A DNA stretch of 64,000 nucleotides, taken from NCBI GenBank assembly GCA_963734495.1, contig CAVTHK010000010.1, positions 96,001 to 160,000 of the forward strand, in the 5' to 3' direction. Below the pieces are notes generated by a model. The model made no database searches and had not been told where the DNA came from. It was given only the letters and a program-made list of their open reading frames with translations. The DNA comes from an uncultured Spirochaetota bacterium (GTDB lineage: Bacteria > Spirochaetota > Spirochaetia > SZUA-6 > CAVTHK01). Of the stretch, positions 1 to 64,000 are shown in pieces (position 1 is the first letter of the stretch; each line of letters starts with the position of its first letter). The position numbers and the translations under genes were made by a program.

Positions 1-356
1 CGCGATCCGTCGACGTGGGAGCTGAAGGCCACCCCCTCGTCCTCGACGCGCCTGTACGGCGTCAGGGAGAACAGCTGGTATCCGCCCGAATCGGTGAGGA
101 TGTTGCCTCCCCAGCCCATAAAGCGGTGCAGGCCGCCCGCGGCCGCGATCACGTCGATCCCCGGCCGCAGGTACAGGTGGTAGGTGTTGGAGAGGATCAT
201 CCGGATCCCCAGCTCGTCGAGCGCGTCCAGCCTGACCGCCTTGACGCTGGCGTTCGTGCCCACCGGCATAAAGGCCGGCGTCTCGACCCGCCCGTGGCCG
301 AGCGAGAGCAGACCCGTGCGCGCCTTGCCGTCGCGCGGCCCCGCTTCGAAGCGCAT
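1..356 (-). CDS. tgt: tRNA-guanine transglycosylase (5' part; runs off the window edge)
   Basis: Manual minus-strand translation from ATG at 356: MRFEAGPRDGKARTGLLSLGHGRVETPAFMPVGTNASVK...ILSNTYHLYLRPG...GLHRFMGW...ILTDSGGYQ, the classic Tgt motifs. Not in the ORF track because it is truncated. Confidence 0.95.
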   Translation of the reverse strand, partial: MRFEAGPRDGKARTGLLSLGHGRVETPAFMPVGTNASVKAVRLDALDELGIRMILSNTYHLYLRPGIDVIAAAGGLHRFMGWGGNILTDSGGYQLFSLTPYRRVEDEGVAFSSHVDGS

Positions 357-363
357 GGGGACC

Positions 364-1444
364 TCAGGTCCGGGCCACGCGGAAGAGCCCGACGCCGACG
401 CCCAGGAAGAGCACGAGGCTCGCCCAGGCCCCCGTGATCGGGGACAGCAGCCCGTTGCTGGCCATCGTCAGCGCGACGAGCTGCAGCACGTAGTAGCCGA
501 CGGCGATCCCGAGGGCCGCGAGAAGGCTCAGGAACAAGAAGTTCCTCCTGAAGAGCCCGCCCACCGAGCCCGCGATCAGCACGACGACGAGCGGCGTGCA
601 GGCGAACGAGTACTTGCGGTGGTACCAGCTCAGGGCCTCCTGGTACGGGAGGCCCGCCGTCTGCAGCGATTCGACGTACTGCCGGGCGTCGCCCACCCGC
701 ATCTCCTCGACGCGGTCCGCCATGCGGCGGAAGATCGAAGGGCCTTCGTTCAGGGCGTCGGACTCGTAGACGGAGACGTCCGACTCCAGGACGCGGCCGT
801 CGTTCCCGCGGCGGAAGATCCGGCAGTTGCGCAGCACCCAGTGCCTGCCGTTCCACTCGGCCGCGTCCGCCTCGTACCTGGCGGCCAGGCCGCTCGCGGC
901 GTCGCGCTCGACGATGGTCACCCCGCTCAGGGCCTGCTGGCGGTCGTTGAAGTAGGCCGCCTGGTAGACGAACTTCCGGTCCGGGCTGGTGATCGTGACG
1001 TTCGTGTTGCTGTAGGAGACCGACTGCTTGAGCAGCGTGCGCGTCAGCTCGTTCTTCGCGCGGAAGGTCCGGATCACGACCGCGTCCTCGAACACGAAGG
1101 ACCCCACGCTCAGCAGGGCTCCGACGACGATCAGCGGGCGTCACGAAGCGCGCGAGGGAAATCCCCGAGAGGAAGATCGAGATCAGCTCGTTGTTCGTGT
1201 AGTAGGTGCCGAGGGCGTACGCGACGGCGAACAGGAGCGCGACGGGCAGCGCGTAGGAGACGCACTTGGGCAGGTACAGCAGCGCGACCCGCCCGATGTC
1301 CGCCAGCGTCACGTCCTCGCCGACGTATCGCCACAGGTTGGAAAAGACGTCCATCAGCTCGAAGACGAGCACGAACATCGCGAGGAAGACGATGCAAAGA
1401 TGCGGGCGAAAGTGGGCGAGCAGCATGGCGTGGAGCGTCTTCAC
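364..1444 (-). CDS. lptG: LptF/LptG (YjgP/YjgQ) family permease, LptG-like; frameshift near 1137
   Basis: N-part VKTLHAM...YLPKCVSYALPVALLFAVAYALG..NNELISIFLSGISLAR lies in one frame. C-part (ORF 364..1107) has a periplasmic beta region and HRKYSFACTPLVVVLIA...GAW. Confidence 0.8.
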
Positions 1445-2704
1445 GGGTGGGACCTCGTGGCGAGCAGCGTCGTCCCCGCGGCGAGCACGACGACGTTCGG
1501 CAGCCACATGGCGAGCAGCGGCGAAAAGGAAGCGCGCGCGCCGAAGCGGTAGCTCACGATCAGCATGGCCCAGTACAGCCCCGACATCACGATCCCGAGC
1601 GCGAACCCGAGGGTCCGGCCGCTGCGCCTCGCGAGCAGGCCGGCGGGAAAGGCGAACACGACGAACACGAGACAGGAGAGCGGGCTGGCGAACTTGCGGT
1701 GGAACTCGAGGAGGTACGCCTGCAGGGTCCGGTCCAGCGGAGGCGGCGCGCTGTCCCTGGCGACGTCGCCCGCGAGGCGCGCCGCCTCGTCCGTTTCGGC
1801 CCGCGTGAGGCCGCGCTCCATCGCGTCGAGCATGGTGAGCGAGAGCCGGTAGCGGCCGCGGCGTGCGCGCTCCGCGACCGCGGAGATCTTCTGCTCCTGC
1901 GCGGAAGCGCATCCCCGCGATCTCCCGGTACACGTCGACGGAGCTCTTCTCGGCCGGCCCGGGGTTCACCAGCGACACGCTGATGTCCTTGAGCAGGATG
2001 TTGTAGACCATGCGGTCCGCGGCGGCGTACTCGTAGTTGCCCTTGTCCCGCGGCTTGGCGCTCAAGTCGAAGACGCCGCGCAGCTCGAGAGCGACGGCCC
2101 CCCGCTCGTCCGTCGCGGGCACGAGCACGGCCTCGTTCGCCGTGATGACCCGCTTCCGGTTCTCGCTGTCCTGGTCGATGATCATGATCGGCCGGATCCG
2201 CCGGCCCGAGACGTCGCCGGTGACGATCACGGTGTTCTCGTACCGTTTGACCGAGTACGGCTCGAGCTCGATCGCCGGGTTCTGGAAGATCACCCGCCGC
2301 AGCATGCTCTTCAGCCCGATGTTCCCCAGCGGAAGGAACAGGTCGTTGAAGACAAAGACGGCCGCCGAGAGCGCGAGCGCCGTCATCAGCATCGGAAAGA
2401 AGATCCTGGCGAGGGCGATGCCCGAGGCGCGCAGCGCCATGATCTCGCGGTCGCCGGCGAGACGGCCCACGGCCATGAGGGCGCCGACGAGCGTCCCGAA
2501 CGGGAGCGCGTAGGTCACGATGATGGGGAGGGAGTAGAAGACGAGCAGGGCCACGTCGCCGATGGGCACGCTCTTCGAGAGGATCCGCTCCGCCATCAGG
2601 AGGAGCTGATTGACGAAGAAGATAAAGAAGAAGAAAAGGAAGGCGACCAGCACCGCGACGAGAAGCTCGCGGGTCACGTAACGATTTACCGTGCGGTAAC
2701 TCAT
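1441..2704 (-). CDS. lptF: LptF/LptG family permease, LptF-like; frameshift near 1900
   Basis: [33 protein letters not shown]...[31 protein letters not shown]-terminus (ORF 1441..1833) reads [22 protein letters not shown]...MWLPNVV. Confidence 0.85.
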
Positions 2705-2738
2705 CGTGCGGACCCCGTCCGTCCGGCTCCCCGGCCCC

Positions 2739-3171
2739 CTAACGGCCGGTCGAGCCGAACCCCCCGCCGCCCCGGTCGGAGCCCTCGAGCCCCTCGACCG
2801 CCGTGAACCCGGCTCGCGCCACCGGCGCGAGCACTGCCTGAGCGATCCGGTCCCCCGGCTCGATCGTGAACGCGCTCGTCGCCCAGGTTGACCAGCAGGA
2901 CCATGATCTCTCCCCGGTAGTCCGAGTCGATCGTTCCCGGCGAGTTCAGCACGGTCACCCCGTGCTCGAGCGCGAGACCGGAGCGCGGTCTCACCTGCAG
3001 CTCGTAGCCCGCCGGCACCTCGACCCGCAGCCCCGTGGGCACGAGCCTGCGCTCGCCGGGCGCGAGCACCATCGGCGCCTCGAGGGGCGCCGCCAGGTCG
3101 GCCCCGGCCGAGCCCGCCGTCCTGTACGCCGGCAGCCGCCCGCTCGCGGTCGTGCATCGGATCGGAATCAT
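2739..3171 (-). CDS. dut: dUTP pyrophosphatase; frameshift near 2873
   Basis: [39 protein letters not shown]; after the shift, PGDRIAQ and [11 protein letters not shown]-stop at 2739. Confidence 0.93.
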
Positions 3172-3177
3172 GGCCTT

Positions 3178-4457
3178 TCAGTACGCGAGCCGCAGGCGCT
3201 TCCAGTCGCGCCCCCTGCGGCCCCCGTAGACCGTCAGGTTGAACGTCCTGCGCCGCGACCAGGTGCCGGATCACGCCGCGGACCTGCTCCGTGGTCACCG
3301 CCTGCAGGCACGCGATCGATCTCCTCGTACTCCTGCGGCTGCCCGAAGAACATCTGCAGGCGAACGAGGCGCTTCATCCGGCTCTCGACGTCGGACTTCG
3401 ACAGGATGAGGCTGCCGATGAGGTGCGACTTCGCGTCCTCCACCTCCTGCTCGCTGAGCGGGTCGTCGAGCAGCCGGGCGATCTCCGCGTCCACGGCGGC
3501 GAGGAGCGCCGCGGCCTGCTCGGGGGCGCTGCTCGCGTAGACCGACCACAGCGACACGTCGCTGTACAGCGTGCGGAACGCTCCGATGCTGTAGCACAGG
3601 CCGCGCTTCTCGCGCAGCTCCTGGAACAGGCGCGAGCTCATCGACTCGCCGAACGCAGTGCTCATGACGAGCGACCCGTAGATCGAGCGCCGTGTTGCCG
3701 TAGGCGCTCTCGAAGTCGGTGCCGAGGTAGATCTGCTGCTGGTTGGTGCGCTTGGGGACGACGCGGCGCTCCACCTGCCTGAGCGGCGGCACGCGCTTCG
3801 ACGGCGACCCGTCGCTTCGGGCGGCGTTCGTGCCGGCCGACAGCGCCCGCTCGAAGCGCTCGACGAGCTGGTCCGCGTCCACGTCGCCGGCCACCGAGAT
3901 CGTGAGCTGCGAGGGGCTCCAGCGCTCGCGATGGAAGTCCAGCAGCCGGTCGCGCCTGATCGCCTGCACGTCCTTCGACGTCTCCCGTGATCTTGCGCGC
4001 CAGCGGGTGGGTCCCCCAGAGGCCGACCGAGTAGGCTTCGAAGGCGCAGTCTTCGGGCGAGTCCAGGTAGCCCTGGATCTCGTTGACCACTACCGTCTTT
4101 TCCTTCTCGATCTCCTCCTCGGCAAAGGTCGAGCCGCCGACCATGTCGCGAGAGGACGTCCACGACGAGCTCGAGGTGCGCCGCCGGGACGTGGCATGGA
4201 CGCAGACGGTCTCTTTCTCGGTGAACGCGTTGATCAGCCCGCCGACCCTGTCGATCTCGCGGGCGATGTCGAAGGCCGAGCGGCGCGCGGTGCCCTTGAA
4301 CACCATGTGCTCGAGAAAGTGCGAATAGCCCGCGCGGTCGGGCTCCTCGTCGCGCGACCCGGCGAGACTCCAGAGCCCCACCGCCACGGCCTCGGACCCC
4401 GGGACGACGTCCACGAGGAGCCGTGCGCCGCTCGACAGGAGCTCTCGAGTGAATCAA
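3178..4457 (-). CDS. M16 family (pitrilysin-like) zinc peptidase; several frameshifts
   Basis: GSRDE...GYSHFLEHMVFKGT (HxxEH), GGLINAFTEKE, EIEKEKTVVVNEI, HPLARKI.G and MSSRLFQELREKRGLCYSI, spread over several frames. Confidence 0.88.
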
Positions 4458-4459
4458 CC

Positions 4460-6684
4460 CTATCTCCGCCTGCGGCCTCGAATCGGACCTCGGCCCGCGG
4501 CCGTGACCGCCGCCGTGATCGCCCGCGGACGCTCCTGGCGCCTGTCATCCGGCTCGCGGCGCTCCCGTGGCTCGCCCGACGGGCCCGAGCCTCCGGAATC
4601 GGGCGAGATCGGCGTCGATGTAGCTGAGGTTCAGCCGGCCCATGCGGTCGATCTCCACGAGCCTGACCGGGATCTCCTGGCCCTTCGTGGAGGACGTCGC
4701 TGACCTTCTCGACCCGCTCCCTGGCGAGCTTGGAGATGTGCACGAGCCCTCGCGGCCCGGCATGAACTCGACGAAGGCGCCGAAGTCCATGAGGCGGCGG
4801 ACCGTGCCCTGGTAGACGCGGCCGATCTCGGGCTCCTCGATGAGGCCCCTGGATGATCTGGGCCGCCTCCTCGGCGCCCGCCTTGCTGCGGCAGTAGATG
4901 GTCGTCGAGCCGTCGTCCTCGATCGAGATCTTCGCGCCGGTCTTGTCCGTGATGCCGTTGATCATCTTGCCGCCCGGTCCGATGATCAGGCCGATCTTGT
5001 CCGACGGGACCGTGAGGCTGATGACCTTGGGAGCGAACTCCGAGATCTCGCCGCGCGGCGGTCTCGATGGTCTGCCCCATGATGGACAGGATGTGCAGCC
5101 GCCCCTCGCGCGCCCGGTTCAGCGCCGCGCGGAGCACCTCGGACGTGACTCCCTGGATCTTGATGTCCATCTGGAAGCCGGTGATCCCGTCGCGGGTCCC
5201 GGCCACCTTGAAGTCCATGTGGCCGAGGTGGTCCTCCTCGCCGAGGATGTCGCTCAGCACGACGAACTTGTCGTCGCCCTGCACCAGGCCCATCGCGATC
5301 CCGGCGACCGGCTTCTTCATGGGAACGCCCGCGTTGAGCAGGCTCAGGGTCGTGCCGCAGACCGTCGCCATCGAGGAGGAGCCGTTGGACTCGAGGATCT
5401 CGGAGACGACACGGACCGTGTAGGGGAACTCCTCCTTGGTCGGCAGCATCCGCTCGACGGCCCGCTGCCGCCAGGTGACCGTGGCCGACCTCGCGCCGCC
5501 CGGTCCCGAGCCTCCCCGTCTCGCCGACCGAGAACGGCGGGAAGTTGTAGTGCAGCATGAAGTGCTTGCGGTAGTCGCCGTCGATGTCGTCCATGATCTG
5601 CTCGTCGTAGGGGGTGCCGAGCGTGATGACGACGAGGGCCTGGGTCTCGCCCGCGCGTAAAGAGCGCCGAGCCGTGCGTGCGGGGCAGCACGTCGATCTC
5701 GCAGGTGATGGGCCGGATGTCGCGCGGCGCCGCGACCGTCGGTGCGCAGGCCCTTCTCGAGGATCGACTTGCGGACGATCTCAGTCTCCATGTCCTCGAA
5801 GAGCTTGTCGAGGTCCTTCGCGCGCTCTTCGGGCACGAGGCCCGGATGAGCCTCGACGAACTGCCGTCTTGACCTCGCGCATCGCGTTGCCGCGGTTCTG
5901 CTTGCCCTTGACGAAACAGGCCTGCTCGAGCCGGGCGTAGACCCACTGGCGGATCTGCGCCTCGGACTCGAGGCCGGCGGGCGCCGGCTTGAGCGGCATC
6001 TTGGGCTTGCCGGCGAGCCTGCGCAGCTCCTCCTGCAGGGCGCACAGGTCCTTGATGGTGCCCGCGGCGTGCTCGATGGCCTGGATCATCACTTCTTCGG
6101 AGACCTCGTTGCCCCCGCCCTCGACCATCGTGATGCCCTGTGCGCCGCCGGCGACGACGATGTCGAGCGTCGAGGCCTTGATCTCCTCGAACGTCGGGTT
6201 GACGATGAGCTCGCCGTTGACCTGCGCGACGCGCACCGCGGCCACAGGTCCCGTCGAACGGGATGTCCGAGATGTGGACGGCAGCGCAGGCGGCCAGCAT
6301 CCCGAGGATGTCGGGCGGGTTGACCTGGTCGGTGGCGATCGTCGTCGGGATGACCTGGATGTCGCGGCCGAAGCTCTTGGGAAGAGCGGCCGCAGGGGCC
6401 GGTCGATCAGGCGCGAGACGAGGATCTCCTTGTCGCGCGGCCTGCCTTCGCGTTTGTAGAAGCCGCCGGGGATCTTGCCCGCGGCGTAATACTTCTCGTT
6501 GTAGTCGACCATCAGGGGAACGTAGTCGATCCCTTCGATCTCCCGGTCGGACGCGCAGACCGTCGCGATGACGGTGCTGCCGCCCGCACCTGGCGACCAC
6601 GGCGCCGTTCGCCTGCTTGGCCATGTGGCCCGTTTCCAGGATCAGGTCGGTCTCCCTGATCCGGTACTTGACTTGTTGTGTCAT
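4460..6684 (-). CDS. pnp: Polyribonucleotide nucleotidyltransferase (PNPase); multiple frameshifts, end approximate
   Basis: [82 protein letters not shown], plus KH and S1 segments. Lies directly after rpsO. Confidence 0.95.
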
Positions 6685-6703
6685 CCCTGTGTCTTTCCCG
6701 ATC

Positions 6704-6973
6704 CTACTTGCGCAGGCTGAGTTTTTCGATCAGCGCCCGGTAACCTTCGAGGTCCTTGCGGCTGAGGTAGTTGAGCAGACGCCGGCGCTGGCCCACCAGC
6801 TTCATGAGGCCACGGCGCGAGTTGTGATCCGCCTTGTGCACTTTGAAGTGCTCCGTCAGGTGCTGGATCCTGCCGGTGAGCAGCGCGATCTGAACCGAGG
6901 TCGATCCCCAGTCCTTCTCGTTCTTGCCGTACTCGGCCACGATCTTCTCTCGATCCGCTTTCGTAATCTGCAT
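6704..6973 (-). CDS. rpsO: 30S ribosomal protein S15
   Basis: [54 protein letters not shown] Shine-Dalgarno. Confidence 0.99.
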
Positions 6974-7056
6974 GAACGCACTCTCCTTATCGGGGGTCGG
7001 CTCGAACGCGGGGCACGACCCGTCTGATTCTACAAAAAAGGCCCGAATCGCGTCAA
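6974..7056 (-). promoter_or_regulatory. sigma70-type promoter and structured leader of rpsO-pnp
   Basis: TTGACG (7056-7051, overlapping the truB stop)-N18-TAGAAT (7032-7027); leader stem GGGTCG...CGACCC (7021-6994) just before the SD. Confidence 0.65.
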
Positions 7057-7942
7057 TTCACCCCGGCGAACACCGCGACGAACCGCGGAGCGGACCCCGG
7101 CGGCCGCTCCAGCACGGCGAGGAGGCGCCCGTCGCGGCCGAACAGCGCCTTCGCGCGCGCGTCCTCCGGCCACGGTCCGAGGTCCTCGGGCCGCGGCAGC
7201 CCGCCCGCGGCCACGCGGGCCGCGACCGGCGCCTCGACCACCGCCGAGACGATCCCGTCGAGCCGCGGCAGAAAACTCCTCGCGTCCAGCAGCCGGCCGG
7301 GCTCGAACGACTCCGGGGCGACGGCCTCGGCGCGCGTGAACGGGCCCACCGACTCCCTGGTCAGCTCCACCACCGTGGCCCGCGACCCGCAGGCGATCGC
7401 GATGTCCCGCGCGAGGGACCGGACGTAGGTCCCGGCGCTGCACCGCACCCGCAGGTCCGCGAAGGGAGGCTCGTAGCCGACGAGCTCGAGCGACGCGACG
7501 CGGACCTTCCGCGGCGCGAGGTCGGGCTGCTCGCCGCGGCGCGCCAGCCTGTATGCGCGCTCCCCCTCGTGATGGACCGCTGAGAAGAGCGGCGGCACCT
7601 GCTCCAGCTCGCCGACAAAGCGCGGCAGCGCGGCGCTCAGTGCCGCTCCGTCCGGCGGCGGCGCCGTCGGCCACCACCTCGCCCTCCGGGTCGAGCGTGG
7701 AGGTCTCCTCGCCGAATCGCACGCGCGCGGAGTAGCCCTTCTCCAGCCCGGCGAGCAGGGGCGCGAGGCGCGTGATACCGGCCCGTCAGCGCCACGAGCA
7801 GCCCTCTCGCGAATCGATCGAGCGTCCCGGTGTGGCCCACCCGCCCCGTGCCCAGCGACCTCTTGACCGCGCCCAGGGCCTGGAACGAGGTGATGCCCGC
7901 CGGCTTGTCGAGGAGCGCCAACCCATCCGGGGGCCGGCGCAC
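7053..7942 (-). CDS. truB: tRNA pseudouridine(55) synthase; frameshifts near 7770 and 7630
   Basis: [70 protein letters not shown]. Confidence 0.93.
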
Positions 7943-7993
7943 CCGGGATGGGCGGCCATGCGGCTCGCTCGCCGGGTCAGTCGCGCCCCCCGC

Positions 7994-8398
7994 TCAATCC
8001 GCGAGCCCTCCGAAGGATGCGCTATCTCCTCCAGCTTGCGCGCGAGCTTGAAGCCCCGCTCGATCTGCGTGTCGAGCACGAAGTGCAGCCTCGGGGTCAC
8101 CCGAAGCGTGAGATGCTCGCTCAGCAGGTGCTGTATGTAGCCCGCGGCGTGATTGAGGGCCTCGATCGCGCCGGCCCGCCGGGTGCGCGCCTCCGGGCTC
8201 TCGTCCTCCTTGCCGGTGCTGCGGTCCACCATCGAGATGAACACCTTGGCGTCCCGCAGGTCGCTTGGCCGCCCGGACCTCGGTCACGGTCATCATGCGC
8301 TGCAGACGCGGGTCGCGGACCCTGCCGCGCGCGAGGATCTCGGAGATCAGCTCGGCGAGCAGGCTCTCGAGCCTATGCTTCCTTAGGTCCGCCGCCAC
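7994..8398 (-). CDS. rbfA: Ribosome-binding factor A; frameshift near 8265, 3' end approximate
   Basis: [30 protein letters not shown], then AKVFISM...[36 protein letters not shown]; sits between infB and truB. Confidence 0.9.
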
Positions 8399-10999
8399 GC
8401 CGCCCGCCTTCGCTCGAGTTTCTTCGCCAGCTCGCGGACCTCGAAGGCCTCGATCACGTCGCCGACCTTGATGTCCTGGTAACCCTCGATGCCGATGCCG
8501 CACTCGAAGCCGGCCTCGACCTCGCGCGCGTCGTCCTTGAAGCGCTTGAGCGACGAGATCTTGCCCTCGTAGACCTGCACGGCCTCGCGGATGAGCCGCG
8601 CCTGCGCGTTGCGCCGCACCTTGCCGCTGGTGACGTAGCAGCCGGCGATCGTGCCCACCTTGGGCACCTTGAAGACCTGCCTGACCTCGACGGTCCCGAT
8701 CGTCTCCTCGCGCAGCTCGGGGGCGAGCATGCCCTCCATCGCGCTGCGGATGTCGTCGACCGCGTCGTAGATGATGTTGTACTTGCGGATGTCCACCTTT
8801 TCGCGGTCCGCGAGCGCCTGGGCGGTCGTGGTCGGCCGCACGTGGAACCCGACGATGATCGCGTTGGACGTGGCGGCGAGCAGCACGTCGCTGTAGTTGA
8901 TGGCCCCGGCCGAGGCCTGGATCACGGTCAGCTTGACCTCGTCGGTCGAGAGCTTTTCCAGGCTCTGACTGGAGGGCCTCGACCGAGCCGTGAACGTCCG
9001 CCTTGACGATGACGTTGAGCTCCTTGACCGCGCCCTGCTTGAGCTGCTCGTAGAGGTTGTCCAGCGTGACCTTGCTCACGTGCTGGGCGCCCTCCATCCG
9101 CTTGAGCTCCTGCCGCTTGGTGCCGATCTGGCGGGCGCTCTGCTCGTCCTCGGTGACGTGGAACGGGTCGCCCGCGTTCGGCAGCCCGTCGAGGCCGAGG
9201 ATCTCCACCGGCGTCGCGGGCGGCGCCTCCTCGAGGCGGTTGCCCTTGTCGTCGAACAGGGCCCTGACGCGGCCGGCGAAGACGCCCGCCACGAAGGGGT
9301 CGCCGATGCGCACCACGCCGCGCTCGATGAGGACCGTCGCCACGATGCCGCGGCCCAGGTCGACGCGCGACTCCACGACCCGGCCCGAAGCGCGCACGCT
9401 GTAGTTGGCCCTGAGCTCGAGGAGCTCGGCCTGGAGCAGGATGGCCTCGAGCAGCTTGTCGATGCCCGTCTTCTTGAGGGCGGACACCTCCACGAACAGG
9501 GTCTTGCCGCCCCAGTCCTCGGGCATCAGCTCGTGCTCGGACAGCTGCTGCTTGACGCGCTCGACGTTGGCGTCGGGCAGGTCGACCTTGTTGACCGCCA
9601 CGATGATCGGCACGCCGGCCGCCTTGGCGTGGCTGATCGCCTCGAGGGTCTGCGGCATGACCCCGTCGTCCGCGGCCACCACCAGCACGACGATGTCCGT
9701 GATCTGGGCGCCGCGCATCCGCATCGCCGTGAACGCCTCGTGGCCGGGCGTGTCGAGGAACACGATCCTCCCCTGCGGGAGGTCGACGGCGTAGGCGCCG
9801 ATGTGCTGCGTGATGCCGCCGTGCTCGGTGGCCACGACGTTCGTCTCGCGGATCGCGTCCAGCAGCTTGGTCTTGCCGTGGTCGACGTGGCCCATGATCG
9901 TCACGATGGGAGGACGTGGCTTGAGGTCGCCGTCCTGGTCCGCCTGCTCCTGGATCACGGTCTCTTCGTAGAGGGAGACGACGTTGACCTTGGCCCCGTA
10001 CTCCTGGGCGAGAAGCGCCGCCGTCTCGGCGTCGATCTGCTGGTTGATGGTGACCATCATGCCCATGCCCATCAGCTTCGAGATCAGCTCCGAGCTCTTG
10101 AGGTTCAGCTTGCGGGCAAGCTCCGAAACCGTGATCGATTCGAGGATGGCGATCTCCTTGGGGACGGGGTTGGCGCGCTGCGCGGCGCGCTTCTTCATCT
10201 GGAGCGCCTTCTCCTGATGCTCTTCCTGCTCCCGCCGCTTCGCGTAGTCCGACTGCTTCCTCTTGGTCTTGAACTTGCGGTGCGCGCCCGGAGCCTCCGG
10301 CGCCGGAGGCGGCCCGCCCGCCTGGCCGGGACGCGAGCCGCCGGGGCGCGGCCCCATCGGCCGCGGCCCGAACGGGCGCCCGCCGGGGGGCCTGGGGCCC
10401 ATCGGCCGCTGGCCGAACGGCGGCCGCGGGCCGGGCGGACGGTTGCCGAAACCGCCGCGCATCGGGGGCCGCGGGGCGCCCATGCGCTGGCCTTCGCGCA
10501 CCGAAGGCCGGGGCATCGTGCCCTCCCGCACGCTCGGCGGGATGGCGCGGACCACGGTGCGCGGCGGCGCCTGCGGCGGCCGCTCCTGCGGCCGGGGCCG
10601 GTCGCCTGCCGCGGGCGGCGCGGCTGCTGCAGCCGGCCGCGCGGGCGTTGCGGCAGCCGGCCGCACGGGCGCCTCCGCCGCGGACGCTCCCGCGACCGCC
10701 GCGGGCCGCGCCGCTTCGGCGGTCCTCTCGCGGGGCGCCGGCGGGGGCGGAGGTGCGTCGGCAAGGGCCGGGGCAGGCTCGGCCGCGACCGGGGCCGCGG
10801 CAGCGACGGGCTCGGCCGGCGCGGCGACGACCTTCTTCACCACGATCCGTTTCTTGACCAGGACCTTCTTCCTGGCGTGCGCCAGGGATTCGGCCTCGGG
10901 AGCGGGGACCGGAGACGGCGCGGGAGCCTCTGCGGCGGCGGGCGTCTTCTTCGCCTTGATGAGCGTCGTTTTCTTCTTTGCTGGTTTCTCGTCAGACAT
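8383..10999 (-). CDS. infB: Translation initiation factor IF-2; frameshift near 8960
   Basis: [56 protein letters not shown]-terminus [21 protein letters not shown] (ORF 8383..8925). Confidence 0.98.
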
Positions 11000-11093
11000 G
11001 CTTTTGGGCCCTGTGGTCCGGCGTACCCGTCGGATTCCGTCCCTGCTCCTTCAATCTGCTCGCCGACTCACTCTCGCGAACCATCGGCCTCGC

Positions 11094-12773
11094 CTACTTC
11101 CCACCCGAAGACTCCGGCTCTTCTTCCTCGACAACTTCCACGCTCTCTTCGATCAGGCCGCGGATGGCGTGCGCGTTCTCGGGCGTCATCCCCTTGAGCT
11201 TCGCGAGGTCCGCCTCCTCGAGCTCGAGCAGGTCCTCGATGCGATCGAGGCCGTTCGAGCGGAGCACCGCCACCTGGTCGGGCGTGATGCCCGGGAGCTC
11301 GGCGATGCTCGAGATCTCCTCTTCGACCACCTTGACCTGGGCCGCCAGGGGCGCGGGCTGCGCCGGCTGCCCGCCCGGCCCGGCGGGCTCGCCCGGCGCG
11401 CCTGGTTCGCCGGGCTCCGCCCCGGCAGGCTCCGCCGCCGGCGCCGCGGCCTCCGCGGCCGCTTCGGCGCTCTCCTCGTCGACGACTTCGACGTTCTCCT
11501 CGATCGCCTTGCGGATCGCGTTGGCGTCCTCTGCCGAGAGGCCCTCGATTCCCGCGATCTCGCTCTCGCCGAGGGCGACCAGGTCCTCGATCATCTCGAT
11601 CCCGGCCGAGCGCAGGAGCTGGATCTGCCGCTCGGACAGCCCCGGGAGCTCCGCGACCGTGACGATCTCGCGCTCGTCCTCGACCTCGCCGAACAGGGCG
11701 GAAACGGCCCTCTTGGTCTCGGCGCCGAGGTCCATCTCCTGGAACTGCTGATCGTTCTTCACGTCGATGTTCCAGTCGACGAGACGGTTGGCGAGCCGCA
11801 CGTTCAGCCCCTGCTTGCCGATGGCCAGTGAGAACTGGTTCTCGGAGACCACGGCGAGCGCGTGCTTCTTTCCCTCGTCCAGCAGGACGACCTGACTGAC
11901 CTCCGCAGGGCTCAGAGAGTTGCGTATGAACATCCGGGGATCCGGGTCGTACTTGACGATGTCGATCTTCTCGCCCTCGAGCTCGCGCACGATCGCCTGG
12001 ATGCGCACCCCCTTGACGCCGACGCAGGCCCCGACGGGGTCGACGTCGTCGCGGTTGGAATAGACGGCGATCTTGGTCCGGTAGCCGGGCTCGCGCACGA
12101 TCTTGAAGATCTCCACGGTGCGGTCGTAGATCTCGGGCACCTCGAGCTCGAAGATGCGCTTGACGAACTCCGTGTGCGTCCGCGAGAGCACGATCTGAAG
12201 GCCCGAAGGCGTCTTGTTCACCTCGTAGATCAGGGCCTTGATCCGGTCGTTGGCGTGGTAGATCTCGCGCGGGGACTGGAAGCGCTTGGGAAGGATGCCC
12301 TCGGTCTTTCCGAGGTCCACGTAGATGGTGCCGTTGCGCTCGCGCTGGTAGTAGCCGATCACCATCTCCCCGACCTTGTCCTTGAACTCCGAGTACAGCG
12401 TGTCCTTCTGGATCTCGCGGAGGGTCTGCCGCGCCTTCTGCTTCGCGCTCTGCACGGCGATGCGGTCGAACTCCGCCGGGTTCACCTCGATGAGGAGCTC
12501 GTCGCCGATCTCGCACCCCTGGTCGTAGTCGAGCGCGTCCTCGAGGGCGATCTCGGTGACGGGGTCGTAGACCTCGTCGACGATCTTCTTCTGGGAGTAG
12601 ATCGTGACTTCGGTCCCTTCGTCGCTGAACTTGACCACCGCGTTCTCGGAGGTGCCGTACTTTCTCTTGTAGGCCGCGAGCAGCGCTTCCTCTATCGTCT
12701 TGAGCACGAGCTCTTCCGAGATGCCCTTGTCCTGGACGAGCTGCTTGATTGCCTGTGACATCTGCGAAGACAT
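11094..12773 (-). CDS. nusA: Transcription elongation factor NusA with C-terminal acidic repeats
   Basis: FDRIAVQSAKQ, LFE-like IFELEVPEI, IVREPGYRTKIAV, DPVGACVGVKGVRI, SLAIGKQGLNVRLA. Confidence 0.98.
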   Translation of the reverse strand: MSSQMSQAIKQLVQDKGISEELVLKTIEEALLAAYKRKYGTSENAVVKFSDEGTEVTIYSQKKIVDEVYDPVTEIALEDALDYDQGCEIGDELLIEVNPAEFDRIAVQSAKQKARQTLREIQKDTLYSEFKDKVGEMVIGYYQRERNGTIYVDLGKTEGILPKRFQSPREIYHANDRIKALIYEVNKTPSGLQIVLSRTHTEFVKRIFELEVPEIYDRTVEIFKIVREPGYRTKIAVYSNRDDVDPVGACVGVKGVRIQAIVRELEGEKIDIVKYDPDPRMFIRNSLSPAEVSQVVLLDEGKKHALAVVSENQFSLAIGKQGLNVRLANRLVDWNIDVKNDQQFQEMDLGAETKRAVSALFGEVEDEREIVTVAELPGLSERQIQLLRSAGIEMIEDLVALGESEIAGIEGLSAEDANAIRKAIEENVEVVDEESAEAAAEAAAPAAEPAGAEPGEPGAPGEPAGPGGQPAQPAPLAAQVKVVEEEISSIAELPGITPDQVAVLRSNGLDRIEDLLELEEADLAKLKGMTPENAHAIRGLIEESVEVVEEEEPESSGGK

Positions 12774-12776
12774 GCG

Positions 12777-13235
12777 TTACCTTCGGACCTCCAGCGTCTG
12801 GTCGAGCCTGGCCGCTCGAATGTCTGCGAGGTTGACCACCCTCGCGCTCCCATCCTGCTCCAGAGTGAGCAGATCGCCCTCGATCCCGCGGATCGTGCCC
12901 TTCGTCCACTCGGACTGCCCCTGGAGGAGGAGCCGCACGCCGCGGTTGCGGAAGATGGCGTACTCCTCTTTCCTCTTCAGGCGCCTGTCGATCCCGGGCG
13001 ACGAAACCTCCATCGAGAGATCGGCGAGCCCCTCGATCATCTCGAGCCTCGGCCTCACGGTCCGGGAAACCAGCGTGCAGTCCTGCACGCTGATCCCGGG
13101 CTCGCGGTGGATGACCAGCCGGACGTGGGTGAGCCGGCGGCTTCGGTGCAGGGCCAGCTCGACGAGGCTGAAGCCCAGCCCCTCGATCAGCGGCCTGATC
13201 TCCGCCTCGACCACTTTTTCCACGTCGGCGACCAC
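12777..13235 (-). CDS. rimP: Ribosome maturation factor RimP
   Basis: GISVQDCTLVSR, MEVSSPGIDRRLK; immediately upstream of nusA. Confidence 0.95.
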   Translation of the reverse strand: MVADVEKVVEAEIRPLIEGLGFSLVELALHRSRRLTHVRLVIHREPGISVQDCTLVSRTVRPRLEMIEGLADLSMEVSSPGIDRRLKRKEEYAIFRNRGVRLLLQGQSEWTKGTIRGIEGDLLTLEQDGSARVVNLADIRAARLDQTLEVRR

Positions 13236-13263
13236 GGGCCCACCTGCCGTTCTTCCGCAGGCG

Positions 13264-13293
13264 AAAAAAAAGAGTCTCTCTCAGACTCTTTTT
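13264..13293 (-). terminator. Intrinsic terminator inside the rimP-nusA-infB leader (attenuator-like)
   Basis: Minus strand AAAAAGAGTCT-GAGAG-AGACTCTTTTTTTT, located between the promoter and the rimP start. Confidence 0.8.
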
Positions 13294-13323
13294 ACCTGCA
13301 AGCCCAACGGATGTAACAAACCA

Positions 13324-13352
13324 AGCATAACAAGAGCCCGCGCGCGTGTCAA
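13324..13352 (-). promoter_or_regulatory. sigma70-type promoter of the rimP operon
   Basis: TTGACA-N17-TATGCT with a TG extended -10. Confidence 0.8.
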
Positions 13353-13472
13353 CCTTGCCGGGGCGATTCGACGGCGATCGGGCGATCCGCGGCGACCGGG
13401 CGATCGCTGCCGGCGGGTGGCCTGGGGGACGCCGGACCCCGGCGGGTTCCGTGGGCCTCGCTCCGCGCGGCA

Positions 13473-14186
13473 TCAATCGATCGCGAGCGTGACCAGGCGC
13501 ACGCATCGCGCGCCGTGGGCCAGCAGCACCCGCGCGCACTCGTCGGCGGTCGCGCCGGTCGTAAGGACGTCGTCGAGCAGCACGAGGTCGGTCCCGGCGC
13601 GGAAGCCGTTGCCGCGGTAGACGATCCTGCCCCGCATGTTGGCCGAGCGCGCCGCGAAGTCGAGGCCCTTCTGCTCGCCGCCCCCGCGGCGCTCCAGGCA
13701 GCGCACCACCGCCACGCCGTGCCGGCGCGCCAGCGCGCGGCCGATCTCCCCGACGTGCTCCCAGCCCCTGCGCCTGAGCACCCGGCCCCTGCCGGGCACC
13801 GGCACGACGGGCAGCCCGGGCCACGCCTTCTCGAGCGCGGCCGCGATCCACTCTGCAAAGAGACGGCCGAGGCGGCGCCTGCCTTCGAACTTGTAGAGGT
13901 AGAGCAGCTCGCGCACCGCGCCCGCGTAGACGAACAGCGGCCGGGCGCTCTCGAAACAAAAGCTCCTCTCCCGGCAGCGCGTGCAGAGCTCCCGCTCGAA
14001 CATCAGGGCCGCCCCGCAGACCCGGCAGCGCGGGCCTTGTATAGGGCGGATGCCCGCGAGGCAGCCGGCGCAGACGGGGTGCGAAGAGCGAGCAGGGAAC
14101 GCGGCGAGCTCCAGGCCGCAGAGCAGGCAAGACCCGGGGAACAGGAGGTCGAGCACCGCCTCCGCGGCGGCGCCGATGTTTGACAT
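13473..14186 (-). CDS. comF: ComF family amidophosphoribosyltransferase-like protein
   Basis: LDLLFPGSCLLCG double zinc ribbon (CxxC motifs), YKFEG, VVPVP, RRRGW, VLLDDVLTTGATADECARVL. Confidence 0.9.
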   Translation of the reverse strand: MSNIGAAAEAVLDLLFPGSCLLCGLELAAFPARSSHPVCAGCLAGIRPIQGPRCRVCGAALMFERELCTRCRERSFCFESARPLFVYAGAVRELLYLYKFEGRRRLGRLFAEWIAAALEKAWPGLPVVPVPGRGRVLRRRGWEHVGEIGRALARRHGVAVVRCLERRGGGEQKGLDFAARSANMRGRIVYRGNGFRAGTDLVLLDDVLTTGATADECARVLLAHGARCVRLVTLAID

Positions 14187-14253
14187 CGCGATGAGCGTAA
14201 CTTAAGATGGTAAAGGAGTCTACGACGAATCGTCGAGGCAACGGGAGGGGAAG

Positions 14254-14787
14254 ATGAGGATCACACCGGGGGAAACGCCCGATCGCGAGCCGCGGCCGGT
14301 GGCGAGCGGCCGCCCCGAAGCCGCGCGCGCTCCGGGATCGCGCGGCGGGCGACCCGCCGCCGATGTCGCCTCCGAAAGCTTCGTGCCGCGCTCGATCGCG
14401 CGGTCGCAAATGGTAGTGGCGGGGCTCAGGCAGATGCAGGTCGCGCTCGAGCGAGGGGAGAGCATCGACGTCGGTGCGCTCGTCTCGGCGGTGCGCTTCG
14501 ACGGAGAGCCCGTCCTCGCTTCGCGCGAGGGAGAGCTGCAGGAGGTCGCGCGGATGCGCGACGCGGGGCGGCTTGCGCGTCTGGTCGAGAACACGGAGAG
14601 CAACGCGATGGCGCTGCTCGCGAAATCGGGATTCGCGGGCCGTCGGGACCTTCTCGCGGCGGACGGGAGCCCGGCCGAGCTGCGCGCGCTCCTCGACAGG
14701 ACCATCGCGGCGCTCGCCTCCCGCGGCTCGGAGCCATCGAGGCTGCGGCCCGAGCGCGTGATCGAGCTCCTCAAGCCCGCCCCGTGA
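14254..14787 (+). CDS. Hypothetical protein with weak flagellin-like motifs
   Basis: 177-aa ORF filling the gap divergent from comF; purine-rich RBS GGGAGGGGAA; motifs VRFDGEPVL and C-terminal RPERVIELLK. Confidence 0.6.
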   Translation: MRITPGETPDREPRPVASGRPEAARAPGSRGGRPAADVASESFVPRSIARSQMVVAGLRQMQVALERGESIDVGALVSAVRFDGEPVLASREGELQEVARMRDAGRLARLVENTESNAMALLAKSGFAGRRDLLAADGSPAELRALLDRTIAALASRGSEPSRLRPERVIELLKPAP

Positions 14788-15343
14788 GGTTCTCGGGGAG
14801 CCTGACGGCGCCCTGCCTGATGACGCGGTAGGGACTCGCAGTCGCGTCCACGACCGTCGAGGGCGAGGCGTCGACCCTGTCGCCGCCGTCGACCACCAGG
14901 TCCACTTCGCGCTCGAACCGCGACACGATCTCCGCGATGCGCCCGAGCGGCGGGTCGCCCTCCCTGTTGACGCTGGTCGACACCAGGGGAAGGTCGACCG
15001 CCGCGAGCACGTCCCGCAGCCAGGCGTCGGCGGGGACCCTGAGGGCCACGGTGCCTCCCCCGATCGCCGGAAAGACGATCGTCAGCGGGCCGGGCCAGAA
15101 CGGCCGCAGGGCAGGCGGCAGCGCCATCGTCGAGCAGCGGGCGAGCCAGGACTCGCTCGCCACGAGCCGCAGCAGCGGCTTCGACGGGTCCCTTCGCTTG
15201 ATGCGGCTGATGCGCGCCTCCGTCGAAGGCGCGACCCCGACCAGACCGTAGATCGTGTCGCACGGGATCACGGCGACCCCGCCGGCCCGCAGCACGCGGA
15301 CGAGCGAGGCGAAGGTGTCAGCTTCGTCGAGCCGTACTACCAT
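14771..15343 (-). CDS. tsaC: L-threonylcarbamoyladenylate synthase (Sua5/YrdC/TsaC)
   Basis: VAVIPCDTIYGL, IKRR..SKPL, FWPGPLTIV, TVALRVP, PLVSTSVN, PSTVVD. Confidence 0.93.
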   Translation of the reverse strand: MVVRLDEADTFASLVRVLRAGGVAVIPCDTIYGLVGVAPSTEARISRIKRRDPSKPLLRLVASESWLARCSTMALPPALRPFWPGPLTIVFPAIGGGTVALRVPADAWLRDVLAAVDLPLVSTSVNREGDPPLGRIAEIVSRFEREVDLVVDGGDRVDASPSTVVDATASPYRVIRQGAVRLPENLTGRA

Positions 15344-15776
15344 GGGCGATCAGCCGGCCCGCGAGGCGCAGCAGCGCGTAGGCGGCGATCGGAAAGACGA
15401 GGAGCGCGAGCCGGAGCGTCCCTTCGCGGCCCGGGGCCATTTCCGCGGCCGTCACGAGCTGGCCGATGGTCCTGCTTTCTCCCCGCTCCGGCAGGCCCTC
15501 GAGCGCGACCCTGTGCTCTCCCGGCCTGTAGTACCCCAGGTCGCGCGCCAGCAGGACGACGGTCTCGGGATCGGACGAGAGGCTCCGCAGCTCCTCCGTC
15601 AGCTCTTTGTTGATGCGCTCGAGCGCCGCGAGGTTCTCTTCGAGCGCGCGCTCGCGCCGCTGCAGATCGACGCGCTCCCGCACCCCGAGCGGGCCAAAGA
15701 CCGTCGTATAGGCTATGGAAAGGACGAGTCCCAGGTAAATGCAGAGCACGGGCCGCAGCAGCCTCATCGTTTCCAT
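15318..15776 (-). CDS. Septum formation initiator (FtsB/DivIC family) with an extra C-terminal hydrophobic helix
   Basis: N-terminal TM, FGPLG, a coiled coil and DPETVVLLARDLGYYRPGE. Confidence 0.75.
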   Translation of the reverse strand: METMRLLRPVLCIYLGLVLSIAYTTVFGPLGVRERVDLQRRERALEENLAALERINKELTEELRSLSSDPETVVLLARDLGYYRPGEHRVALEGLPERGESRTIGQLVTAAEMAPGREGTLRLALLVFPIAAYALLRLAGRLIAHGSTARRS

Positions 15777-15827
15777 TAACGGACAGCCCGCAAAACGACT
15801 TGACGCTCTCGAAAAACTCCATCGTTG

Positions 15828-15889
15828 TTGACACGCCCCGGAGGCGGGTTTAAAGTAATCGATAAAGTGGCTCGAAGTGTAACCGATAA
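15828..15889 (+). promoter_or_regulatory. Tandem sigma70- and sigma28-type promoters
   Basis: TTGACA (15828)-N17-TAAAGT (15851); TAAA (15863)-N15-ACCGATAA (15882-15889). Confidence 0.65.
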
Positions 15890-15929
15890 TTAGGATGTCC
15901 TAAAGCCACTTCCGCGCGAGGAGCACGCG

Positions 15930-17678
15930 ATGGCGGTCGATCAAGACAAAGAGCTGGACCTCGAGGATCTGGATCTCGATCTCGAGGAGGCGGGCTCCGA
16001 GCAGTCGCGCGGCCGGGTCCTCTCGGAGGACGACCTCGAGCAGTACGGAGTCTGGATCAAGGTCAAGCCTCACACGGTCGACGAGGGAGCGGCGAGGGCA
16101 GAGCAGGAACCTCGGCTCGAGAGCCTCGAGCAGCAGGCCGCGTCGAGCCAGGACACCGCACTCACCGAGGAAGAGGAAGAGCTCCTCGGGAGCCTCGAAG
16201 AGAGAAGCTTCGCCGAGCCGGTCGAAGTCGACGAGGTGAGCGAGCTTTCCCTTCCTGCCGAGGAGGAGCTGGGCGCGCTCGAGCCCGAGGGCGAGCAGGT
16301 CGATCTGCCGCTCTCCGAAGAGCCCGCGCGCGGAGAGCGCTTCGCAGAGCTCTCGTCGCTGGAAGAGGAGCTCAACGCGGGGAAACCCGCGGGCGCCGCG
16401 GGAGCGGTCCCCCGCAGCCAGGTCCTGGCGAAAATTGAAGAAGAGCTCGCGGCCATCCGGGGCGAGCTCGCCGCTCTCAAGGGCGAGCTGGTGAGCCTTC
16501 GGAAGCCCGGAGGCGGAGGCGCGGCAAAACCCGCCGAGGGCGAGAGGGAAGCCGGCTTCTTCGCCGACGACAGCGACGAGACGATCGCGCTCACCGGGGA
16601 CGAGCTCGACAACATCCTGAACACCGCCGAGATCACCGAGGAGGAAGCGACCGAGACGGCCGCCGGCGAGGAGCTCGCGGATCTGGCGGTTCCGGCCGAG
16701 CCGGAGGCCGGAGGCGAAGAGATCTCGCTGGAGCCGGTCGCGGAAGCCCTGGCCGGGGAGGCGGCGGCTGTCGAAGCCATCCCGCTCGACGAGCCAATCG
16801 AGGAGGCGCTCGAGGAGGCGCCTGCCTTTGACACGCAGGCGATCTCGCTCGAGATTCCCGAGGAAGAGCCGTCACTCGCCGAGAGCGTCGACCTCGAGCT
16901 GCCGGACATCGAAGAGATCGGGCTCGACGCCCTCGAGGAGAAGCCCGAGGCGCTCGAAGAGGCCGCGGCCGAGCCCATCGAGGACCTCGAGATCGAGCTC
17001 ACCGACGAAGCCGCGCAGGAAGGCCAGAAAGGCGCCCCGATCGCCGAGGCGGTCGGGGAAGCCGCCCTCGAAGAAGAGGCCCTCGAGCTTCCCGCGCTTG
17101 AGGAGGAGCTGGAACCCTCAGGCGAGGAAGAGCTCGTGCTCGACGTACCCGAGGAAGTGAGCGCGGATCTCGAGCCGCTCGAGGCTGTGGAGGCCGAGGC
17201 AGCGGAGCCCGGGACCGCGGAAGCGCTCGAAGAGGAGATTTCGCTCGAGCTCCCGGAGCTGGGGGTCCCCGTCGAGGAGGCGGCCGCCGCGCCCGAGGAC
17301 CTCTCGCTCGAGATTCCGGAAGAGGAGATCGCGGAGGCCGCCGGGATGGCAGCCGGCGCCCCTTCGGCGGTCGAAGCTGCCGAGAGCGTCGAGCCCCTGG
17401 AGGAGATCGAGGAGATCGAGGAGATCGAGGCCGCCGAGGAGCGTCCGGAGCCCGCGACCAGGGCCGCCGCGGCGGCGCAGGCCGTCGGCCCCGCCAGGCA
17501 GGCGCCCGCTGGCGCGCATGGCGCGATCCCGAGCGGGCTGCGGGACGAGATCAGGACCGTCCTCAAGTACATGGATCAGCTTCTCGAGGCGCTTCCGGAC
17601 GACAAGATCAAAGAGTTCGCGGACAGCGAGTATTTCGAAGTCTACAAGCGTCTCTTCGACGAGCTCGAGATCGCCTGA
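15930..17678 (+). CDS. Highly acidic hypothetical protein (582 aa)
   Basis: GAGGAG SD; Glu-rich low-complexity body with islands DLEQYGVWIK, a coiled coil, GFFADDSDETIALTGDELDNIL and a C-terminal helical block. Confidence 0.85.
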   Translation: MAVDQDKELDLEDLDLDLEEAGSEQSRGRVLSEDDLEQYGVWIKVKPHTVDEGAARAEQEPRLESLEQQAASSQDTALTEEEEELLGSLEERSFAEPVEVDEVSELSLPAEEELGALEPEGEQVDLPLSEEPARGERFAELSSLEEELNAGKPAGAAGAVPRSQVLAKIEEELAAIRGELAALKGELVSLRKPGGGGAAKPAEGEREAGFFADDSDETIALTGDELDNILNTAEITEEEATETAAGEELADLAVPAEPEAGGEEISLEPVAEALAGEAAAVEAIPLDEPIEEALEEAPAFDTQAISLEIPEEEPSLAESVDLELPDIEEIGLDALEEKPEALEEAAAEPIEDLEIELTDEAAQEGQKGAPIAEAVGEAALEEEALELPALEEELEPSGEEELVLDVPEEVSADLEPLEAVEAEAAEPGTAEALEEEISLELPELGVPVEEAAAAPEDLSLEIPEEEIAEAAGMAAGAPSAVEAAESVEPLEEIEEIEEIEAAEERPEPATRAAAAAQAVGPARQAPAGAHGAIPSGLRDEIRTVLKYMDQLLEALPDDKIKEFADSEYFEVYKRLFDELEIA

Positions 17679-17694
17679 TATAAGTCGTCCCGGC

Positions 17695-18732
17695 ATGGGT
17701 CTCTACGACAAGGTCAAGGCGACGAAGAAAGAACCCCCGACCGGCGGCGGCCTTCTCCAGAGGAGCCTGAGGACGCGCGCGGGCGGCCCCGTGCCGCCCG
17801 CGGCTGCGCCGTCGGTCCAGCGCGCGTCGCCGGCTCCCGCCGCGCCCGCCCGCCCCCGACCCGCGGCAGCCCCCGCGCCTGCAGCGCCCGCACGCGCCGC
17901 CGCGAGCGGCCGGACTGCAGAGGCGGCGCGACACGCGCCCGCGCCGCAGCAGACTGCCGCGGAGGCGCTCGCATCCGCCGTCGCGCGGCTCGAGGCTGGA
18001 ATCGACGCCCCGCCGCTGCTCTTCGAGCTCCTGGTGCACGCGCTGAAGCTCGAGAGAGCCACCTTGTACCTCGCGGACTACGCGCGCGGCGCGTTCGTCC
18101 CCTGCGCGTCCCGAGGGCCGCAGACGCGCTCGGTCAAGCCGGTGAACGAGCGCGTCGAGAGTCTCTTCGACTCCGACGAAGTGCGCCGCCTGAGCCCCCA
18201 GACCGCCGGGATTCTCGGCGAGCCGGCCGCCGGGGCAGAGCTCAGGTTCAGGTCGTACCGCAGCGGCGACAACCCCGTCGGCCTGCTGGTGTTCGCCCCG
18301 CCCGCCGCGCCCGTCGACCACGAGTTTCTCGCTGCCGCCCTGGGCCATCCCGAGATCGTGTCCCTCCTGCTCGCGTCCAGCGAGCAGCTGGGCGAGTTCC
18401 CGCCCGTGAATCTCGGCAGCCTCGTGGGAGTCCGACCCGCCGGGCAGAGCATGCTGCTCTCCATCTCGTACCGGGACATCGCGGCGGCCCTCAAAGCGCG
18501 GGCGCCGTCGGTGGACGCCGCCTGGTTTGCCGACGCGCTCCAGCGGATGGTCGCGCGCCTGGTCGGCCCTCTCGGAAGAGTCGGAGACCTCGAGGGCGTC
18601 CCGGTCGCCGTCCTGACGGAGCGCACGATCGACGCGGAGATCCTCACGCACCAGTCCTCCCTGCTCCTCGGCCGCTACCTGCGCTCGCTGCGGCCGCTGC
18701 CCGCTCTCGTCGTCACCCAGTCCGCCGGATGA
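17695..18732 (+). CDS. Hypothetical protein (Pro/Ala linker followed by a possible GAF-like domain)
   Basis: MGLYDKVK...GGGLLQRS; LKLERATLYL...FVPCASRG...PVGLLVF; stop overlaps the next start (ATGA). Confidence 0.7.
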   Translation: MGLYDKVKATKKEPPTGGGLLQRSLRTRAGGPVPPAAAPSVQRASPAPAAPARPRPAAAPAPAAPARAAASGRTAEAARHAPAPQQTAAEALASAVARLEAGIDAPPLLFELLVHALKLERATLYLADYARGAFVPCASRGPQTRSVKPVNERVESLFDSDEVRRLSPQTAGILGEPAAGAELRFRSYRSGDNPVGLLVFAPPAAPVDHEFLAAALGHPEIVSLLLASSEQLGEFPPVNLGSLVGVRPAGQSMLLSISYRDIAAALKARAPSVDAAWFADALQRMVARLVGPLGRVGDLEGVPVAVLTERTIDAEILTHQSSLLLGRYLRSLRPLPALVVTQSAG

Positions 18733-20300
18733 TGCTCGAGCGCGGCACAAGTCGTTCCGGACAACCCATCCTCCTCTGGCGCGGCAAGCCGCTCCATTCC
18801 ACCTACGATCCCGTGAGCGAAGCCCGGCGCTTCGCGCGCACCGTCGTCGAGGGCCTGCCGGCTTCGCCCGTGATCGTGATCGTCGGAGCAGCGCTCGGCT
18901 ACCTTGAAGCCGCCGTTTCCGCCGAGCTGCCGGGGGCCCGCCTCCTGCGGGTCATGCTGGACCCGGCGATCGCCGGCCTGGAGTCCGAGCCGCCGGCGGC
19001 CCCCGGATGGCATCCAGGCCTGGGCGGCAGCCTGGGGGCCTTTCTCGGCAAGTCGCTCGACGAATCCGACGTGGCCGGGCTCCGGGTCATCGAGTGGGCC
19101 CCGTGCGCGGCGGCCTGGCCGGAGCAGGCGGCGCTCGCGCGGCGCGAGATCCGCGATTTCGTTCAGAGCCTGCGGGCGAGCTACGCCACCACCGCCTCGT
19201 TCGGGCCGCTCTGGCTGCGCAACACGCTCGCCAACTTCGTCGGGCTGACTCGGATCGGCAGGTTTGCGGAGCCCCGCGGGGCCGTCTGCATCGCCGCGTC
19301 GGGGCCTTCGCTCGCCGAAGCCGTTCCCGCGATCGCGCGCTGCCGCGACCGCATGGAGCTGTGGGCGCTGCCTTCGGCGGTCCGCGCCCTTCTCGCCGCC
19401 GGGCTTCGGCCCGACCTCGTGGTGCTCACGGACGCCGGCCTCTACGCTCTTCAGCACCTGAGCGAGCTCTGTGCTCTCCCGGTCCCAATGCCGGTCGCGA
19501 TGCCGCTCGCGGCTGCGCGCGGGTCCTGGCGGCTCTCCGGCAGCGTCCTGCTTTTCGCCCAGCCCTTTCTCTTCGAGAAGGAGCTCGCCGCGCTCCTCGC
19601 TCCCTGGCCGCTGCCCGTGATCCCCCCGCAGGGCACCGTGGCCGCCAGCGCCCTGCAGCTGGCGGTGGCCGTGGGGCACAGGATCATCGTGTTCGCGGGT
19701 CTCGACTTCTGCTTTCGCGACGTGCTCTCGCACGCGCGGCCCAGCCTTTTCGAGATCTACCACTCGGTCCGTTCCGGCAGGATGACGCCGTTCGACGGCG
19801 CGCTCTTCGCCCAGGCCGCGGATGCGCAGGGCGACCGCCGCGCGCGCACGACCCCGGCGCTCGAGGCGTACGCGCGCTGGTTCGCCGCGGCCGCGCTGCC
19901 CGCCGGCGTCAAGGCCGTGCGCCTCGCTCCGAGCCGCGTCCCGCTGCCGTCCCTCGCTCCGCTGGAGCCGCGCGAGCTGCCGGATCTGCTGCCGGCGCCC
20001 GCAGCCGCGGCTCACCCGCCCTCGCCCGTCGCGCCGCCGCCAGGGCGCGCCGCGGTCGCCGCCGCGGCGGTCGGCCGGTGGATGCGCGAGCTCGACGAGG
20101 TCCGGGGCGAGTCCCCTTCGCGCTGGCCGCCGCTGCCGAGGGAGCTCTGCTTCTTCCTCGATCTGCCCGGCTACGCGCAGGCCAGGAGCCGCGGCGGCGC
20201 CGCGGACGAAGCGGTCGCTTCGGCCCTTTCCCGGCTCGCGAGCCTGCGCTCCAGGCTCGAACCGGCTTCGATCCGCGGGGAGGACGCCGGTGAGCGGTGA
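18729..20300 (+). CDS. Maf/DUF115 (MptE-like, motility-associated factor) family protein
   Basis: LHSTYDP.SEA.RF, IVGAALGYL, FGPLWLRNTLAN, IAASGPSL, PDLVVLTDAG, GTVA, GLDFCF. Confidence 0.85.
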   Translation: MMLERGTSRSGQPILLWRGKPLHSTYDPVSEARRFARTVVEGLPASPVIVIVGAALGYLEAAVSAELPGARLLRVMLDPAIAGLESEPPAAPGWHPGLGGSLGAFLGKSLDESDVAGLRVIEWAPCAAAWPEQAALARREIRDFVQSLRASYATTASFGPLWLRNTLANFVGLTRIGRFAEPRGAVCIAASGPSLAEAVPAIARCRDRMELWALPSAVRALLAAGLRPDLVVLTDAGLYALQHLSELCALPVPMPVAMPLAAARGSWRLSGSVLLFAQPFLFEKELAALLAPWPLPVIPPQGTVAASALQLAVAVGHRIIVFAGLDFCFRDVLSHARPSLFEIYHSVRSGRMTPFDGALFAQAADAQGDRRARTTPALEAYARWFAAAALPAGVKAVRLAPSRVPLPSLAPLEPRELPDLLPAPAAAAHPPSPVAPPPGRAAVAAAAVGRWMRELDEVRGESPSRWPPLPRELCFFLDLPGYAQARSRGGAADEAVASALSRLASLRSRLEPASIRGEDAGER

Positions 20301-21903
20301 CAGGCTTTCCGCCAACCTGCACGCGCTCGAGCTCCGGTTCCCTCGACTCGCGGCCGCTGTCCGCGGCGCCCGGCCCGCCGGCGACGTGAGGGTCGAGCCC
20401 GCCCGCAGCGGCGACCCGGTGCCCGTCGTGCGCGCGGCCGGGCGCGATTGGTACCTGCATTCGCGCTACGACCCGCGCTCCGAGGGGGCCCGCGCCGCCG
20501 GCGCCGTTCCGCAGCCTTCGTTCGCCGTGGTCTTCGGGCTGGGGGCCGCCTACCACCTCCGCGCCCTCCTGGGGCTGGGCGGCATCAGCGGCACGCTCGT
20601 CGTCGAGAGCGACGTTTCCCACTTGCGCGCCCTCGCCGAGGCCGTGCCGCTCGAAGACGTCCTCGCGGACCCGCGGGTGCGGCTGCTGGTGGGGGCCTCG
20701 CCTCTCGAGGTCGAAGGGGCGCTGCTCGCGGCCTACCAGCCGGTGCTCTGCGGCCCTCTCTCGCAGCTCGCGCTGGAGCCCCGCCTCCGCACGGCGCCGG
20801 ACTATTTCCTGGCCGCGGCCGCAGCGGTGACGCGGGCCTCGCGCCGCAGCGCGGGGGACATGGCCGTGCAGGCGCGCTTCGGGAGGCGCTGGTTCGTCAA
20901 CATCCTGGGAAACCTGCCGCTCATCGGCAGGGGCGCCGTTCTCCCGCCCCCGGCGAGCCTCGCCGTCGTCGTCGCCGCCGGCCCTACCCTGGAGGCGTGC
21001 GCCGGACGCGTCGCTCGCGCGGAGGGCGCAGGCGCGCTGGTGATCGCCACCGATACGGCGCTGCCGGCGCTGTTGCAGCTCGGGATCACCCCCGCGGTCG
21101 TGCTGTCCATCGACTGCCAGGCCGTGAGCTACCGACACTTTTTCGGCGGTCTCCCGCCGGGCGTGTGTCTCGCCCTCGACGCGGGATCCCCTCCTCTGCT
21201 CGGGAGGCTCGTGCCACGGCCGCTCTTCCTCGCCAGCCCTCACCCGCTCGCGGCGCTGGTCGCGCGGACCTTAGCGACGCTTCCGGCCCTCGACACCTCC
21301 GGCGGCAACGTGACCCACGCCGCCGTTGGCCTCGCCTCCCTTCTCGGGGCCCGGGAGGTCGAGATCGTCGGGGCGGACTTCTCGTACCCCGGCGGCAGCC
21401 CCTACGCGCGGGGGACGTACTTCTTCCCCTGGTTCCAGTCGCGCTCGACCCGGCTCGCCCCCGCCGACAGCGCGATCGTCGCGTTCGTTCTCTCCGACGC
21501 CGACGCGCCCGGGACGCGGGACGCGGCGGGAACCCGCTACCGATCGCGCAAGCTCGAGGGCTACCGCGAGAGCCTGCGGGACCGCTACGGCCCGCTCGAG
21601 GAGCCGGAGCCGGGCGTGCTGCGGTGCCGGCCTGCAGGCGCCGCCGTTCAGCAGGAGCGCGGCCTCGCCCCCGCGGCCGGCGGGTGGCGCGCCTGGCTCG
21701 CCGCGTACCTGAAGGCGCTGCGATCGCTCTCGCCGCCCACGGCGCCGGCGACTGCGTTCTGGAGCGCCCTCGGCATCGAGGAGCGAAACCTGTGGACCAC
21801 TCTCCTCCCCGCCGCAGCGGCGATGCCGCCGGGCGATGCCGAGGAGCGCCTCGAGGCCGCGCGGGCATGGTCCTGCCGGCGGATCGCGGAGAGGCTGGCG
21901 TAG
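20290..21903 (+). CDS. Second Maf/DUF115 family protein
   Basis: LHSRYDPRSEG, FGLGAAYHL, RFGRRWFVNILGNL, AAGPTL, ATDTAL, SIDCQ.VSY.H, DTSGGNVT, GADFSYP...YARGTY. GTG start overlaps the upstream gene. Confidence 0.85.
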   Translation: MSGDRLSANLHALELRFPRLAAAVRGARPAGDVRVEPARSGDPVPVVRAAGRDWYLHSRYDPRSEGARAAGAVPQPSFAVVFGLGAAYHLRALLGLGGISGTLVVESDVSHLRALAEAVPLEDVLADPRVRLLVGASPLEVEGALLAAYQPVLCGPLSQLALEPRLRTAPDYFLAAAAAVTRASRRSAGDMAVQARFGRRWFVNILGNLPLIGRGAVLPPPASLAVVVAAGPTLEACAGRVARAEGAGALVIATDTALPALLQLGITPAVVLSIDCQAVSYRHFFGGLPPGVCLALDAGSPPLLGRLVPRPLFLASPHPLAALVARTLATLPALDTSGGNVTHAAVGLASLLGAREVEIVGADFSYPGGSPYARGTYFFPWFQSRSTRLAPADSAIVAFVLSDADAPGTRDAAGTRYRSRKLEGYRESLRDRYGPLEEPEPGVLRCRPAGAAVQQERGLAPAAGGWRAWLAAYLKALRSLSPPTAPATAFWSALGIEERNLWTTLLPAAAAMPPGDAEERLEAARAWSCRRIAERLA

Positions 21904-21923
21904 AAGGTCGCGGACAGGGGCGT

Positions 21924-22331
21924 TCAGGGCCGGCGGGCGCGTGTCACCCTTCGGAACAGACCGCCGAGACGCCGGACCAGCCGCGCCGCGGGTCCCGGGT
22001 TCAGCTTCCGCTCGAGCCGCGAGAAGCCGCCGGCCATCTCGTCGGTCGTCAGCGCGAGGCGCTGCACGTTCTCCTCGAGCTCGAGCTCCATCCTCTCGGC
22101 GGCCGAAAGCCGCCCGGTGACGCGCGCGGCGATCGTGTCCCAGCCGAGCTGCCGGGCCGCCTCGAGGCGGCGCCGCCCCGCGATCAGCTCGAAGTCTTCG
22201 CTCACCACGATCGGGCTGATCTGCCCGTACCTGCGCAGGCTCGAGACGAGCGCCGTGAGGTCGCCGCAGTCCCGGCGGACCCGCCGCCGCACCCGTACCT
22301 TGTCGAGCGGTATCCTCCGGAAGTCGTCCAT
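21924..22331 (-). CDS. Stand-alone ParB/Srx N-terminal domain protein
   Basis: L..SLRRYGQISPIVV..ELIAGRRRLEAARQLG...ELEENVQR; 135 aa with no evident HTH. Confidence 0.85.
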   Translation of the reverse strand: MDDFRRIPLDKVRVRRRVRRDCGDLTALVSSLRRYGQISPIVVSEDFELIAGRRRLEAARQLGWDTIAARVTGRLSAAERMELELEENVQRLALTTDEMAGGFSRLERKLNPGPAARLVRRLGGLFRRVTRARRP

Positions 22332-22343
22332 CGTGCGGCGGCG

Positions 22344-24824
22344 CTACTCGAGGAGGGGGTTCTTCGTGTCCGACGCGGTGCCGCGGCGCGACGGCTGGTC
22401 GAACACGTTCGGCTGCTCGGCGGCGCCGCTCGCCGGCACGTCGAAGCTCATCTGGAAGAGCGAGCTCCGCAGGTTCTCCACGATGTCGCGCCGCATGTCC
22501 TGCTCCTTCTTCGGAAGGTCCGAGAACGTGCGGGGCTCGGTGCCCGCGAGGAACACTTCCTCCCTGACCTTCTCGCCCGGGGTCGGCAGCATCCCCGTCG
22601 CCTGGCTCACGGTCACCCGCGCGACGCCGTCGAGGGGAGGCGCAAAGTCCTGCTTGGGCAGGCCCCCCTGCGCGCGCTTCATGAACTCGGCCCACACGGG
22701 GCCGGCCGCCGTGGCGCCCGTGACGTCCAGGCCCAGCGAGTTGCCGGGGGTGTCGAAGCCGAACCAGATCGCCGTCGTGATGCGCGGGGTGAAACCGATC
22801 GTCCAGGCATCGGACCAGTTCTGAGTCGTGCCGGTCTTGCCGGCGATCGGGATGTCGTCGAACCCGCCGACCTTCCAAGAGGCGTACGCCAGCGTCCCCC
22901 AGCGCACCGTGTCCCGCAGGATGTCCGTCATGACGTAGGCCGTCTGCGGCGACATGATCTGCGCCTCGGGGCGCCTCATCCGCGCCAGGGCCTCGCGCTC
23001 GGGTTCCAGTATGGTCTTGCCATCCCTGTCCTGCACGTAGCGGATGGCGATCGGCTCGATCCCGCGTCCCTGGTTCGCGAAGGTCGCGAAGGCCCGAGCC
23101 ATCTCCAGCGGCGACACCGAGCAGACGCCGAGCCCCAGCGGGTACTTGCGGGGGAAGTCGGCCTCGATCTCGGCCCGGTCCGTCACCCCGAGCATCCGGG
23201 ACGCCCGTTCGATGGCCGCGTCGAACCCGACCGCCTCGAGAACCTTGAGCGAGGGGACGTTCATGGACTTGGCCAGGGCCTCGCGGACGGACACCCTTCC
23301 CTGCCATTCCCCTCTGAAGTTCAGCGGCACGTAAGGAGTGCCGTCGTCGTTCCAGAACACCGAAGGCCGGTCCATGATCATGGTCGCCGGGGTGACCTTG
23401 CGCTGCTCGATCGCGGCCGAGTAGTACAGCGGCTTGAACGACGAGCCCGGCTGCAGCCCGCCCTGCACGGCGCGGTTGAACTGGTTGGTGCTCGAGAACC
23501 GCGATCCGCCGACGACGGCGTACATGTACCCCGTGCGCGAGTCGAGGCAGACGAGGGCGCCCTCGACGATGTTCTTCTGCTCCTGGCGATGCAGCTGCTC
23601 GGCGGAGATCTGGGCGGGCTTCTTGAGCTCCTGGATGTCGAACATCGTCGAGACCAGGTCCATCACCGGCCCCATCTCCGTGTTGAAGATCCGCTCGGTC
23701 TCGCTCCGCTGGCGGCTGCCGGCGGCCTTGACGTCGCCCAGATCGAAGACCGACGCCAGCATCTCCACGAGCGGAACAAAGGTCGCGTCGCCGTGCCGCG
23801 CCCGGGTGTCGGTCTGCTCCCGGTACAGGTCGTTGACCTTCTTGATCCCGGTGTCCATCACCTCGTCGGCGATCTTCTGATAGTCGAGGTCCAGGGTGGT
23901 GTAGACCTTGAGCCCGCTGCGGTAGATGTCCTGGGAGCCGAGGAGCATGTCCTCGAGCTGGACGCGGACGTACTCGCTGAACCAGGGCGCCTTGTCCTCG
24001 CGCTCCGAGAACGCGCCGTAGCTCGCGTACCGGGTAAAGTCGTAGCTGTTCCAGTACTCCTCGAACGACACGTCCGCCGCTTCGCGGGTCGTGTAGCCGA
24101 GGCGCACCATCTCGTCCAGGATCTGTTTCTGCCGCTCCCTCGCCGTCTCGGGGTTCTTGAGCGGCGAGTAGCGGGTGTGGCTCGCCAGCACGTTGACCAG
24201 GAGCACGGCCTCGGCCAGGCTGATGTCCCTCACCGACTTGCGGAAGTAGTACTGCGAGGCCGCCTCGACGCCGTTCGTGCCTCCGCCGAACGGCATCTCG
24301 TTGAGGTAGAACTCGAGGATCTCGTCTTTCGCGTAGCGCATCTCGAGCAGCTTCGCGTACCAGAACTCCTTGAGCTTGCGCCGGATCGTGTACTGGCGGC
24401 GGTCGGCGAACTTGTTGCCGGCGACCTGGATCGTGAGCGTGCTGCCGCCGCCGCGGAAGGCGCCGGTAAAGTAGCCCAGGGCGGCGCTGAGGATCCTCTT
24501 CGAGTCCAGCCCGTGATGGTGGTAGAAGTTGTGGTCCTCGCGGGTCAGGACGGCGTTGATCAGGTTGCGGGGCACCTCGTCGAGCGACACGATCTCCCGC
24601 TTCTCGTCGGAGAAGAACTCGGTGATCAGGCGTCCCTTGATGTCGAAGAGCTGCGTGGGAAGCGCCGACAGGGTGACGTCGAGCTCTTCCTGGGTGTCGA
24701 AATTCCGGATGCCGGCGAGCGTCGACCCGAGGGCCACGCCGATCAGGAGTGCCGCTCCGTAGGCTCCTCCGATCAGCAAGGGCAACCGGCGTTTCGACGA
24801 CGTCAGGTGGCGCAGAAAGCGCAT
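22344..24824 (-). CDS. Penicillin-binding protein 1A (transglycosylase/transpeptidase)
   Basis: EDHNFY.HHG.D, GGSTLTIQVA, RKLKE, ILEFYLN, QPGSSFKP (SxxK), SMN (SxN), GKTGTT. Confidence 0.95.
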   Translation of the reverse strand: MRFLRHLTSSKRRLPLLIGGAYGAALLIGVALGSTLAGIRNFDTQEELDVTLSALPTQLFDIKGRLITEFFSDEKREIVSLDEVPRNLINAVLTREDHNFYHHHGLDSKRILSAALGYFTGAFRGGGSTLTIQVAGNKFADRRQYTIRRKLKEFWYAKLLEMRYAKDEILEFYLNEMPFGGGTNGVEAASQYYFRKSVRDISLAEAVLLVNVLASHTRYSPLKNPETARERQKQILDEMVRLGYTTREAADVSFEEYWNSYDFTRYASYGAFSEREDKAPWFSEYVRVQLEDMLLGSQDIYRSGLKVYTTLDLDYQKIADEVMDTGIKKVNDLYREQTDTRARHGDATFVPLVEMLASVFDLGDVKAAGSRQRSETERIFNTEMGPVMDLVSTMFDIQELKKPAQISAEQLHRQEQKNIVEGALVCLDSRTGYMYAVVGGSRFSSTNQFNRAVQGGLQPGSSFKPLYYSAAIEQRKVTPATMIMDRPSVFWNDDGTPYVPLNFRGEWQGRVSVREALAKSMNVPSLKVLEAVGFDAAIERASRMLGVTDRAEIEADFPRKYPLGLGVCSVSPLEMARAFATFANQGRGIEPIAIRYVQDRDGKTILEPEREALARMRRPEAQIMSPQTAYVMTDILRDTVRWGTLAYASWKVGGFDDIPIAGKTGTTQNWSDAWTIGFTPRITTAIWFGFDTPGNSLGLDVTGATAAGPVWAEFMKRAQGGLPKQDFAPPLDGVARVTVSQATGMLPTPGEKVREEVFLAGTEPRTFSDLPKKEQDMRRDIVENLRSSLFQMSFDVPASGAAEQPNVFDQPSRRGTASDTKNPLLE

Positions 24825-24982
24825 GGATGGAGTGTATTTAGACCTCACCGGCCTTGTCAACGATCATGGGTCGCCCCGTCGCGCCGGGGCGCGGCGCCCC
24901 CCCGGCGGCAGCCTTCATCCGGCGGGTGGGCGGTCGAGCTCGCCGTCGTCGGCCGGGCGGTGCCGCCCGCGCGTTCCGGGGC

Positions 24983-25012
24983 AAAAAAAAGGCCGACTGC
25001 TTCCAGTCGGCC
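24983..25012 (-). terminator. Rho-independent terminator
   Basis: GGCCGACTG-GAAG-CAGTCGGCC followed by T8 on the minus strand. Confidence 0.9.
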
Positions 25013-25071
25013 CGCTCTTGGAACTGTCGGCTAATATAGTAAACTGGGAGGGGAACTATACTTCGCCGACA
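24983..25071 (-). ncRNA. Candidate ~90-nt small RNA (C-rich loop hairpin plus terminator)
   Basis: TAAA-N16-GTCGATAA upstream (25105-25078); stems GTCGGC/GCCGAC and TATAGT/ACTATA around the loop TCCCCTCCCAGTTT; terminator follows; locally AT-rich with no credible ORF. Confidence 0.5.
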
Positions 25072-25107
25072 TTACCATTATCGACCCCTGGCCCGGAAGG
25101 CTTTATA

Positions 25108-26089
25108 CTATTCTTCCTTTATCACCAGATCCAGCGCAAGAGAAACGTGATAGTTGTGGCCCTTCCGAACCTCGATTTTCCTGCTTACGTTCGTCTCTCC
25201 CAGCTTAAATCTAATCGTGTGTATACCCTCTGTCAACTGTCGCCTTTCGCCCGGAGCGAGCTCCACGCGCTCGCCGTCCAGGTAGACGACGGCCCCCGCG
25301 ACGGAGTCCACCGACAGGAATGAGGCGACCGGCGAGAGGGCTATCTCCAGCCGCGTCGTCTGGCCTGGCCCCACGGCGAAGGACGCCGTCTCTTTCTGGA
25401 ACGCGTCCGAGACCACCTCGAGCTGGTGCACGCCGGCCTCTACCTCGAGCGGGACCTTCCCCGGCTCGACGGATGCCGAATCCAGCAGAACCTTGACCGG
25501 CTCCTGCCGGAACCCCTCCGGGCCGGGTGATCCTGATGTCGACGAGGCCCCGATTTGCGATTTCGGCCTTGAAGGTCACGAAAAACGGCCTGTCGAGAAT
25601 GGAGTCCGGGATGCCTTTCATGATGGGCTGGATCACGAGAATCACGGGAAAGCGCTGCGGAGGCACGGTCTCCGCCACCAGGACCGGCTCCGGCCCCTTC
25701 TCGGCCGCGGGGCTTCCCCCGGCCACGGGAATGCGCACGAACGCGCGCGTCGCGGGCGGGAGCGCTTGAAAAAGGACGCGGCGGCCGGTAAAGACGCGCT
25801 CGCCCTTCGTCGGGGCGGGGCTCACGTCCGAGTAGAGCGCGACCGCAAAACTATCCGCGAACCGGCGCAGGGCGTCCGAGATCACCACTTCCGCGACGAC
25901 GGCGCGGAAGAAGCGCGCATCCGCCGGCAGGCCGACGGCGGCGAGCTCGTCGGGCTTGAGGCTGATGCTGGGCTGCAGGTCGGCCCGGGGCTCCAGCGCC
26001 ACCAGGGTCGTCGAGGCGCCCCTGATCGTTTCGGCGGCGATGGCCGCGCCCAGGACCGGAAGCAGCAGGAGGCCGAATATCGCTTTCAT
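25108..26089 (-). CDS. Exported PEGA-domain-like protein; frameshift near 25510
   Basis: Signal peptide MKAIFGLLLLPVLGAAIAA; C-part G.HQLEVVSD...LSVDSVAGAVVYLDG...GIHTIRF. Confidence 0.7.
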
Positions 26090-26992
26090 CGCTGGTCGAT
26101 CCGGATCAGCGGGAGCGGGTCCCGCAGCGATCCCTTTCTGCGGATCTCGAAATGCAGGTGCGGACCGGTCGACCGACCGGTTGTCCCGACCTTGCCGATC
26201 ATCATACCCGAATGGACCTCCTGGTTCAAGGAAACCAGGGCTTCGCTGAGGTGGCCGTACACCGTCTCGTACCCTCCCTGATGGGACAGCCTGATGAAGG
26301 TACCCAGCACCGGGTCCTGGCCGACCTCGGCTACCGTCCCGTCACGCGCCGCCACCACGGTCGTCCCTTCCGGGGCCGCGATGTCGATGCCGTCGTGGAA
26401 CTGCGGGTGGCCCGTGAAGGGGCTCGCTCTCGTCCCGTAGAGCGACGTGAGGCGCCCGCGGGCGCCCAGCGGGAAGCGGAACAGGATCCTCAGGAAGAAG
26501 GCCCTCTCGACGGGGTTGAAGCGCTCGCCCGGGAAGAACGTGAGGCGCCGCTCGCCCGAAGCCCCGCGCACGGTGACCCCGATGCCCCCGCTCCTCCGCG
26601 CCGACCGTCGAGGAAACCAGCACGTCCTCGAAATCGTTGGCCGGCTCTTCGGGAACGAAGAGCCCGGGCATGTTCGGAAGAACGAGCGAGGAGCGCTCGT
26701 CGAGGTCCTCGGGATTCGTCAGGCCGTTGGCCGTGGCGACCGCATCGTAAGGGAGGCTCAGCCGCGCGGCGAGGGAGAACAGATCCTCGCGGGAGCGGTC
26801 GTAGGAGAACAGCGTGAGCGGAGGCCGCAGCCTCGCGTCCCCTCTGGCGGCGGCAAGCTGGTACGCTTCGACGTCCTGCTCGAGCTGCCGGAACGTCGGA
26901 TCGCGGGAATCCAGCCTCGCGATCCGCGGGTAGTCCGCGGCCGCGATGCCGCAGGCGGCGGCCGCCACGAGGAGCACGGCCGCGGCTTTCAC
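26086..26992 (-). CDS. LysM-like/M23 family metallopeptidase; frameshift near 26590
   Basis: Signal peptide; EDLFSLAAR...ATANGL (LysM-like); FHDGIDIAA, YGHL, GTTGRSTGPHLHFEIR. Confidence 0.88.
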
Positions 26993-27394
26993 CGCGCCCA
27001 CAGGCCCACCGCGAGCAGCAGGGCGGCCGCGGCCGCGGCGCCCAGGGCAGGCCGCGCCGACGCGAACGCCCAGAGCCCCGCGTACAGCAGCCCGAGCACG
27101 AGCGCGGCGCGGCCGGTCCGCAGCAGGAAGGGCAGCAGCGCCCCCCGCAGGCCGCGCGCACCGCGCCCCGCCCCGGCGGCGAGGCGTCGCACCGCCCAGG
27201 ACCGCGAGGCCCGCGGCGAGGCAGCCGATGACGGCCGCGTTGAACACTGTGCGGTGCGCCGTGGCGAGGTACCAGAACGGCAGGACGACGACCATGCTTG
27301 CCGCGGCCGAAACGGCGAGTACCGCGAGCAGGAGCCCCAGCCTTCGTGCGAGGGACGCGTAGGCCCGCCCCAGGCGCCTCGCGAGTCCGCTCAA
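26989..27394 (-). CDS. Small multi-TM membrane protein; frameshift near 27180
   Basis: Hydrophobic helices in two joined frames (VVVLPFWYLAT...; AALVLGLLYAGLWAF...); overlaps both neighbours. Confidence 0.55.
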
Positions 27395-28333
27395 CGGGAT
27401 GGCTCACCCTCCTGCAGCGTGTCGCGATACCCGCGGGCGACGTCGGCGCGTCCGAGCCGCTCCGCCGTCTCCGCTGCCAGCCGCGCTGCATCCTGCAGGC
27501 CGGCGCGCACGTCGGCCCTCGGCTCGACCGCGGCGAGCGACCGGTACACGAGCACCGCGCGCCCGAAGTAATCGAGCGCCTTCTCCGAGTCGCCCGCCCG
27601 CGCGGCGAGCCGCCCCAGCGCGACGTAGTCGTTCGCGATCCCCCGGCTGTTCTCGACCTTCCGGTCGCTCGCCAGCGCTTCGCGGGCCAGATCCTCGGCC
27701 CGGGCGTACTGCCCGCGCTCGCTCTCCACGCTGGCCAGCATGTAGTAGTTGGACGCCGCCTCGCTCCAGACCTTCTCGCGGACGTTGATCGCGAGGGCCT
27801 CGCGGAAGAGCGCTTCGGCTTCCGGGCTGCGGCCCAGCCTGCGCAGCGCCGAGCCCTGGTTGTGGAGCATGACGGCGCGGTCGGTCGTCGGCCAGCCCGC
27901 GGCCGGCGAGCGCCTTGACGAAGAGCTCGAGCGACGCCGCGAACTCCCCGCGGGCGAACGCCGCCTCGCCGAGATTGTTCTGGGCCTTGGCCACGAGCGC
28001 GGCGTCGCCCAGATCCTCGCCGATGCGCAGCGCTTCGGTGAACTGGCGCGTCGCCTCGTCGTTCGCGCCCCGGGCGAGGGCCACTTTCCCGAGCGAGTTG
28101 TACGTTTCAGCGAGCCCCGCCCGGTTGTCGGCGGCGGCGTTGTACGCGAGCGCCATCGTGAAGAATCGCCGGGCCTGGTCGAGGTCGCCCTTGCGATAGT
28201 AGTCGTTTCCGAACCGCGCGAGCTCCGCGGCCCTGTTCTTCTGCTCGAAGACCTGGTCCTGGTTCTTCGGCGCCGACGAGCAGGAGACCACGGCGGCGGC
28301 GAGCGCCGCGAGCAGGCAGGCGCGAGGCTTCAC
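27391..28333 (-). CDS. Tetratricopeptide-repeat lipoprotein; frameshift near 27890
   Basis: Lipobox AVVSC; TPR helices AETYNSLGKV, AQNNLGEA, LHNQGSAL, ANDYVALGRL. Confidence 0.8.
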
Positions 28334-29457
28334 TAAAAGGACCCGTCCCTGCTGCTGCTGAACGTGGGCGGCTGGCTCTTCTGCACCGTGATCCCGCCGC
28401 GCAGGAGGGGGTTGTTCTCGAGACCCTGCAGCACGTTCTCCGTGTGACCCGAGGATCGTCGAGAATCTGCGGAGTGCTGTCGGACACGAATCGCGTGACG
28501 CTCTCGAGCTCCGCGACGATCGCCCCCAGGCTCTTGATCATGGCGAGCACCTCGTCGTAGACGGCGTTGTTGTCGTCGAGGAAGCTCTTGAGGGAGCCCT
28601 TGGGGTCGATCAGCCTCGGGACGAGCCCGGTCGGGTCGGCGGTGATCGACTCGATGTTCCTGGCGAGCTTCTGCAGGTCCTCCATGAGGAGCGAGGCCTG
28701 CGTCGCCGTGCGGTCGATCGTGCGCGCGAGGACGTCCGTCGACGTCTTCACGTTGCCGAGGATGGCCCCCGCCGGGCCCGGTGTCCCTGCCGGTCGCGAT
28801 GCGGTCGAGCGAGGTCACCAGGCTGTCGACGTCGGCCAGGAGGGCGCCGAGCTGCGTCTCCTTGTCGCCCCTGACCGCGTCCTCGAGAGCCAGGGTCAGC
28901 TCCTGCACGTTGTAGAGGACGCCGTTGAGGGACTCCAGGACGGGCCCCGCGTTCGCTATCAGCGCGCCGATGGAGTCGTCGCCTCCCTCGCGGTCGACGA
29001 GGCCCCTTCGCACGAGATCCTTCCCCTCTTTCGTGTCGAGAGAGACGATGTAGGAGCCCTGCGGCCAGCGGCGGCTTGGGCGGGTCCTGCGCCTTTCCCG
29101 GGTGGAAGAACAGGCCGCCGCCGAGGCCGATCGGGCTGGTCGCGTGCTCGACGACGGAGTTCTCGAGCACGACGCTCCTGTAGTAGCGCTCGAAGATGCG
29201 GAAGTCGACGCGGACCTCCCTCTTGTCCGCCACGAACGTGACGCGCTCGACCCTCCCGACCTCGAAGCCCTTGAGCGTGACGGGCATCCCGGCTTCCAGG
29301 CCCGCTACCCGCTGGCGAAGAGGGTGTAGAAGTTGTAGCCCCTCTGGAACCACCGCTGGTTGGCGCCGACGAAGACGATGGCGACGGCGAGACCCGCGAG
29401 GCTGAGAAGGATAAAAAGACCCACGATCTGGTTGAGGAACTTCATCCTCAGTCTCAT
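28333..29457 (-). CDS. mlaD: MlaD/MCE family lipid-binding protein; several frameshifts
   Basis: MRLRMKFLNQIVGLFILLSLAGL, GLEAGMPVTLKGFEVGRVERV, a long helical tail and ENNPLLRGG; follows mlaE and mlaF. Confidence 0.8.
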
Positions 29458-29523
29458 AGACCACCATTCTAGGCGCCGCCTTTTCGGCCTGTCAACGAAC
29501 GCGAGGGGCCGCGCGCCCGGCTC

Positions 29524-30328
29524 TCACCCTTCCTCCATCGACCAGGGCCGCTCGTTCAGGAGGTCCAGCAACTCGGTGTCGTAGGCGGCGGCCTCGCCCA
29601 TGACGTCCGCCAGCACGCTCTGGGTCACGGGGTTCCGGCTCGAGCGGACCCTGGTGAACTCGCCCGCCTCGACGAGCTCGCCCTGCCGCAGGATCACGAG
29701 GTAGTCGGCGAGCCACGAGGTCAGCTTGGGGTCGTGGGTGACCGTGATCAGGGTACGTCCCTCGGCCTTGAGCTCACGGATCATGTCGAGGATGACGCCG
29801 CCCGCTTCGCGGTCCACCGAGAGGGAAGGCTCGTCCATGAACACGATCGTCGGATTCATGATCACCGCCCTGCAGAATGAGATGACCTTGCGCTCTCCGG
29901 CGGAGAGCTGCGCCGGCCGCAGGGCGGCCTGATCTTCCAGGGACGTCCTCCGCAGCAGCCGCATCACCCGCTCCTCGATCTGCTTGTCGGTCAGATCGAA
30001 GTGGTACTCGAGCGGGAAGGCGACGTTCTGGTAGGCGGTGCGGTTTTCCCACAGAGCCGCGTCCTGGAAGACGAACCCGCTGCCCTTTCGGATGCTCGCT
30101 GAGCTGCCGGTCGCTCACCTGGTTGATGTCGGTGCCGTCGACGAGGACCGAGCCCCTGTCCGGCGGCATGATGCCTGCCGCCGCTTTCAGGAGCGTGCTC
30201 TTGCCGCACCCGGAGGGCCCCATGATGATGGTGCTCTGCCCCCTGGGAAAGGTCACGGAGATGTCCTTGAGGATCTCGTACCCTTCGGAGCTGAGCCGCA
30301 CGTTCCTGAGCTCGACCGCCGATTCCAT
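29524..30328 (-). CDS. mlaF: ABC transporter ATP-binding protein, MlaF-like; frameshift near 30095
   Basis: Walker A GPSGCGKST, FVFQDAALW, LSAGERK, VFMDEP, VTHD. Confidence 0.85.
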
Positions 30329-30337
30329 CTCCGCGAC

Positions 30338-31120
30338 CTATACGTAGTACACGAGCGTGATCAGAGCGTCCGCGAGAATGCAGAGCACGAACCCCTGCCC
30401 GACGGCCCGGATGGCCGCGACGGGAACCTCGGTCGAGGCGACCCTGACGCTGAAGCCCTGGTACGTCGCGACGGTGCCGATAATGGCGCCGAACACCGCG
30501 GACTTGACCATCGAAGAGATGATGTCGACCGCCTTGAACGCCGCGATGAGCTTGCGCAGGTACTCCGCCAGCGAAAGAGGGGTGAGCAGCTGAGCCACGA
30601 AGTAGGAGCCGATCAGGCCGCTGAAGTTGAAATAGATGGTCAGCACGACCATGGAAACCACGGTCCCGATAAAGCGAGGCGCGACGATGTAGGAGATCGG
30701 GTTCACGCCGACCGCCACGTAGGCTTCGACCTGGTGGCTCACCACCATGCCGCCGAGCTCCGTCGCGATCGCGGTGCTCGAGCGAGCGGTGAGGATGAAG
30801 GCCGTGAGGATCGGCCCGAGCTCCCGCGTGATGACCGTGATCAGGATCGTGTAGATCAGGTTGCTTTCGCCAAAGGCCGGCAGGAGGGACGAGCCCTCGA
30901 TGATGATCACCGCCCCGATCGCGAGCGAGATCAGCGTGATCATGCCCAGGGCCTGCACCCCGGTGAAATAGATCTGCTGCACCAGCACCCGCATCCCCAC
31001 CCGGTTGCGCCGCAGGAAATGCAGGGACTCCACCACGACCCTGTAGAAGAAGCCCGTGGCGTAGAGCAGGTCGCGGACCCTATGGGTGAGCCAGGCGCCG
31101 AGTGCTTCGACCATTGACAC
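30338..31120 (-). CDS. mlaE: ABC transporter permease, MlaE-like
   Basis: QQIYFTGVQAL, RELGPILTAFILTARS.TAIATELG.M, GVNPISYIVAPR, EVPVA. Start at GTG 31120 or ATG 31114. Confidence 0.9.
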   Translation of the reverse strand: MSMVEALGAWLTHRVRDLLYATGFFYRVVVESLHFLRRNRVGMRVLVQQIYFTGVQALGMITLISLAIGAVIIIEGSSLLPAFGESNLIYTILITVITRELGPILTAFILTARSSTAIATELGGMVVSHQVEAYVAVGVNPISYIVAPRFIGTVVSMVVLTIYFNFSGLIGSYFVAQLLTPLSLAEYLRKLIAAFKAVDIISSMVKSAVFGAIIGTVATYQGFSVRVASTEVPVAAIRAVGQGFVLCILADALITLVYYV

Positions 31121-31194
31121 GACGGCCCATGATAGCAGCAAGGAGAGGGGGGAGCAACCTGTCCGGCGTTGCTGTCCTCGGCAGGGCGGGCGCC

Positions 31195-32475
31195 CTACAC
31201 CAGCCTGCGATGCACGAAGCTGCGGCGGCCGTCGACGTAGTCCGCGACGGTATGCCCGTGGCCCGTGACCCGGAACTTGTGGATCGTCAGGCCCTCCAGC
31301 CCCACCGGACCGCGCGCGTGGATCTTGTTGGTCGATATCCCGACCTCCGCGCCCAGGCCGTACCGGTAACCGTCCGCGAAGCGCGTGGAGCAGTTCCACA
31401 TCACGGAGGCCGAGTCGACCCGGTCGAGAAACGCGCGCGCCGCGTCCCCGTCGGCGGTCACGATGGCGTCGGTGTGATGACTGCCGAACGTGTTGATGTG
31501 GTCGATCGCCTCGTCCAGGCTCGCGACCACGCGCACCGCGAGGATCAGGTCGTTGTACTCCGTCCGCCAGTCCTCGTCGGTGGCCGGCTTCGCCCCTGGA
31601 ATCAGCGCGAGGCTCTCCGCGTCGCAGCGCAGCTCGACCCCGGCGAGCCGCTCGGCGAGCGCAGGCAGGGTGCGCGGCGCGACGGCGCGGTGCACCAGCA
31701 GCGTCTCGATGGCGTTGCAGACGGCGGGGTACTGGCACTTGGCGTCGTACGCGACCGCGAGGGCCATCTCCTGGTCCGCCGACGCGTCCACGTAAAGGTG
31801 ACACACGCCCTCGGTGTGCCCGAGCACGGGGATGCGCGTGTTGTCCTTGATGCTGCGCACCAGCTCGTTGGAGCCGCGCGGGATGACGAGGTCGATCAGG
31901 TGGTCGAGGGCGAGCATCTCGCGCATCTCGGACCGGCTCGCCACCAGCTGCACCGCCTCCGCGAGGTCGGGCTGGACGGAGCGCACCGCCTGCTGGACCA
32001 GGGAGTGGAGGAAGGCGTTGGTGCGGGCCGCCTCGCTGCCTCCCTTGAGGATCACCGCGTTGCCGGACTTGAGCGCGAGCGTCGATATCTGGATCAAGGC
32101 GTCCGGCCGCGACTCGAAGATGACCCCGATCAGCCCGATCGGCACCGTCACCTGCTCGAGCTCGAGCCCGCGGTCGAGCTCCGTCCTGCGGAGCACGACC
32201 CCGAGCGGGTCGGGGAGCCGCGCCAGATCGCGCACCCCGGCGACCATGCCGTCGATCTTCCGGGGCGAAAGGGCCAGCCTCGCGAGCAGGGCCTGCTTGA
32301 GCCCGTCCCGCCGCGCATCCGCGAGATCCGCTTCGTTGGCCGGGAGCAGACGGTCGCTGCTCCCCTCAAGCGCCTCCGCCACGGCCCCGAGCAGCCGGTT
32401 GCGCACGGCCCCCGTGGTCGTGGCCAGGCGCAGCCCGGCCTCGCGCGCCGCGCGGGCCTGTCGCTCCGCATCCAC
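31195..32475 (-). CDS. proA: Gamma-glutamyl phosphate reductase
   Basis: VPIGLIGVIFESRP, LKSGNAVILKGGSEA, IPRGS, G.CHLYVD, VCNAIETLLVH, NCSTRFADGYRYGLGAEVGISTNKIHARGPVGL. Confidence 0.96.
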   Translation of the reverse strand: MDAERQARAAREAGLRLATTTGAVRNRLLGAVAEALEGSSDRLLPANEADLADARRDGLKQALLARLALSPRKIDGMVAGVRDLARLPDPLGVVLRRTELDRGLELEQVTVPIGLIGVIFESRPDALIQISTLALKSGNAVILKGGSEAARTNAFLHSLVQQAVRSVQPDLAEAVQLVASRSEMREMLALDHLIDLVIPRGSNELVRSIKDNTRIPVLGHTEGVCHLYVDASADQEMALAVAYDAKCQYPAVCNAIETLLVHRAVAPRTLPALAERLAGVELRCDAESLALIPGAKPATDEDWRTEYNDLILAVRVVASLDEAIDHINTFGSHHTDAIVTADGDAARAFLDRVDSASVMWNCSTRFADGYRYGLGAEVGISTNKIHARGPVGLEGLTIHKFRVTGHGHTVADYVDGRRSFVHRRLV

Positions 32476-32507
32476 GCTGGTATCGTATGGCCGGCCCTGA
32501 GCGGGAG

Positions 32508-34178
32508 TCAAGGCTTGACGACGAGCTGGATGAGCTGGACGAACTGGTACAGCTTCTTGTACACGCCCGCCATCCCCCGGCGGACCGGGGCGCCAAGCTC
32601 GCCGTCGAGCTCCCGCCAGTTGAGCACCACCTCGGGGTGCTGCCTGTCGCGGTCCTCGATGAGGGCCTTGAGCCCTCTGGCGAGCGCGACGAGGCTCTTG
32701 AGCGCGCCGACGAGAATGTCGTGGGCCTCGTCGTTGATCTCCTGCAGGATCTTGCGCGATGCGGGGGGGACTTTCCCGTGGCGGTCCGCCTTGCGCAGCA
32801 CAGCGGCGATCCGAGCGCCCGTGTCCCCCTGCTCTCCGAGATCCGCGTCGAGCTTGAGCAGCCGGTCGCGGCACTGGAGCACGCTGTGGAGGGCCTCGGA
32901 CACCGCCTGCGACGCCTCCTTGGACGCCCACTTCCCGCTGATGAGCAGCAGGTCGACCACCGGACGCGCCTCCGCGTCGAAACAGTCCTGGAGGTAGGCG
33001 ATCAGGAAGTTCAGCGGAACGCACATCGTGTATCCGCCCGACATGGTGCGCTTGAGCTCCGCGTTGGAACGCTCGGCGTAGTTGAGCAGCCGCTGGGAAG
33101 GGGGCGTCCCGAAGACCGCCCGGGCGAGCGAGTCGATCCGGCGGCCGCGATTGTCGCTGACCACGCGCTTGAGGGCCGCGTCGACCTGCGTCCGGAACTT
33201 CTGCAGGTACGCGTCCACGATGCGCTCGTTGTGCACGGCCGGGCGGGGCCGGTACGCCGGGTCCCCCTCCGCGTGCTTGATGATGAGCTCGAGCAGGCGG
33301 GACCGCTTGAGCTGGTTGAGAGCGCCCACGACGCGTTTCCAGCCGTCGCGCGACACGATCTCGACGTCGCGGTAGGTCCGCAGCACGTCGAGCAGCCGCC
33401 CCCAGTCCGCCGTCGTGTCGATCGCCGCGATCCGGTCGCAGAGGTCCCGCAGGTCCTCCACGACGTAGCCGGCGTCCACCGCGTGGAAACGCTCGTTTCC
33501 GCCCGGGCTTCCCTCGATGAGGCTCGCGTCGAACTTGTGGAGGAAGAAGTAGAAGTCGAAATGCACGAGGTCGAGCAGGGCCATCAAGTGGCCGTAGGCG
33601 AGGTTGATGGCGCGCGCTTTTTCCGGATCGAAGCCGGCCACGAAGCCGGCGAGGTCCTCCTCGACCTCGGCGGCCAGGTCCGCGGTCTCGCGGCGGGACC
33701 GCTCCGTGATCGCCTCGTCCTGGAGCGCCGCATACAGCTTTTTCTGCGGCTCGGACAGCGAGCTCTCGATGAGGAGCGTGCGCAGGAGGTTCGACGACTC
33801 GGCCCGTCCGATCAGGCTTCGCGCCGGCGTGAGCACCCTGTAGATGGCGTAAAAGAACGACGCGAGACCGGGAAGGGCCTGCGACTTCCGCGGGTTGTAG
33901 AACTCCTGCCGCACGGATCGCAGCTGCCTCTCGATGAGGTGCAGCTGCCGCCGCTTCTCCCACTCGGGATCGCTCAGGTCGCTGAAGAGCGCCACGAGGC
34001 GCTCGAGAAAGCCTCGCTCCCTGGCGGCTGCCGGCCGGGGCGCATCGCCGGTGTCCTCAACCGCGGGCCGCGGATCCGCGGCCGGACCCGCCTCGCGGGC
34101 GGGGACCGGCCGCGCACCCGCCGCGGAGGCCCGCGCTGCGGCCGGGGCGGCGGCGATTCTGGCTGTCCGGCCCTTCAT
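32508..34178 (-). CDS. Conserved spirochaete-type helical protein (DUF5312-like)
   Basis: GFLERLVALFS..DPEWEKRRQL, FDFYFFLHKFD, VLNWREL. Start inferred from promoter TTGACA-N17-TAACAT-N7-ATG. Family name is from recall only. Confidence 0.65.
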   Translation of the reverse strand: MKGRTARIAAAPAAARASAAGARPVPAREAGPAADPRPAVEDTGDAPRPAAARERGFLERLVALFSDLSDPEWEKRRQLHLIERQLRSVRQEFYNPRKSQALPGLASFFYAIYRVLTPARSLIGRAESSNLLRTLLIESSLSEPQKKLYAALQDEAITERSRRETADLAAEVEEDLAGFVAGFDPEKARAINLAYGHLMALLDLVHFDFYFFLHKFDASLIEGSPGGNERFHAVDAGYVVEDLRDLCDRIAAIDTTADWGRLLDVLRTYRDVEIVSRDGWKRVVGALNQLKRSRLLELIIKHAEGDPAYRPRPAVHNERIVDAYLQKFRTQVDAALKRVVSDNRGRRIDSLARAVFGTPPSQRLLNYAERSNAELKRTMSGGYTMCVPLNFLIAYLQDCFDAEARPVVDLLLISGKWASKEASQAVSEALHSVLQCRDRLLKLDADLGEQGDTGARIAAVLRKADRHGKVPPASRKILQEINDEAHDILVGALKSLVALARGLKALIEDRDRQHPEVVLNWRELDGELGAPVRRGMAGVYKKLYQFVQLIQLVVKP

Positions 34179-34367
34179 CGTTCTCATGTTAGGGTGAAAA
34201 CCAGACGATGTCAATTTGAGGAGCCGCAGATTTCGGGCTGACAGGCCCTTTCCCCGGCCGTTGAACCTCGCCAAAGCCGGTGACAATGATTCTCCCGCTT
34301 CCGCCGTGGAAAAGCGCGAAGGGTGACGCTATACTTCAACCCAAACGTCAGGAGGAACCCTCTCACA

Positions 34368-35750
34368 ATGAACCGACGACTCGGTCTTGCGCTGCTCGCC
34401 GTTGCGATGGCAGTGGGCGCGGCTGGGGCCGCCTTCGCCCAGGAGGTCTCCAGGAAAAAGGAGATCGCGATCTTCCGCCTGAGCCACTACGACTGGAACA
34501 TCCCGGAGGCCGCCCTGGGGAGCATCGATGAGGAGCTCAAGGCGGTCTTCATCAACCTCGGACGCTTCGACATCGTTGGGATGAGCTACCGGCTCGCCGA
34601 AGGCGACGTCGACCAGTTCATCGGCAAGATCCGCGAGTTCAAGCAGCAGAACGTCAAGATCCCCGACAAGTTCCAGATGGGACAGGAGATCTTCACGGAA
34701 GCGGATATGAACCGCCTGATCGGCTCCTTTATCGTCGTGGTGCCGGCCGTCACTTTCTTCGACGTGCAGCGCGAGGAGAAGAGGGTCGTGACCGGCCGGC
34801 GCGTGATCAGCTTCTCCGCCAGGATCAAGACGTCGTTCACCTTTGTCGACGTCGCCGAGGCGAAGCCGATGGCCCAGTTCTTTGTCGAGACGAGCGGCAG
34901 CGACGAGAACAGGGACCGCGCGGCGCAGAACGCGATCAACGCGATCCCGCAGCGCCTCGAGTTCGAGATCACCAAGATACCCGAGTTCCAGATCAAGACC
35001 GGCGTCCTGGAGAACAACCGGGGCGAGGTCGTGCTGCAGCTCGGCCGCGACATGGGCATCAAGCGCGGCTACGAGTTCTCCCTGGTCAACGAGCGGGTGC
35101 TCTCCTCCGGCCACAAGCTCGACACGGAGGACGGGCTGCTGGTCATCAAGGAAGTCGGCCAGGAGGTGTCGGTGGGGACCGTCCTCTTCGGCAACCCCCA
35201 GGTGGGCGACCAGCTGCGCGAAGTCCCCAGGCTCGGCACCGAGGCGACCCCGTACCTCGATCTGCTCATCAACCCGGGGAGCACCGGCGAAGGCACCTAC
35301 GTGCTCGTGGGCCTCAGCGCGGTTGCCACCAAGGGTTTCTACGACATCCGTCCGCTCGCCGGCCTCGAGCTCCCTCTGCCGATCGCGCCCCAGGGGTCGC
35401 TGCTCCCGCTGATGTGGGCGTTCGGCTTCCCCTTCAACGCGTACGTCGGCGGCGAATACACGGTCTACATGAGGCGGCTGCAGATCCGGCCGCAGGCCGG
35501 CATCGGACTGGGGATGCTCATCCCCTGGGCCGTCAAGACCGAGAACCCGATCGTCACGCACGTCGGCGGCTTCGTGGACCTCAAGGTCTCGTACCTCATG
35601 ACCCGCGACACGGCGCTCAGCGCGGACCTCGGCTACAAGGTGTGGTTCGGGATCTACGACGGGCTGCTCGAGCTGCTCGACCCCGGCGCCACGGGGGCGA
35701 CGACCTACGGCGGCGTACGCCTCGGCGTCGGTGTCAGCCGCAAGCTGTAG
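34368..35750 (+). CDS. Exported/outer-membrane protein: CsgG/TolB-N-like and FlgT-C-like domains with a C-terminal beta-barrel
   Basis: AGGAGG SD; signal peptide ending AFA; VVLQLGRDMGIKRGYEF...GLLVIKEVG...PQVGDQL; alternating beta-strands at the C-terminus. Confidence 0.7.
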   Translation: MNRRLGLALLAVAMAVGAAGAAFAQEVSRKKEIAIFRLSHYDWNIPEAALGSIDEELKAVFINLGRFDIVGMSYRLAEGDVDQFIGKIREFKQQNVKIPDKFQMGQEIFTEADMNRLIGSFIVVVPAVTFFDVQREEKRVVTGRRVISFSARIKTSFTFVDVAEAKPMAQFFVETSGSDENRDRAAQNAINAIPQRLEFEITKIPEFQIKTGVLENNRGEVVLQLGRDMGIKRGYEFSLVNERVLSSGHKLDTEDGLLVIKEVGQEVSVGTVLFGNPQVGDQLREVPRLGTEATPYLDLLINPGSTGEGTYVLVGLSAVATKGFYDIRPLAGLELPLPIAPQGSLLPLMWAFGFPFNAYVGGEYTVYMRRLQIRPQAGIGLGMLIPWAVKTENPIVTHVGGFVDLKVSYLMTRDTALSADLGYKVWFGIYDGLLELLDPGATGATTYGGVRLGVGVSRKL

Positions 35751-35760
35751 AGGTGTTCCA

Positions 35761-37110
35761 ATGCGTATCATGAGGGGTCTTTTCGCGCCCGGGCTGCTCG
35801 CCGCGGCGCTCCTCGCGGGCTGCGTGTCGACCGACACGGCGACGACCCGGGCCGCGCCCGGGGCGGCGCAGCCGGACCGCAAGGAATACCAGGGGGCAGC
35901 CGAGGCCAAGGGCGACACCTTCCTGGCCGCCAGGAACAAGGCCGTCATGGCCGCCGTGCAGAAGGCGGTGGTCGACATGATCGGCGCGGACCGGGAGAGC
36001 GCGAACCGGAAGAAGCTCGACGAAGTCCTCTACACCACGGCCAACCCCAACACGTACGTCTACGCGGACACGGTGAAGACCGTGCGGCGCGAAACCCGGG
36101 GCGAGGACAACTGGTACTACGAGCTCAGCGTCCAGGTGAACCTCAACGCGGTCCGCAACACGCTGAACGCGAACGGGCTGCTCGGCACGCCGTCGACCGC
36201 GTCAGCGCCCGCCGCGGGCGGAGGCGCGCGCGACGTGGCCAGGGCCGAAGGCGCTGTCGGCGGCGCACCGGGGGCCGTGACCGCGGCTTCTTCGCCGGTG
36301 GCCCCGGCCCCGGCGCCGCTCACACCCGACGAAAAGGCGTTCATCACCCGCTACGTCGACCGCATGACCTACATGGTCTACTACGCCGACGACTCCAGGG
36401 AGGAGCCTCCCTACAAGAAGGCCGCCATCGGCAAGGCCAACGAATACCTCGCGAGCCTGTCGCTGGACACGATCGACGCCGACCAGATCGAGAAGCTCAA
36501 GGAGGACCAGCAGACGGCGTTCGAGGCGCAGTCGGGCCAGTCGGTCTCGGTCATCCAGTACATCGCGCAGCGGCTGAACGCCGACATCTACATCGAGATC
36601 AGCGGCAGGAGCAGCGGCACCACGCAGGCGGGCAAGCACTACGGCGAGGCGAGCGTCGAGCTCAAGGCGTTCGAGGCGTCGACCGGGGTCCTGATGGGCA
36701 GCGCCTCCTTCAACACGCTGGACAAGGCGTTCAGCCAGACCTCCCAGGAGTCCGCGCGGATCAACGCCGTGCAGGGCGCGGTCTACAGGACGATGCCGCG
36801 GCTCCTCGACCAGGTCAAAGCGAACATGGCCAAGTCCCTCGAGCGCGGGCTCCGCTACGAGGTCATCATCCAGAAGCCCCTCGGCGACCGGGCCATGAGC
36901 CGCTTCTGGGACCGGCTGCAGCGCGACGCCAAGGAGATCAAGTCCGTGTCGCAGTCCCCGGACGAAGTCAAGTACTACGTGTGGTACATTGGCACCGTAG
37001 ACGATCTCAAGAGCCTGGTCTACAAGATCACGGACACGGTGCCCGGCCTCGAGAACATGGAGATGGTCCTCACCCGGGGCAAGAGCATCACGTTCAACAC
37101 GAGTCGATAG
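35761..37110 (+). CDS. Lipoprotein with FlgT-N/LPP20-like N-domain (DUF6175-like)
   Basis: Lipobox LLAGC; AARNKAVMAAVQKAV; IAQRLNADIYIEI; ASVELKAFEASTG. Confidence 0.7.
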   Translation: MRIMRGLFAPGLLAAALLAGCVSTDTATTRAAPGAAQPDRKEYQGAAEAKGDTFLAARNKAVMAAVQKAVVDMIGADRESANRKKLDEVLYTTANPNTYVYADTVKTVRRETRGEDNWYYELSVQVNLNAVRNTLNANGLLGTPSTASAPAAGGGARDVARAEGAVGGAPGAVTAASSPVAPAPAPLTPDEKAFITRYVDRMTYMVYYADDSREEPPYKKAAIGKANEYLASLSLDTIDADQIEKLKEDQQTAFEAQSGQSVSVIQYIAQRLNADIYIEISGRSSGTTQAGKHYGEASVELKAFEASTGVLMGSASFNTLDKAFSQTSQESARINAVQGAVYRTMPRLLDQVKANMAKSLERGLRYEVIIQKPLGDRAMSRFWDRLQRDAKEIKSVSQSPDEVKYYVWYIGTVDDLKSLVYKITDTVPGLENMEMVLTRGKSITFNTSR

Positions 37111-37164
37111 AACCGAACGGGGGCGTTGCCCTCGAGCGAGAAATTGCGCCAGGAGGAATCAAGG

Positions 37165-37800
37165 ATGAAGAGAATCGCCTACCTGCTGATGGCGGCGGTC
37201 GTGCTCTTCGTGGTTGGGTGCGCTTCGGGACCCAAGGAAAAGAAGGCGGAAGTGGCGGTGGCGGCCGCCCCGCAGTACATCATCGTCGACCACAAGACAA
37301 AGGACTTCGGCGGAACGGTGCCCGACTGGGTCACCAAGAGCGCCTCGGAGCTCGAGGCCATGCCCAAGTACAAGGAGACCTACGTCTTTGTCGACGACCA
37401 GATCGGCAAGGACCTCGAAGGGCTCAAGCTGTGGGCGCGCGGCTTCAGCATCGGCAGCCAGATCGCCCGCATCGTCTCGACGCGCGTCGAGGACAAGTTC
37501 ACCGGCGCGGCGGCCGGCGACCGCAACGCGCTCGAGACCTACCTGGAGCAGGTGGTCAAGAGCGTAGCCTCGGCCCAGTACTCCGGCGCCAGGGTCGAGG
37601 AGGACTTCTGGGTCAAGCGGCAGAAGGTCGCGGACAAGAGCGAGGACTACCGCTACCTGTTCCTCGTGACCGTCCCGCGCAAGCAGATCGACGACGCGAT
37701 CGGCCGCGCGCTCAAGGACGCCGACCAGGCGGCCAAGCCCACTCCGGACAAGCAGACCGCCATCAACCGGGTCAAGGAAGCGTTCGACAAGGGGCTCTAG
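37165..37800 (+). CDS. LPP20-like lipoprotein
   Basis: AGGAGG SD; lipobox VVGC; VPDWV, YSGARVEEDFW, YRYLFLVTVPR. Confidence 0.75.
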   Translation: MKRIAYLLMAAVVLFVVGCASGPKEKKAEVAVAAAPQYIIVDHKTKDFGGTVPDWVTKSASELEAMPKYKETYVFVDDQIGKDLEGLKLWARGFSIGSQIARIVSTRVEDKFTGAAAGDRNALETYLEQVVKSVASAQYSGARVEEDFWVKRQKVADKSEDYRYLFLVTVPRKQIDDAIGRALKDADQAAKPTPDKQTAINRVKEAFDKGL

Positions 37801-37910
37801 AAGCTGTCTTCTCGAGGGGCTCGGGGGCCGCCGCAAGGCGCGCCCGCGAGCCCCGTGCGACTCGTCCGCGAGCGCTCACGGCGCGGGGCCTCGCCCCGAG
37901 AGGTTGCAGG

Positions 37911-39404
37911 ATGACGAGGATCCGTTCGTGCAGGCTCGCGGTCCAGGCGATCGCGGCGCTTGCGTTTCTCGCCGGATGCGCCGGCGGCCCTACTCCGGCC
38001 TCCGGCCAGGCTCCCCCTGACTGGGTGCTCAAGCGCCCCGCCGACGACCCGAGCTACTTCTATTTCGTGGGCTCGGGGACGAGCTCGAAGGGCGACCTGA
38101 GCGAGGCGCGAGCCGCGGCCACCGGCGAGGTCCTCGCCGAGATCATGCGCTACATCGGCGTCACGGTCACCTCCGACACGCAGGCGACCGCCCGCAGCTC
38201 GCTCAACGACTTCCAGGCAAGCATCGAGCAGGTCGTGCGGCAGACCGGGACGGCGCGCGTGGCCGGCCTCGACATCCGCGAAACGTGGACTGATCAGCGG
38301 AAAAAGCCCGCGGCGACGGTGCACATCCTGGCCCGCTACCAGCGCTCGGAGCTGCTCAAGGAGAAACTGCGCATCGAGGCGCTGTTCAAGGAGAGGACCG
38401 ACGCGGTCGACGCTCCCGAACGCGAGGGGGACAGGCTGGCGTCCGCGGGCCGGCCCTTCGACGCCGCGATCCGGCACATGAGCGCGGCCAGGGCCGCGCT
38501 GGACCCCGCGATCGACAACGGCGAGATCAAGTTCAAGCGCAACATCGACAAGGCCAAGGCCGACATCGAGCGCATCTCGCTGGTCAAGCTCAACGACGGG
38601 CTCAAGGGCAAAGCAGGCCAGCCTCTGCCGGAACCTCTCAGGCTCAAGGTCGTCGTCGGAGCCGGCGCGACCGATCCGGGAGTCCCGGACGCCTCGCTGC
38701 AGGTCACGTACCAGGAAGTCAATGCGGCCACGGGCCAGCGGCGCCCCAGGACCGAGCAGGCCAGGACCGACGCGTCAGGGGTCGCGGAGTTCGCACACCC
38801 GGTGCCCGGCTTTGTCGGCGACGGGAGCGCGGTGTTCGCGCTCGACCTGAGCAAGTACACGGACGAGCTTTCCTCGGCGCCGCGCCCCCTGCGCGACCAG
38901 GTCGACGGGCTCGAAGGGCTGATCGCATCGCGCAGGGCCACGTTCCGCTTTTCCGTGGAGTCCGCGGCCGGGTCCGTCCCCATGGGGATCCTCCTGCTGG
39001 ATTACGACGCAGACGGCGGGCTCGTCGGCATGAGGGAGAGCGCCGGCGCCGCGCAGGCGGCGCTGTCCGGGTACACGATCCGGGGCCTGACGTTCACGCC
39101 GGCCGAAGTCGCCGACAAGAACACGAACGAGCTCGCCGCTCTGGCAAAGAGCCGGTTCGGAAGCCAGATCGAGAGGCTGGTGCTCGGCCAGGTCCGCATC
39201 GCGGAGATCGGACCCAGGAGCGGCAGGATCTTCGCGAGGGCTGCCGCGGACATCCAGGTCCTCGACCTGGGCTCCGGCGCCGTGCTCTACTCGGGATCGA
39301 GGGAAAAGCTCGCCATGGGCGTCACGAACCAGGCTGCCCAGACGCAGGCGTTCCGCGACATCGGGCGCGACCTCGGCAACGAAGTCAAGAACGCCCTCAA
39401 GTGA
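37911..39404 (+). CDS. LPP20 family lipoprotein with an Ig-like middle region and CsgG-like C-terminal region
   Basis: Lipobox FLAGC; PPDWV...YFYFVGSG...ARAAA..EVLAEI; ARTDASGVAEF; ADIQVLDLGSGAVLYS. Confidence 0.72.
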   Translation: MTRIRSCRLAVQAIAALAFLAGCAGGPTPASGQAPPDWVLKRPADDPSYFYFVGSGTSSKGDLSEARAAATGEVLAEIMRYIGVTVTSDTQATARSSLNDFQASIEQVVRQTGTARVAGLDIRETWTDQRKKPAATVHILARYQRSELLKEKLRIEALFKERTDAVDAPEREGDRLASAGRPFDAAIRHMSAARAALDPAIDNGEIKFKRNIDKAKADIERISLVKLNDGLKGKAGQPLPEPLRLKVVVGAGATDPGVPDASLQVTYQEVNAATGQRRPRTEQARTDASGVAEFAHPVPGFVGDGSAVFALDLSKYTDELSSAPRPLRDQVDGLEGLIASRRATFRFSVESAAGSVPMGILLLDYDADGGLVGMRESAGAAQAALSGYTIRGLTFTPAEVADKNTNELAALAKSRFGSQIERLVLGQVRIAEIGPRSGRIFARAAADIQVLDLGSGAVLYSGSREKLAMGVTNQAAQTQAFRDIGRDLGNEVKNALK

Positions 39405-39448
39405 TCCTGCGGCCCGCGAGCTCCGCGGGCAGCCGGCGCGGAGCAGCC

Positions 39449-39904
39449 TCAGCGGGGTGGCCGCTTCTTGAGCGCGTCGAGATCGGAATCGGTCTGCGCG
39501 GAGGCGAGCTTCGCCTCGACGTTCCCCTGCTCGCCCACCAGCATCTCCAGCTCGGCCTCGAGCTTCTCCGAATCGACTGAACGCTCGATCCCGCCGTGGA
39601 TCTTGAGCTTGAGCTTTTCCTTGAGCGCCGACGTCTGAGCGCGGAGCCGCGTCTCCTCCGCCTCGGCTTCCGCGAGCCGCGGCTGGAGGGCCGCCGCCTT
39701 TGCGTCGGCCGCGGCCGCCAGGTCTTCGCGCCCCTTGGAGCGGGCGAGGGCGGCGCGATCCGTCCACAACCGGACCTCCGCGGCGAGCCGGCCCTTCCGC
39801 TGCTCCGTCTCCTTGAGCGTCCGCACGAAGGCCAGCACGTATTCGCGCGCGCCGCGCACGTCGAGACCGCTCAGGTCCAGGTCGTCCGGTGTCGAGTCGG
39901 CCAT
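39449..39904 (-). CDS. Short PspA/IM30-like coiled-coil protein
   Basis: WTDRAALARSKGREDLAAAA resembles the PspA W...A..AL..G.EDLA motif; C-terminal DSDLDALKK; TATAAT and AAGGAG upstream. Confidence 0.65.
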   Translation of the reverse strand: MADSTPDDLDLSGLDVRGAREYVLAFVRTLKETEQRKGRLAAEVRLWTDRAALARSKGREDLAAAADAKAAALQPRLAEAEAEETRLRAQTSALKEKLKLKIHGGIERSVDSEKLEAELEMLVGEQGNVEAKLASAQTDSDLDALKKRPPR

Positions 39905-40007
39905 GGCAACTCTCCTTGCGTTTCTATTATACACGCGGCCCTCCATCGCGGGATACGGGCGCACCGTCTCTTGCCCGCGAGCCGCCGTTTCCGCTATCCT
40001 CGCTGGC

Positions 40008-41348
40008 ATGGAGGCGGCCTCGGACCCGATTGCTGCTCTGGCCACGCCGCGCGGCGAAAGCGCTCTCGCGGTCATCCGCGCCTCGGGCACCGGATGCCTC
40101 GCGCTGCTCGCGCCCCTGTTCCGCGGCCGCACCGACCTGCGCGCGTCGCGCTCGCACACCCTGCATCACGGCGCTCTGCACGACGACGGCGAGCCGATCG
40201 ACGAGGTCGTGCTCGGCGTCTTCCGCGCCCCCAGCAGCTACACCGGCGAGGAAGCCGCCGAGATCTACTGCCACGGCGGGCCTGCGGTGGTGCGGAGGCT
40301 CCTGCGCCTGCTCGAGGCGCACGGCTTCCGCCCCGCCGAGCCGGGCGAGTTCACGCTGCGGGCGTTCCTCAACGGCAAGATGGACCTCACGCGGGCGGAG
40401 GCCGTCAACGACGTGATCCGCGCCCGCACCGACCGCGCCCGGGCGCTCGCGCTCACGCGCCTCGGCGGCGGCATCGAGCGCCGGATCGACGAGGCCAAGG
40501 ACCGTCTGATCGACGCGCGGGCCGCGATCGAGGCGAGGATCGAGTACCCCGACGAAGAGGATCCGGGCGAGCCGGTCGCCGAACGCGAGATCGGCGAGGT
40601 CGAAGCGTCGCTCGAAGCTCTGCTCGCGAGCTACCGCATCGGGAGGCTGGTGCAGGACGGTCTCGTGGCCGTCATCGCCGGGCGGCCGAACGCGGGCAAG
40701 TCGACGCTCTTCAACCTGCTGCTGCGCGAGGAGCGCGCCATCGTCTCAGAGACCCCCGGCACGACTCGCGACGCCATCGAGGGGGCGCTCGACGTGGCAG
40801 GCGTGCCGGTACGGCTGCTCGACACGGCCGGCTTGCGGGCTCCCCGCGACGAGGTCGAAAGCGAGGGTATTCGCCGCACGGAGCGGGCGATGGACGCGGC
40901 GGCCGTCGTCCTCTACGTGGTCGACGCTTCCGCGGGCGCGAGCGCGGACGATCTCGCGGCGATCGCGGCGCTCGGGGCGCGCGCGCTCCCGGTGTGGAAC
41001 AAGATCGACCTGGCGGCGGCAGCGCCGCCCGAAGGGTTCTTCGGGGTGAGCGCGCGCAGCGGCGCGGGGATGGGCGCGCTCCAGGCCGCCTTCGCCCGCA
41101 GGGTCGACGGATCAGGCGGCGGCGAGGCGGACGAGGCGGTGATCGAATCCGAGCGGCAGCGGGACAGGCTCCAGAGCGCCCTCGCCGCTCTGCGGCGCCT
41201 GCACGGGGCGATCGCGGGCTCGCTCCCCTTCGACGTGGTCGCCTTTGAGCTCGACGAAGCGCTGCACGCCCTCGGCGAGATCACCGGGGAGGTGACCTCC
41301 GACGACGTCCTGCGCCGCATGTTCTCGCGGTTCTGCGTGGGCAAGTAG
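40008..41348 (+). CDS. mnmE: tRNA modification GTPase
   Basis: DPIAALATP, SYTGEE.AEIYCHGG, PGEFTLRAFLNGKMDL, GRPNAGKS, PGTTRD, DTAG, NKID, FCVGK. Confidence 0.98.
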   Translation: MEAASDPIAALATPRGESALAVIRASGTGCLALLAPLFRGRTDLRASRSHTLHHGALHDDGEPIDEVVLGVFRAPSSYTGEEAAEIYCHGGPAVVRRLLRLLEAHGFRPAEPGEFTLRAFLNGKMDLTRAEAVNDVIRARTDRARALALTRLGGGIERRIDEAKDRLIDARAAIEARIEYPDEEDPGEPVAEREIGEVEASLEALLASYRIGRLVQDGLVAVIAGRPNAGKSTLFNLLLREERAIVSETPGTTRDAIEGALDVAGVPVRLLDTAGLRAPRDEVESEGIRRTERAMDAAAVVLYVVDASAGASADDLAAIAALGARALPVWNKIDLAAAAPPEGFFGVSARSGAGMGALQAAFARRVDGSGGGEADEAVIESERQRDRLQSALAALRRLHGAIAGSLPFDVVAFELDEALHALGEITGEVTSDDVLRRMFSRFCVGK

Positions 41349-43193
41349 ATGGACTGCGACGCCGTCGTCACGGGGGGAGGTCACGCGGGCATCGAGGCCG
41401 CGCTCGCCCTCGCGCGACTGGGTTTCCGGACGCTCCTGGTCACCCAGAACCTCGACACGATCGGCAAGCTCTCGTGCAACCCGGCGATCGGCGGCGTCGC
41501 GAAGGGCAACCTCGTCCGCGAGGTCGACGCGCTGGGCGGCGAGATGGCCAGGCTCGCGGACGCGACCATGATCCAGTTCCGGATCCTCAACCGCAGCCGG
41601 GGGCCCGCGGTCCAGGCCCCGCGCGCTCAGGCCGACAAGGCCGCGTACGCGGCTCTCGCCAAGCGCATCCTCGAGACCGAGCCGCGCCTCACGCTCTTCC
41701 AGGACACCGTGACCGACTTTATCCTCGACGCGTCGGGCCGCGAAGTCCGCGGCGTGCGCACGGAGCGGGGCCGCGAGATCGCGGCCTCGGCGGTCGTCGT
41801 GACGACGGGAACGTTCATGGAAGCCCGCCTCTTCGTCGGCGAGTACACGGCGCCGGGCGGCCGCCTGGGCGAGCCGCCGGCGACGGGGCTCGGGGCGAGC
41901 TTTCGACGGCTCGGCTTCGACGTCGGCCGGCTCAAGACGGGCACGCCCGCCCGGGTCCACCGCGCCTCGCTCGACCTCGGGCAGATGGCCGTGCAGAACG
42001 GGGACGAGCCGGCGGAGCCCTTTTCGTTCGCCGGCGACGGCATCGATCGGCCGTCCCTCCCCTGCTACGTCACCTACACCAGCGAGGCGACCCACCGCGT
42101 CATACGCGACAACCTGCACCGCTCTCCGCTCTACGGCGGGAAGATCACCGGGATCGGCCCGCGTTACTGCCCTTCGATCGAGGACAAGGTGGTCCGCTTT
42201 CCCGAGAGACCGCGCCACCAGGTGTTCGTCGAGCCCGAGGGGCTCGGCACCGACGAGATGTACCTGAACGGGCTCTCCACCTCCATGCCCGAGGACGTCC
42301 AGGAGGCCTTTGTGCGGACGGTGCCCGGCCTGGCGAGGGCGCAGATCCTGAGGCCCGGCTACGCCGTCGAGTACGACTACCTCAACCCCATCCAGCTGCT
42401 GCCGGACCTGCAGACCAAGCGCGTCCGCGGGTTGTTCGTGGCAGGCCAGACCAACGGCACTTCGGGCTACGAGGAAGCGGCCGCCCAGGGGCTCATGGCC
42501 GGCATCAACGCCGCTCGCTTCCTGCAGGCCGCGCCGCCGGTGATCCTCACGCGGGCGGAAGCCTATATCGGAGTTCTCATCGACGACCTGGTGACGCTCG
42601 GCACGGCTGAGCCCTACCGGATGTTCACGTCCCGGGCCGAGTACCGGCTTTCGCTGAGGCACGACACGGCGGACCTCCGCCTCACGCCGGTCGGCCGGCG
42701 TGTCGGGCTGCAGGGCGCGGCCGCCATGGAAGCGCTCGAGGGCAAGCGCCGCGGCCTCGCGGAGGTGCGCGAGCTGCTCGCGCGCAGGGCGGTGAGGCCG
42801 GCGGATGCGGAGCGCTTCCCCCTTCTCGCGGCGAGTCTCGGCCGCAGCTTCGAGCAGGTCCTGCGCCGGCCGGAAGTGACGGTCGAGCAGCTGCTCGCGC
42901 TCGAGGAGGGGCTCGCGGGCAGGCCGATCGCGCTGCTGCGGACCGCCGAGCTGGACCTCAAGTACGAGGGGTACGTGCGGCGGCAGGAAGAGGCGGTGCG
43001 GCGCTTTTCCGCCCACGAGTCGCGCATGATCCCTCAGGACTTCGACTACGACGCGGTCGCCGGTCTCTCGGCCGAAGCCCGTCAGAAGCTCAAGGTCGTG
43101 CGGCCGCGCTCCCTCGGGCAGGCGTCGCGCATCTCCGGCGTGCGCCGCTCCGACGTCGCCCTGCTGATGCTCCACCAGGGCGGGCGAAGGTAG
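41349..43193 (+). CDS. mnmG: tRNA uridine-5-carboxymethylaminomethyl synthesis enzyme (GidA)
   Basis: GGGHAGIEAA, SCNPAIGG, RLKTGTP, GPRYCPSIEDK, AGQTNGTSGYEEAAAQG, EPYRMFTSRAEYRL. Confidence 0.99.
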   Translation: MDCDAVVTGGGHAGIEAALALARLGFRTLLVTQNLDTIGKLSCNPAIGGVAKGNLVREVDALGGEMARLADATMIQFRILNRSRGPAVQAPRAQADKAAYAALAKRILETEPRLTLFQDTVTDFILDASGREVRGVRTERGREIAASAVVVTTGTFMEARLFVGEYTAPGGRLGEPPATGLGASFRRLGFDVGRLKTGTPARVHRASLDLGQMAVQNGDEPAEPFSFAGDGIDRPSLPCYVTYTSEATHRVIRDNLHRSPLYGGKITGIGPRYCPSIEDKVVRFPERPRHQVFVEPEGLGTDEMYLNGLSTSMPEDVQEAFVRTVPGLARAQILRPGYAVEYDYLNPIQLLPDLQTKRVRGLFVAGQTNGTSGYEEAAAQGLMAGINAARFLQAAPPVILTRAEAYIGVLIDDLVTLGTAEPYRMFTSRAEYRLSLRHDTADLRLTPVGRRVGLQGAAAMEALEGKRRGLAEVRELLARRAVRPADAERFPLLAASLGRSFEQVLRRPEVTVEQLLALEEGLAGRPIALLRTAELDLKYEGYVRRQEEAVRRFSAHESRMIPQDFDYDAVAGLSAEARQKLKVVRPRSLGQASRISGVRRSDVALLMLHQGGRR

Positions 43194-43823
43194 ATGGAAG
43201 GACTGCTCGAGCGGGGCCTCGCCCGCCTCGGCCTTCCGCGCTCGAGCCGCGAGACCGGCCTGCTGCGGGCCTACACCGACCAGATCGCGCTCTGGAACCG
43301 CAGGGCGAACCTCGTCCGCGCCGAAGGCGACGATCTCGTCGTCCGCCACCTGCTCGACTCCCTCGCGCCTGCGCGCCTCGTGGAGGCGCGGGCAGCCGGC
43401 GGCCCCGTGGCGGACGTCGGCTCCGGGGCCGGGCTTCCGGGCATCCCGCTGGCGATCGTGCTGCCCCTGCTGCGCTTCGCGCTGATCGAGCGCGCCGCGC
43501 TGCGGGCCGCCTTTCTGCGCGCCTGCGCCGCGGTGCTCGCCCTCGGCAACGTCGAAGTCCGCGAGGCCGACGTCGCGGGCGTCGCGGAGCTTACCTTCCC
43601 CCTGGTTGTCTTTCGCGCCTTTCGCCCCCTGGCCCGTGCCCTCAGGGAGGTCGCTCCCATCGTCGCCCGGGGGGGCGCCGTGGCTGCCTACGGGGGACGG
43701 CGGGAGCCGCTGCTTGCGGAGCTCCGCGACATTCCGCCGGAGTTCAGCCTGTCGGAGATCGTCCCCGTCGAAGTCCCCTTCCTCGAGGCCGAACGTCACC
43801 TGGTCGTCCTCGCGAGGAGGTGA
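43194..43823 (+). CDS. rsmG: 16S rRNA m7G527 methyltransferase (GidB)
   Basis: WN...NL, RHLLDSL, DVGSGAGLPGIPLAI, FRAF, ERHLV. Confidence 0.95.
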   Translation: MEGLLERGLARLGLPRSSRETGLLRAYTDQIALWNRRANLVRAEGDDLVVRHLLDSLAPARLVEARAAGGPVADVGSGAGLPGIPLAIVLPLLRFALIERAALRAAFLRACAAVLALGNVEVREADVAGVAELTFPLVVFRAFRPLARALREVAPIVARGGAVAAYGGRREPLLAELRDIPPEFSLSEIVPVEVPFLEAERHLVVLARR

Positions 43824-43870
43824 AGGGGCGCAGGGAGACGCGAACGCGTGGGGGTCAAACTGCCGAAACA

Positions 43871-43899
43871 TTGACAAAGAGTGAGCGCGAAGTTACGAT
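43871..43899 (+). promoter_or_regulatory. sigma70-type promoter of the LysM-SLT genes
   Basis: TTGACA-N17-TACGAT; AGGAGG SD before the TTG start at 43927. Confidence 0.75.
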
Positions 43900-43926
43900 T
43901 CTTCTGTATCGGAAACAGGAGGCACC

Positions 43927-44874
43927 TTGAGCAGCGAATCGATCGGGATAAAGATCGCTGACGGCACGTTTTACCCGGTTGTCGAGAAGGGCTTTCAGGG
44001 TCGCAAGAGACTGGTCGTCACCACCGTCAGGGACAACCAGAGCAACGTCCAGATCGACTTCTACCGCAGCGCGACGGCGAGCGTCGAGGAGCGCGGCTAC
44101 ATCGGGAGCCTCCTCATAGAGAACCTGCAGCCCGGCCCCAAGGGCGACCCCGAAATCGAGGTCCTCGTCGGCCTCGACGACACCGGCAATCTCAGCGCCG
44201 AGGCGCGCGACAAAAAGACAGGCGAGCGGCAGACGCTTTCCGTGAGCAAGACCAGCCTCGCGGAGGGGCAGACGTACGCCGTGCCGGACGCGGAGCTCGA
44301 GGAGAAGGTCGACGCCGAGCTCGAGAAGACCGACGAGCTGATCACGGGCGAGTCCTACCCGATCCAGCAGCAGGACCGGCGCCGCACCTACATGGTCCGC
44401 AAGCGAAACCCGCTGCTGCTCGTGCTCTTCCTGCTGCTGTGCCTCGTGGTCGTGGCCGGCGCCGCATGGTACGTCTACCAGTACCTGACGTCGCAGCCCT
44501 CGGAGACCACGGGGGACGCGGGCTCGATCGCGGCGGCCCAGCAGGCGGCGCCGCCCGGGCCCCCTGTGAGCGCGCCCGCCGCCGCGCCGGCCGCCCCTGC
44601 GCCCCCGCCCGCCGCCGCCCCGCCCCCCGCGCCCGCGCCCGCCGCTGCGGCCCCCGCCCCGGCGGCGCCGGCCCCGAAAGCGCAGGCCCCCGCCGCCTCG
44701 TCGGGCGACGGCGTGTGGTACACGATCAAGTGGGGCGACACGCTCTGGGACATCTCCGCCGCCTACTACCGCAACCCGTGGTTCTACCCCCGGATAGCCC
44801 GCCATCCCAGCAACAACATCAAGAATCCGGACCGCATCCTTGCCGGCTTCAAGCTCTTCATCCCGCGCGACTAG
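43927..44874 (+). CDS. Bitopic membrane protein: Hsp70 substrate-binding-like domain, TM, Pro/Ala linker and LysM
   Basis: TTVRDNQSNVQI...PGPKGDPEIEV...DDTGNLSAEARDKKTG; TM LLLVLFLLLCLVVVAGAAWYVY; YTIKWGDTLWDISAAYYRNPWFYPRIA...IKNPDRI. Confidence 0.85.
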   Translation: MSSESIGIKIADGTFYPVVEKGFQGRKRLVVTTVRDNQSNVQIDFYRSATASVEERGYIGSLLIENLQPGPKGDPEIEVLVGLDDTGNLSAEARDKKTGERQTLSVSKTSLAEGQTYAVPDAELEEKVDAELEKTDELITGESYPIQQQDRRRTYMVRKRNPLLLVLFLLLCLVVVAGAAWYVYQYLTSQPSETTGDAGSIAAAQQAAPPGPPVSAPAAAPAAPAPPPAAAPPPAPAPAAAAPAPAAPAPKAQAPAASSGDGVWYTIKWGDTLWDISAAYYRNPWFYPRIARHPSNNIKNPDRILAGFKLFIPRD

Positions 44875-44914
44875 ACCGGCCGCGGTCCGCCGCGGCCAGA
44901 CGACCTGCAGGCGC

Positions 44915-47047
44915 GTGAGCATCGGCCTGCCGAAGGCCAGACAGGCGACCGGCCTCGCGCTCCTCGCTCTGAGCGTCCTCGTCGTCCCTTCCTGCAGCTC
45001 CCTGGAGATCTGGGGCCGCAAGGCCGAAGAGGTGCGCCGCCTCCTGGCGAGCGGCGACCACTCGTTTCTCCGCGACGTGGACTTCGACAAGAACCGCGTC
45101 CAGGAGGCCCTCGATCTCGGCGAAGGCGCCCCCTACTGCCTGGCCCTCGCCTTCCGGTCGCTGGGGCTCGAGCCGCAGGCGACGCAGCTCCTGCGCCTGC
45201 AGATCGCGCAGGACGACGGCGTCTGGAGCTCGCTCGCGCTGCCGCCTCTGCTGGACGCGCTCCTCGACCAGGAGGACTACGACACGGCAGCCCGGCTCGC
45301 GGCCGACCACCTCGCCGACCCTTCGGAGCTCATCGACCGCGACCTCGTGCGCAAGGCCATCGTCGAGGCGCGCTACTGGCAGAAGGACGACCGTGCCACG
45401 CTGGCCGCGCTCGCGGCCTACTTCCCGTCGGGCCGTTCGAGCGCCCGGCCGGAGATCGACGCCGAGCTGGCGCTGTTCAGGGCGGTGGCTTCGTCGCGCG
45501 CCGGAACGGACGGGTGGCCCGAGCTCTTCCTCCGGCTTTGCCTCGAGCAGCCGGCTTCGACCATCCACGTGCGGGCCGAGCAGTTCCTCGAGAGGACGGA
45601 GGCGGTCCGCTCCGCGCTGCCCGCGATCACGGCCGCCCTCATCGACGCCAAGGCCGCCGTCGCCTCCGGCCAGCCCGGGAGAGCGCTGGGCGGCCTCGAA
45701 GCGGGGATAGGCGCCCTCTCCGGCCGGGCACCCGCGCTGCTCATCCGCGAAAGCGCCGCTGCGTATCTCGCGGCGGGCGAGGCGGGCAGGGGCGCGCGTT
45801 TCTTCTCGACCGCTGCGCGGGGCCTCGCCGGCGACGCGCGCCTTGCGGCGCTCGAAGCCGCGGGCCGCCTGTACCGCGCCATGGGGGCCGGCGGCGATGC
45901 GGCCGCGGCGTACGCGGCGGTCGCCGACACGACCGCGGACCCCGGGCAGCACGACCGCGCCCTGTGGTATCTCGCGGACATCGCGGGCAGGGGCCCGACC
46001 CGCGCCGCGCTCGCCGAGCTGCTGCGGGGGCTGCCGGCCTGGCACGATCCCGCCTACTTCGACGACCTGATCGACGCCCTTGCCACGCGGCTGCTCGCGG
46101 ACGGCGACGTCGCGGGCCTCAAGACGCTCTTCACGGCGGTTTCCGGTCTGGAAGTGCCGTCGCGGATCAGGATCTACTACATCCTCCACCGCCTCGGCGT
46201 CCGGGACCTGGAGCCGTCGGACGCGATGCTCGCCGCGGGGACGACGACCGTCATGGAGGACTACTACCGGCTGCTCCTGGACGCCGGCCCTCCTGCCGCG
46301 GACAGCCCTCCGCCGGACAAGGAGGGAGCGCTGGACTTCGTCGTGTCCCGGATGCTCGACTTCGGGCTCTACGACGAGGCGACGGATCTGGCCGACAAGG
46401 GCGACGGCAAGGTGAGCCGGGCCGCCCGGCTCGAGGCCTCGCGCCGCCTCATCGGGACCTCCCGCTACCGGGACGCGATCAGCCTCGCGGGAAGCGGTTA
46501 CCCGTGGGACGAGCCCGGCAGGGAGGCCGCGCTCGTCGCTTACCCGCGGCCTTACGAGCGGGAGATCCGCGACCTCGCCCGCCGCGAGAAGATGGACGAA
46601 GGGCTCCTGTTCGCCATCGCCCGCGAGGAGAGCGCCTTCGACCCGCAGATCCTCTCGGCCGCGGGCGCCGTCGGGCTCACGCAGCTTCTGCCGTCCACGG
46701 CCGAGGAGGAGGCGCGCCGGATGCGGATGCGCGCCTACGATCTGCGCGCCGCCTCGGACAACCTCTCGATCGGCTTCCACTACCTCGGCCGGCTCGTCAA
46801 GCTGCAGGAGAGCCTTCCCCTCGGCCTCGCCGCCTACAACGCGGGGCTCACCAGGATCCGGGAATGGAAGCGGCAGTACGCGAACCTTCCCCTGGACCTC
46901 GTCTTCGAGGCCATCCCGTTCGAGGAGACGCGCCACTACCTGCGCAAGGTCTTCGTTTCCACGGCGATCTACGACGTCCTCTACGAGAAGGGCTCGCCCC
47001 GCAGGACCACCGAGATGTTCTTCCCGGAGGCGGCGGCGCCGCGGTGA
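44915..47047 (+). CDS. Soluble lytic transglycosylase (SLT domain) lipoprotein with a TPR-like helical region
   Basis: AIAREESAF, SAAGAVGLTQLLPSTA, AAYNAG, IPFEETRHYLRKV; possible lipobox VVPSC; start approximate. Confidence 0.9.
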   Translation: MSIGLPKARQATGLALLALSVLVVPSCSSLEIWGRKAEEVRRLLASGDHSFLRDVDFDKNRVQEALDLGEGAPYCLALAFRSLGLEPQATQLLRLQIAQDDGVWSSLALPPLLDALLDQEDYDTAARLAADHLADPSELIDRDLVRKAIVEARYWQKDDRATLAALAAYFPSGRSSARPEIDAELALFRAVASSRAGTDGWPELFLRLCLEQPASTIHVRAEQFLERTEAVRSALPAITAALIDAKAAVASGQPGRALGGLEAGIGALSGRAPALLIRESAAAYLAAGEAGRGARFFSTAARGLAGDARLAALEAAGRLYRAMGAGGDAAAAYAAVADTTADPGQHDRALWYLADIAGRGPTRAALAELLRGLPAWHDPAYFDDLIDALATRLLADGDVAGLKTLFTAVSGLEVPSRIRIYYILHRLGVRDLEPSDAMLAAGTTTVMEDYYRLLLDAGPPAADSPPPDKEGALDFVVSRMLDFGLYDEATDLADKGDGKVSRAARLEASRRLIGTSRYRDAISLAGSGYPWDEPGREAALVAYPRPYEREIRDLARREKMDEGLLFAIAREESAFDPQILSAAGAVGLTQLLPSTAEEEARRMRMRAYDLRAASDNLSIGFHYLGRLVKLQESLPLGLAAYNAGLTRIREWKRQYANLPLDLVFEAIPFEETRHYLRKVFVSTAIYDVLYEKGSPRRTTEMFFPEAAAPR

Positions 47048-47089
47048 GCGGTCTGGACAGCCGCCGCCCCTCGGATAGAATCCTAGAGA

Positions 47090-47833
47090 ATGAAGGCGCC
47101 CGCCACGGCGACCCTCCTGCTTGCAGCTGCCCTCGCCTTCGCGCCCTGGGATCCGCTCGCGGCCCAGTCCAGCGCCGACACGCCGGCGCAGAAGCGGGCG
47201 CGCGCGCAGATGGTGGAGCAGCAGATCGCCGGGCGCGGCGTGCGAGACCCGAAGGTCCTCGACGCGATGCGCAGGGTCGTCCGCCACGCCTTCGTGCCGC
47301 CCGAATCCCGGGACCGCGCCTACAATGACTATCCCCTGCCGATCGGTGAAGGTCAGACCATCTCGCAGCCGTACATCGTCGCGCTGATGACCGAGCTGCT
47401 GGGCGTCGAGCCGGGCGATCGCGTGCTGGAGATCGGCACCGGGAGCGGATACCAGGCGGCGATCCTGGCCGCCCTCGGCGCGGAGGTCTGCACCATCGAG
47501 ATCAAGGCCGCGCTGTTCGACAGCGCCGCCGCCAGGCTGCGGGAGGAGGGCTGGACTTCGGTGCGCACGCGGCACGGCGACGGGTACTACGGATGGCCGG
47601 AGGCGGCGCCCTTTCGCGGCATCATGATCACCGCCGCGGTCGACCACATCCCCCCGCCGCTGCTCGCGCAGCTCGCGCCGGGCGGGAGGATGGTGCTGCC
47701 GCTGGGCAGCCCGTACGGCTTTATGGGCCAGACGCTCGTGATCGTCTCCCGCGCCGGCGACGACTTCACGGTCCGCGAAGTCCTCGGGGTGCGCTTCGTG
47801 CCCATGACCGGCCGCGCGGAACAGGGCCGATGA
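47090..47833 (+). CDS. pcm: Protein-L-isoaspartate O-methyltransferase with an N-terminal signal-like peptide
   Basis: RHAFVP, PLPIGEGQTISQPYIVALM, VLEIGTGSGYQAAIL, GDGYYGWPEAAPF, VRFVPM. Confidence 0.93.
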   Translation: MKAPATATLLLAAALAFAPWDPLAAQSSADTPAQKRARAQMVEQQIAGRGVRDPKVLDAMRRVVRHAFVPPESRDRAYNDYPLPIGEGQTISQPYIVALMTELLGVEPGDRVLEIGTGSGYQAAILAALGAEVCTIEIKAALFDSAAARLREEGWTSVRTRHGDGYYGWPEAAPFRGIMITAAVDHIPPPLLAQLAPGGRMVLPLGSPYGFMGQTLVIVSRAGDDFTVREVLGVRFVPMTGRAEQGR

Positions 47834-50241
47834 CGCTGCTCTCGGTCTTCGCGTCGTCCGCGGCCGCGCTTTCGTTCGAGGTCCTGCTCACGCGCCTCTT
47901 CGCCATCACGCAGTGGAACCACCTGTCGTTCATGGTGATCAGCATCGCGATGCTCGGCTTTGCGGCCGGGGGGATCGTGGTCTCGGCGGGCGCGGGCCGC
48001 GGCGCCGCTCTGTTCCCGCTCGCGCTGGCCCTGCTTCCGGCCGGGCTCCTCCTCGGGTTCCAGGTCGCGGCGCGCGCGAGGCTCGACTACTTCCAGCTCG
48101 CCGTCGACCCGGGCCAGCTCCTGCGCCTGGCCGGGCTCTTCGTGGCGCTCGCGTGCCCGTTCGTGCTGGCCGGCCTCGTGACCGCGCTCGCCTACTCGGG
48201 CCTGCCGCCCGCAAGGGTCTACCTCGCGTCGATGGCGGGTTCGGCGCTCGGCGCGGTCCTGCCCGCGGCGCTGCTGCCCGCGGCCGGGCTTGCCCGCGCC
48301 TTTGTGGTGGTCGCCCTGCTCCCGGTCGGCCCGGCCCTCGCGGTGATGCGAGGCGCGAGCGGATCGAAGCCGCGGTGGGGCATCCTCGCGGCCACGGCCG
48401 CGCCCATCCCCGTGGCGGCGGTCCTGCTCGTGTTTCCGGGCCTCGTCGAGGTGCGGCCGAACGAGTACAAGGCGTACAGTCACTACACGAAGATGGCGGG
48501 AGTCACCGCGATCTCGCGCACCGAGAACCTGCGCGCCCGCTACGACGAGCTGGGGGGCGACCCCATCCGGTTCGCTCCGGGCCTCAGCCTGCGCTACACC
48601 GAGCGGCTGCCGGTCGAGCGGCTGATCCTGGAGGACGGCGACAGGCGTCACGTCCTCCCCGACCCGGACGACCCGCTCGCCGATGCGTTCGCCCGCTCGC
48701 TGCTCGCCTCGGGGGCGTACCTGCTGCCGCAGCGCCTCGACCGCGTGCTCATTCTCCACGCCGACGGCGGAGTCGCCGCCATGACGGCGCGGGCCGCGGG
48801 CGCGGGCAGCATCGACCTGCTCACCGACCAGCCGTACCTGGCGCGCCGATTCGCCGCCCACTACGGAAGCCGCCTGAACCGCGTGATCTGCGCCTCGGCC
48901 CGCGCATTCCTCGCGGCCCCGGGCGACCTCTACGACCTGATCCAGGTCGAGTCCTGGGGCACGCAGCTCCCCGCGATGGCGAGCCTCGTCGAGGACCACT
49001 GGCTCACCGTGGAGGCCGTGCGGTCGATGCTCTCGCGCCTCGCGCCGGGCGGAATCCTCTCCTTCAACCGCGCGCTGGACCTTCCCCCGAACGACCTGCT
49101 GCGCCTGCTCAACACCACGTGGAAGGCGCTCGGAGGGATCGTCCCGGAGTGGCATACGGCCGCGTTCCGCAGCTGGGACAGCCTCCTCCTCGTCGTCTCG
49201 CCCGAGCCGCTGAGCGACGCAGCCCGGGCGCGGATGCTCGCCTTCGCGGACCGGATGCGCTTCGATCCTGTGCAGATGCAGGGCGTGACCGCCGAGCAGG
49301 CGAACCGGTACAACCAGATGGCGCGGCCTTACCATTTCGAGGCGGCCCGGGCGCTCGCGGCAGGGACGCTGGACCCCGCCTCGCCGTTCGACGTCTCCGC
49401 CCTGACGGACACGCGGCCGTTCCCGTACCACTACCTCCGCTGGTGGCGGCTGCCCTCGGCCTGGCGCGCGCTCGCCGATCGGCTGTACAGCCTCGCGCTC
49501 TCGGGCGAGGTCATGCTGCTGCTCGTGCTGGCGACGGCCGTCTCGCTGTCTGCGCTCATCCTGCTCGTCCCGGCCGTGCTTGCGCGCGGCAAGGCGAGCG
49601 CCCGCCCCGGCGGACGAGAGGGTGACAGTCCCTTCCCCATCACGTTCTTTCTGGCGATCGGGGCCGGATACATGCTGTTCGAGCTGGGATGGCTTGCCGC
49701 GCTGGGGTTGCTGCTGGAGAACCCGTCGCTCGCCTTCGCGGCGGGGGCGGGCGGGCTGCTGCTCGCCTCGGGCGCGGGAGGCATCGTCGGCGCGCGGACG
49801 CAGCGGCTGCTGCTGAGCCTCGCCGCGGCCGCGGCCGCCGGCATCGGCCTCGCGGGCGCCCTTGCGGTCGCGACGCCCTGGCTGCTGCCGCTGCCGCCGT
49901 GGCCGCGCGCGGCGATTGCTGCCGCGGCGCTCCTCCCCTGCGGTTTCGTGCTCGGGATGCCGTTCCCGCTGGGGCTCCGCCGGCGCGAGGCGCGCCCCGG
50001 CCGCGGCGGCCTCGCCTACGCCTGGGCCGCCAACGGCGCGAGCAGCGTCGTGGCGTCGGTCCTCGCGCCGTTCGTGTCGATGAGCTGGGGAACTCCGATG
50101 CTCTTCGCCTGCGCGGGCGCGTTCTATGCCGTCGCCCTCGCCGCGGCGGATCTGGCCCGGACCCGCGCGCACCCGCAAGGAGGCGAGGAGGCCGCGGGGC
50201 GCCTTCCTTCTAAAACAGATGCCCCATCTGGCTCTTCTTGA
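47830..50241 (+). CDS. Polytopic membrane protein with a spermidine-synthase-like (SAM-fold) loop
   Basis: FEVLLTRLF...FMVISIAMLGF, VYLASMAGSALG, ARAFL...YDLI, LTDTRPFPYH, FFLAIGAGYMLFE, GMPFPLG, YAWAANGASSV. ATGA overlap with pcm. Confidence 0.8.
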   Translation: MTLLSVFASSAAALSFEVLLTRLFAITQWNHLSFMVISIAMLGFAAGGIVVSAGAGRGAALFPLALALLPAGLLLGFQVAARARLDYFQLAVDPGQLLRLAGLFVALACPFVLAGLVTALAYSGLPPARVYLASMAGSALGAVLPAALLPAAGLARAFVVVALLPVGPALAVMRGASGSKPRWGILAATAAPIPVAAVLLVFPGLVEVRPNEYKAYSHYTKMAGVTAISRTENLRARYDELGGDPIRFAPGLSLRYTERLPVERLILEDGDRRHVLPDPDDPLADAFARSLLASGAYLLPQRLDRVLILHADGGVAAMTARAAGAGSIDLLTDQPYLARRFAAHYGSRLNRVICASARAFLAAPGDLYDLIQVESWGTQLPAMASLVEDHWLTVEAVRSMLSRLAPGGILSFNRALDLPPNDLLRLLNTTWKALGGIVPEWHTAAFRSWDSLLLVVSPEPLSDAARARMLAFADRMRFDPVQMQGVTAEQANRYNQMARPYHFEAARALAAGTLDPASPFDVSALTDTRPFPYHYLRWWRLPSAWRALADRLYSLALSGEVMLLLVLATAVSLSALILLVPAVLARGKASARPGGREGDSPFPITFFLAIGAGYMLFELGWLAALGLLLENPSLAFAAGAGGLLLASGAGGIVGARTQRLLLSLAAAAAAGIGLAGALAVATPWLLPLPPWPRAAIAAAALLPCGFVLGMPFPLGLRRREARPGRGGLAYAWAANGASSVVASVLAPFVSMSWGTPMLFACAGAFYAVALAAADLARTRAHPQGGEEAAGRLPSKTDAPSGSS

Positions 50242-50929
50242 CGTGCAGGTAATCCGCGTTGTACGGGTTCGCCCTGATCACGAGCGGGACGCGGCCGCTC
50301 ACGAGCACGCCTTCGTGCTCGAGCCCGTCGATCTTTGCGGGGTTGTTCGTGAGGAGAAGCACGCTGCGGATCCCCAGCAGCCCGATGATCCTCGCCGCCA
50401 CCTTGTAGTCGCGCGCGTCTTCGGGGAAACCGAGGTACAGGTTCGCCTCGATGGTGTCGAGCCCGAGGTCCTGCAGCTGGTACGCCTTGAGCTTGTTCAG
50501 CAGCCCGATCCCGCGGCCTTCCTGCTTCATGTAGATGACGACCCCGAACGGCTGCGAGCCGACGTAGCGCAGGGCGGCTTCGAGCTGCTCGCGGCAGTCG
50601 CACCGCAGGGACCCGAGCACGTCGCCGGTGTGGCACTCGGAGTGGATGCGCAGCGGGCAGTCCGCCGCGCCGCGCACGTCGCCCTTGATGATGGCGGTGT
50701 GCTCCTTGCACTCCCGCCCGTCGTAGAAGCCCACGATCACGAACCGCCCGTAGCGAGTCGGAAGCTGCGCGCGCGCCACCTCGACCACGCACAATTCCCC
50801 GCCGTCGGTCTCGTCGTCGCTCGGGCAGTACTCGTCGTCGTCCACGAAACTGGGGCTCCCGCGGAGCTTGCCGGCGAGACGCGCCCGCAGCGCTGCCACG
50901 CCGTCGGTGCCGCCTGCTGTGTGCTTCAT
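50210..50929 (-). CDS. ribA: GTP cyclohydrolase II
   Basis: LPTRYG.F, RIHSECHTGDVLGSLRCDC, QEGRGIGL.NK, LLTNNP.K, N..YL..K...MGH. Confidence 0.96.
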   Translation of the reverse strand: MKHTAGGTDGVAALRARLAGKLRGSPSFVDDDEYCPSDDETDGGELCVVEVARAQLPTRYGRFVIVGFYDGRECKEHTAIIKGDVRGAADCPLRIHSECHTGDVLGSLRCDCREQLEAALRYVGSQPFGVVIYMKQEGRGIGLLNKLKAYQLQDLGLDTIEANLYLGFPEDARDYKVAARIIGLLGIRSVLLLTNNPAKIDGLEHEGVLVSGRVPLVIRANPYNADYLHVKKSQMGHLF

Positions 50930-51108
50930 CCCGGCAAAGATAGCCGCCCCCCGACGGGGCGTCAAATCACGCCCCCCGCGGGCGCCTCGCGCCGCGCCGC
51001 CCCCGCGCTCGCCCTGCTCGCCGCGCACCTTGACTTTGACGCCCCGATTCAACTATTTTGTGGCGTCCCACTTTTCCCTCCTTGTCAATCCGACATCGGG
51101 AGTGCTCA

Positions 51109-53181
<2,073 letters not shown>

Positions 53182-53206
53182 AAAAAAGCAGCGGGAGGAA
53201 AAGGCC

Positions 53207-53911
53207 ATGGTAAGGGCGGAGCTTATCAAGCGCAGTCCCCTGAGGATCCTGGAAAAGACGACCCACGGCGGTCTCGGCAAGGGCAACGTCGGGGTCGTCG
53301 CCGCGAAGAAAGGCACGGGCAAGACCGCTTTTCTGGTCCACCTCGCCACCGACCAGCTCTTCCAGGGCAGGCACGTGATCCACGTCTCGTACGCCGGCAA
53401 GACCGACCACATCATCGACTGGTACGAGGAGATCTTCGAGGAGATCGCCGAACGGTACCATCTCGACGGCCCGCACGAGGCCCACGACCAGGCCGTGAGG
53501 AACCGCGTCATCATGAACTTCAACCAGTCCGCGGTGCCGGTCTCGCAGGTCGCGCGCAGCCTGGCGGCCATGATCCGTGACGGCCACTTCGACGCCGACC
53601 TCGTCATCGTCGACGGCTTCGACTTCGGCAGGGCGAGCCCGGCCGACATCGAGCAGTTCCGCGCCTTCGCGCGCGAGATGGAGCTGGAGGTGTGGTTCAG
53701 CGCGACGCTCCCGCAGGACGAGGAAGTGCCGCCCGGGGTGCCGCCGCTGGTCTCCCGCTACCTGCCGGTGATCGACGTGCTTCTGGTGCTCAGGCCGCGG
53801 GAGAACTACCTGCTTCTGGACCTGCTCAAGGACCACGGCTACCCGGTGCCGGACAACCTGCACCTCGAGCTCGACCCGAAAATCCTGCTCATTCTGGAGC
53901 GGCCCGCCTGA
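53207..53911 (+). CDS. RecA/DnaB/KaiC-superfamily P-loop protein of unknown function
   Basis: GGLGKGNVGVVAAKKGTGKT (Walker A); LVIVDG (Walker B-like); GGAGGA SD. Confidence 0.75.
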   Translation: MVRAELIKRSPLRILEKTTHGGLGKGNVGVVAAKKGTGKTAFLVHLATDQLFQGRHVIHVSYAGKTDHIIDWYEEIFEEIAERYHLDGPHEAHDQAVRNRVIMNFNQSAVPVSQVARSLAAMIRDGHFDADLVIVDGFDFGRASPADIEQFRAFAREMELEVWFSATLPQDEEVPPGVPPLVSRYLPVIDVLLVLRPRENYLLLDLLKDHGYPVPDNLHLELDPKILLILERPA

Positions 53912-54197
53912 GGAGCGCGCGCACGCCCGCGAGCGCGTCGCGCCCGAGCGAAAGCCTCTTGTGGCGCGACGTCCCGCCCGCGGAGAGCGTGACGGACGAC
54001 CGCGGCACCCCGAGCAGGCCCGCGAGGTAGCGGACGAGCTCGAGGTTCGCACGCCCCTTTTCGGGCGCCGCGGCGACGCGCACCCACAACTCGCCGTCGC
54101 GGACGCCGCGGAGCTCGTTCTTAGGCGCGCCCGGGGTCACCCGCACCCTCAGCACGAGATGGTCGGCGAGAATGTCGTAGCACTCGTGTCCGCTCAT
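53889..54197 (-). CDS. DUF167 (YggU) family protein
   Basis: VRVTPGA, LWVRVAAAPEKGRAN.EL..YLA, GGTSRHK. Confidence 0.88.
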   Translation of the reverse strand: MSGHECYDILADHLVLRVRVTPGAPKNELRGVRDGELWVRVAAAPEKGRANLELVRYLAGLLGVPRSSVTLSAGGTSRHKRLSLGRDALAGVRALLRRAAPE

Positions 54198-54269
54198 CGC
54201 TCCCGGGCCGCGCCCGCTGCGGCCAAGCCCTCGCTTCCCCGCACCTACATTACCTGTTATATTCGCGTC

Positions 54270-55220
54270 ATGAAAAGTCCATTGATGGCGATCGCCAGCC
54301 GTCTCGAGCAGAACATTGCGCGTGTGTTCGTGGGAAAGGAATCGCAGGTCCGGCTCATGCTGGTCGGGTTCCTGTCCGGCCTGCACGTCCTGATCGAAGA
54401 CATCCCCGGCGTCGGCAAGACCACGCTCGCGCGTTCGCTCGCGTCCAGCGTGGGCCTGGACTTCGGACGCATCCAGTTCACCCCCGACCTCCTCCCCGGC
54501 GACATCGTCGGGATGACCATCTGGAACCAGGAAAAGCGCGACTTCGCCTACAAGGCGGGCGCGATCATGCACCAGTTCATCCTCGCCGACGAGATCAACC
54601 GCGCCTCCCCGCGGACGCAGTCGAGCCTCCTCGAGGCGATGGAAGAAGGCTCAGTGACCGTCGACGGGATCACGCACGCGCTGCCCAAGCCGTTCTTCGT
54701 CATCGCCACTCAGAACCCCGTGAACTTCCTCGGGGCCTTCCCTCTGCCGGAGGCGCAGGTCGACCGCTTCGGCATCTCCTTTTCCCTCGGCTACCCCACG
54801 GAGGACAACGAGGTCGAGATCCTCTCGCGCTTCCAGACGGACAACCCGCTGCTCTCCCTCCATGCTGTCTGCACGCCCGAGGAGATCCTCGAGGTGCGCA
54901 AGCACACGCGCATGGTCCACGTCGACGACAAGATCAAGCACTACATCGCGGCGCTCACCTCTTCGACGCGCCGCGAGCCCCAGATCAAGCTCGGCCTGAG
55001 CCCGCGGGCCACGCAGCACCTCATGCTCGCCAGCCAGACGAGGGCCTTTGTCGAAGGCCGCGACTTCGCGATCCCCGAAGACGTGATCAGCGTCGCCGAG
55101 GGCGTGCTCTCGCACCGCCTCATCCTCTCGGCGGAAGCCAAGATGGAGAACAAGTCGCAGCAGGACATGATCCGCGCGGCGAGGAACCGCATTCCGATCC
55201 CGACGGGCCTCGCGCACTGA
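54270..55220 (+). CDS. MoxR family AAA+ ATPase
   Basis: HVLIEDIPGVGKT, RIQFTPDLLPGDI, LADEINRASPRTQSSLLEAMEE, ATQNP, LPEAQVDRF, SPRA. Confidence 0.95.
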   Translation: MKSPLMAIASRLEQNIARVFVGKESQVRLMLVGFLSGLHVLIEDIPGVGKTTLARSLASSVGLDFGRIQFTPDLLPGDIVGMTIWNQEKRDFAYKAGAIMHQFILADEINRASPRTQSSLLEAMEEGSVTVDGITHALPKPFFVIATQNPVNFLGAFPLPEAQVDRFGISFSLGYPTEDNEVEILSRFQTDNPLLSLHAVCTPEEILEVRKHTRMVHVDDKIKHYIAALTSSTRREPQIKLGLSPRATQHLMLASQTRAFVEGRDFAIPEDVISVAEGVLSHRLILSAEAKMENKSQQDMIRAARNRIPIPTGLAH

Positions 55221-55310
55221 CCCGGGCCGGCCCTCCCGGAGACACGACCATTCCCTCGCCTTGCGGCCGGCGCCCGCGCGCGCTATAAAGGCCCGAGAGG
55301 AGGCGCCGCC

Positions 55311-56100
55311 GTGACACGCATCGGTATCCTCGGATTCGGCAACATGGGAAGCGCCCTGGCCGCGGGCCTGCAGCGTTCCGGCGGCTTCGCCGTGACGGTC
55401 AACGACATCCGGCCGGAGCGGGCGCGAAGAGGCGCGGGAGCGCTTCGGCCTCGCCGTGGTCGACGACAAGAAGGAGCTCTTCGCGGGCTCCGACATCGTC
55501 GTGATCGCGGTCAAGCCGCAGGAGTGGCGCGGCCTGGCGCCGTTGCTCGGCGGGGTGGGGCGCGGCCGCGCGGCCATCAGCATCATGGCCGGAGTGGGGC
55601 TGGCGGGGATCCGGGAGGAGCTGCAGGCGGATGCGGTCGCGCGCTTCATGCCCAACCTGGCGGCACGGGAGGGCAAGGCGCTGGTCGGCGTGGCGTTCAG
55701 CGAGCCGGCGTCCGAGCCTTTCCGCGAGGCGGCACTCGACGTGGCCCGCGCCATCGGCACTCCGCTCGAGGTGCGCGAATCCCTGATGGCCGCCATCACC
55801 GGCATCTCGGGCTCCGGCATCGCGTTCGTCTTCGCTTTCCTCCACGCCATGGCGCTGGGCGGCGTCTCCGTGGGTCTCGCCTACCCCAAGGCGCTCACGG
55901 CCGCTCTCGCGACGATCGAGGGCGCCGTCGAGGTCGTGCGCCGCAGCGGCGAGAACCCCACCGAGTGGCTCACGCGAGTCATCTCGCCCGCGGGCACGAC
56001 GATCAGGGGCGTCGAGGCCCTCGAGGCCGGCGGATTCACCCATGCGGTGATCAAGGCGATCGAGGCGGCCACCGCCCGGGCGCTGGAGCTGGAGAGCTGA
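55311..56100 (+). CDS. proC: Pyrroline-5-carboxylate reductase; frameshift near 55435
   Basis: IGILGFGNMGSAL, AVKPQ, ISIMAG, RFMPN, TGISGSG, VISPAGTTIRG. Confidence 0.92.
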
Positions 56101-56109
56101 GGGACCCTT

Positions 56110-57390
56110 TCAGGGCTTCAGCACGTCCGCGCCGACCCAGTCGCGCAGCACCTCGGGGACCACGACGCTGCCGTCGGCCTGCTGGTGCTGCTCGCACATC
56201 GCGGGGATGACCCGGCTGGTGGCAAGCCCGGAGGCGTTCAGCGTGTGCACCAGGGCGTTCTTGCCGCCCCGGGACGGCTTGTATCGGATGTTGCCGCGCC
56301 GCGCCTGGTAGTCGCGCGCGTTCGAGGCGGAGCTCACTTCCTTGAACTCGCCGATGCTCGGGATCCAGACCTCTATGTCGAACGTGCGCGCCATCGCCGC
56401 GCTGCAGTCGCCCGCCGCGAGCTTGCTCACCCGGTAGTGCAGCCCCAGCCCCTCGACGAGGCGCTCCGCCTTGCCGATGAGCTCCTCCATGGCCGCGTCC
56501 GAGCCTTCGGGCGTCGTGTACTGGACCATCTCCACCTTGTTGAACTGGTGCCCGCGGATCGTCCCGCGCTCCTCGGTGCGGTAGCTGCCGGCCTCTCGCC
56601 GGTAGCAGGGGGTGTACGCGCACAGCCGGATCGGCAGGTCCTCCTCCCGGAGGATCTCGTCGCGGTAGAGGTTGACCAGGGCGGTCTCTGCCGTCGGCAG
56701 CAGGAACTGCGTCGGCTGCTCCTTGTCGTCTCGCGCGAGGGCGAAGACGTCGCCCGAGAACTTCGGGAACTGCCCGGCGGTGTAGCCGCAGGCGTAGTTC
56801 AGGAGATGCGGCGGGAGAACGAGCTCGTAGCCGTCCTTCTGGTGCTCGCGGATGAAGTAATTGATCAGCGCCCACTCGAGCCGGGCGCCCATGCCGCGGT
56901 AGATCCAGAACCCGGTGCCGCCCAGCTTGACTCCGCGCTCGAAGTCGATCAGGCCGAGGCTCTGAGCGAGGGCTACATGGTCTTTCGGCTCGAAAGCGAA
57001 CTCCGGCCTGGTCCCTCTCAGGCGCAGGACCTGGTTCGCTTCCTTCCCGCCCGCCGGCACGTCCTCGTCCGGCAGGTTGGGCAGGGCGTCGAGGATCTCC
57101 TGCACCTGCTCTTCGGCCAGGGCGCGCTCGGCGTCGAGCGCCTTGATCTGGTCCGAGACCGCCTTCATCTCCGTCATCAGGGCGGAGACGTCCTGGCCGC
57201 TCTTCCTGAGGCGCGGGATGTCCGCCGACACCTTGTTGCGCTTCGCCTTGAGCTCCTCGGAGCGCGTGATCAGGTCGCGGCGCGCCGCGTCGCTCGCGAG
57301 CAGCTTGCCCAGGTCCACGTCGGCGCCGCGCTTGAGCAGGCCGCGCCTCACCCGCTCCGGATCTTCCCTGATCAGATTGAGGTCGAGCAT
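56110..57390 (-). CDS. serS: Serine--tRNA ligase
   Basis: MLDLNLIR, GQFPKF, LLPTAE, CYRREAGS, IRGHQFNKVE, EVSSASN, HTLNASGLA. Confidence 0.98.
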   Translation of the reverse strand: MLDLNLIREDPERVRRGLLKRGADVDLGKLLASDAARRDLITRSEELKAKRNKVSADIPRLRKSGQDVSALMTEMKAVSDQIKALDAERALAEEQVQEILDALPNLPDEDVPAGGKEANQVLRLRGTRPEFAFEPKDHVALAQSLGLIDFERGVKLGGTGFWIYRGMGARLEWALINYFIREHQKDGYELVLPPHLLNYACGYTAGQFPKFSGDVFALARDDKEQPTQFLLPTAETALVNLYRDEILREEDLPIRLCAYTPCYRREAGSYRTEERGTIRGHQFNKVEMVQYTTPEGSDAAMEELIGKAERLVEGLGLHYRVSKLAAGDCSAAMARTFDIEVWIPSIGEFKEVSSASNARDYQARRGNIRYKPSRGGKNALVHTLNASGLATSRVIPAMCEQHQQADGSVVVPEVLRDWVGADVLKP

Positions 57391-57530
57391 TGCGGCGCGA
57401 ACACTATCACGGCGGTCGCGCGGCGGTCAAACCTCCCGGGTACAGGAAGGTACAGGAGGCCGGGGGGCGCCAGCCAGGGGCGATGTCCCGCCCGGGGCGG
57501 GGGGCGCCCGCGAGTACGGCGGGCGATTCC

Positions 57531-57597
57531 GTCCCGCGGCGGGACCAGGGCTCCCACCGAAGGGCGGGCGCTGCCGTCCCGCAGCGGGACGGCAGCG
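57531..57597. repeat. Two copies of the palindrome GTCCCGC-N-GCGGGAC; the second extends to a perfect 14-bp inverted repeat
   Basis: Copies at 57531-57545 and 57576-57590; CGCTGCCGTCCCGC-A-GCGGGACGGCAGCG spans 57569-57597. Confidence 0.8.
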
Positions 57598-57666
57598 AAA
57601 ACCGGTCGACAAACGGCGGAGGCTGGCATATATTCAGCGTAGATTCCTTTAGTTGCGAGGCCAAGA

Positions 57667-57906
57667 ATGACTGTCACCTACTGCGATGTCACCGGGAAGG
57701 TTGTCCCTCGTGCGACCACGAACTACACCTGGGAGACCCGGGCAAACCGCTACGAGACGCTCCTCACCAAGGACCTCTCGCCGGACGGCAAAGAGAAGCT
57801 CGACGCCGCCACCCAGCGCATGATGTCGAACAAGAATGTCTTCGCGTTCATGGACTACAAGGCCACCCGCAAGACCGCCCTCGAAAGGGTGACGAGCAGG
57901 CGCTGA
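57667..57906 (+). CDS. Small hypothetical protein (79 aa)
   Basis: TCGACA-N17-TATATT promoter (57606-57634), GAGG SD and GC3-rich coding-like codon pattern. Confidence 0.7.
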   Translation: MTVTYCDVTGKVVPRATTNYTWETRANRYETLLTKDLSPDGKEKLDAATQRMMSNKNVFAFMDYKATRKTALERVTSRR

Positions 57907-57951
57907 CGCGCGCACCCGGACGCGGCCGGGCCTGCCGCCCGCCGAGGTTGC

Positions 57952-59049
57952 ATGAAAGTCGTCCCGTTTCCGCGGGCCGCGGGCTGCCGCGTGATAGCCG
58001 AGGCGGGCACGAGCCACGGCGCGGACCTCGCGAAAGCCCTCGAGCTCGTGGACGCCGCCGCGGAGGCGGGCGCCGACTGCGTCAAGTTCCAGGTCGTATT
58101 CGCTGATGAGCTCATCCACCCGCTCACGGGGCCCGTCGCGCTGCCCGGCGGAGCGGTGGACCTCTATGCGAGCTTCCGCGGCGTCGAGCGCGAGCCCGGG
58201 TTCTACCTGCGCATCCGCGAGCACGCCGAGCGCCGCGGCCTCCTCTTCCTGAGCACCGCCTTCGGCCTCCGCAGCGCGCGGCTCCTGCGCGACATCGGAT
58301 GCCGCGCGCTGAAGATCGCGTCCCCGGAGCTCAACCACTACCCCCTCCTCCGCGAAGCCGCCACCTACGGCCTGCCCCTGGTGCTGTCGACGGGGGTCTC
58401 GACGCTCGCCGACATCGAGCGAGCGATGGACTGCGCGGGGGAGACCGCGGGGCTCCTGTTGCACTGCGTGACCGCCTACCCGGCGCCTCCCGAGGACTAC
58501 AACCTGCGGGTCCTCCAGCCCCTGGCCGCGCTCTTCGGGCTGCCCGTGGGCGTATCGGACCACTCGCTCGACCCGCGCCTGGTCCCGGCGGTCGCGGCCG
58601 CGTGCGGCGCCGCAGCCGTGGAGAAGCACTTCACGCTCGATCGGGCGGGCCGCGGCCTCGACGATCCGATCGCCCTCGAGCCCGCGCAGCTGGCCGCCAT
58701 GGTGCGGACGGTCCGCGCCGTCGAGGGCCGTCCCGATGCGCTGGACGAGCTGCGGCGGGAGCACGGGCAGGCCCGGGTCGACGCGGTGCTCGGCAGCGGC
58801 CGCAAGCGACTCGCGCCTTCGGAGCGCGGGAACTACGGCACGACCAACCGCTCGCTCCACGCCGTGCGCGATCTTCCCGCCTCGACCGTGCTGACGGAGG
58901 ACAACGTCGCGGTCCTGCGCACGGAGAAGAACCTCACGCCGGGCCTCGGCCCGGAGCACCTCGAGCTGATCCTCGGCCGCCGCGTGGTCAGGCCCGTTGC
59001 CGCGGGAGCCGGGATCGTCTGGGACGACGTGCTGCCGCCGCGGGCCTGA
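57952..59049 (+). CDS. N-acetylneuraminate/pseudaminate synthase family (NeuB/PseI) with SAF domain
   Basis: IAEAG.SH, GADCVKFQ, KIASPE, LSTG, LLHCVTAYP, GVSDHS, EKHFTL; C-terminal SAF-like region. Confidence 0.92.
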   Translation: MKVVPFPRAAGCRVIAEAGTSHGADLAKALELVDAAAEAGADCVKFQVVFADELIHPLTGPVALPGGAVDLYASFRGVEREPGFYLRIREHAERRGLLFLSTAFGLRSARLLRDIGCRALKIASPELNHYPLLREAATYGLPLVLSTGVSTLADIERAMDCAGETAGLLLHCVTAYPAPPEDYNLRVLQPLAALFGLPVGVSDHSLDPRLVPAVAAACGAAAVEKHFTLDRAGRGLDDPIALEPAQLAAMVRTVRAVEGRPDALDELRREHGQARVDAVLGSGRKRLAPSERGNYGTTNRSLHAVRDLPASTVLTEDNVAVLRTEKNLTPGLGPEHLELILGRRVVRPVAAGAGIVWDDVLPPRA

Positions 59050-59064
59050 AGTCGCGGCTGAGCC

Positions 59065-60858
59065 TCAGGCCCCCCACAGGGCGTCGCGCAGGCCCGAACG
59101 GCGCTCGGTCCGCGTCTCGACGGCGCTCCGCACGACGGCCTCGCGCCCCCAGATCTCCACGCTGCGCCGCGCCCTGGTGATCGCCGTGTAGAACAGCTCG
59201 CGGGTGAGCACCCGCACCGGCTCCGGCGGCAGCACGAGGAGCACGTCGTCGAACTCCGATCCCTGGCTCTTGTGCACGGTCAGCGCGTAGGCCGGCTCGT
59301 GCTCGGGCAGCCGGGTCGGCGACACGGCGCGCACCGCACCGGAGGACTCGGCGAACCAGACGCGCAGCTCGCCGTCGCCATCCGCGAGGACGAGCCCGAC
59401 GTCGCCGTTGTACAGCCGCTGCACGTGGTCGTTGCGGGTGACGAGCACCGGCAGCCCCGGATACCAGCGGCGGCCCGGCCGCACGAGCCCGGCGGCGGCG
59501 AGGCGGCGCTCGATCCAGCGGTTCAGCTCGATGGAGCCGGTCGGGCCGTTGCGGAGCGCGGCGAGCACGCAGAAGCCGCGGTAGCGGGCGAACGCTTCGG
59601 CGGGATCCGCGGCCCCCAGGTAGGCGGAGAAGCCCGCGACCACGCGGCCTGCGAGGCCCGCCGGATCCTCCACCAGCGCCGCCTCGCCGCCGCCCCGCAG
59701 CACGGCGACCGCGGCATCCGCGTCGCCGCGGTTGACCGCGCGGCTCAGGGCGCCGATGCCGCCCGTCGGGCTGAAGCGATAGCTGCGCTGCAGCGCAACG
59801 ATCGTGTCGCGGAGCGCAGGCGGCGCCGCGCCTGTTGCGCCGGAAGCAAGCGGGACGCCGGCGAGGTCCTTCACCTGGCTCCTGAATTCCTCGGAGAAGG
59901 GCACGTCGTCGAGCGCCTGGCACGCCGGCTGGCCCGGCGCAGAGGTCGCCGAGCACGGCGCCCGCTTCGACGGAGGCGAGCTGGTCGCGGTCGCCGAGCA
60001 GCAGGAGGCGCGTGGGCGTGCGAAAGCAGGCGCACCAGCGAAGCGAGCAGCGCGATGTCGGCCATCGAGGCCTCGTCCAGCACCACGACGTCGGGCGGCC
60101 GCGCCCGGCCGGACCGCAGCTCGTACAGCAGCCTGTGCACGGTGGTGCCGCCTTCGCTGCGCGTTCCCGCGCGGCGGCCGATCGCCTGCGCCAGCCTGTC
60201 CGCGGCCTTGCCGGTCGGCGCGGCGAGGACGGCGGAAATCCCGCCGTGCACCGCGGCGAGCAGGTCGAGGATGCGGCCCGCGACCGTCGTCTTGCCCGTG
60301 CCTGGTCCGCCGGTGACCACGCAGAAGCGGCGCAGGAGCGCGGCGACGGCGGCGACCTTCTGCCAGTCGGGGCCCTCCCCGCCGGCGCTCGCCGGGAACA
60401 GCCGCTCGAGCGCGGCCGCGGCCGCCGCGCGATCGAAGGCCTCGACCGGCGCCGCCGCGCGCGTGCGGATCCAGGCCGCGAGGTCCGCCTCGTAGGACCA
60501 GTACCGGTGAAGGTAGAGGCGACGCGCCCCGCGGTCCAGCACGAGGGGCGCGCGGCCTCCCGGCTCGCAGACGAGGGGCGACGCCTCCAGGGCCGACAGC
60601 CAGTCCTCGAGGCGCGGGCAGCGGACAGGCTCGTCGCCCTCCGCCCTCCTCGCCCTCCCCGATCGTCGCGCCCGCGGCCGCGCCCAGATCGAGGCAGACG
60701 TGACCGTCGGCGGCAGCCCGGCCCGCGAGCGCGGCGGCCAGCAGGACGTCCTCGGAGGCCTCGCCCCCGCCGGTCTCGAGCGACCCGAGCGTGCGGGCGA
60801 GCCAGTAGTCGAGGGGGCCGATCGCTTCGATTTCGCGGAGGCGCTCCAGAACGCTCAT
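59065..60858 (-). CDS. recD: Exodeoxyribonuclease V alpha subunit; several frameshifts
   Basis: GHVCLDL, LYLHRYW, WQKVA, TGGPGTGKTT, APTGKAA, DEASM, GDRDQLASVEAGAV, YNGDVG, AYALTVHKSQGSEF, YTAITRAR. Confidence 0.93.
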   Translation of the reverse strand: MSVLERLREIEAIGPLDYWLARTLGSLETGGGEASEDVLLAAALAGRAAADGHVCLDLGAAAGATIGEGEEGGGRRACPLPAPRGLAVGPGGVAPRLRAGRPRAPRAGPRGASPLPSPVLVLRGGPRGLDPHARGGAGRGLRSRGGRGRARAAVPGERRRGGPRLAEGRRRRRAPAPLLRGHRRTRHGQDDGRGPHPRPARRGARRDFRRPRRADRQGRGQAGAGDRPPRGNAQRRRHHRAQAAVRAAVRPGAAARRRGAGRGLDGRHRAARFAGAPAFARPRASCCSATATSSPPSKRAPCSATSAPGQPACQALDDVPFSEEFRSQVKDLAGVPLASGATGAAPPALRDTIVALQRSYRFSPTGGIGALSRAVNRGDADAAVAVLRGGGEAALVEDPAGLAGRVVAGFSAYLGAADPAEAFARYRGFCVLAALRNGPTGSIELNRWIERRLAAAGLVRPGRRWYPGLPVLVTRNDHVQRLYNGDVGLVLADGDGELRVWFAESSGAVRAVSPTRLPEHEPAYALTVHKSQGSEFDDVLLVLPPEPVRVLTRELFYTAITRARRSVEIWGREAVVRSAVETRTERRSGLRDALWGA

Positions 60859-63800
60859 TCGTCGACGAGCTCCTCCTCGAGCCGGGCCATCTCCTCGTGC
60901 CGGGCCGCGCGAAATGGATCCCGCCGCCCTCGCCGTCGAGGCCGCGGAGGAACGCGTAGATCACGCCGCCAAAGTGGCGCTCGTAGTCGTAGCCTTCGAG
61001 GCGCAGCTTGAGGTAGCGGTGGAGCGCGAGCGCGTAGAGCCTGTACTGCAGCGTGTAGAGCTCCGCGGCCATCACGGCGGCGAGCGCCTCGGTGCGGTAG
61101 TCCGCGGGGTCGGGGCCGAGGTAGTTGCTCTTCCAGTCCACGAGCCAGAAGCGGCCGTCGAGCTGCGGCGACCAGGTCCATGTACCCGCGGAGATACCCG
61201 CGGACAGGCGCCGCGGAGAACCGCTGCTCGGACACCTCGAGGAACGCGGCCAGGCTGCGCGGCGAAATTCTCTTGAGGGGGAAGGTGAAGGGAACCTCGC
61301 GGACCGTCGCCTCCCTCGCCGGCCTCGCTCAGCCTCGAGCGGCCGACGGGGATCGCGGCGGCCCTGCGGCCGAGCTCCGCCAGCGCGGGGAGCCACGACT
61401 CGCCGTAGCCGAACTCGCGCAGCGCCTGCCGCACGACTTCGTCCGCGTCGCCCGCGCGCGCGAAATCGAGCCGCTCGAGCAGCGCGTGCACAAAGGTGCC
61501 CGGCCGGGCGCCGCGCGGGAAGTCGATGAACTCCGGTGTGCCCTCGCGAGCCGAGGCAGCCGCGGGCCGCGCCGGGCCGGCCAGGCCCGCAAGGCCTGGC
61601 TCCTCGTCGCGGTCCGCGGCGTCGTCGCCCGCGCCGGCGTCCCGGCGGGCGAGCCCGTCAGTCCGGCCGACCCCGTCCAGACGGGCAAGCGCGGTGAAGC
61701 TCGTGAGCCTGAAGGCGGCGTCGATCGTACCTGCGAATCCCCGCGCCGAGAGAGCGTCCGGGCTGCCCGCCGCGCGGCGCAGCAGGCCATGTCCCGCGGC
61801 CGGGATCTCTTCGACCGCGATCGCGCCTTTCGCTTCGCGCGCGAGGCGCTCGAGCCGCGCCCTGATCTCGTCGTCGCCCACGCCCTCGAGGCTGTCGACG
61901 CCGCCGTCGGGCGCCGGGTGCAGCAGGTAGCCGAGCGCCGACTTCTCCGCGCGGCTCGCGGCGCCCCAGGCGAACACGAGGCGCTCGCGCGCCCGGGTGA
62001 GCGCCACGTAGAGGAGCCGGAGCTCCTCGGCGAGCGACTCCTGCCGGGCGGCCTCGGCGCGCCGGTCGAGCTCCGCCGTGCCGAGGTCGAGGACCAGCTC
62101 GCCGTTTTCGTGGCACAGGGCGGCATCGCCTTCAGGGTGCTGCGGCAGGTCCCAGAGGAAGGGGCAGTAGACCACCGGCCACTCCCTGCCCTTGGCGAGG
62201 TGGATCGTCACGATCTGCACCGCCTCGGCGTCGGTTTCCATGCGGCTCGCGACCTCGGTCTCCGGCGGATGCATCCGCGTGTCCGCGAGCCACTTGAGCA
62301 GCGCCTCCATGCCGAGGCGGTCGCGGACCGCGGTCTCGTGAAGCTTCTCCGCGAGCTGCGCCAGGCGCGCCAGGCGCAGCTCGCCGTCCGCGAGCGAGAG
62401 CAGCCGCACCGCTACCTTCTCCCTGCCCATCAGGAGCCGGAACATGGGATAGAACCCGCGGCGCGCCCACACGTCCGCGTAGTCGGCAAAGCGGGAGGCC
62501 CAGCCTTCCCACTCGGCATCCGAGAGGGCGTAGATGCGGCCGCCGTCGAGCCCGAGCAGGTCGGTGGCCGCGGCCGCATGCAGCACGTGGCCGCGGCCCG
62601 GCTCGATGACGGCGGCGAGGATCCGCTGGAGCTGCTCGGCTTCGGCTGAGGCAAAGAGGTTCTCGCTGACGTTGCGGACGCTCGGGATTCCCCTCGCCCG
62701 CAGGTGCTCCTGCACCTCGGCCGCGTGCCTGTGCGTGCGCACGAGGATCGCCACATCCCTGGCCGTCACGCGGCCGCCCTGCAGGAGGCGCACGATGTCT
62801 CCCGCCAGGGCGGCCGCGACCTGCTCGCGCGCCGCTTCCTTGGATGGCCGCCTGCCTTGGATGCGGCGGATCAGCCAGATGGCGACCGGGGACAGGCCCG
62901 GCAGCTCACCCGCGCCGTCGCGCGCCGCGGCGACCGGGAGGTAGTCGATGTCCTCCACGAGGAAGGGCCTCGGCCTCGAGGCGAAGATCGCGTTCACCGC
63001 CCGCACCAGCGGCGCCGTGGAGCGCCAGTTCGTTCCCAGCGTAAAGGTGTTTTCCGCGCCGCGCCGCGCCTCGAGGTACGCGTGGACGTCGGCGCCCCGG
63101 AAGCTGTAGATCGCCTGCTTCGGGTCGCCGATGAGAAAGAGCGGCGCCCTGCCGCTGCCGAAGAGCTTGCGGAAGATCTCGAACTGCACGGGATCGGTGT
63201 CCTGGGCCTCGTCGACGAGCGCGGCGTCGTAGCGCGCGCGGACGCTCGCCACGAGGGCGCGAGCGCCGCGGCCGGCGAGAGCGCGGTGCACGTCGAGCAG
63301 GAGGTCGTCGAAGTAGCTCACGCCCAGCTCGGCTTTGCGGCGCCGCAGACCCTCGCGCGCCGCCGACAGCGCCTCGGCGCGCAGCGCGGCGGCGCGGGCG
63401 CGGTAGCCTTGGACCAGCGGCCCGGCCGCGGCGGCGAGCTCCTCGGCCCGCTCGAATGCCGGCGGGAGCGGCGCGCGCGCGTGGTCCTGCTTGAGGGCTG
63501 CCCTCGCCTGGCTCGCCGTGAGCTTCGCGAAGCTTCCGGGGAGGGCGGGGCCGGCGCCGAAGGCGACGATCTGGCGCGCCAGGTCCACCAGCGCCGGCAT
63601 CGACCTGTGCTGGTACCTGTTGCGCGCGAGGGCGGGGCTCTCGAGGAGGAAGCGCTCGGCGCCCGCGTCCCATGCCTCGCGGAACCGTTGCAGCGCCTCC
63701 TCGAAGGCGCGCTCGAGCTTCGCCGGCTTCGCGAGCTTCGCCGCGGCCCGCGGCTCGGGCGCCACGCGCATCCCGAGCCGCGCCCCGTAGCGCGCCACGA

Positions 63801-64000
63801 GGTCGGCCAGCGAGTCCGGGCCCACGCCGCTCGAGCGCAGGTACGCGAGGTAGAGCGGCGAGAAGCCTTCGGCGGCGCGGCGCCAGAAGTCGTCGGCCGC
63901 CTCCTGCAGGAGAGCGGCCTGGTCCGTGATGAGCTCGCCGTCGAAGAGCGCGCCCGACTCGAAGGCGCTGTCGGTGAGCACGCGCCTGCAGAAGGCGTGG
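60855..64000 (-). CDS. recB: Exodeoxyribonuclease V beta subunit (5' end beyond the window; frameshifts in the nuclease domain)
   Basis: H.FC.RVL..AFESG, LVDEAQDTD, IGDPKQAIYSFRGAD, NWRS, VTIH.AKG.E, RLLYVALTRA, GYMDLV, DWKSN.LG, QYRLY. Confidence 0.94.

Follow-up and report, generated by a model that had tools for sequence, protein, structure and literature searches.

The question raised by this locus is how, in spirochaetes, a lytic transglycosylase (LTase) is aimed at the place where the periplasmic flagellum crosses the cell wall. In the available text of PMC8517470, BB0259 of Borrelia burgdorferi (also LTaseBb or MltS) is the only transglycosylase of spirochaetes for which wall opening in the service of a trans-envelope machine, namely the periplasmic flagellum, has been demonstrated. 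Penetration of the wall by the flagellar hook depends on this enzyme, which interacts with FlgJ (PMC8517470), the only BB0259 partner reported to date. In the window analysed here, a 64,000-nucleotide stretch of DNA from an uncultured Spirochaetota bacterium, a gene of the BB0259 family directly follows a gene combining an Hsp70 substrate-binding domain (SBD) with a LysM domain. This SBD-LysM gene, conserved and encoding a membrane-spanning protein, is a concrete candidate for a further partner, and it occurs in syphilis-type as well as Lyme-type spirochaete genomes. The initial annotation had read its product as an ATP-independent cytoplasmic peptide-binding module, anchored to peptidoglycan, that could position wall opening for a trans-envelope machine. 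All features are compiled in Table 1.

Table 1. Features of the SBD-LysM/transglycosylase locus (positions within the window; residues refer to the respective protein)
Feature	Position	Strand	Remarks
Sigma-70-like promoter candidate	43871..43899	+	TTGACA, 17-nt spacer, TACGAT; in rsmG/SBD-LysM spacer
Ribosome-binding site AGGAGG	43917..43922	+	4 nt 5' of TTG start; read from sequence
SBD-LysM gene	43927..44874	+	315 aa; Hsp70 SBD-beta-like domain, TM helix, Pro/Ala linker, LysM
Hsp70 SBD-beta-like domain, predicted cytoplasmic	43933..44256	+	residues 3-110; no NBD, interdomain linker or alpha-helical lid
Acidic linker, predicted cytoplasmic and disordered	44257..44409	+	residues 111-161; pLDDT ~50
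Single transmembrane (TM) helix, predicted N-in/C-out	44410..44490	+	residues 162-188; pLDDT 91-97
Pro/Ala-rich low-complexity linker, predicted periplasmic	44491..44706	+	residues 189-260; pLDDT 52-68, no secondary structure
LysM peptidoglycan-binding domain, predicted periplasmic	44707..44871	+	Pfam match residues 265-313
Lytic transglycosylase gene, BB0259 (LTaseBb/MltS) family	44840..47047	+	NCBIfam NF047373, Pfam SLT
Lipobox Cys52 of transglycosylase	44993..44995	+	Cys in 15/16 aligned orthologues; hydrophobic signal-like stretch before
Catalytic Glu597-Ser598, SLT domain	46628..46633	+	invariant in 16/16 aligned orthologues, incl. Borrelia-like
Second promoter-like site	47054..47081	+	between transglycosylase stop and pcm

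The SBD-LysM gene is separated from the upstream rsmG by a 103-nt intergenic spacer, in which the promoter candidate agrees with the consensus at 10 of 12 hexamer positions, a consensus match only. Between positions 43000 and 48200, two promoter-like sites were found where shuffled sequences predict 0.1, and the second of them likely marks the end of a two-gene unit. Terminator-like sites were not found in this interval, including between the two genes. The longest transglycosylase ORF overlaps the SBD-LysM gene by 35 nt, an alternative start being available at an in-frame GTG at 44915. From these sequence signals, co-transcription of the SBD-LysM gene with the lipoprotein transglycosylase gene is strongly predicted, and the two are probably translationally coupled. 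The flanking genes in the window (mnmE, mnmG, rsmG and pcm) are housekeeping genes, with GC3 of the SBD-LysM gene (0.92) similar to that of the adjoining ones; no flagellar genes were found close to the pair within the window. The sequencing runs listed for the genome comprise 22 rows, each with a share of at most 0.15 and no RNA among them.

That the first ~110 residues follow the Hsp70 SBD-beta pattern was the starting observation, and it is borne out by profile, sequence and structure comparisons. Pfam HSP70 (PF00012) matches residues 5-126 at profile positions 393-518 of 599 (E 3.1e-11; 42.7 bits against a gathering score of 20.6). The NCBIfam DnaK models are confined to the same region, TIGR02350 scoring 45.9 bits and thus below its cut-off of 822. 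A phmmer search of PDB sequences gave 70 Hsp70, DnaK or BiP chains at E <= 0.01 (best E 1.6e-11), all matching on SBD-beta. An AF2 model built with 61 sequences folds residues 5-106 into eight strands (pLDDT 80-94), for which the top PDB matches in Foldseek are exclusively Hsp70 SBDs (E 1e-8 at probability 1.00, with 105-110 aligned columns and an rmsd of 1.4-1.9 A). VIA-align to DnaK/Hsp70 SBDs gave Z scores of 14-16.2 at an rmsd of 1.6 A over 105-110 residues. The ATPase domain is absent, as had been proposed: the match begins at about DnaK residue 395-398, and upstream there is only the spacer and rsmG. Equally absent are the hydrophobic interdomain linker, the first strand being preceded by just four residues (MSSE), and the alpha-helical lid, which in Hsp70s latches onto loops L3,4 and L5,6, since strand 8 is followed by two 4-residue helices (pLDDT ~50) and then the TM helix. 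In the ESM Atlas, residues 1-135 retrieved only spirochaetal Hsp70-domain clusters (scores 0.88-0.90), which are the SBD-LysM family itself, and no other family with a lone SBD.

Both the fold model and residue mapping indicate that the substrate-binding beta-sandwich is present with its hydrophobic pocket and arch positions. For this mapping, E. coli DnaK positions, with arch and pocket as named in the available text of a review (PMC8215388), were transferred onto 61 family members. Invariably conserved are T428 and Q433 (61/61 each); S427 is always replaced by Thr and F426 always by Leu, Val or Ile. D431 is retained in 59 members, I401 and the deep-pocket valine V436 in 57 each, and I438 is Ile in 50 and Val in 11. 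The arch residue M404 is Ala in 60 of the 61, and A429 is Val in 44 and Ala in 14.

The remainder of the protein corresponds to the order proposed initially, with TM helix, Pro/Ala linker and LysM following one another. The linker behind the SBD carries two family-conserved motifs, one of the type P-[DE]-F-[ED]-[LF]-[ED] located C-terminal of the last strand in consensus and alignment, the other T-G-E-x-Y-P preceding a basic cluster of 6 K/R within 15 residues N-terminal of the TM helix. Docking of the linker motif in cis was considered and set aside, because AF2 gives residues 112-160 a pLDDT of ~50 and predicts no docking. The TM helix (maximum hydrophobic window value 2.98; six K/R on its N-terminal side and none on its C-terminal side) is the only one in all 61 members, none of which has an N-terminal hydrophobic segment. 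Across the family, K+R per 15 residues average 4.56 before and 1.43 after the helix; more basic residues precede than follow it in 57 of 61 members and fewer in none. By the positive-inside rule, the SBD is predicted to be cytoplasmic and the C-terminal LysM side to lie outside, in agreement with the initial annotation. The LysM domain itself (PF01476; E 1.4e-5, 25.4 bits against a cut-off of 20.9) is modelled with its beta-alpha-alpha-beta order (strands 262-266 and 309-313, helices 273-281 and 284-292, pLDDT >90), and G270, D271, T272, L273 and W274 are invariant in the family.

The next gene had been taken for an SLT lipoprotein, which can now be specified. Its product matches NF047373 (BB0259_flg_lyt) at E 2.2e-115 and 387 bits against a curated cut-off of 234, with residues 41-725 covering profile positions 5-702 of 705; a search of the own genome for a BB0259-family LTase gave E 2.6e-115, and Pfam SLT covers residues 579-682 (E 3.9e-23). 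With BB0259 of B. burgdorferi it shares length class, lipobox cysteine, catalytic Glu-Ser and a NF047373 score above cut-off. Sequence identity to the Borrelia-like orthologue is only 21%, and a role of the present enzyme in hook penetration would be an extrapolation from B. burgdorferi, the only species for which this requirement and the FlgJ interaction are known. E597 aligns with E592 in the longest ORF of that orthologue, which is consistent with the published catalytic residue E580 of BB0259 (PMC8517470) if, as we presume, the true start lies 12 codons downstream.

Similar pairs had been expected in other spirochaetes, and a synteny survey found them widely. By coordinates, 36 of the 45 same-class genomes that were sampled, including Treponema-like and Borrelia-like ones, have the two genes side by side in the same orientation; in three genomes of another class (f41) they are adjacent as well. 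By family, adjacency was seen in 28/28 (f2), 2/2 (f4), 1/1 (f7), 1/1 (f8), 2/2 (f9) and 2/2 examined (f5). At 13 of 20 orthologue loci, the SBD-LysM gene is followed immediately by the LTase gene in the same orientation, with gaps from -71 to +109 nt, and a divergent gene for a TPR/Mrr-like protein adjoins the SBD-LysM gene in 8 of 23 loci. A homologue search yielded 101 further SBD-LysM homologues at E <= 1.7e-35. The whole-phylum single-protein tally, in which 299 of 301 genomes match, is not an orthologue count, since the query also picks up DnaK itself (E 1e-7 to 1e-13); from it, only full-length or very strong matches were used. A single-protein search of genome contigs gave eight loci, two of them true spirochaete orthologues and the others DnaK or unrelated LysM proteins. 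For the Leptospira-like and Brachyspira-like families, which are flagellated, the single-protein query returned DnaK-type matches only. At four Slt loci from other classes, in f17 and f38 (L080-L083), hmmsearch for SBD-like neighbours gave nothing below E 0.7. From gene order, a functional association of the two proteins may be proposed. Complex prediction for transglycosylase residues 53-735 with SBD-LysM residues 186-315 returned no answer (0.00 against a mark of 0.32), which argues neither way as to binding.

We propose, at an even chance of being right, that SBD-LysM is a trans-membrane adaptor whose cytoplasmic clamp on an extended peptide places or licenses wall cleavage of the MltS type. 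The protein would be a bitopic inner-membrane adaptor, with its lidless, ATPase-less SBD-beta facing the cytoplasm and a single TM helix crossing the membrane. The Pro/Ala spacer of ~70 residues would reach the sacculus, where LysM is predicted to bind glycan strands. The groove would still grip a short, extended, hydrophobic peptide, and because nucleotide domain and lid are missing, binding would be ATP-independent and fast-exchanging. The ligand may be envisaged as a segment of a partner, located in the cytoplasm or the inner membrane, that marks the place of wall opening; the LysM end and the co-produced transglycosylase could then concentrate or license glycan cleavage at the marked spot. 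The most likely site of action is the nascent flagellar basal body, which is favoured because BB0259 is needed for passage of the hook through the wall. A zone of new wall synthesis is the alternative, since MltS also drives general turnover.

In a rival explanation, SBD-LysM is a general scaffold of wall growth and turnover with no special flagellar tie, fastening to the sacculus a cytoplasmic client (e.g., a component of elongation or division) and modulating a housekeeping MltS at sites of synthesis or septation. According to the available text of PMC12279116, MltS (BB0259) also performs general wall turnover, occurring at wall-synthesis sites, and most of the shed anhydromuropeptides stem from it, so that a role limited to flagella cannot be concluded. 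The distribution of the genes points in the same direction. In two f6 genomes (99% complete) that keep SBD-LysM and FlhA, no BB0259-family LTase was found at E <= 1e-30, and at the one f6 locus examined (G145) the SBD-LysM gene directly adjoins ftsK. In the Borrelia-like locus, ftsK and uppP come after the pair. Furthermore, the pair is not adjacent in f3 (0/3) or in those members of f11, f25 and f33 that were sampled. The SBD-LysM protein also gives weak NCBIfam matches to RodZ, SepX/GlpR and GltJ, most likely driven by the linker only. On the other hand, no conserved division or elongation gene lies beside SBD-LysM across 20 loci or among the neighbours scanned, and the sole recurrent enzymatic neighbour is of a family in which the member that has been studied shows a flagellar phenotype (PMC8517470). 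FlhA was found in five of five SBD-LysM-bearing genomes tested, so no flagellum-less carrier was found. Altogether, we consider a purely general scaffold rather unlikely. To look for another partner where the two genes are not linked, 14 flanking ORFs were scanned with Pfam, which yielded only unrelated, housekeeping neighbours (SpoU methylase, GpsA, TPR proteins, Big_7 giants and a tRNA-editing domain).

Alternatively, the SBD-like domain could be a structural relic that no longer binds peptides and acts as a plug or an oligomerisation module in the cytoplasm, leaving the LysM end as the working part. Apart from the missing lid, with which substrate could be held, such a view draws on two homologues. 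One comes from a Borrelia-like genome, in which the BB0259 orthologue is immediately preceded by the ORF of a degenerate SBD-LysM homologue; this was found with the SBD-LysM profile (A1) at E 2.3e-7 and by hhalign at 86.5% (E 4.5e-6), and neither Pfam nor NCBIfam recognises it. It lacks T32, T33 and Q38 as well as the LysM domain, so that the proposed action of the clamp may not apply in the one organism with a studied LTase. The other, the T. pallidum-like orthologue (L045), fails Pfam HSP70 at E <= 0.01. Over the 61 members, however, conservation within the N-domain is highest at the residues that form the groove. The domain's only invariant columns (T32, T33 and Q38) and most near-invariant ones (together I6, G7, I8, K9, A11, G13, T32, T33, D36, Q38, V41 and D44) fall in strand 1/loop L1,2 and loop L3,4/strand 4, and the deep-pocket valine is largely kept, which renders a relic decidedly improbable. 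Finally, a membrane-anchored holdase or DnaK-system decoy for secretory or misfolded proteins, with the transglycosylase hitch-hiking in the operon, would suit the groove's similarity to general Hsp70s, the housekeeping flanks and the linkage broken in several lineages, but is highly improbable, as it leaves the LysM anchor without evident use and adjacency with short or negative spacers in at least six same-class families and one of another class is hard to credit to chance.

The trans-membrane adaptor thus remains our preferred reading, and a sharper version of it can be formulated. Here, the clamp would be an inside-out licensing device that grips an exposed hydrophobic segment of a cytoplasmic assembly intermediate and only after this holds LysM and MltS there, so that the wall is cut exactly at the exit of rod and hook. 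A flagellar export-gate or C-ring component or the divergent TPR/Mrr-like protein would be candidate clients. In this specific form, the idea is improbable. As a possibility, the acidic P-D-F-E-L-E-like motif may be a TPR-docking or self-inhibitory peptide, echoing the pairing of the eukaryotic Hsp70 tail with TPR co-chaperones. Regarding the initial interpretation as a whole, which is supported in part, the fold, the predicted cytoplasmic side, the groove, the recurrent pairs and the BB0259 family speak for it, and the unlinked lineages, the f6 genomes without a detected LTase and the general turnover by MltS speak against it.

The initial statement that no function is established holds insofar as no paper was found on SBD-LysM function or on its linkage to MltS; the architecture itself, though, has already been catalogued. 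Database entries from Treponema, Leadbettera and Rectinemataceae are named 'Hsp70 family protein' or 'LysM peptidoglycan-binding domain-containing protein', and a 2026 preprint notes that TPANIC_0042 of T. pallidum, a LysM protein, has an Hsp70 substrate-binding domain at its N-terminus, and calls this architecture unique (10.64898/2026.05.05.717303). These proteins belong to the same family with the same architecture, the window protein being 30-50% identical, and neither the database names nor the available text of the preprint give a function or the transglycosylase linkage. LysM is mentioned in the main text of neither PMC8517470 nor PMC12279116; the former also mentions neither Hsp70 nor bb0260 and has 'operon' in its reference list only, and the latter does not mention 'operon'. 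A literature search on bb0260 gave nothing relevant, and the only mentions of bb0264 place it at the end of the flgB operon. If the proposal is true, a natural Hsp70 SBD would be working without ATPase or lid, which bears on the clamp's share of Hsp70 function. Should SBD-LysM instead be a general wall-turnover factor, it would still matter for how Borrelia sheds inflammatory muropeptides.

In comparison with known systems, SBD-LysM shares sequence homology, predicted fold, hydrophobic pocket and the loop L3,4 signature with the SBD-beta of Hsp70/DnaK (E. coli DnaK 389-607, PDB 1DKX/1DKZ). Unlike DnaK, it has no NBD, no interdomain linker (VLLLD, E. coli 389-393), no lid and no C-terminal tail; its SBD is instead fused to a TM helix and LysM. 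The arch order is reversed relative to bacterial DnaK, with Ala at 404 and mostly Val at 429, and such a small-then-larger order has been described for eukaryotic Hsp70s in the available text of PMC8215388. Additionally, SBD-LysM carries a two-residue deletion at DnaK 416-417. DnaK residues K414, N415 and P419, which contact the NBD, correspond to variable positions across the SBD-LysM family. Trans-membrane control of wall hydrolases is known from FtsEX-EnvC-amidase, where FtsEX uses ATP, and bitopic adaptors from cytoplasm to wall comprise RodZ, FtsN/DedD (SPOR) and MltG (LysM-like domain). No sequence relationship to any of these was found and none of them is known to use an Hsp70 SBD as cytoplasmic module, but the logic is the same: a cytoplasmic module, a TM helix, a flexible linker and a wall-binding module, with a functional tie to a hydrolase of glycan or peptide.

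The initial annotation had described the product of the SBD-LysM gene as an Hsp70 SBD-beta-like domain devoid of any ATPase domain and followed by a transmembrane (TM) helix, a Pro/Ala linker and a LysM domain, and this description holds in all its parts. In Pfam, residues 5-126 match positions 393-518 of the 599-position HSP70 profile and no other part of it (E 3.1e-11), and residues 265-313 match LysM (E 1.4e-5), both exceeding the gathering score. NCBIfam DnaK models match the HSP70-like stretch alone and far under their full-length cut-offs, which fits a protein carrying only one Hsp70 sub-domain. A phmmer search against PDB sequences gave 70 chains at E <= 0.01 (best E 1.6e-11), all of them Hsp70, DnaK, BiP or mortalin, with every match located within the beta sub-domain. 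The proposed Foldseek comparison of an AF2 model built from 61 family members (mean pLDDT 77.6; elements in the table) likewise placed Hsp70 SBDs on top (E 1e-8, rmsd 1.4-1.9 Å over 105-110 columns), and VIA-align superimposed the model on DnaK/Hsp70 SBDs with Z 14-16.2 and an rmsd of 1.6 Å over 105-110 residues. Since this model was derived from homologues of a well-known fold, the agreement is to be taken as confirmation, not as independent proof.

One TM-like window is present in each of the 61 aligned family members, and none of them contains a hydrophobic N-terminal segment. Lysine and arginine in the 15 residues flanking the TM helix average 4.56 before and 1.43 after it, with an excess before the helix in 57 members, equal numbers in four and the reverse in none. 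The positive-inside rule thus predicts a cytoplasmic SBD, as originally claimed, and a periplasmic LysM, which agrees with the periplasm being the sole place where LysM can meet peptidoglycan. Within the otherwise disordered cytoplasmic linker, the alignment displays two short conserved motifs, an aromatic-x-[IV]-P-[DE]-F-[ED]-[LF]-[ED]-like one right after the last SBD strand and T-G-E-x-Y-P right ahead of the basic residues clustered next to the TM helix, which could act as partner-docking or self-binding peptides.

For an analysis of the groove, the 61 members were aligned with two DnaK sequences, that of E. coli, obtained by translation from NC_000913.3, and that of the window's own genome. 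The Pfam match of the latter is split over two frames, which suggests a frameshift or assembly error near 67.2 kb. [quoted passage not shown] At the arch, the family carries A for M404 (60/61) and V (44/61) or A (14/61) for A429, a small-then-larger order that the same review ascribes to eukaryotic Hsp70s. Pocket residue F426 is replaced by L, V or I in all 61 members, V436 is kept in 57, and I438 is I in 50 and V in 11; D431 is retained in 59 and I401 in 57, and S427 (as T), T428 and Q433 are uniform throughout. The only invariant columns of the N-domain are T32, T33 and Q38, all located in loop L3,4. The positions of K414, N415 and P419, which in DnaK contact the NBD, are variable among the members, and a two-residue deletion removes DnaK 416-417. 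Conservation across the alignment is focused on the groove, as expected if peptide binding has been selected and ATPase allosteric coupling has not; hence, the SBD groove probably binds peptides.

In the window (G+C ~70-74%), the SBD-LysM ORF has a GC3 of 0.92 and a codon bias like that of its neighbours, and its TTG start is preceded by AGGAGG 4 nt ahead. A promoter-like site lies ahead of this gene and the next one 3' of the SLT gene, and no terminator-like site was found between the two genes. Using the longest SLT ORF, they overlap by 35 nt, while an in-frame GTG at 44915 as SLT start would place them 40 nt apart instead. Taken together, these signals suggest a two-gene transcription unit. 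Further downstream, an 882-aa ORF has many hydrophobic stretches and a gene-like GC3, and its longest form runs over the end of pcm; a Pfam scan at E <= 0.1 assigned it to no family. A class A penicillin-binding protein is encoded ~19 kb upstream of the pair, and a scan of 16 ORFs of the window showed no flagellar gene.

Coordinates of features in the window, the SBD-LysM protein and related loci
Feature	Location	Strand	Details
Class A penicillin-binding protein	window 22344-24860	-	838 aa; Transgly + Transpeptidase
mnmE	window 39735-41348	+	
mnmG	window 41349-43193	+	
rsmG	window 43194-43823	+	Pfam GidB, E 3e-34
Promoter-like site	window 43871-43899		TTGACA-17-TACGAT
SBD-LysM gene	window 43927-44874	+	315 aa
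Cytoplasmic linker	window 44257-44409		residues 111-161
SLT-domain gene	window 44840-47047	+	735 aa
Next promoter-like site	window 47054-47081		
pcm	window 47090-47833	+	PCMT, E 2e-57
882-aa ORF	window 47593-50241	+	GC3 0.89
Eight strands (AF2)	residues 5-106		pLDDT 80-94
Acidic stretch (AF2)	residues 112-160		pLDDT about 50
TM helix (AF2)	residues 162-188		pLDDT 91-97
Pro/Ala stretch (AF2)	residues 189-260		pLDDT 52-68
Beta-alpha-alpha-beta LysM (AF2)	residues 262-313		pLDDT >90
Own-genome DnaK, whole match	G000:C16:67049-68825		
Own-genome DnaK, first frame	G000:C16 67049-67198		profile positions 1-50
Own-genome DnaK, second frame	G000:C16 67173-68825		profile positions 41-598
T. pallidum-like orthologue	L045:7001-7933	+	
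Lidless Hsp70, Borrelia-like	L071:13075-14586	-	503 aa
SBD-LysM gene, f6 genome G145	L072:8216-9109	-	
ftsK, f6 genome G145	L072:6009-8204	-	
Head-to-head TPR protein	L039:5426-6799		
Head-to-head TPR protein	L048:5548-6921		
Head-to-head TPR protein	L049:5243-6652		
Head-to-head TPR protein	L051:7436-8830		
Head-to-head TPR protein	L055:8009-9415		
Head-to-head TPR protein	L056:7968-9368		
Head-to-head TPR protein	L071:9836-11206		Borrelia-like
Head-to-head TPR protein	L073:5001-6398		

That the next gene encodes an SLT lipoprotein, as stated in the initial annotation, was borne out by its match to NCBIfam model NF047373 ('BB0259_flg_lyt, flagellar assembly lytic transglycosylase'; 387 bits, cut-off 234) and by an alignment of 16 sequences, in which the Glu-Ser pair E597-S598 is invariant and 15 orthologues carry a Cys at the lipobox position. 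In BB0259 itself, the catalytic residue is E580, the hook of the flagellum needs the enzyme to get through the wall, and FlgJ is an interaction partner (PMC8517470). The enzyme was later renamed MltS and, according to PMC12279116, is anchored in the inner membrane and produces most of the anhydromuropeptides shed by B. burgdorferi; hence, it also works in general turnover.

A protein-cluster search yielded 101 further proteins (E <= 1.7e-35, 262-406 aa), nearly all with precomputed PF00012 and/or PF01476; those that bear a name are labelled 'Hsp70 family protein' or 'LysM peptidoglycan-binding domain-containing protein', and the named sources are Treponema, Leadbettera azotonutricia, Rectinemataceae and Spirochaetia MAGs. 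In a phylum sample of 300 genomes with inferred taxon labels, the matches that were strong or full-length came from families f2, f3, f4 and f6-f9 of the window's class and from four families outside it (f11, f25, f33 and f41), and longer forms of 490-620 aa found in some genera keep both Pfam domains. In the Leptospira-like (f17) and Brachyspira-like (f22) families, both large, the SBD-LysM query gave DnaK-type matches only. The orthologue in a T. pallidum-like genome (1.14 Mb, single contig) shares 30% identity with the window's protein in a full-length alignment and keeps LysM (E 7.5e-12), and is undetected by Pfam HSP70 at E <= 0.01; there, mnmG follows the transglycosylase, whereas in the window it lies upstream of the pair. 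The architecture is already catalogued and has been remarked on in print: T. pallidum TPANIC_0042 has been listed as a LysM protein whose N-terminus is predicted to form an Hsp70 substrate-binding domain, an architecture termed unique, the accessible part of that source giving no function (10.64898/2026.05.05.717303). The literature searched offered neither a function for the family nor any mention of a conserved operon with MltS/LTaseBb.

Similar pairs, suspected from the outset in other spirochaetes, were indeed found. In 13 of 20 orthologue loci (7-kb flanks), the next gene downstream, in the same orientation, is that of the transglycosylase, with ORF-to-ORF gaps of -71 to +109 nt. NF047373 scores above cut-off in 44 of 301 genomes, namely the window's own and those of all sampled same-class families but f6. 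Judged from the coordinates of separate SBD-LysM and transglycosylase matches, same-strand adjacent pairs occur in 36 of 45 same-class genomes: f2 (28/28), f4 (2/2), f7 (1/1), f8 (1/1), f9 (2/2) and f5 (2/2 examined, out of six). The linkage is broken in f3 (0/3; megabases or contigs apart) and, in other classes, in f11, f25 and f33; in f41 (another class, three genomes), the SBD-LysM gene lies beside a sub-cut-off Slt70-like gene. Both f6 genomes, each 99% complete, contain the SBD-LysM gene and FlhA and no match to the transglycosylase model at E <= 1e-30, and at the single f6 locus inspected ftsK directly follows the SBD-LysM gene. The broken linkages in f3, f11, f25 and f33, the failure to find the enzyme in f6 and the part played by MltS in turnover leave room for a general wall-turnover role of the SBD-LysM protein, which we regard as possible, if less likely than not.

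At eight of 23 loci examined (families f2, f5, f7, f8, f9, f11 and f41, a Borrelia-like locus included), the SBD gene has a head-to-head neighbour that encodes a TPR protein of 456-469 aa. Four of five such neighbours scanned with Pfam carry a C-terminal, restriction-endonuclease-like Mrr_cat domain, and the Borrelia-like one shows TPR only. The TPR/Mrr-like gene is absent from the window, and the own genome (83% complete) gave generic TPR matches only.

In the Borrelia-like genome (G124, 1.2 Mb), the order on one strand unless noted is fapA, two small ORFs, a lidless Hsp70 (NBD + SBD-beta), signal peptidase (opposite strand), an M23/LysM peptidase, the TPR protein (opposite strand), a 427-aa ORF, the BB0259 orthologue (752 bits), uppP and ftsK. 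Neither Pfam nor NCBIfam yields a match for the 427-aa ORF, which lacks LysM, has lost the T-T...Q groove signature and features a linker that is long and acidic, with a TM helix at the C-terminus. Nevertheless, its matches to the SBD-LysM family profile (positions 7-127, E 2.3e-7) and in hhalign (probability 86.5%, E 4.5e-6) identify the gene ahead of BB0259 as a degenerate family member, which was not recognised as such in the literature searched; for bb0260, full-text search returned no relevant paper, and the accessible parts of PMC8517470 and PMC12279116 do not mention it. The lidless Hsp70, covering Pfam profile positions 2-501 of 599, sits downstream of fapA and the two small ORFs, which share its strand, a position matching that of bb0264, the end of the flgB operon according to a preprint. 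No such second, lidless Hsp70 was seen in the window's own genome.

The evidence shows or strongly predicts the domain layout, an N-in topology, conservation of the groove and, for most of the class, a tight and conserved linkage to an MltS-type transglycosylase; from these, the following mechanism is proposed. Without lid and ATPase, the clamp would grip hydrophobic segments that are short and extended and would exchange them rapidly, and the membrane tether together with the hold of LysM on the sacculus would make the protein a positional adaptor, not a foldase. Co-production with the lipoprotein transglycosylase could then direct cleavage to the vicinity of whatever the clamp holds. Because of the BB0259 phenotype, the most attractive candidate site of action is the basal body of the flagellum. 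With gene order and residue conservation as its sole basis, this provides a specific, testable lead on how spirochaetes may aim wall cleavage.

In comparison with an Hsp70 chaperone, the SBD-LysM protein lacks the nucleotide-binding domain, the hydrophobic interdomain linker (only four residues precede strand 1) and the helical lid. Hence, in functional terms it is no Hsp70 chaperone but a carrier of a homologous SBD-beta, and the known kinds it resembles are homologues of the Hsp70 SBD on the one hand and trans-membrane adaptors for wall hydrolases on the other.
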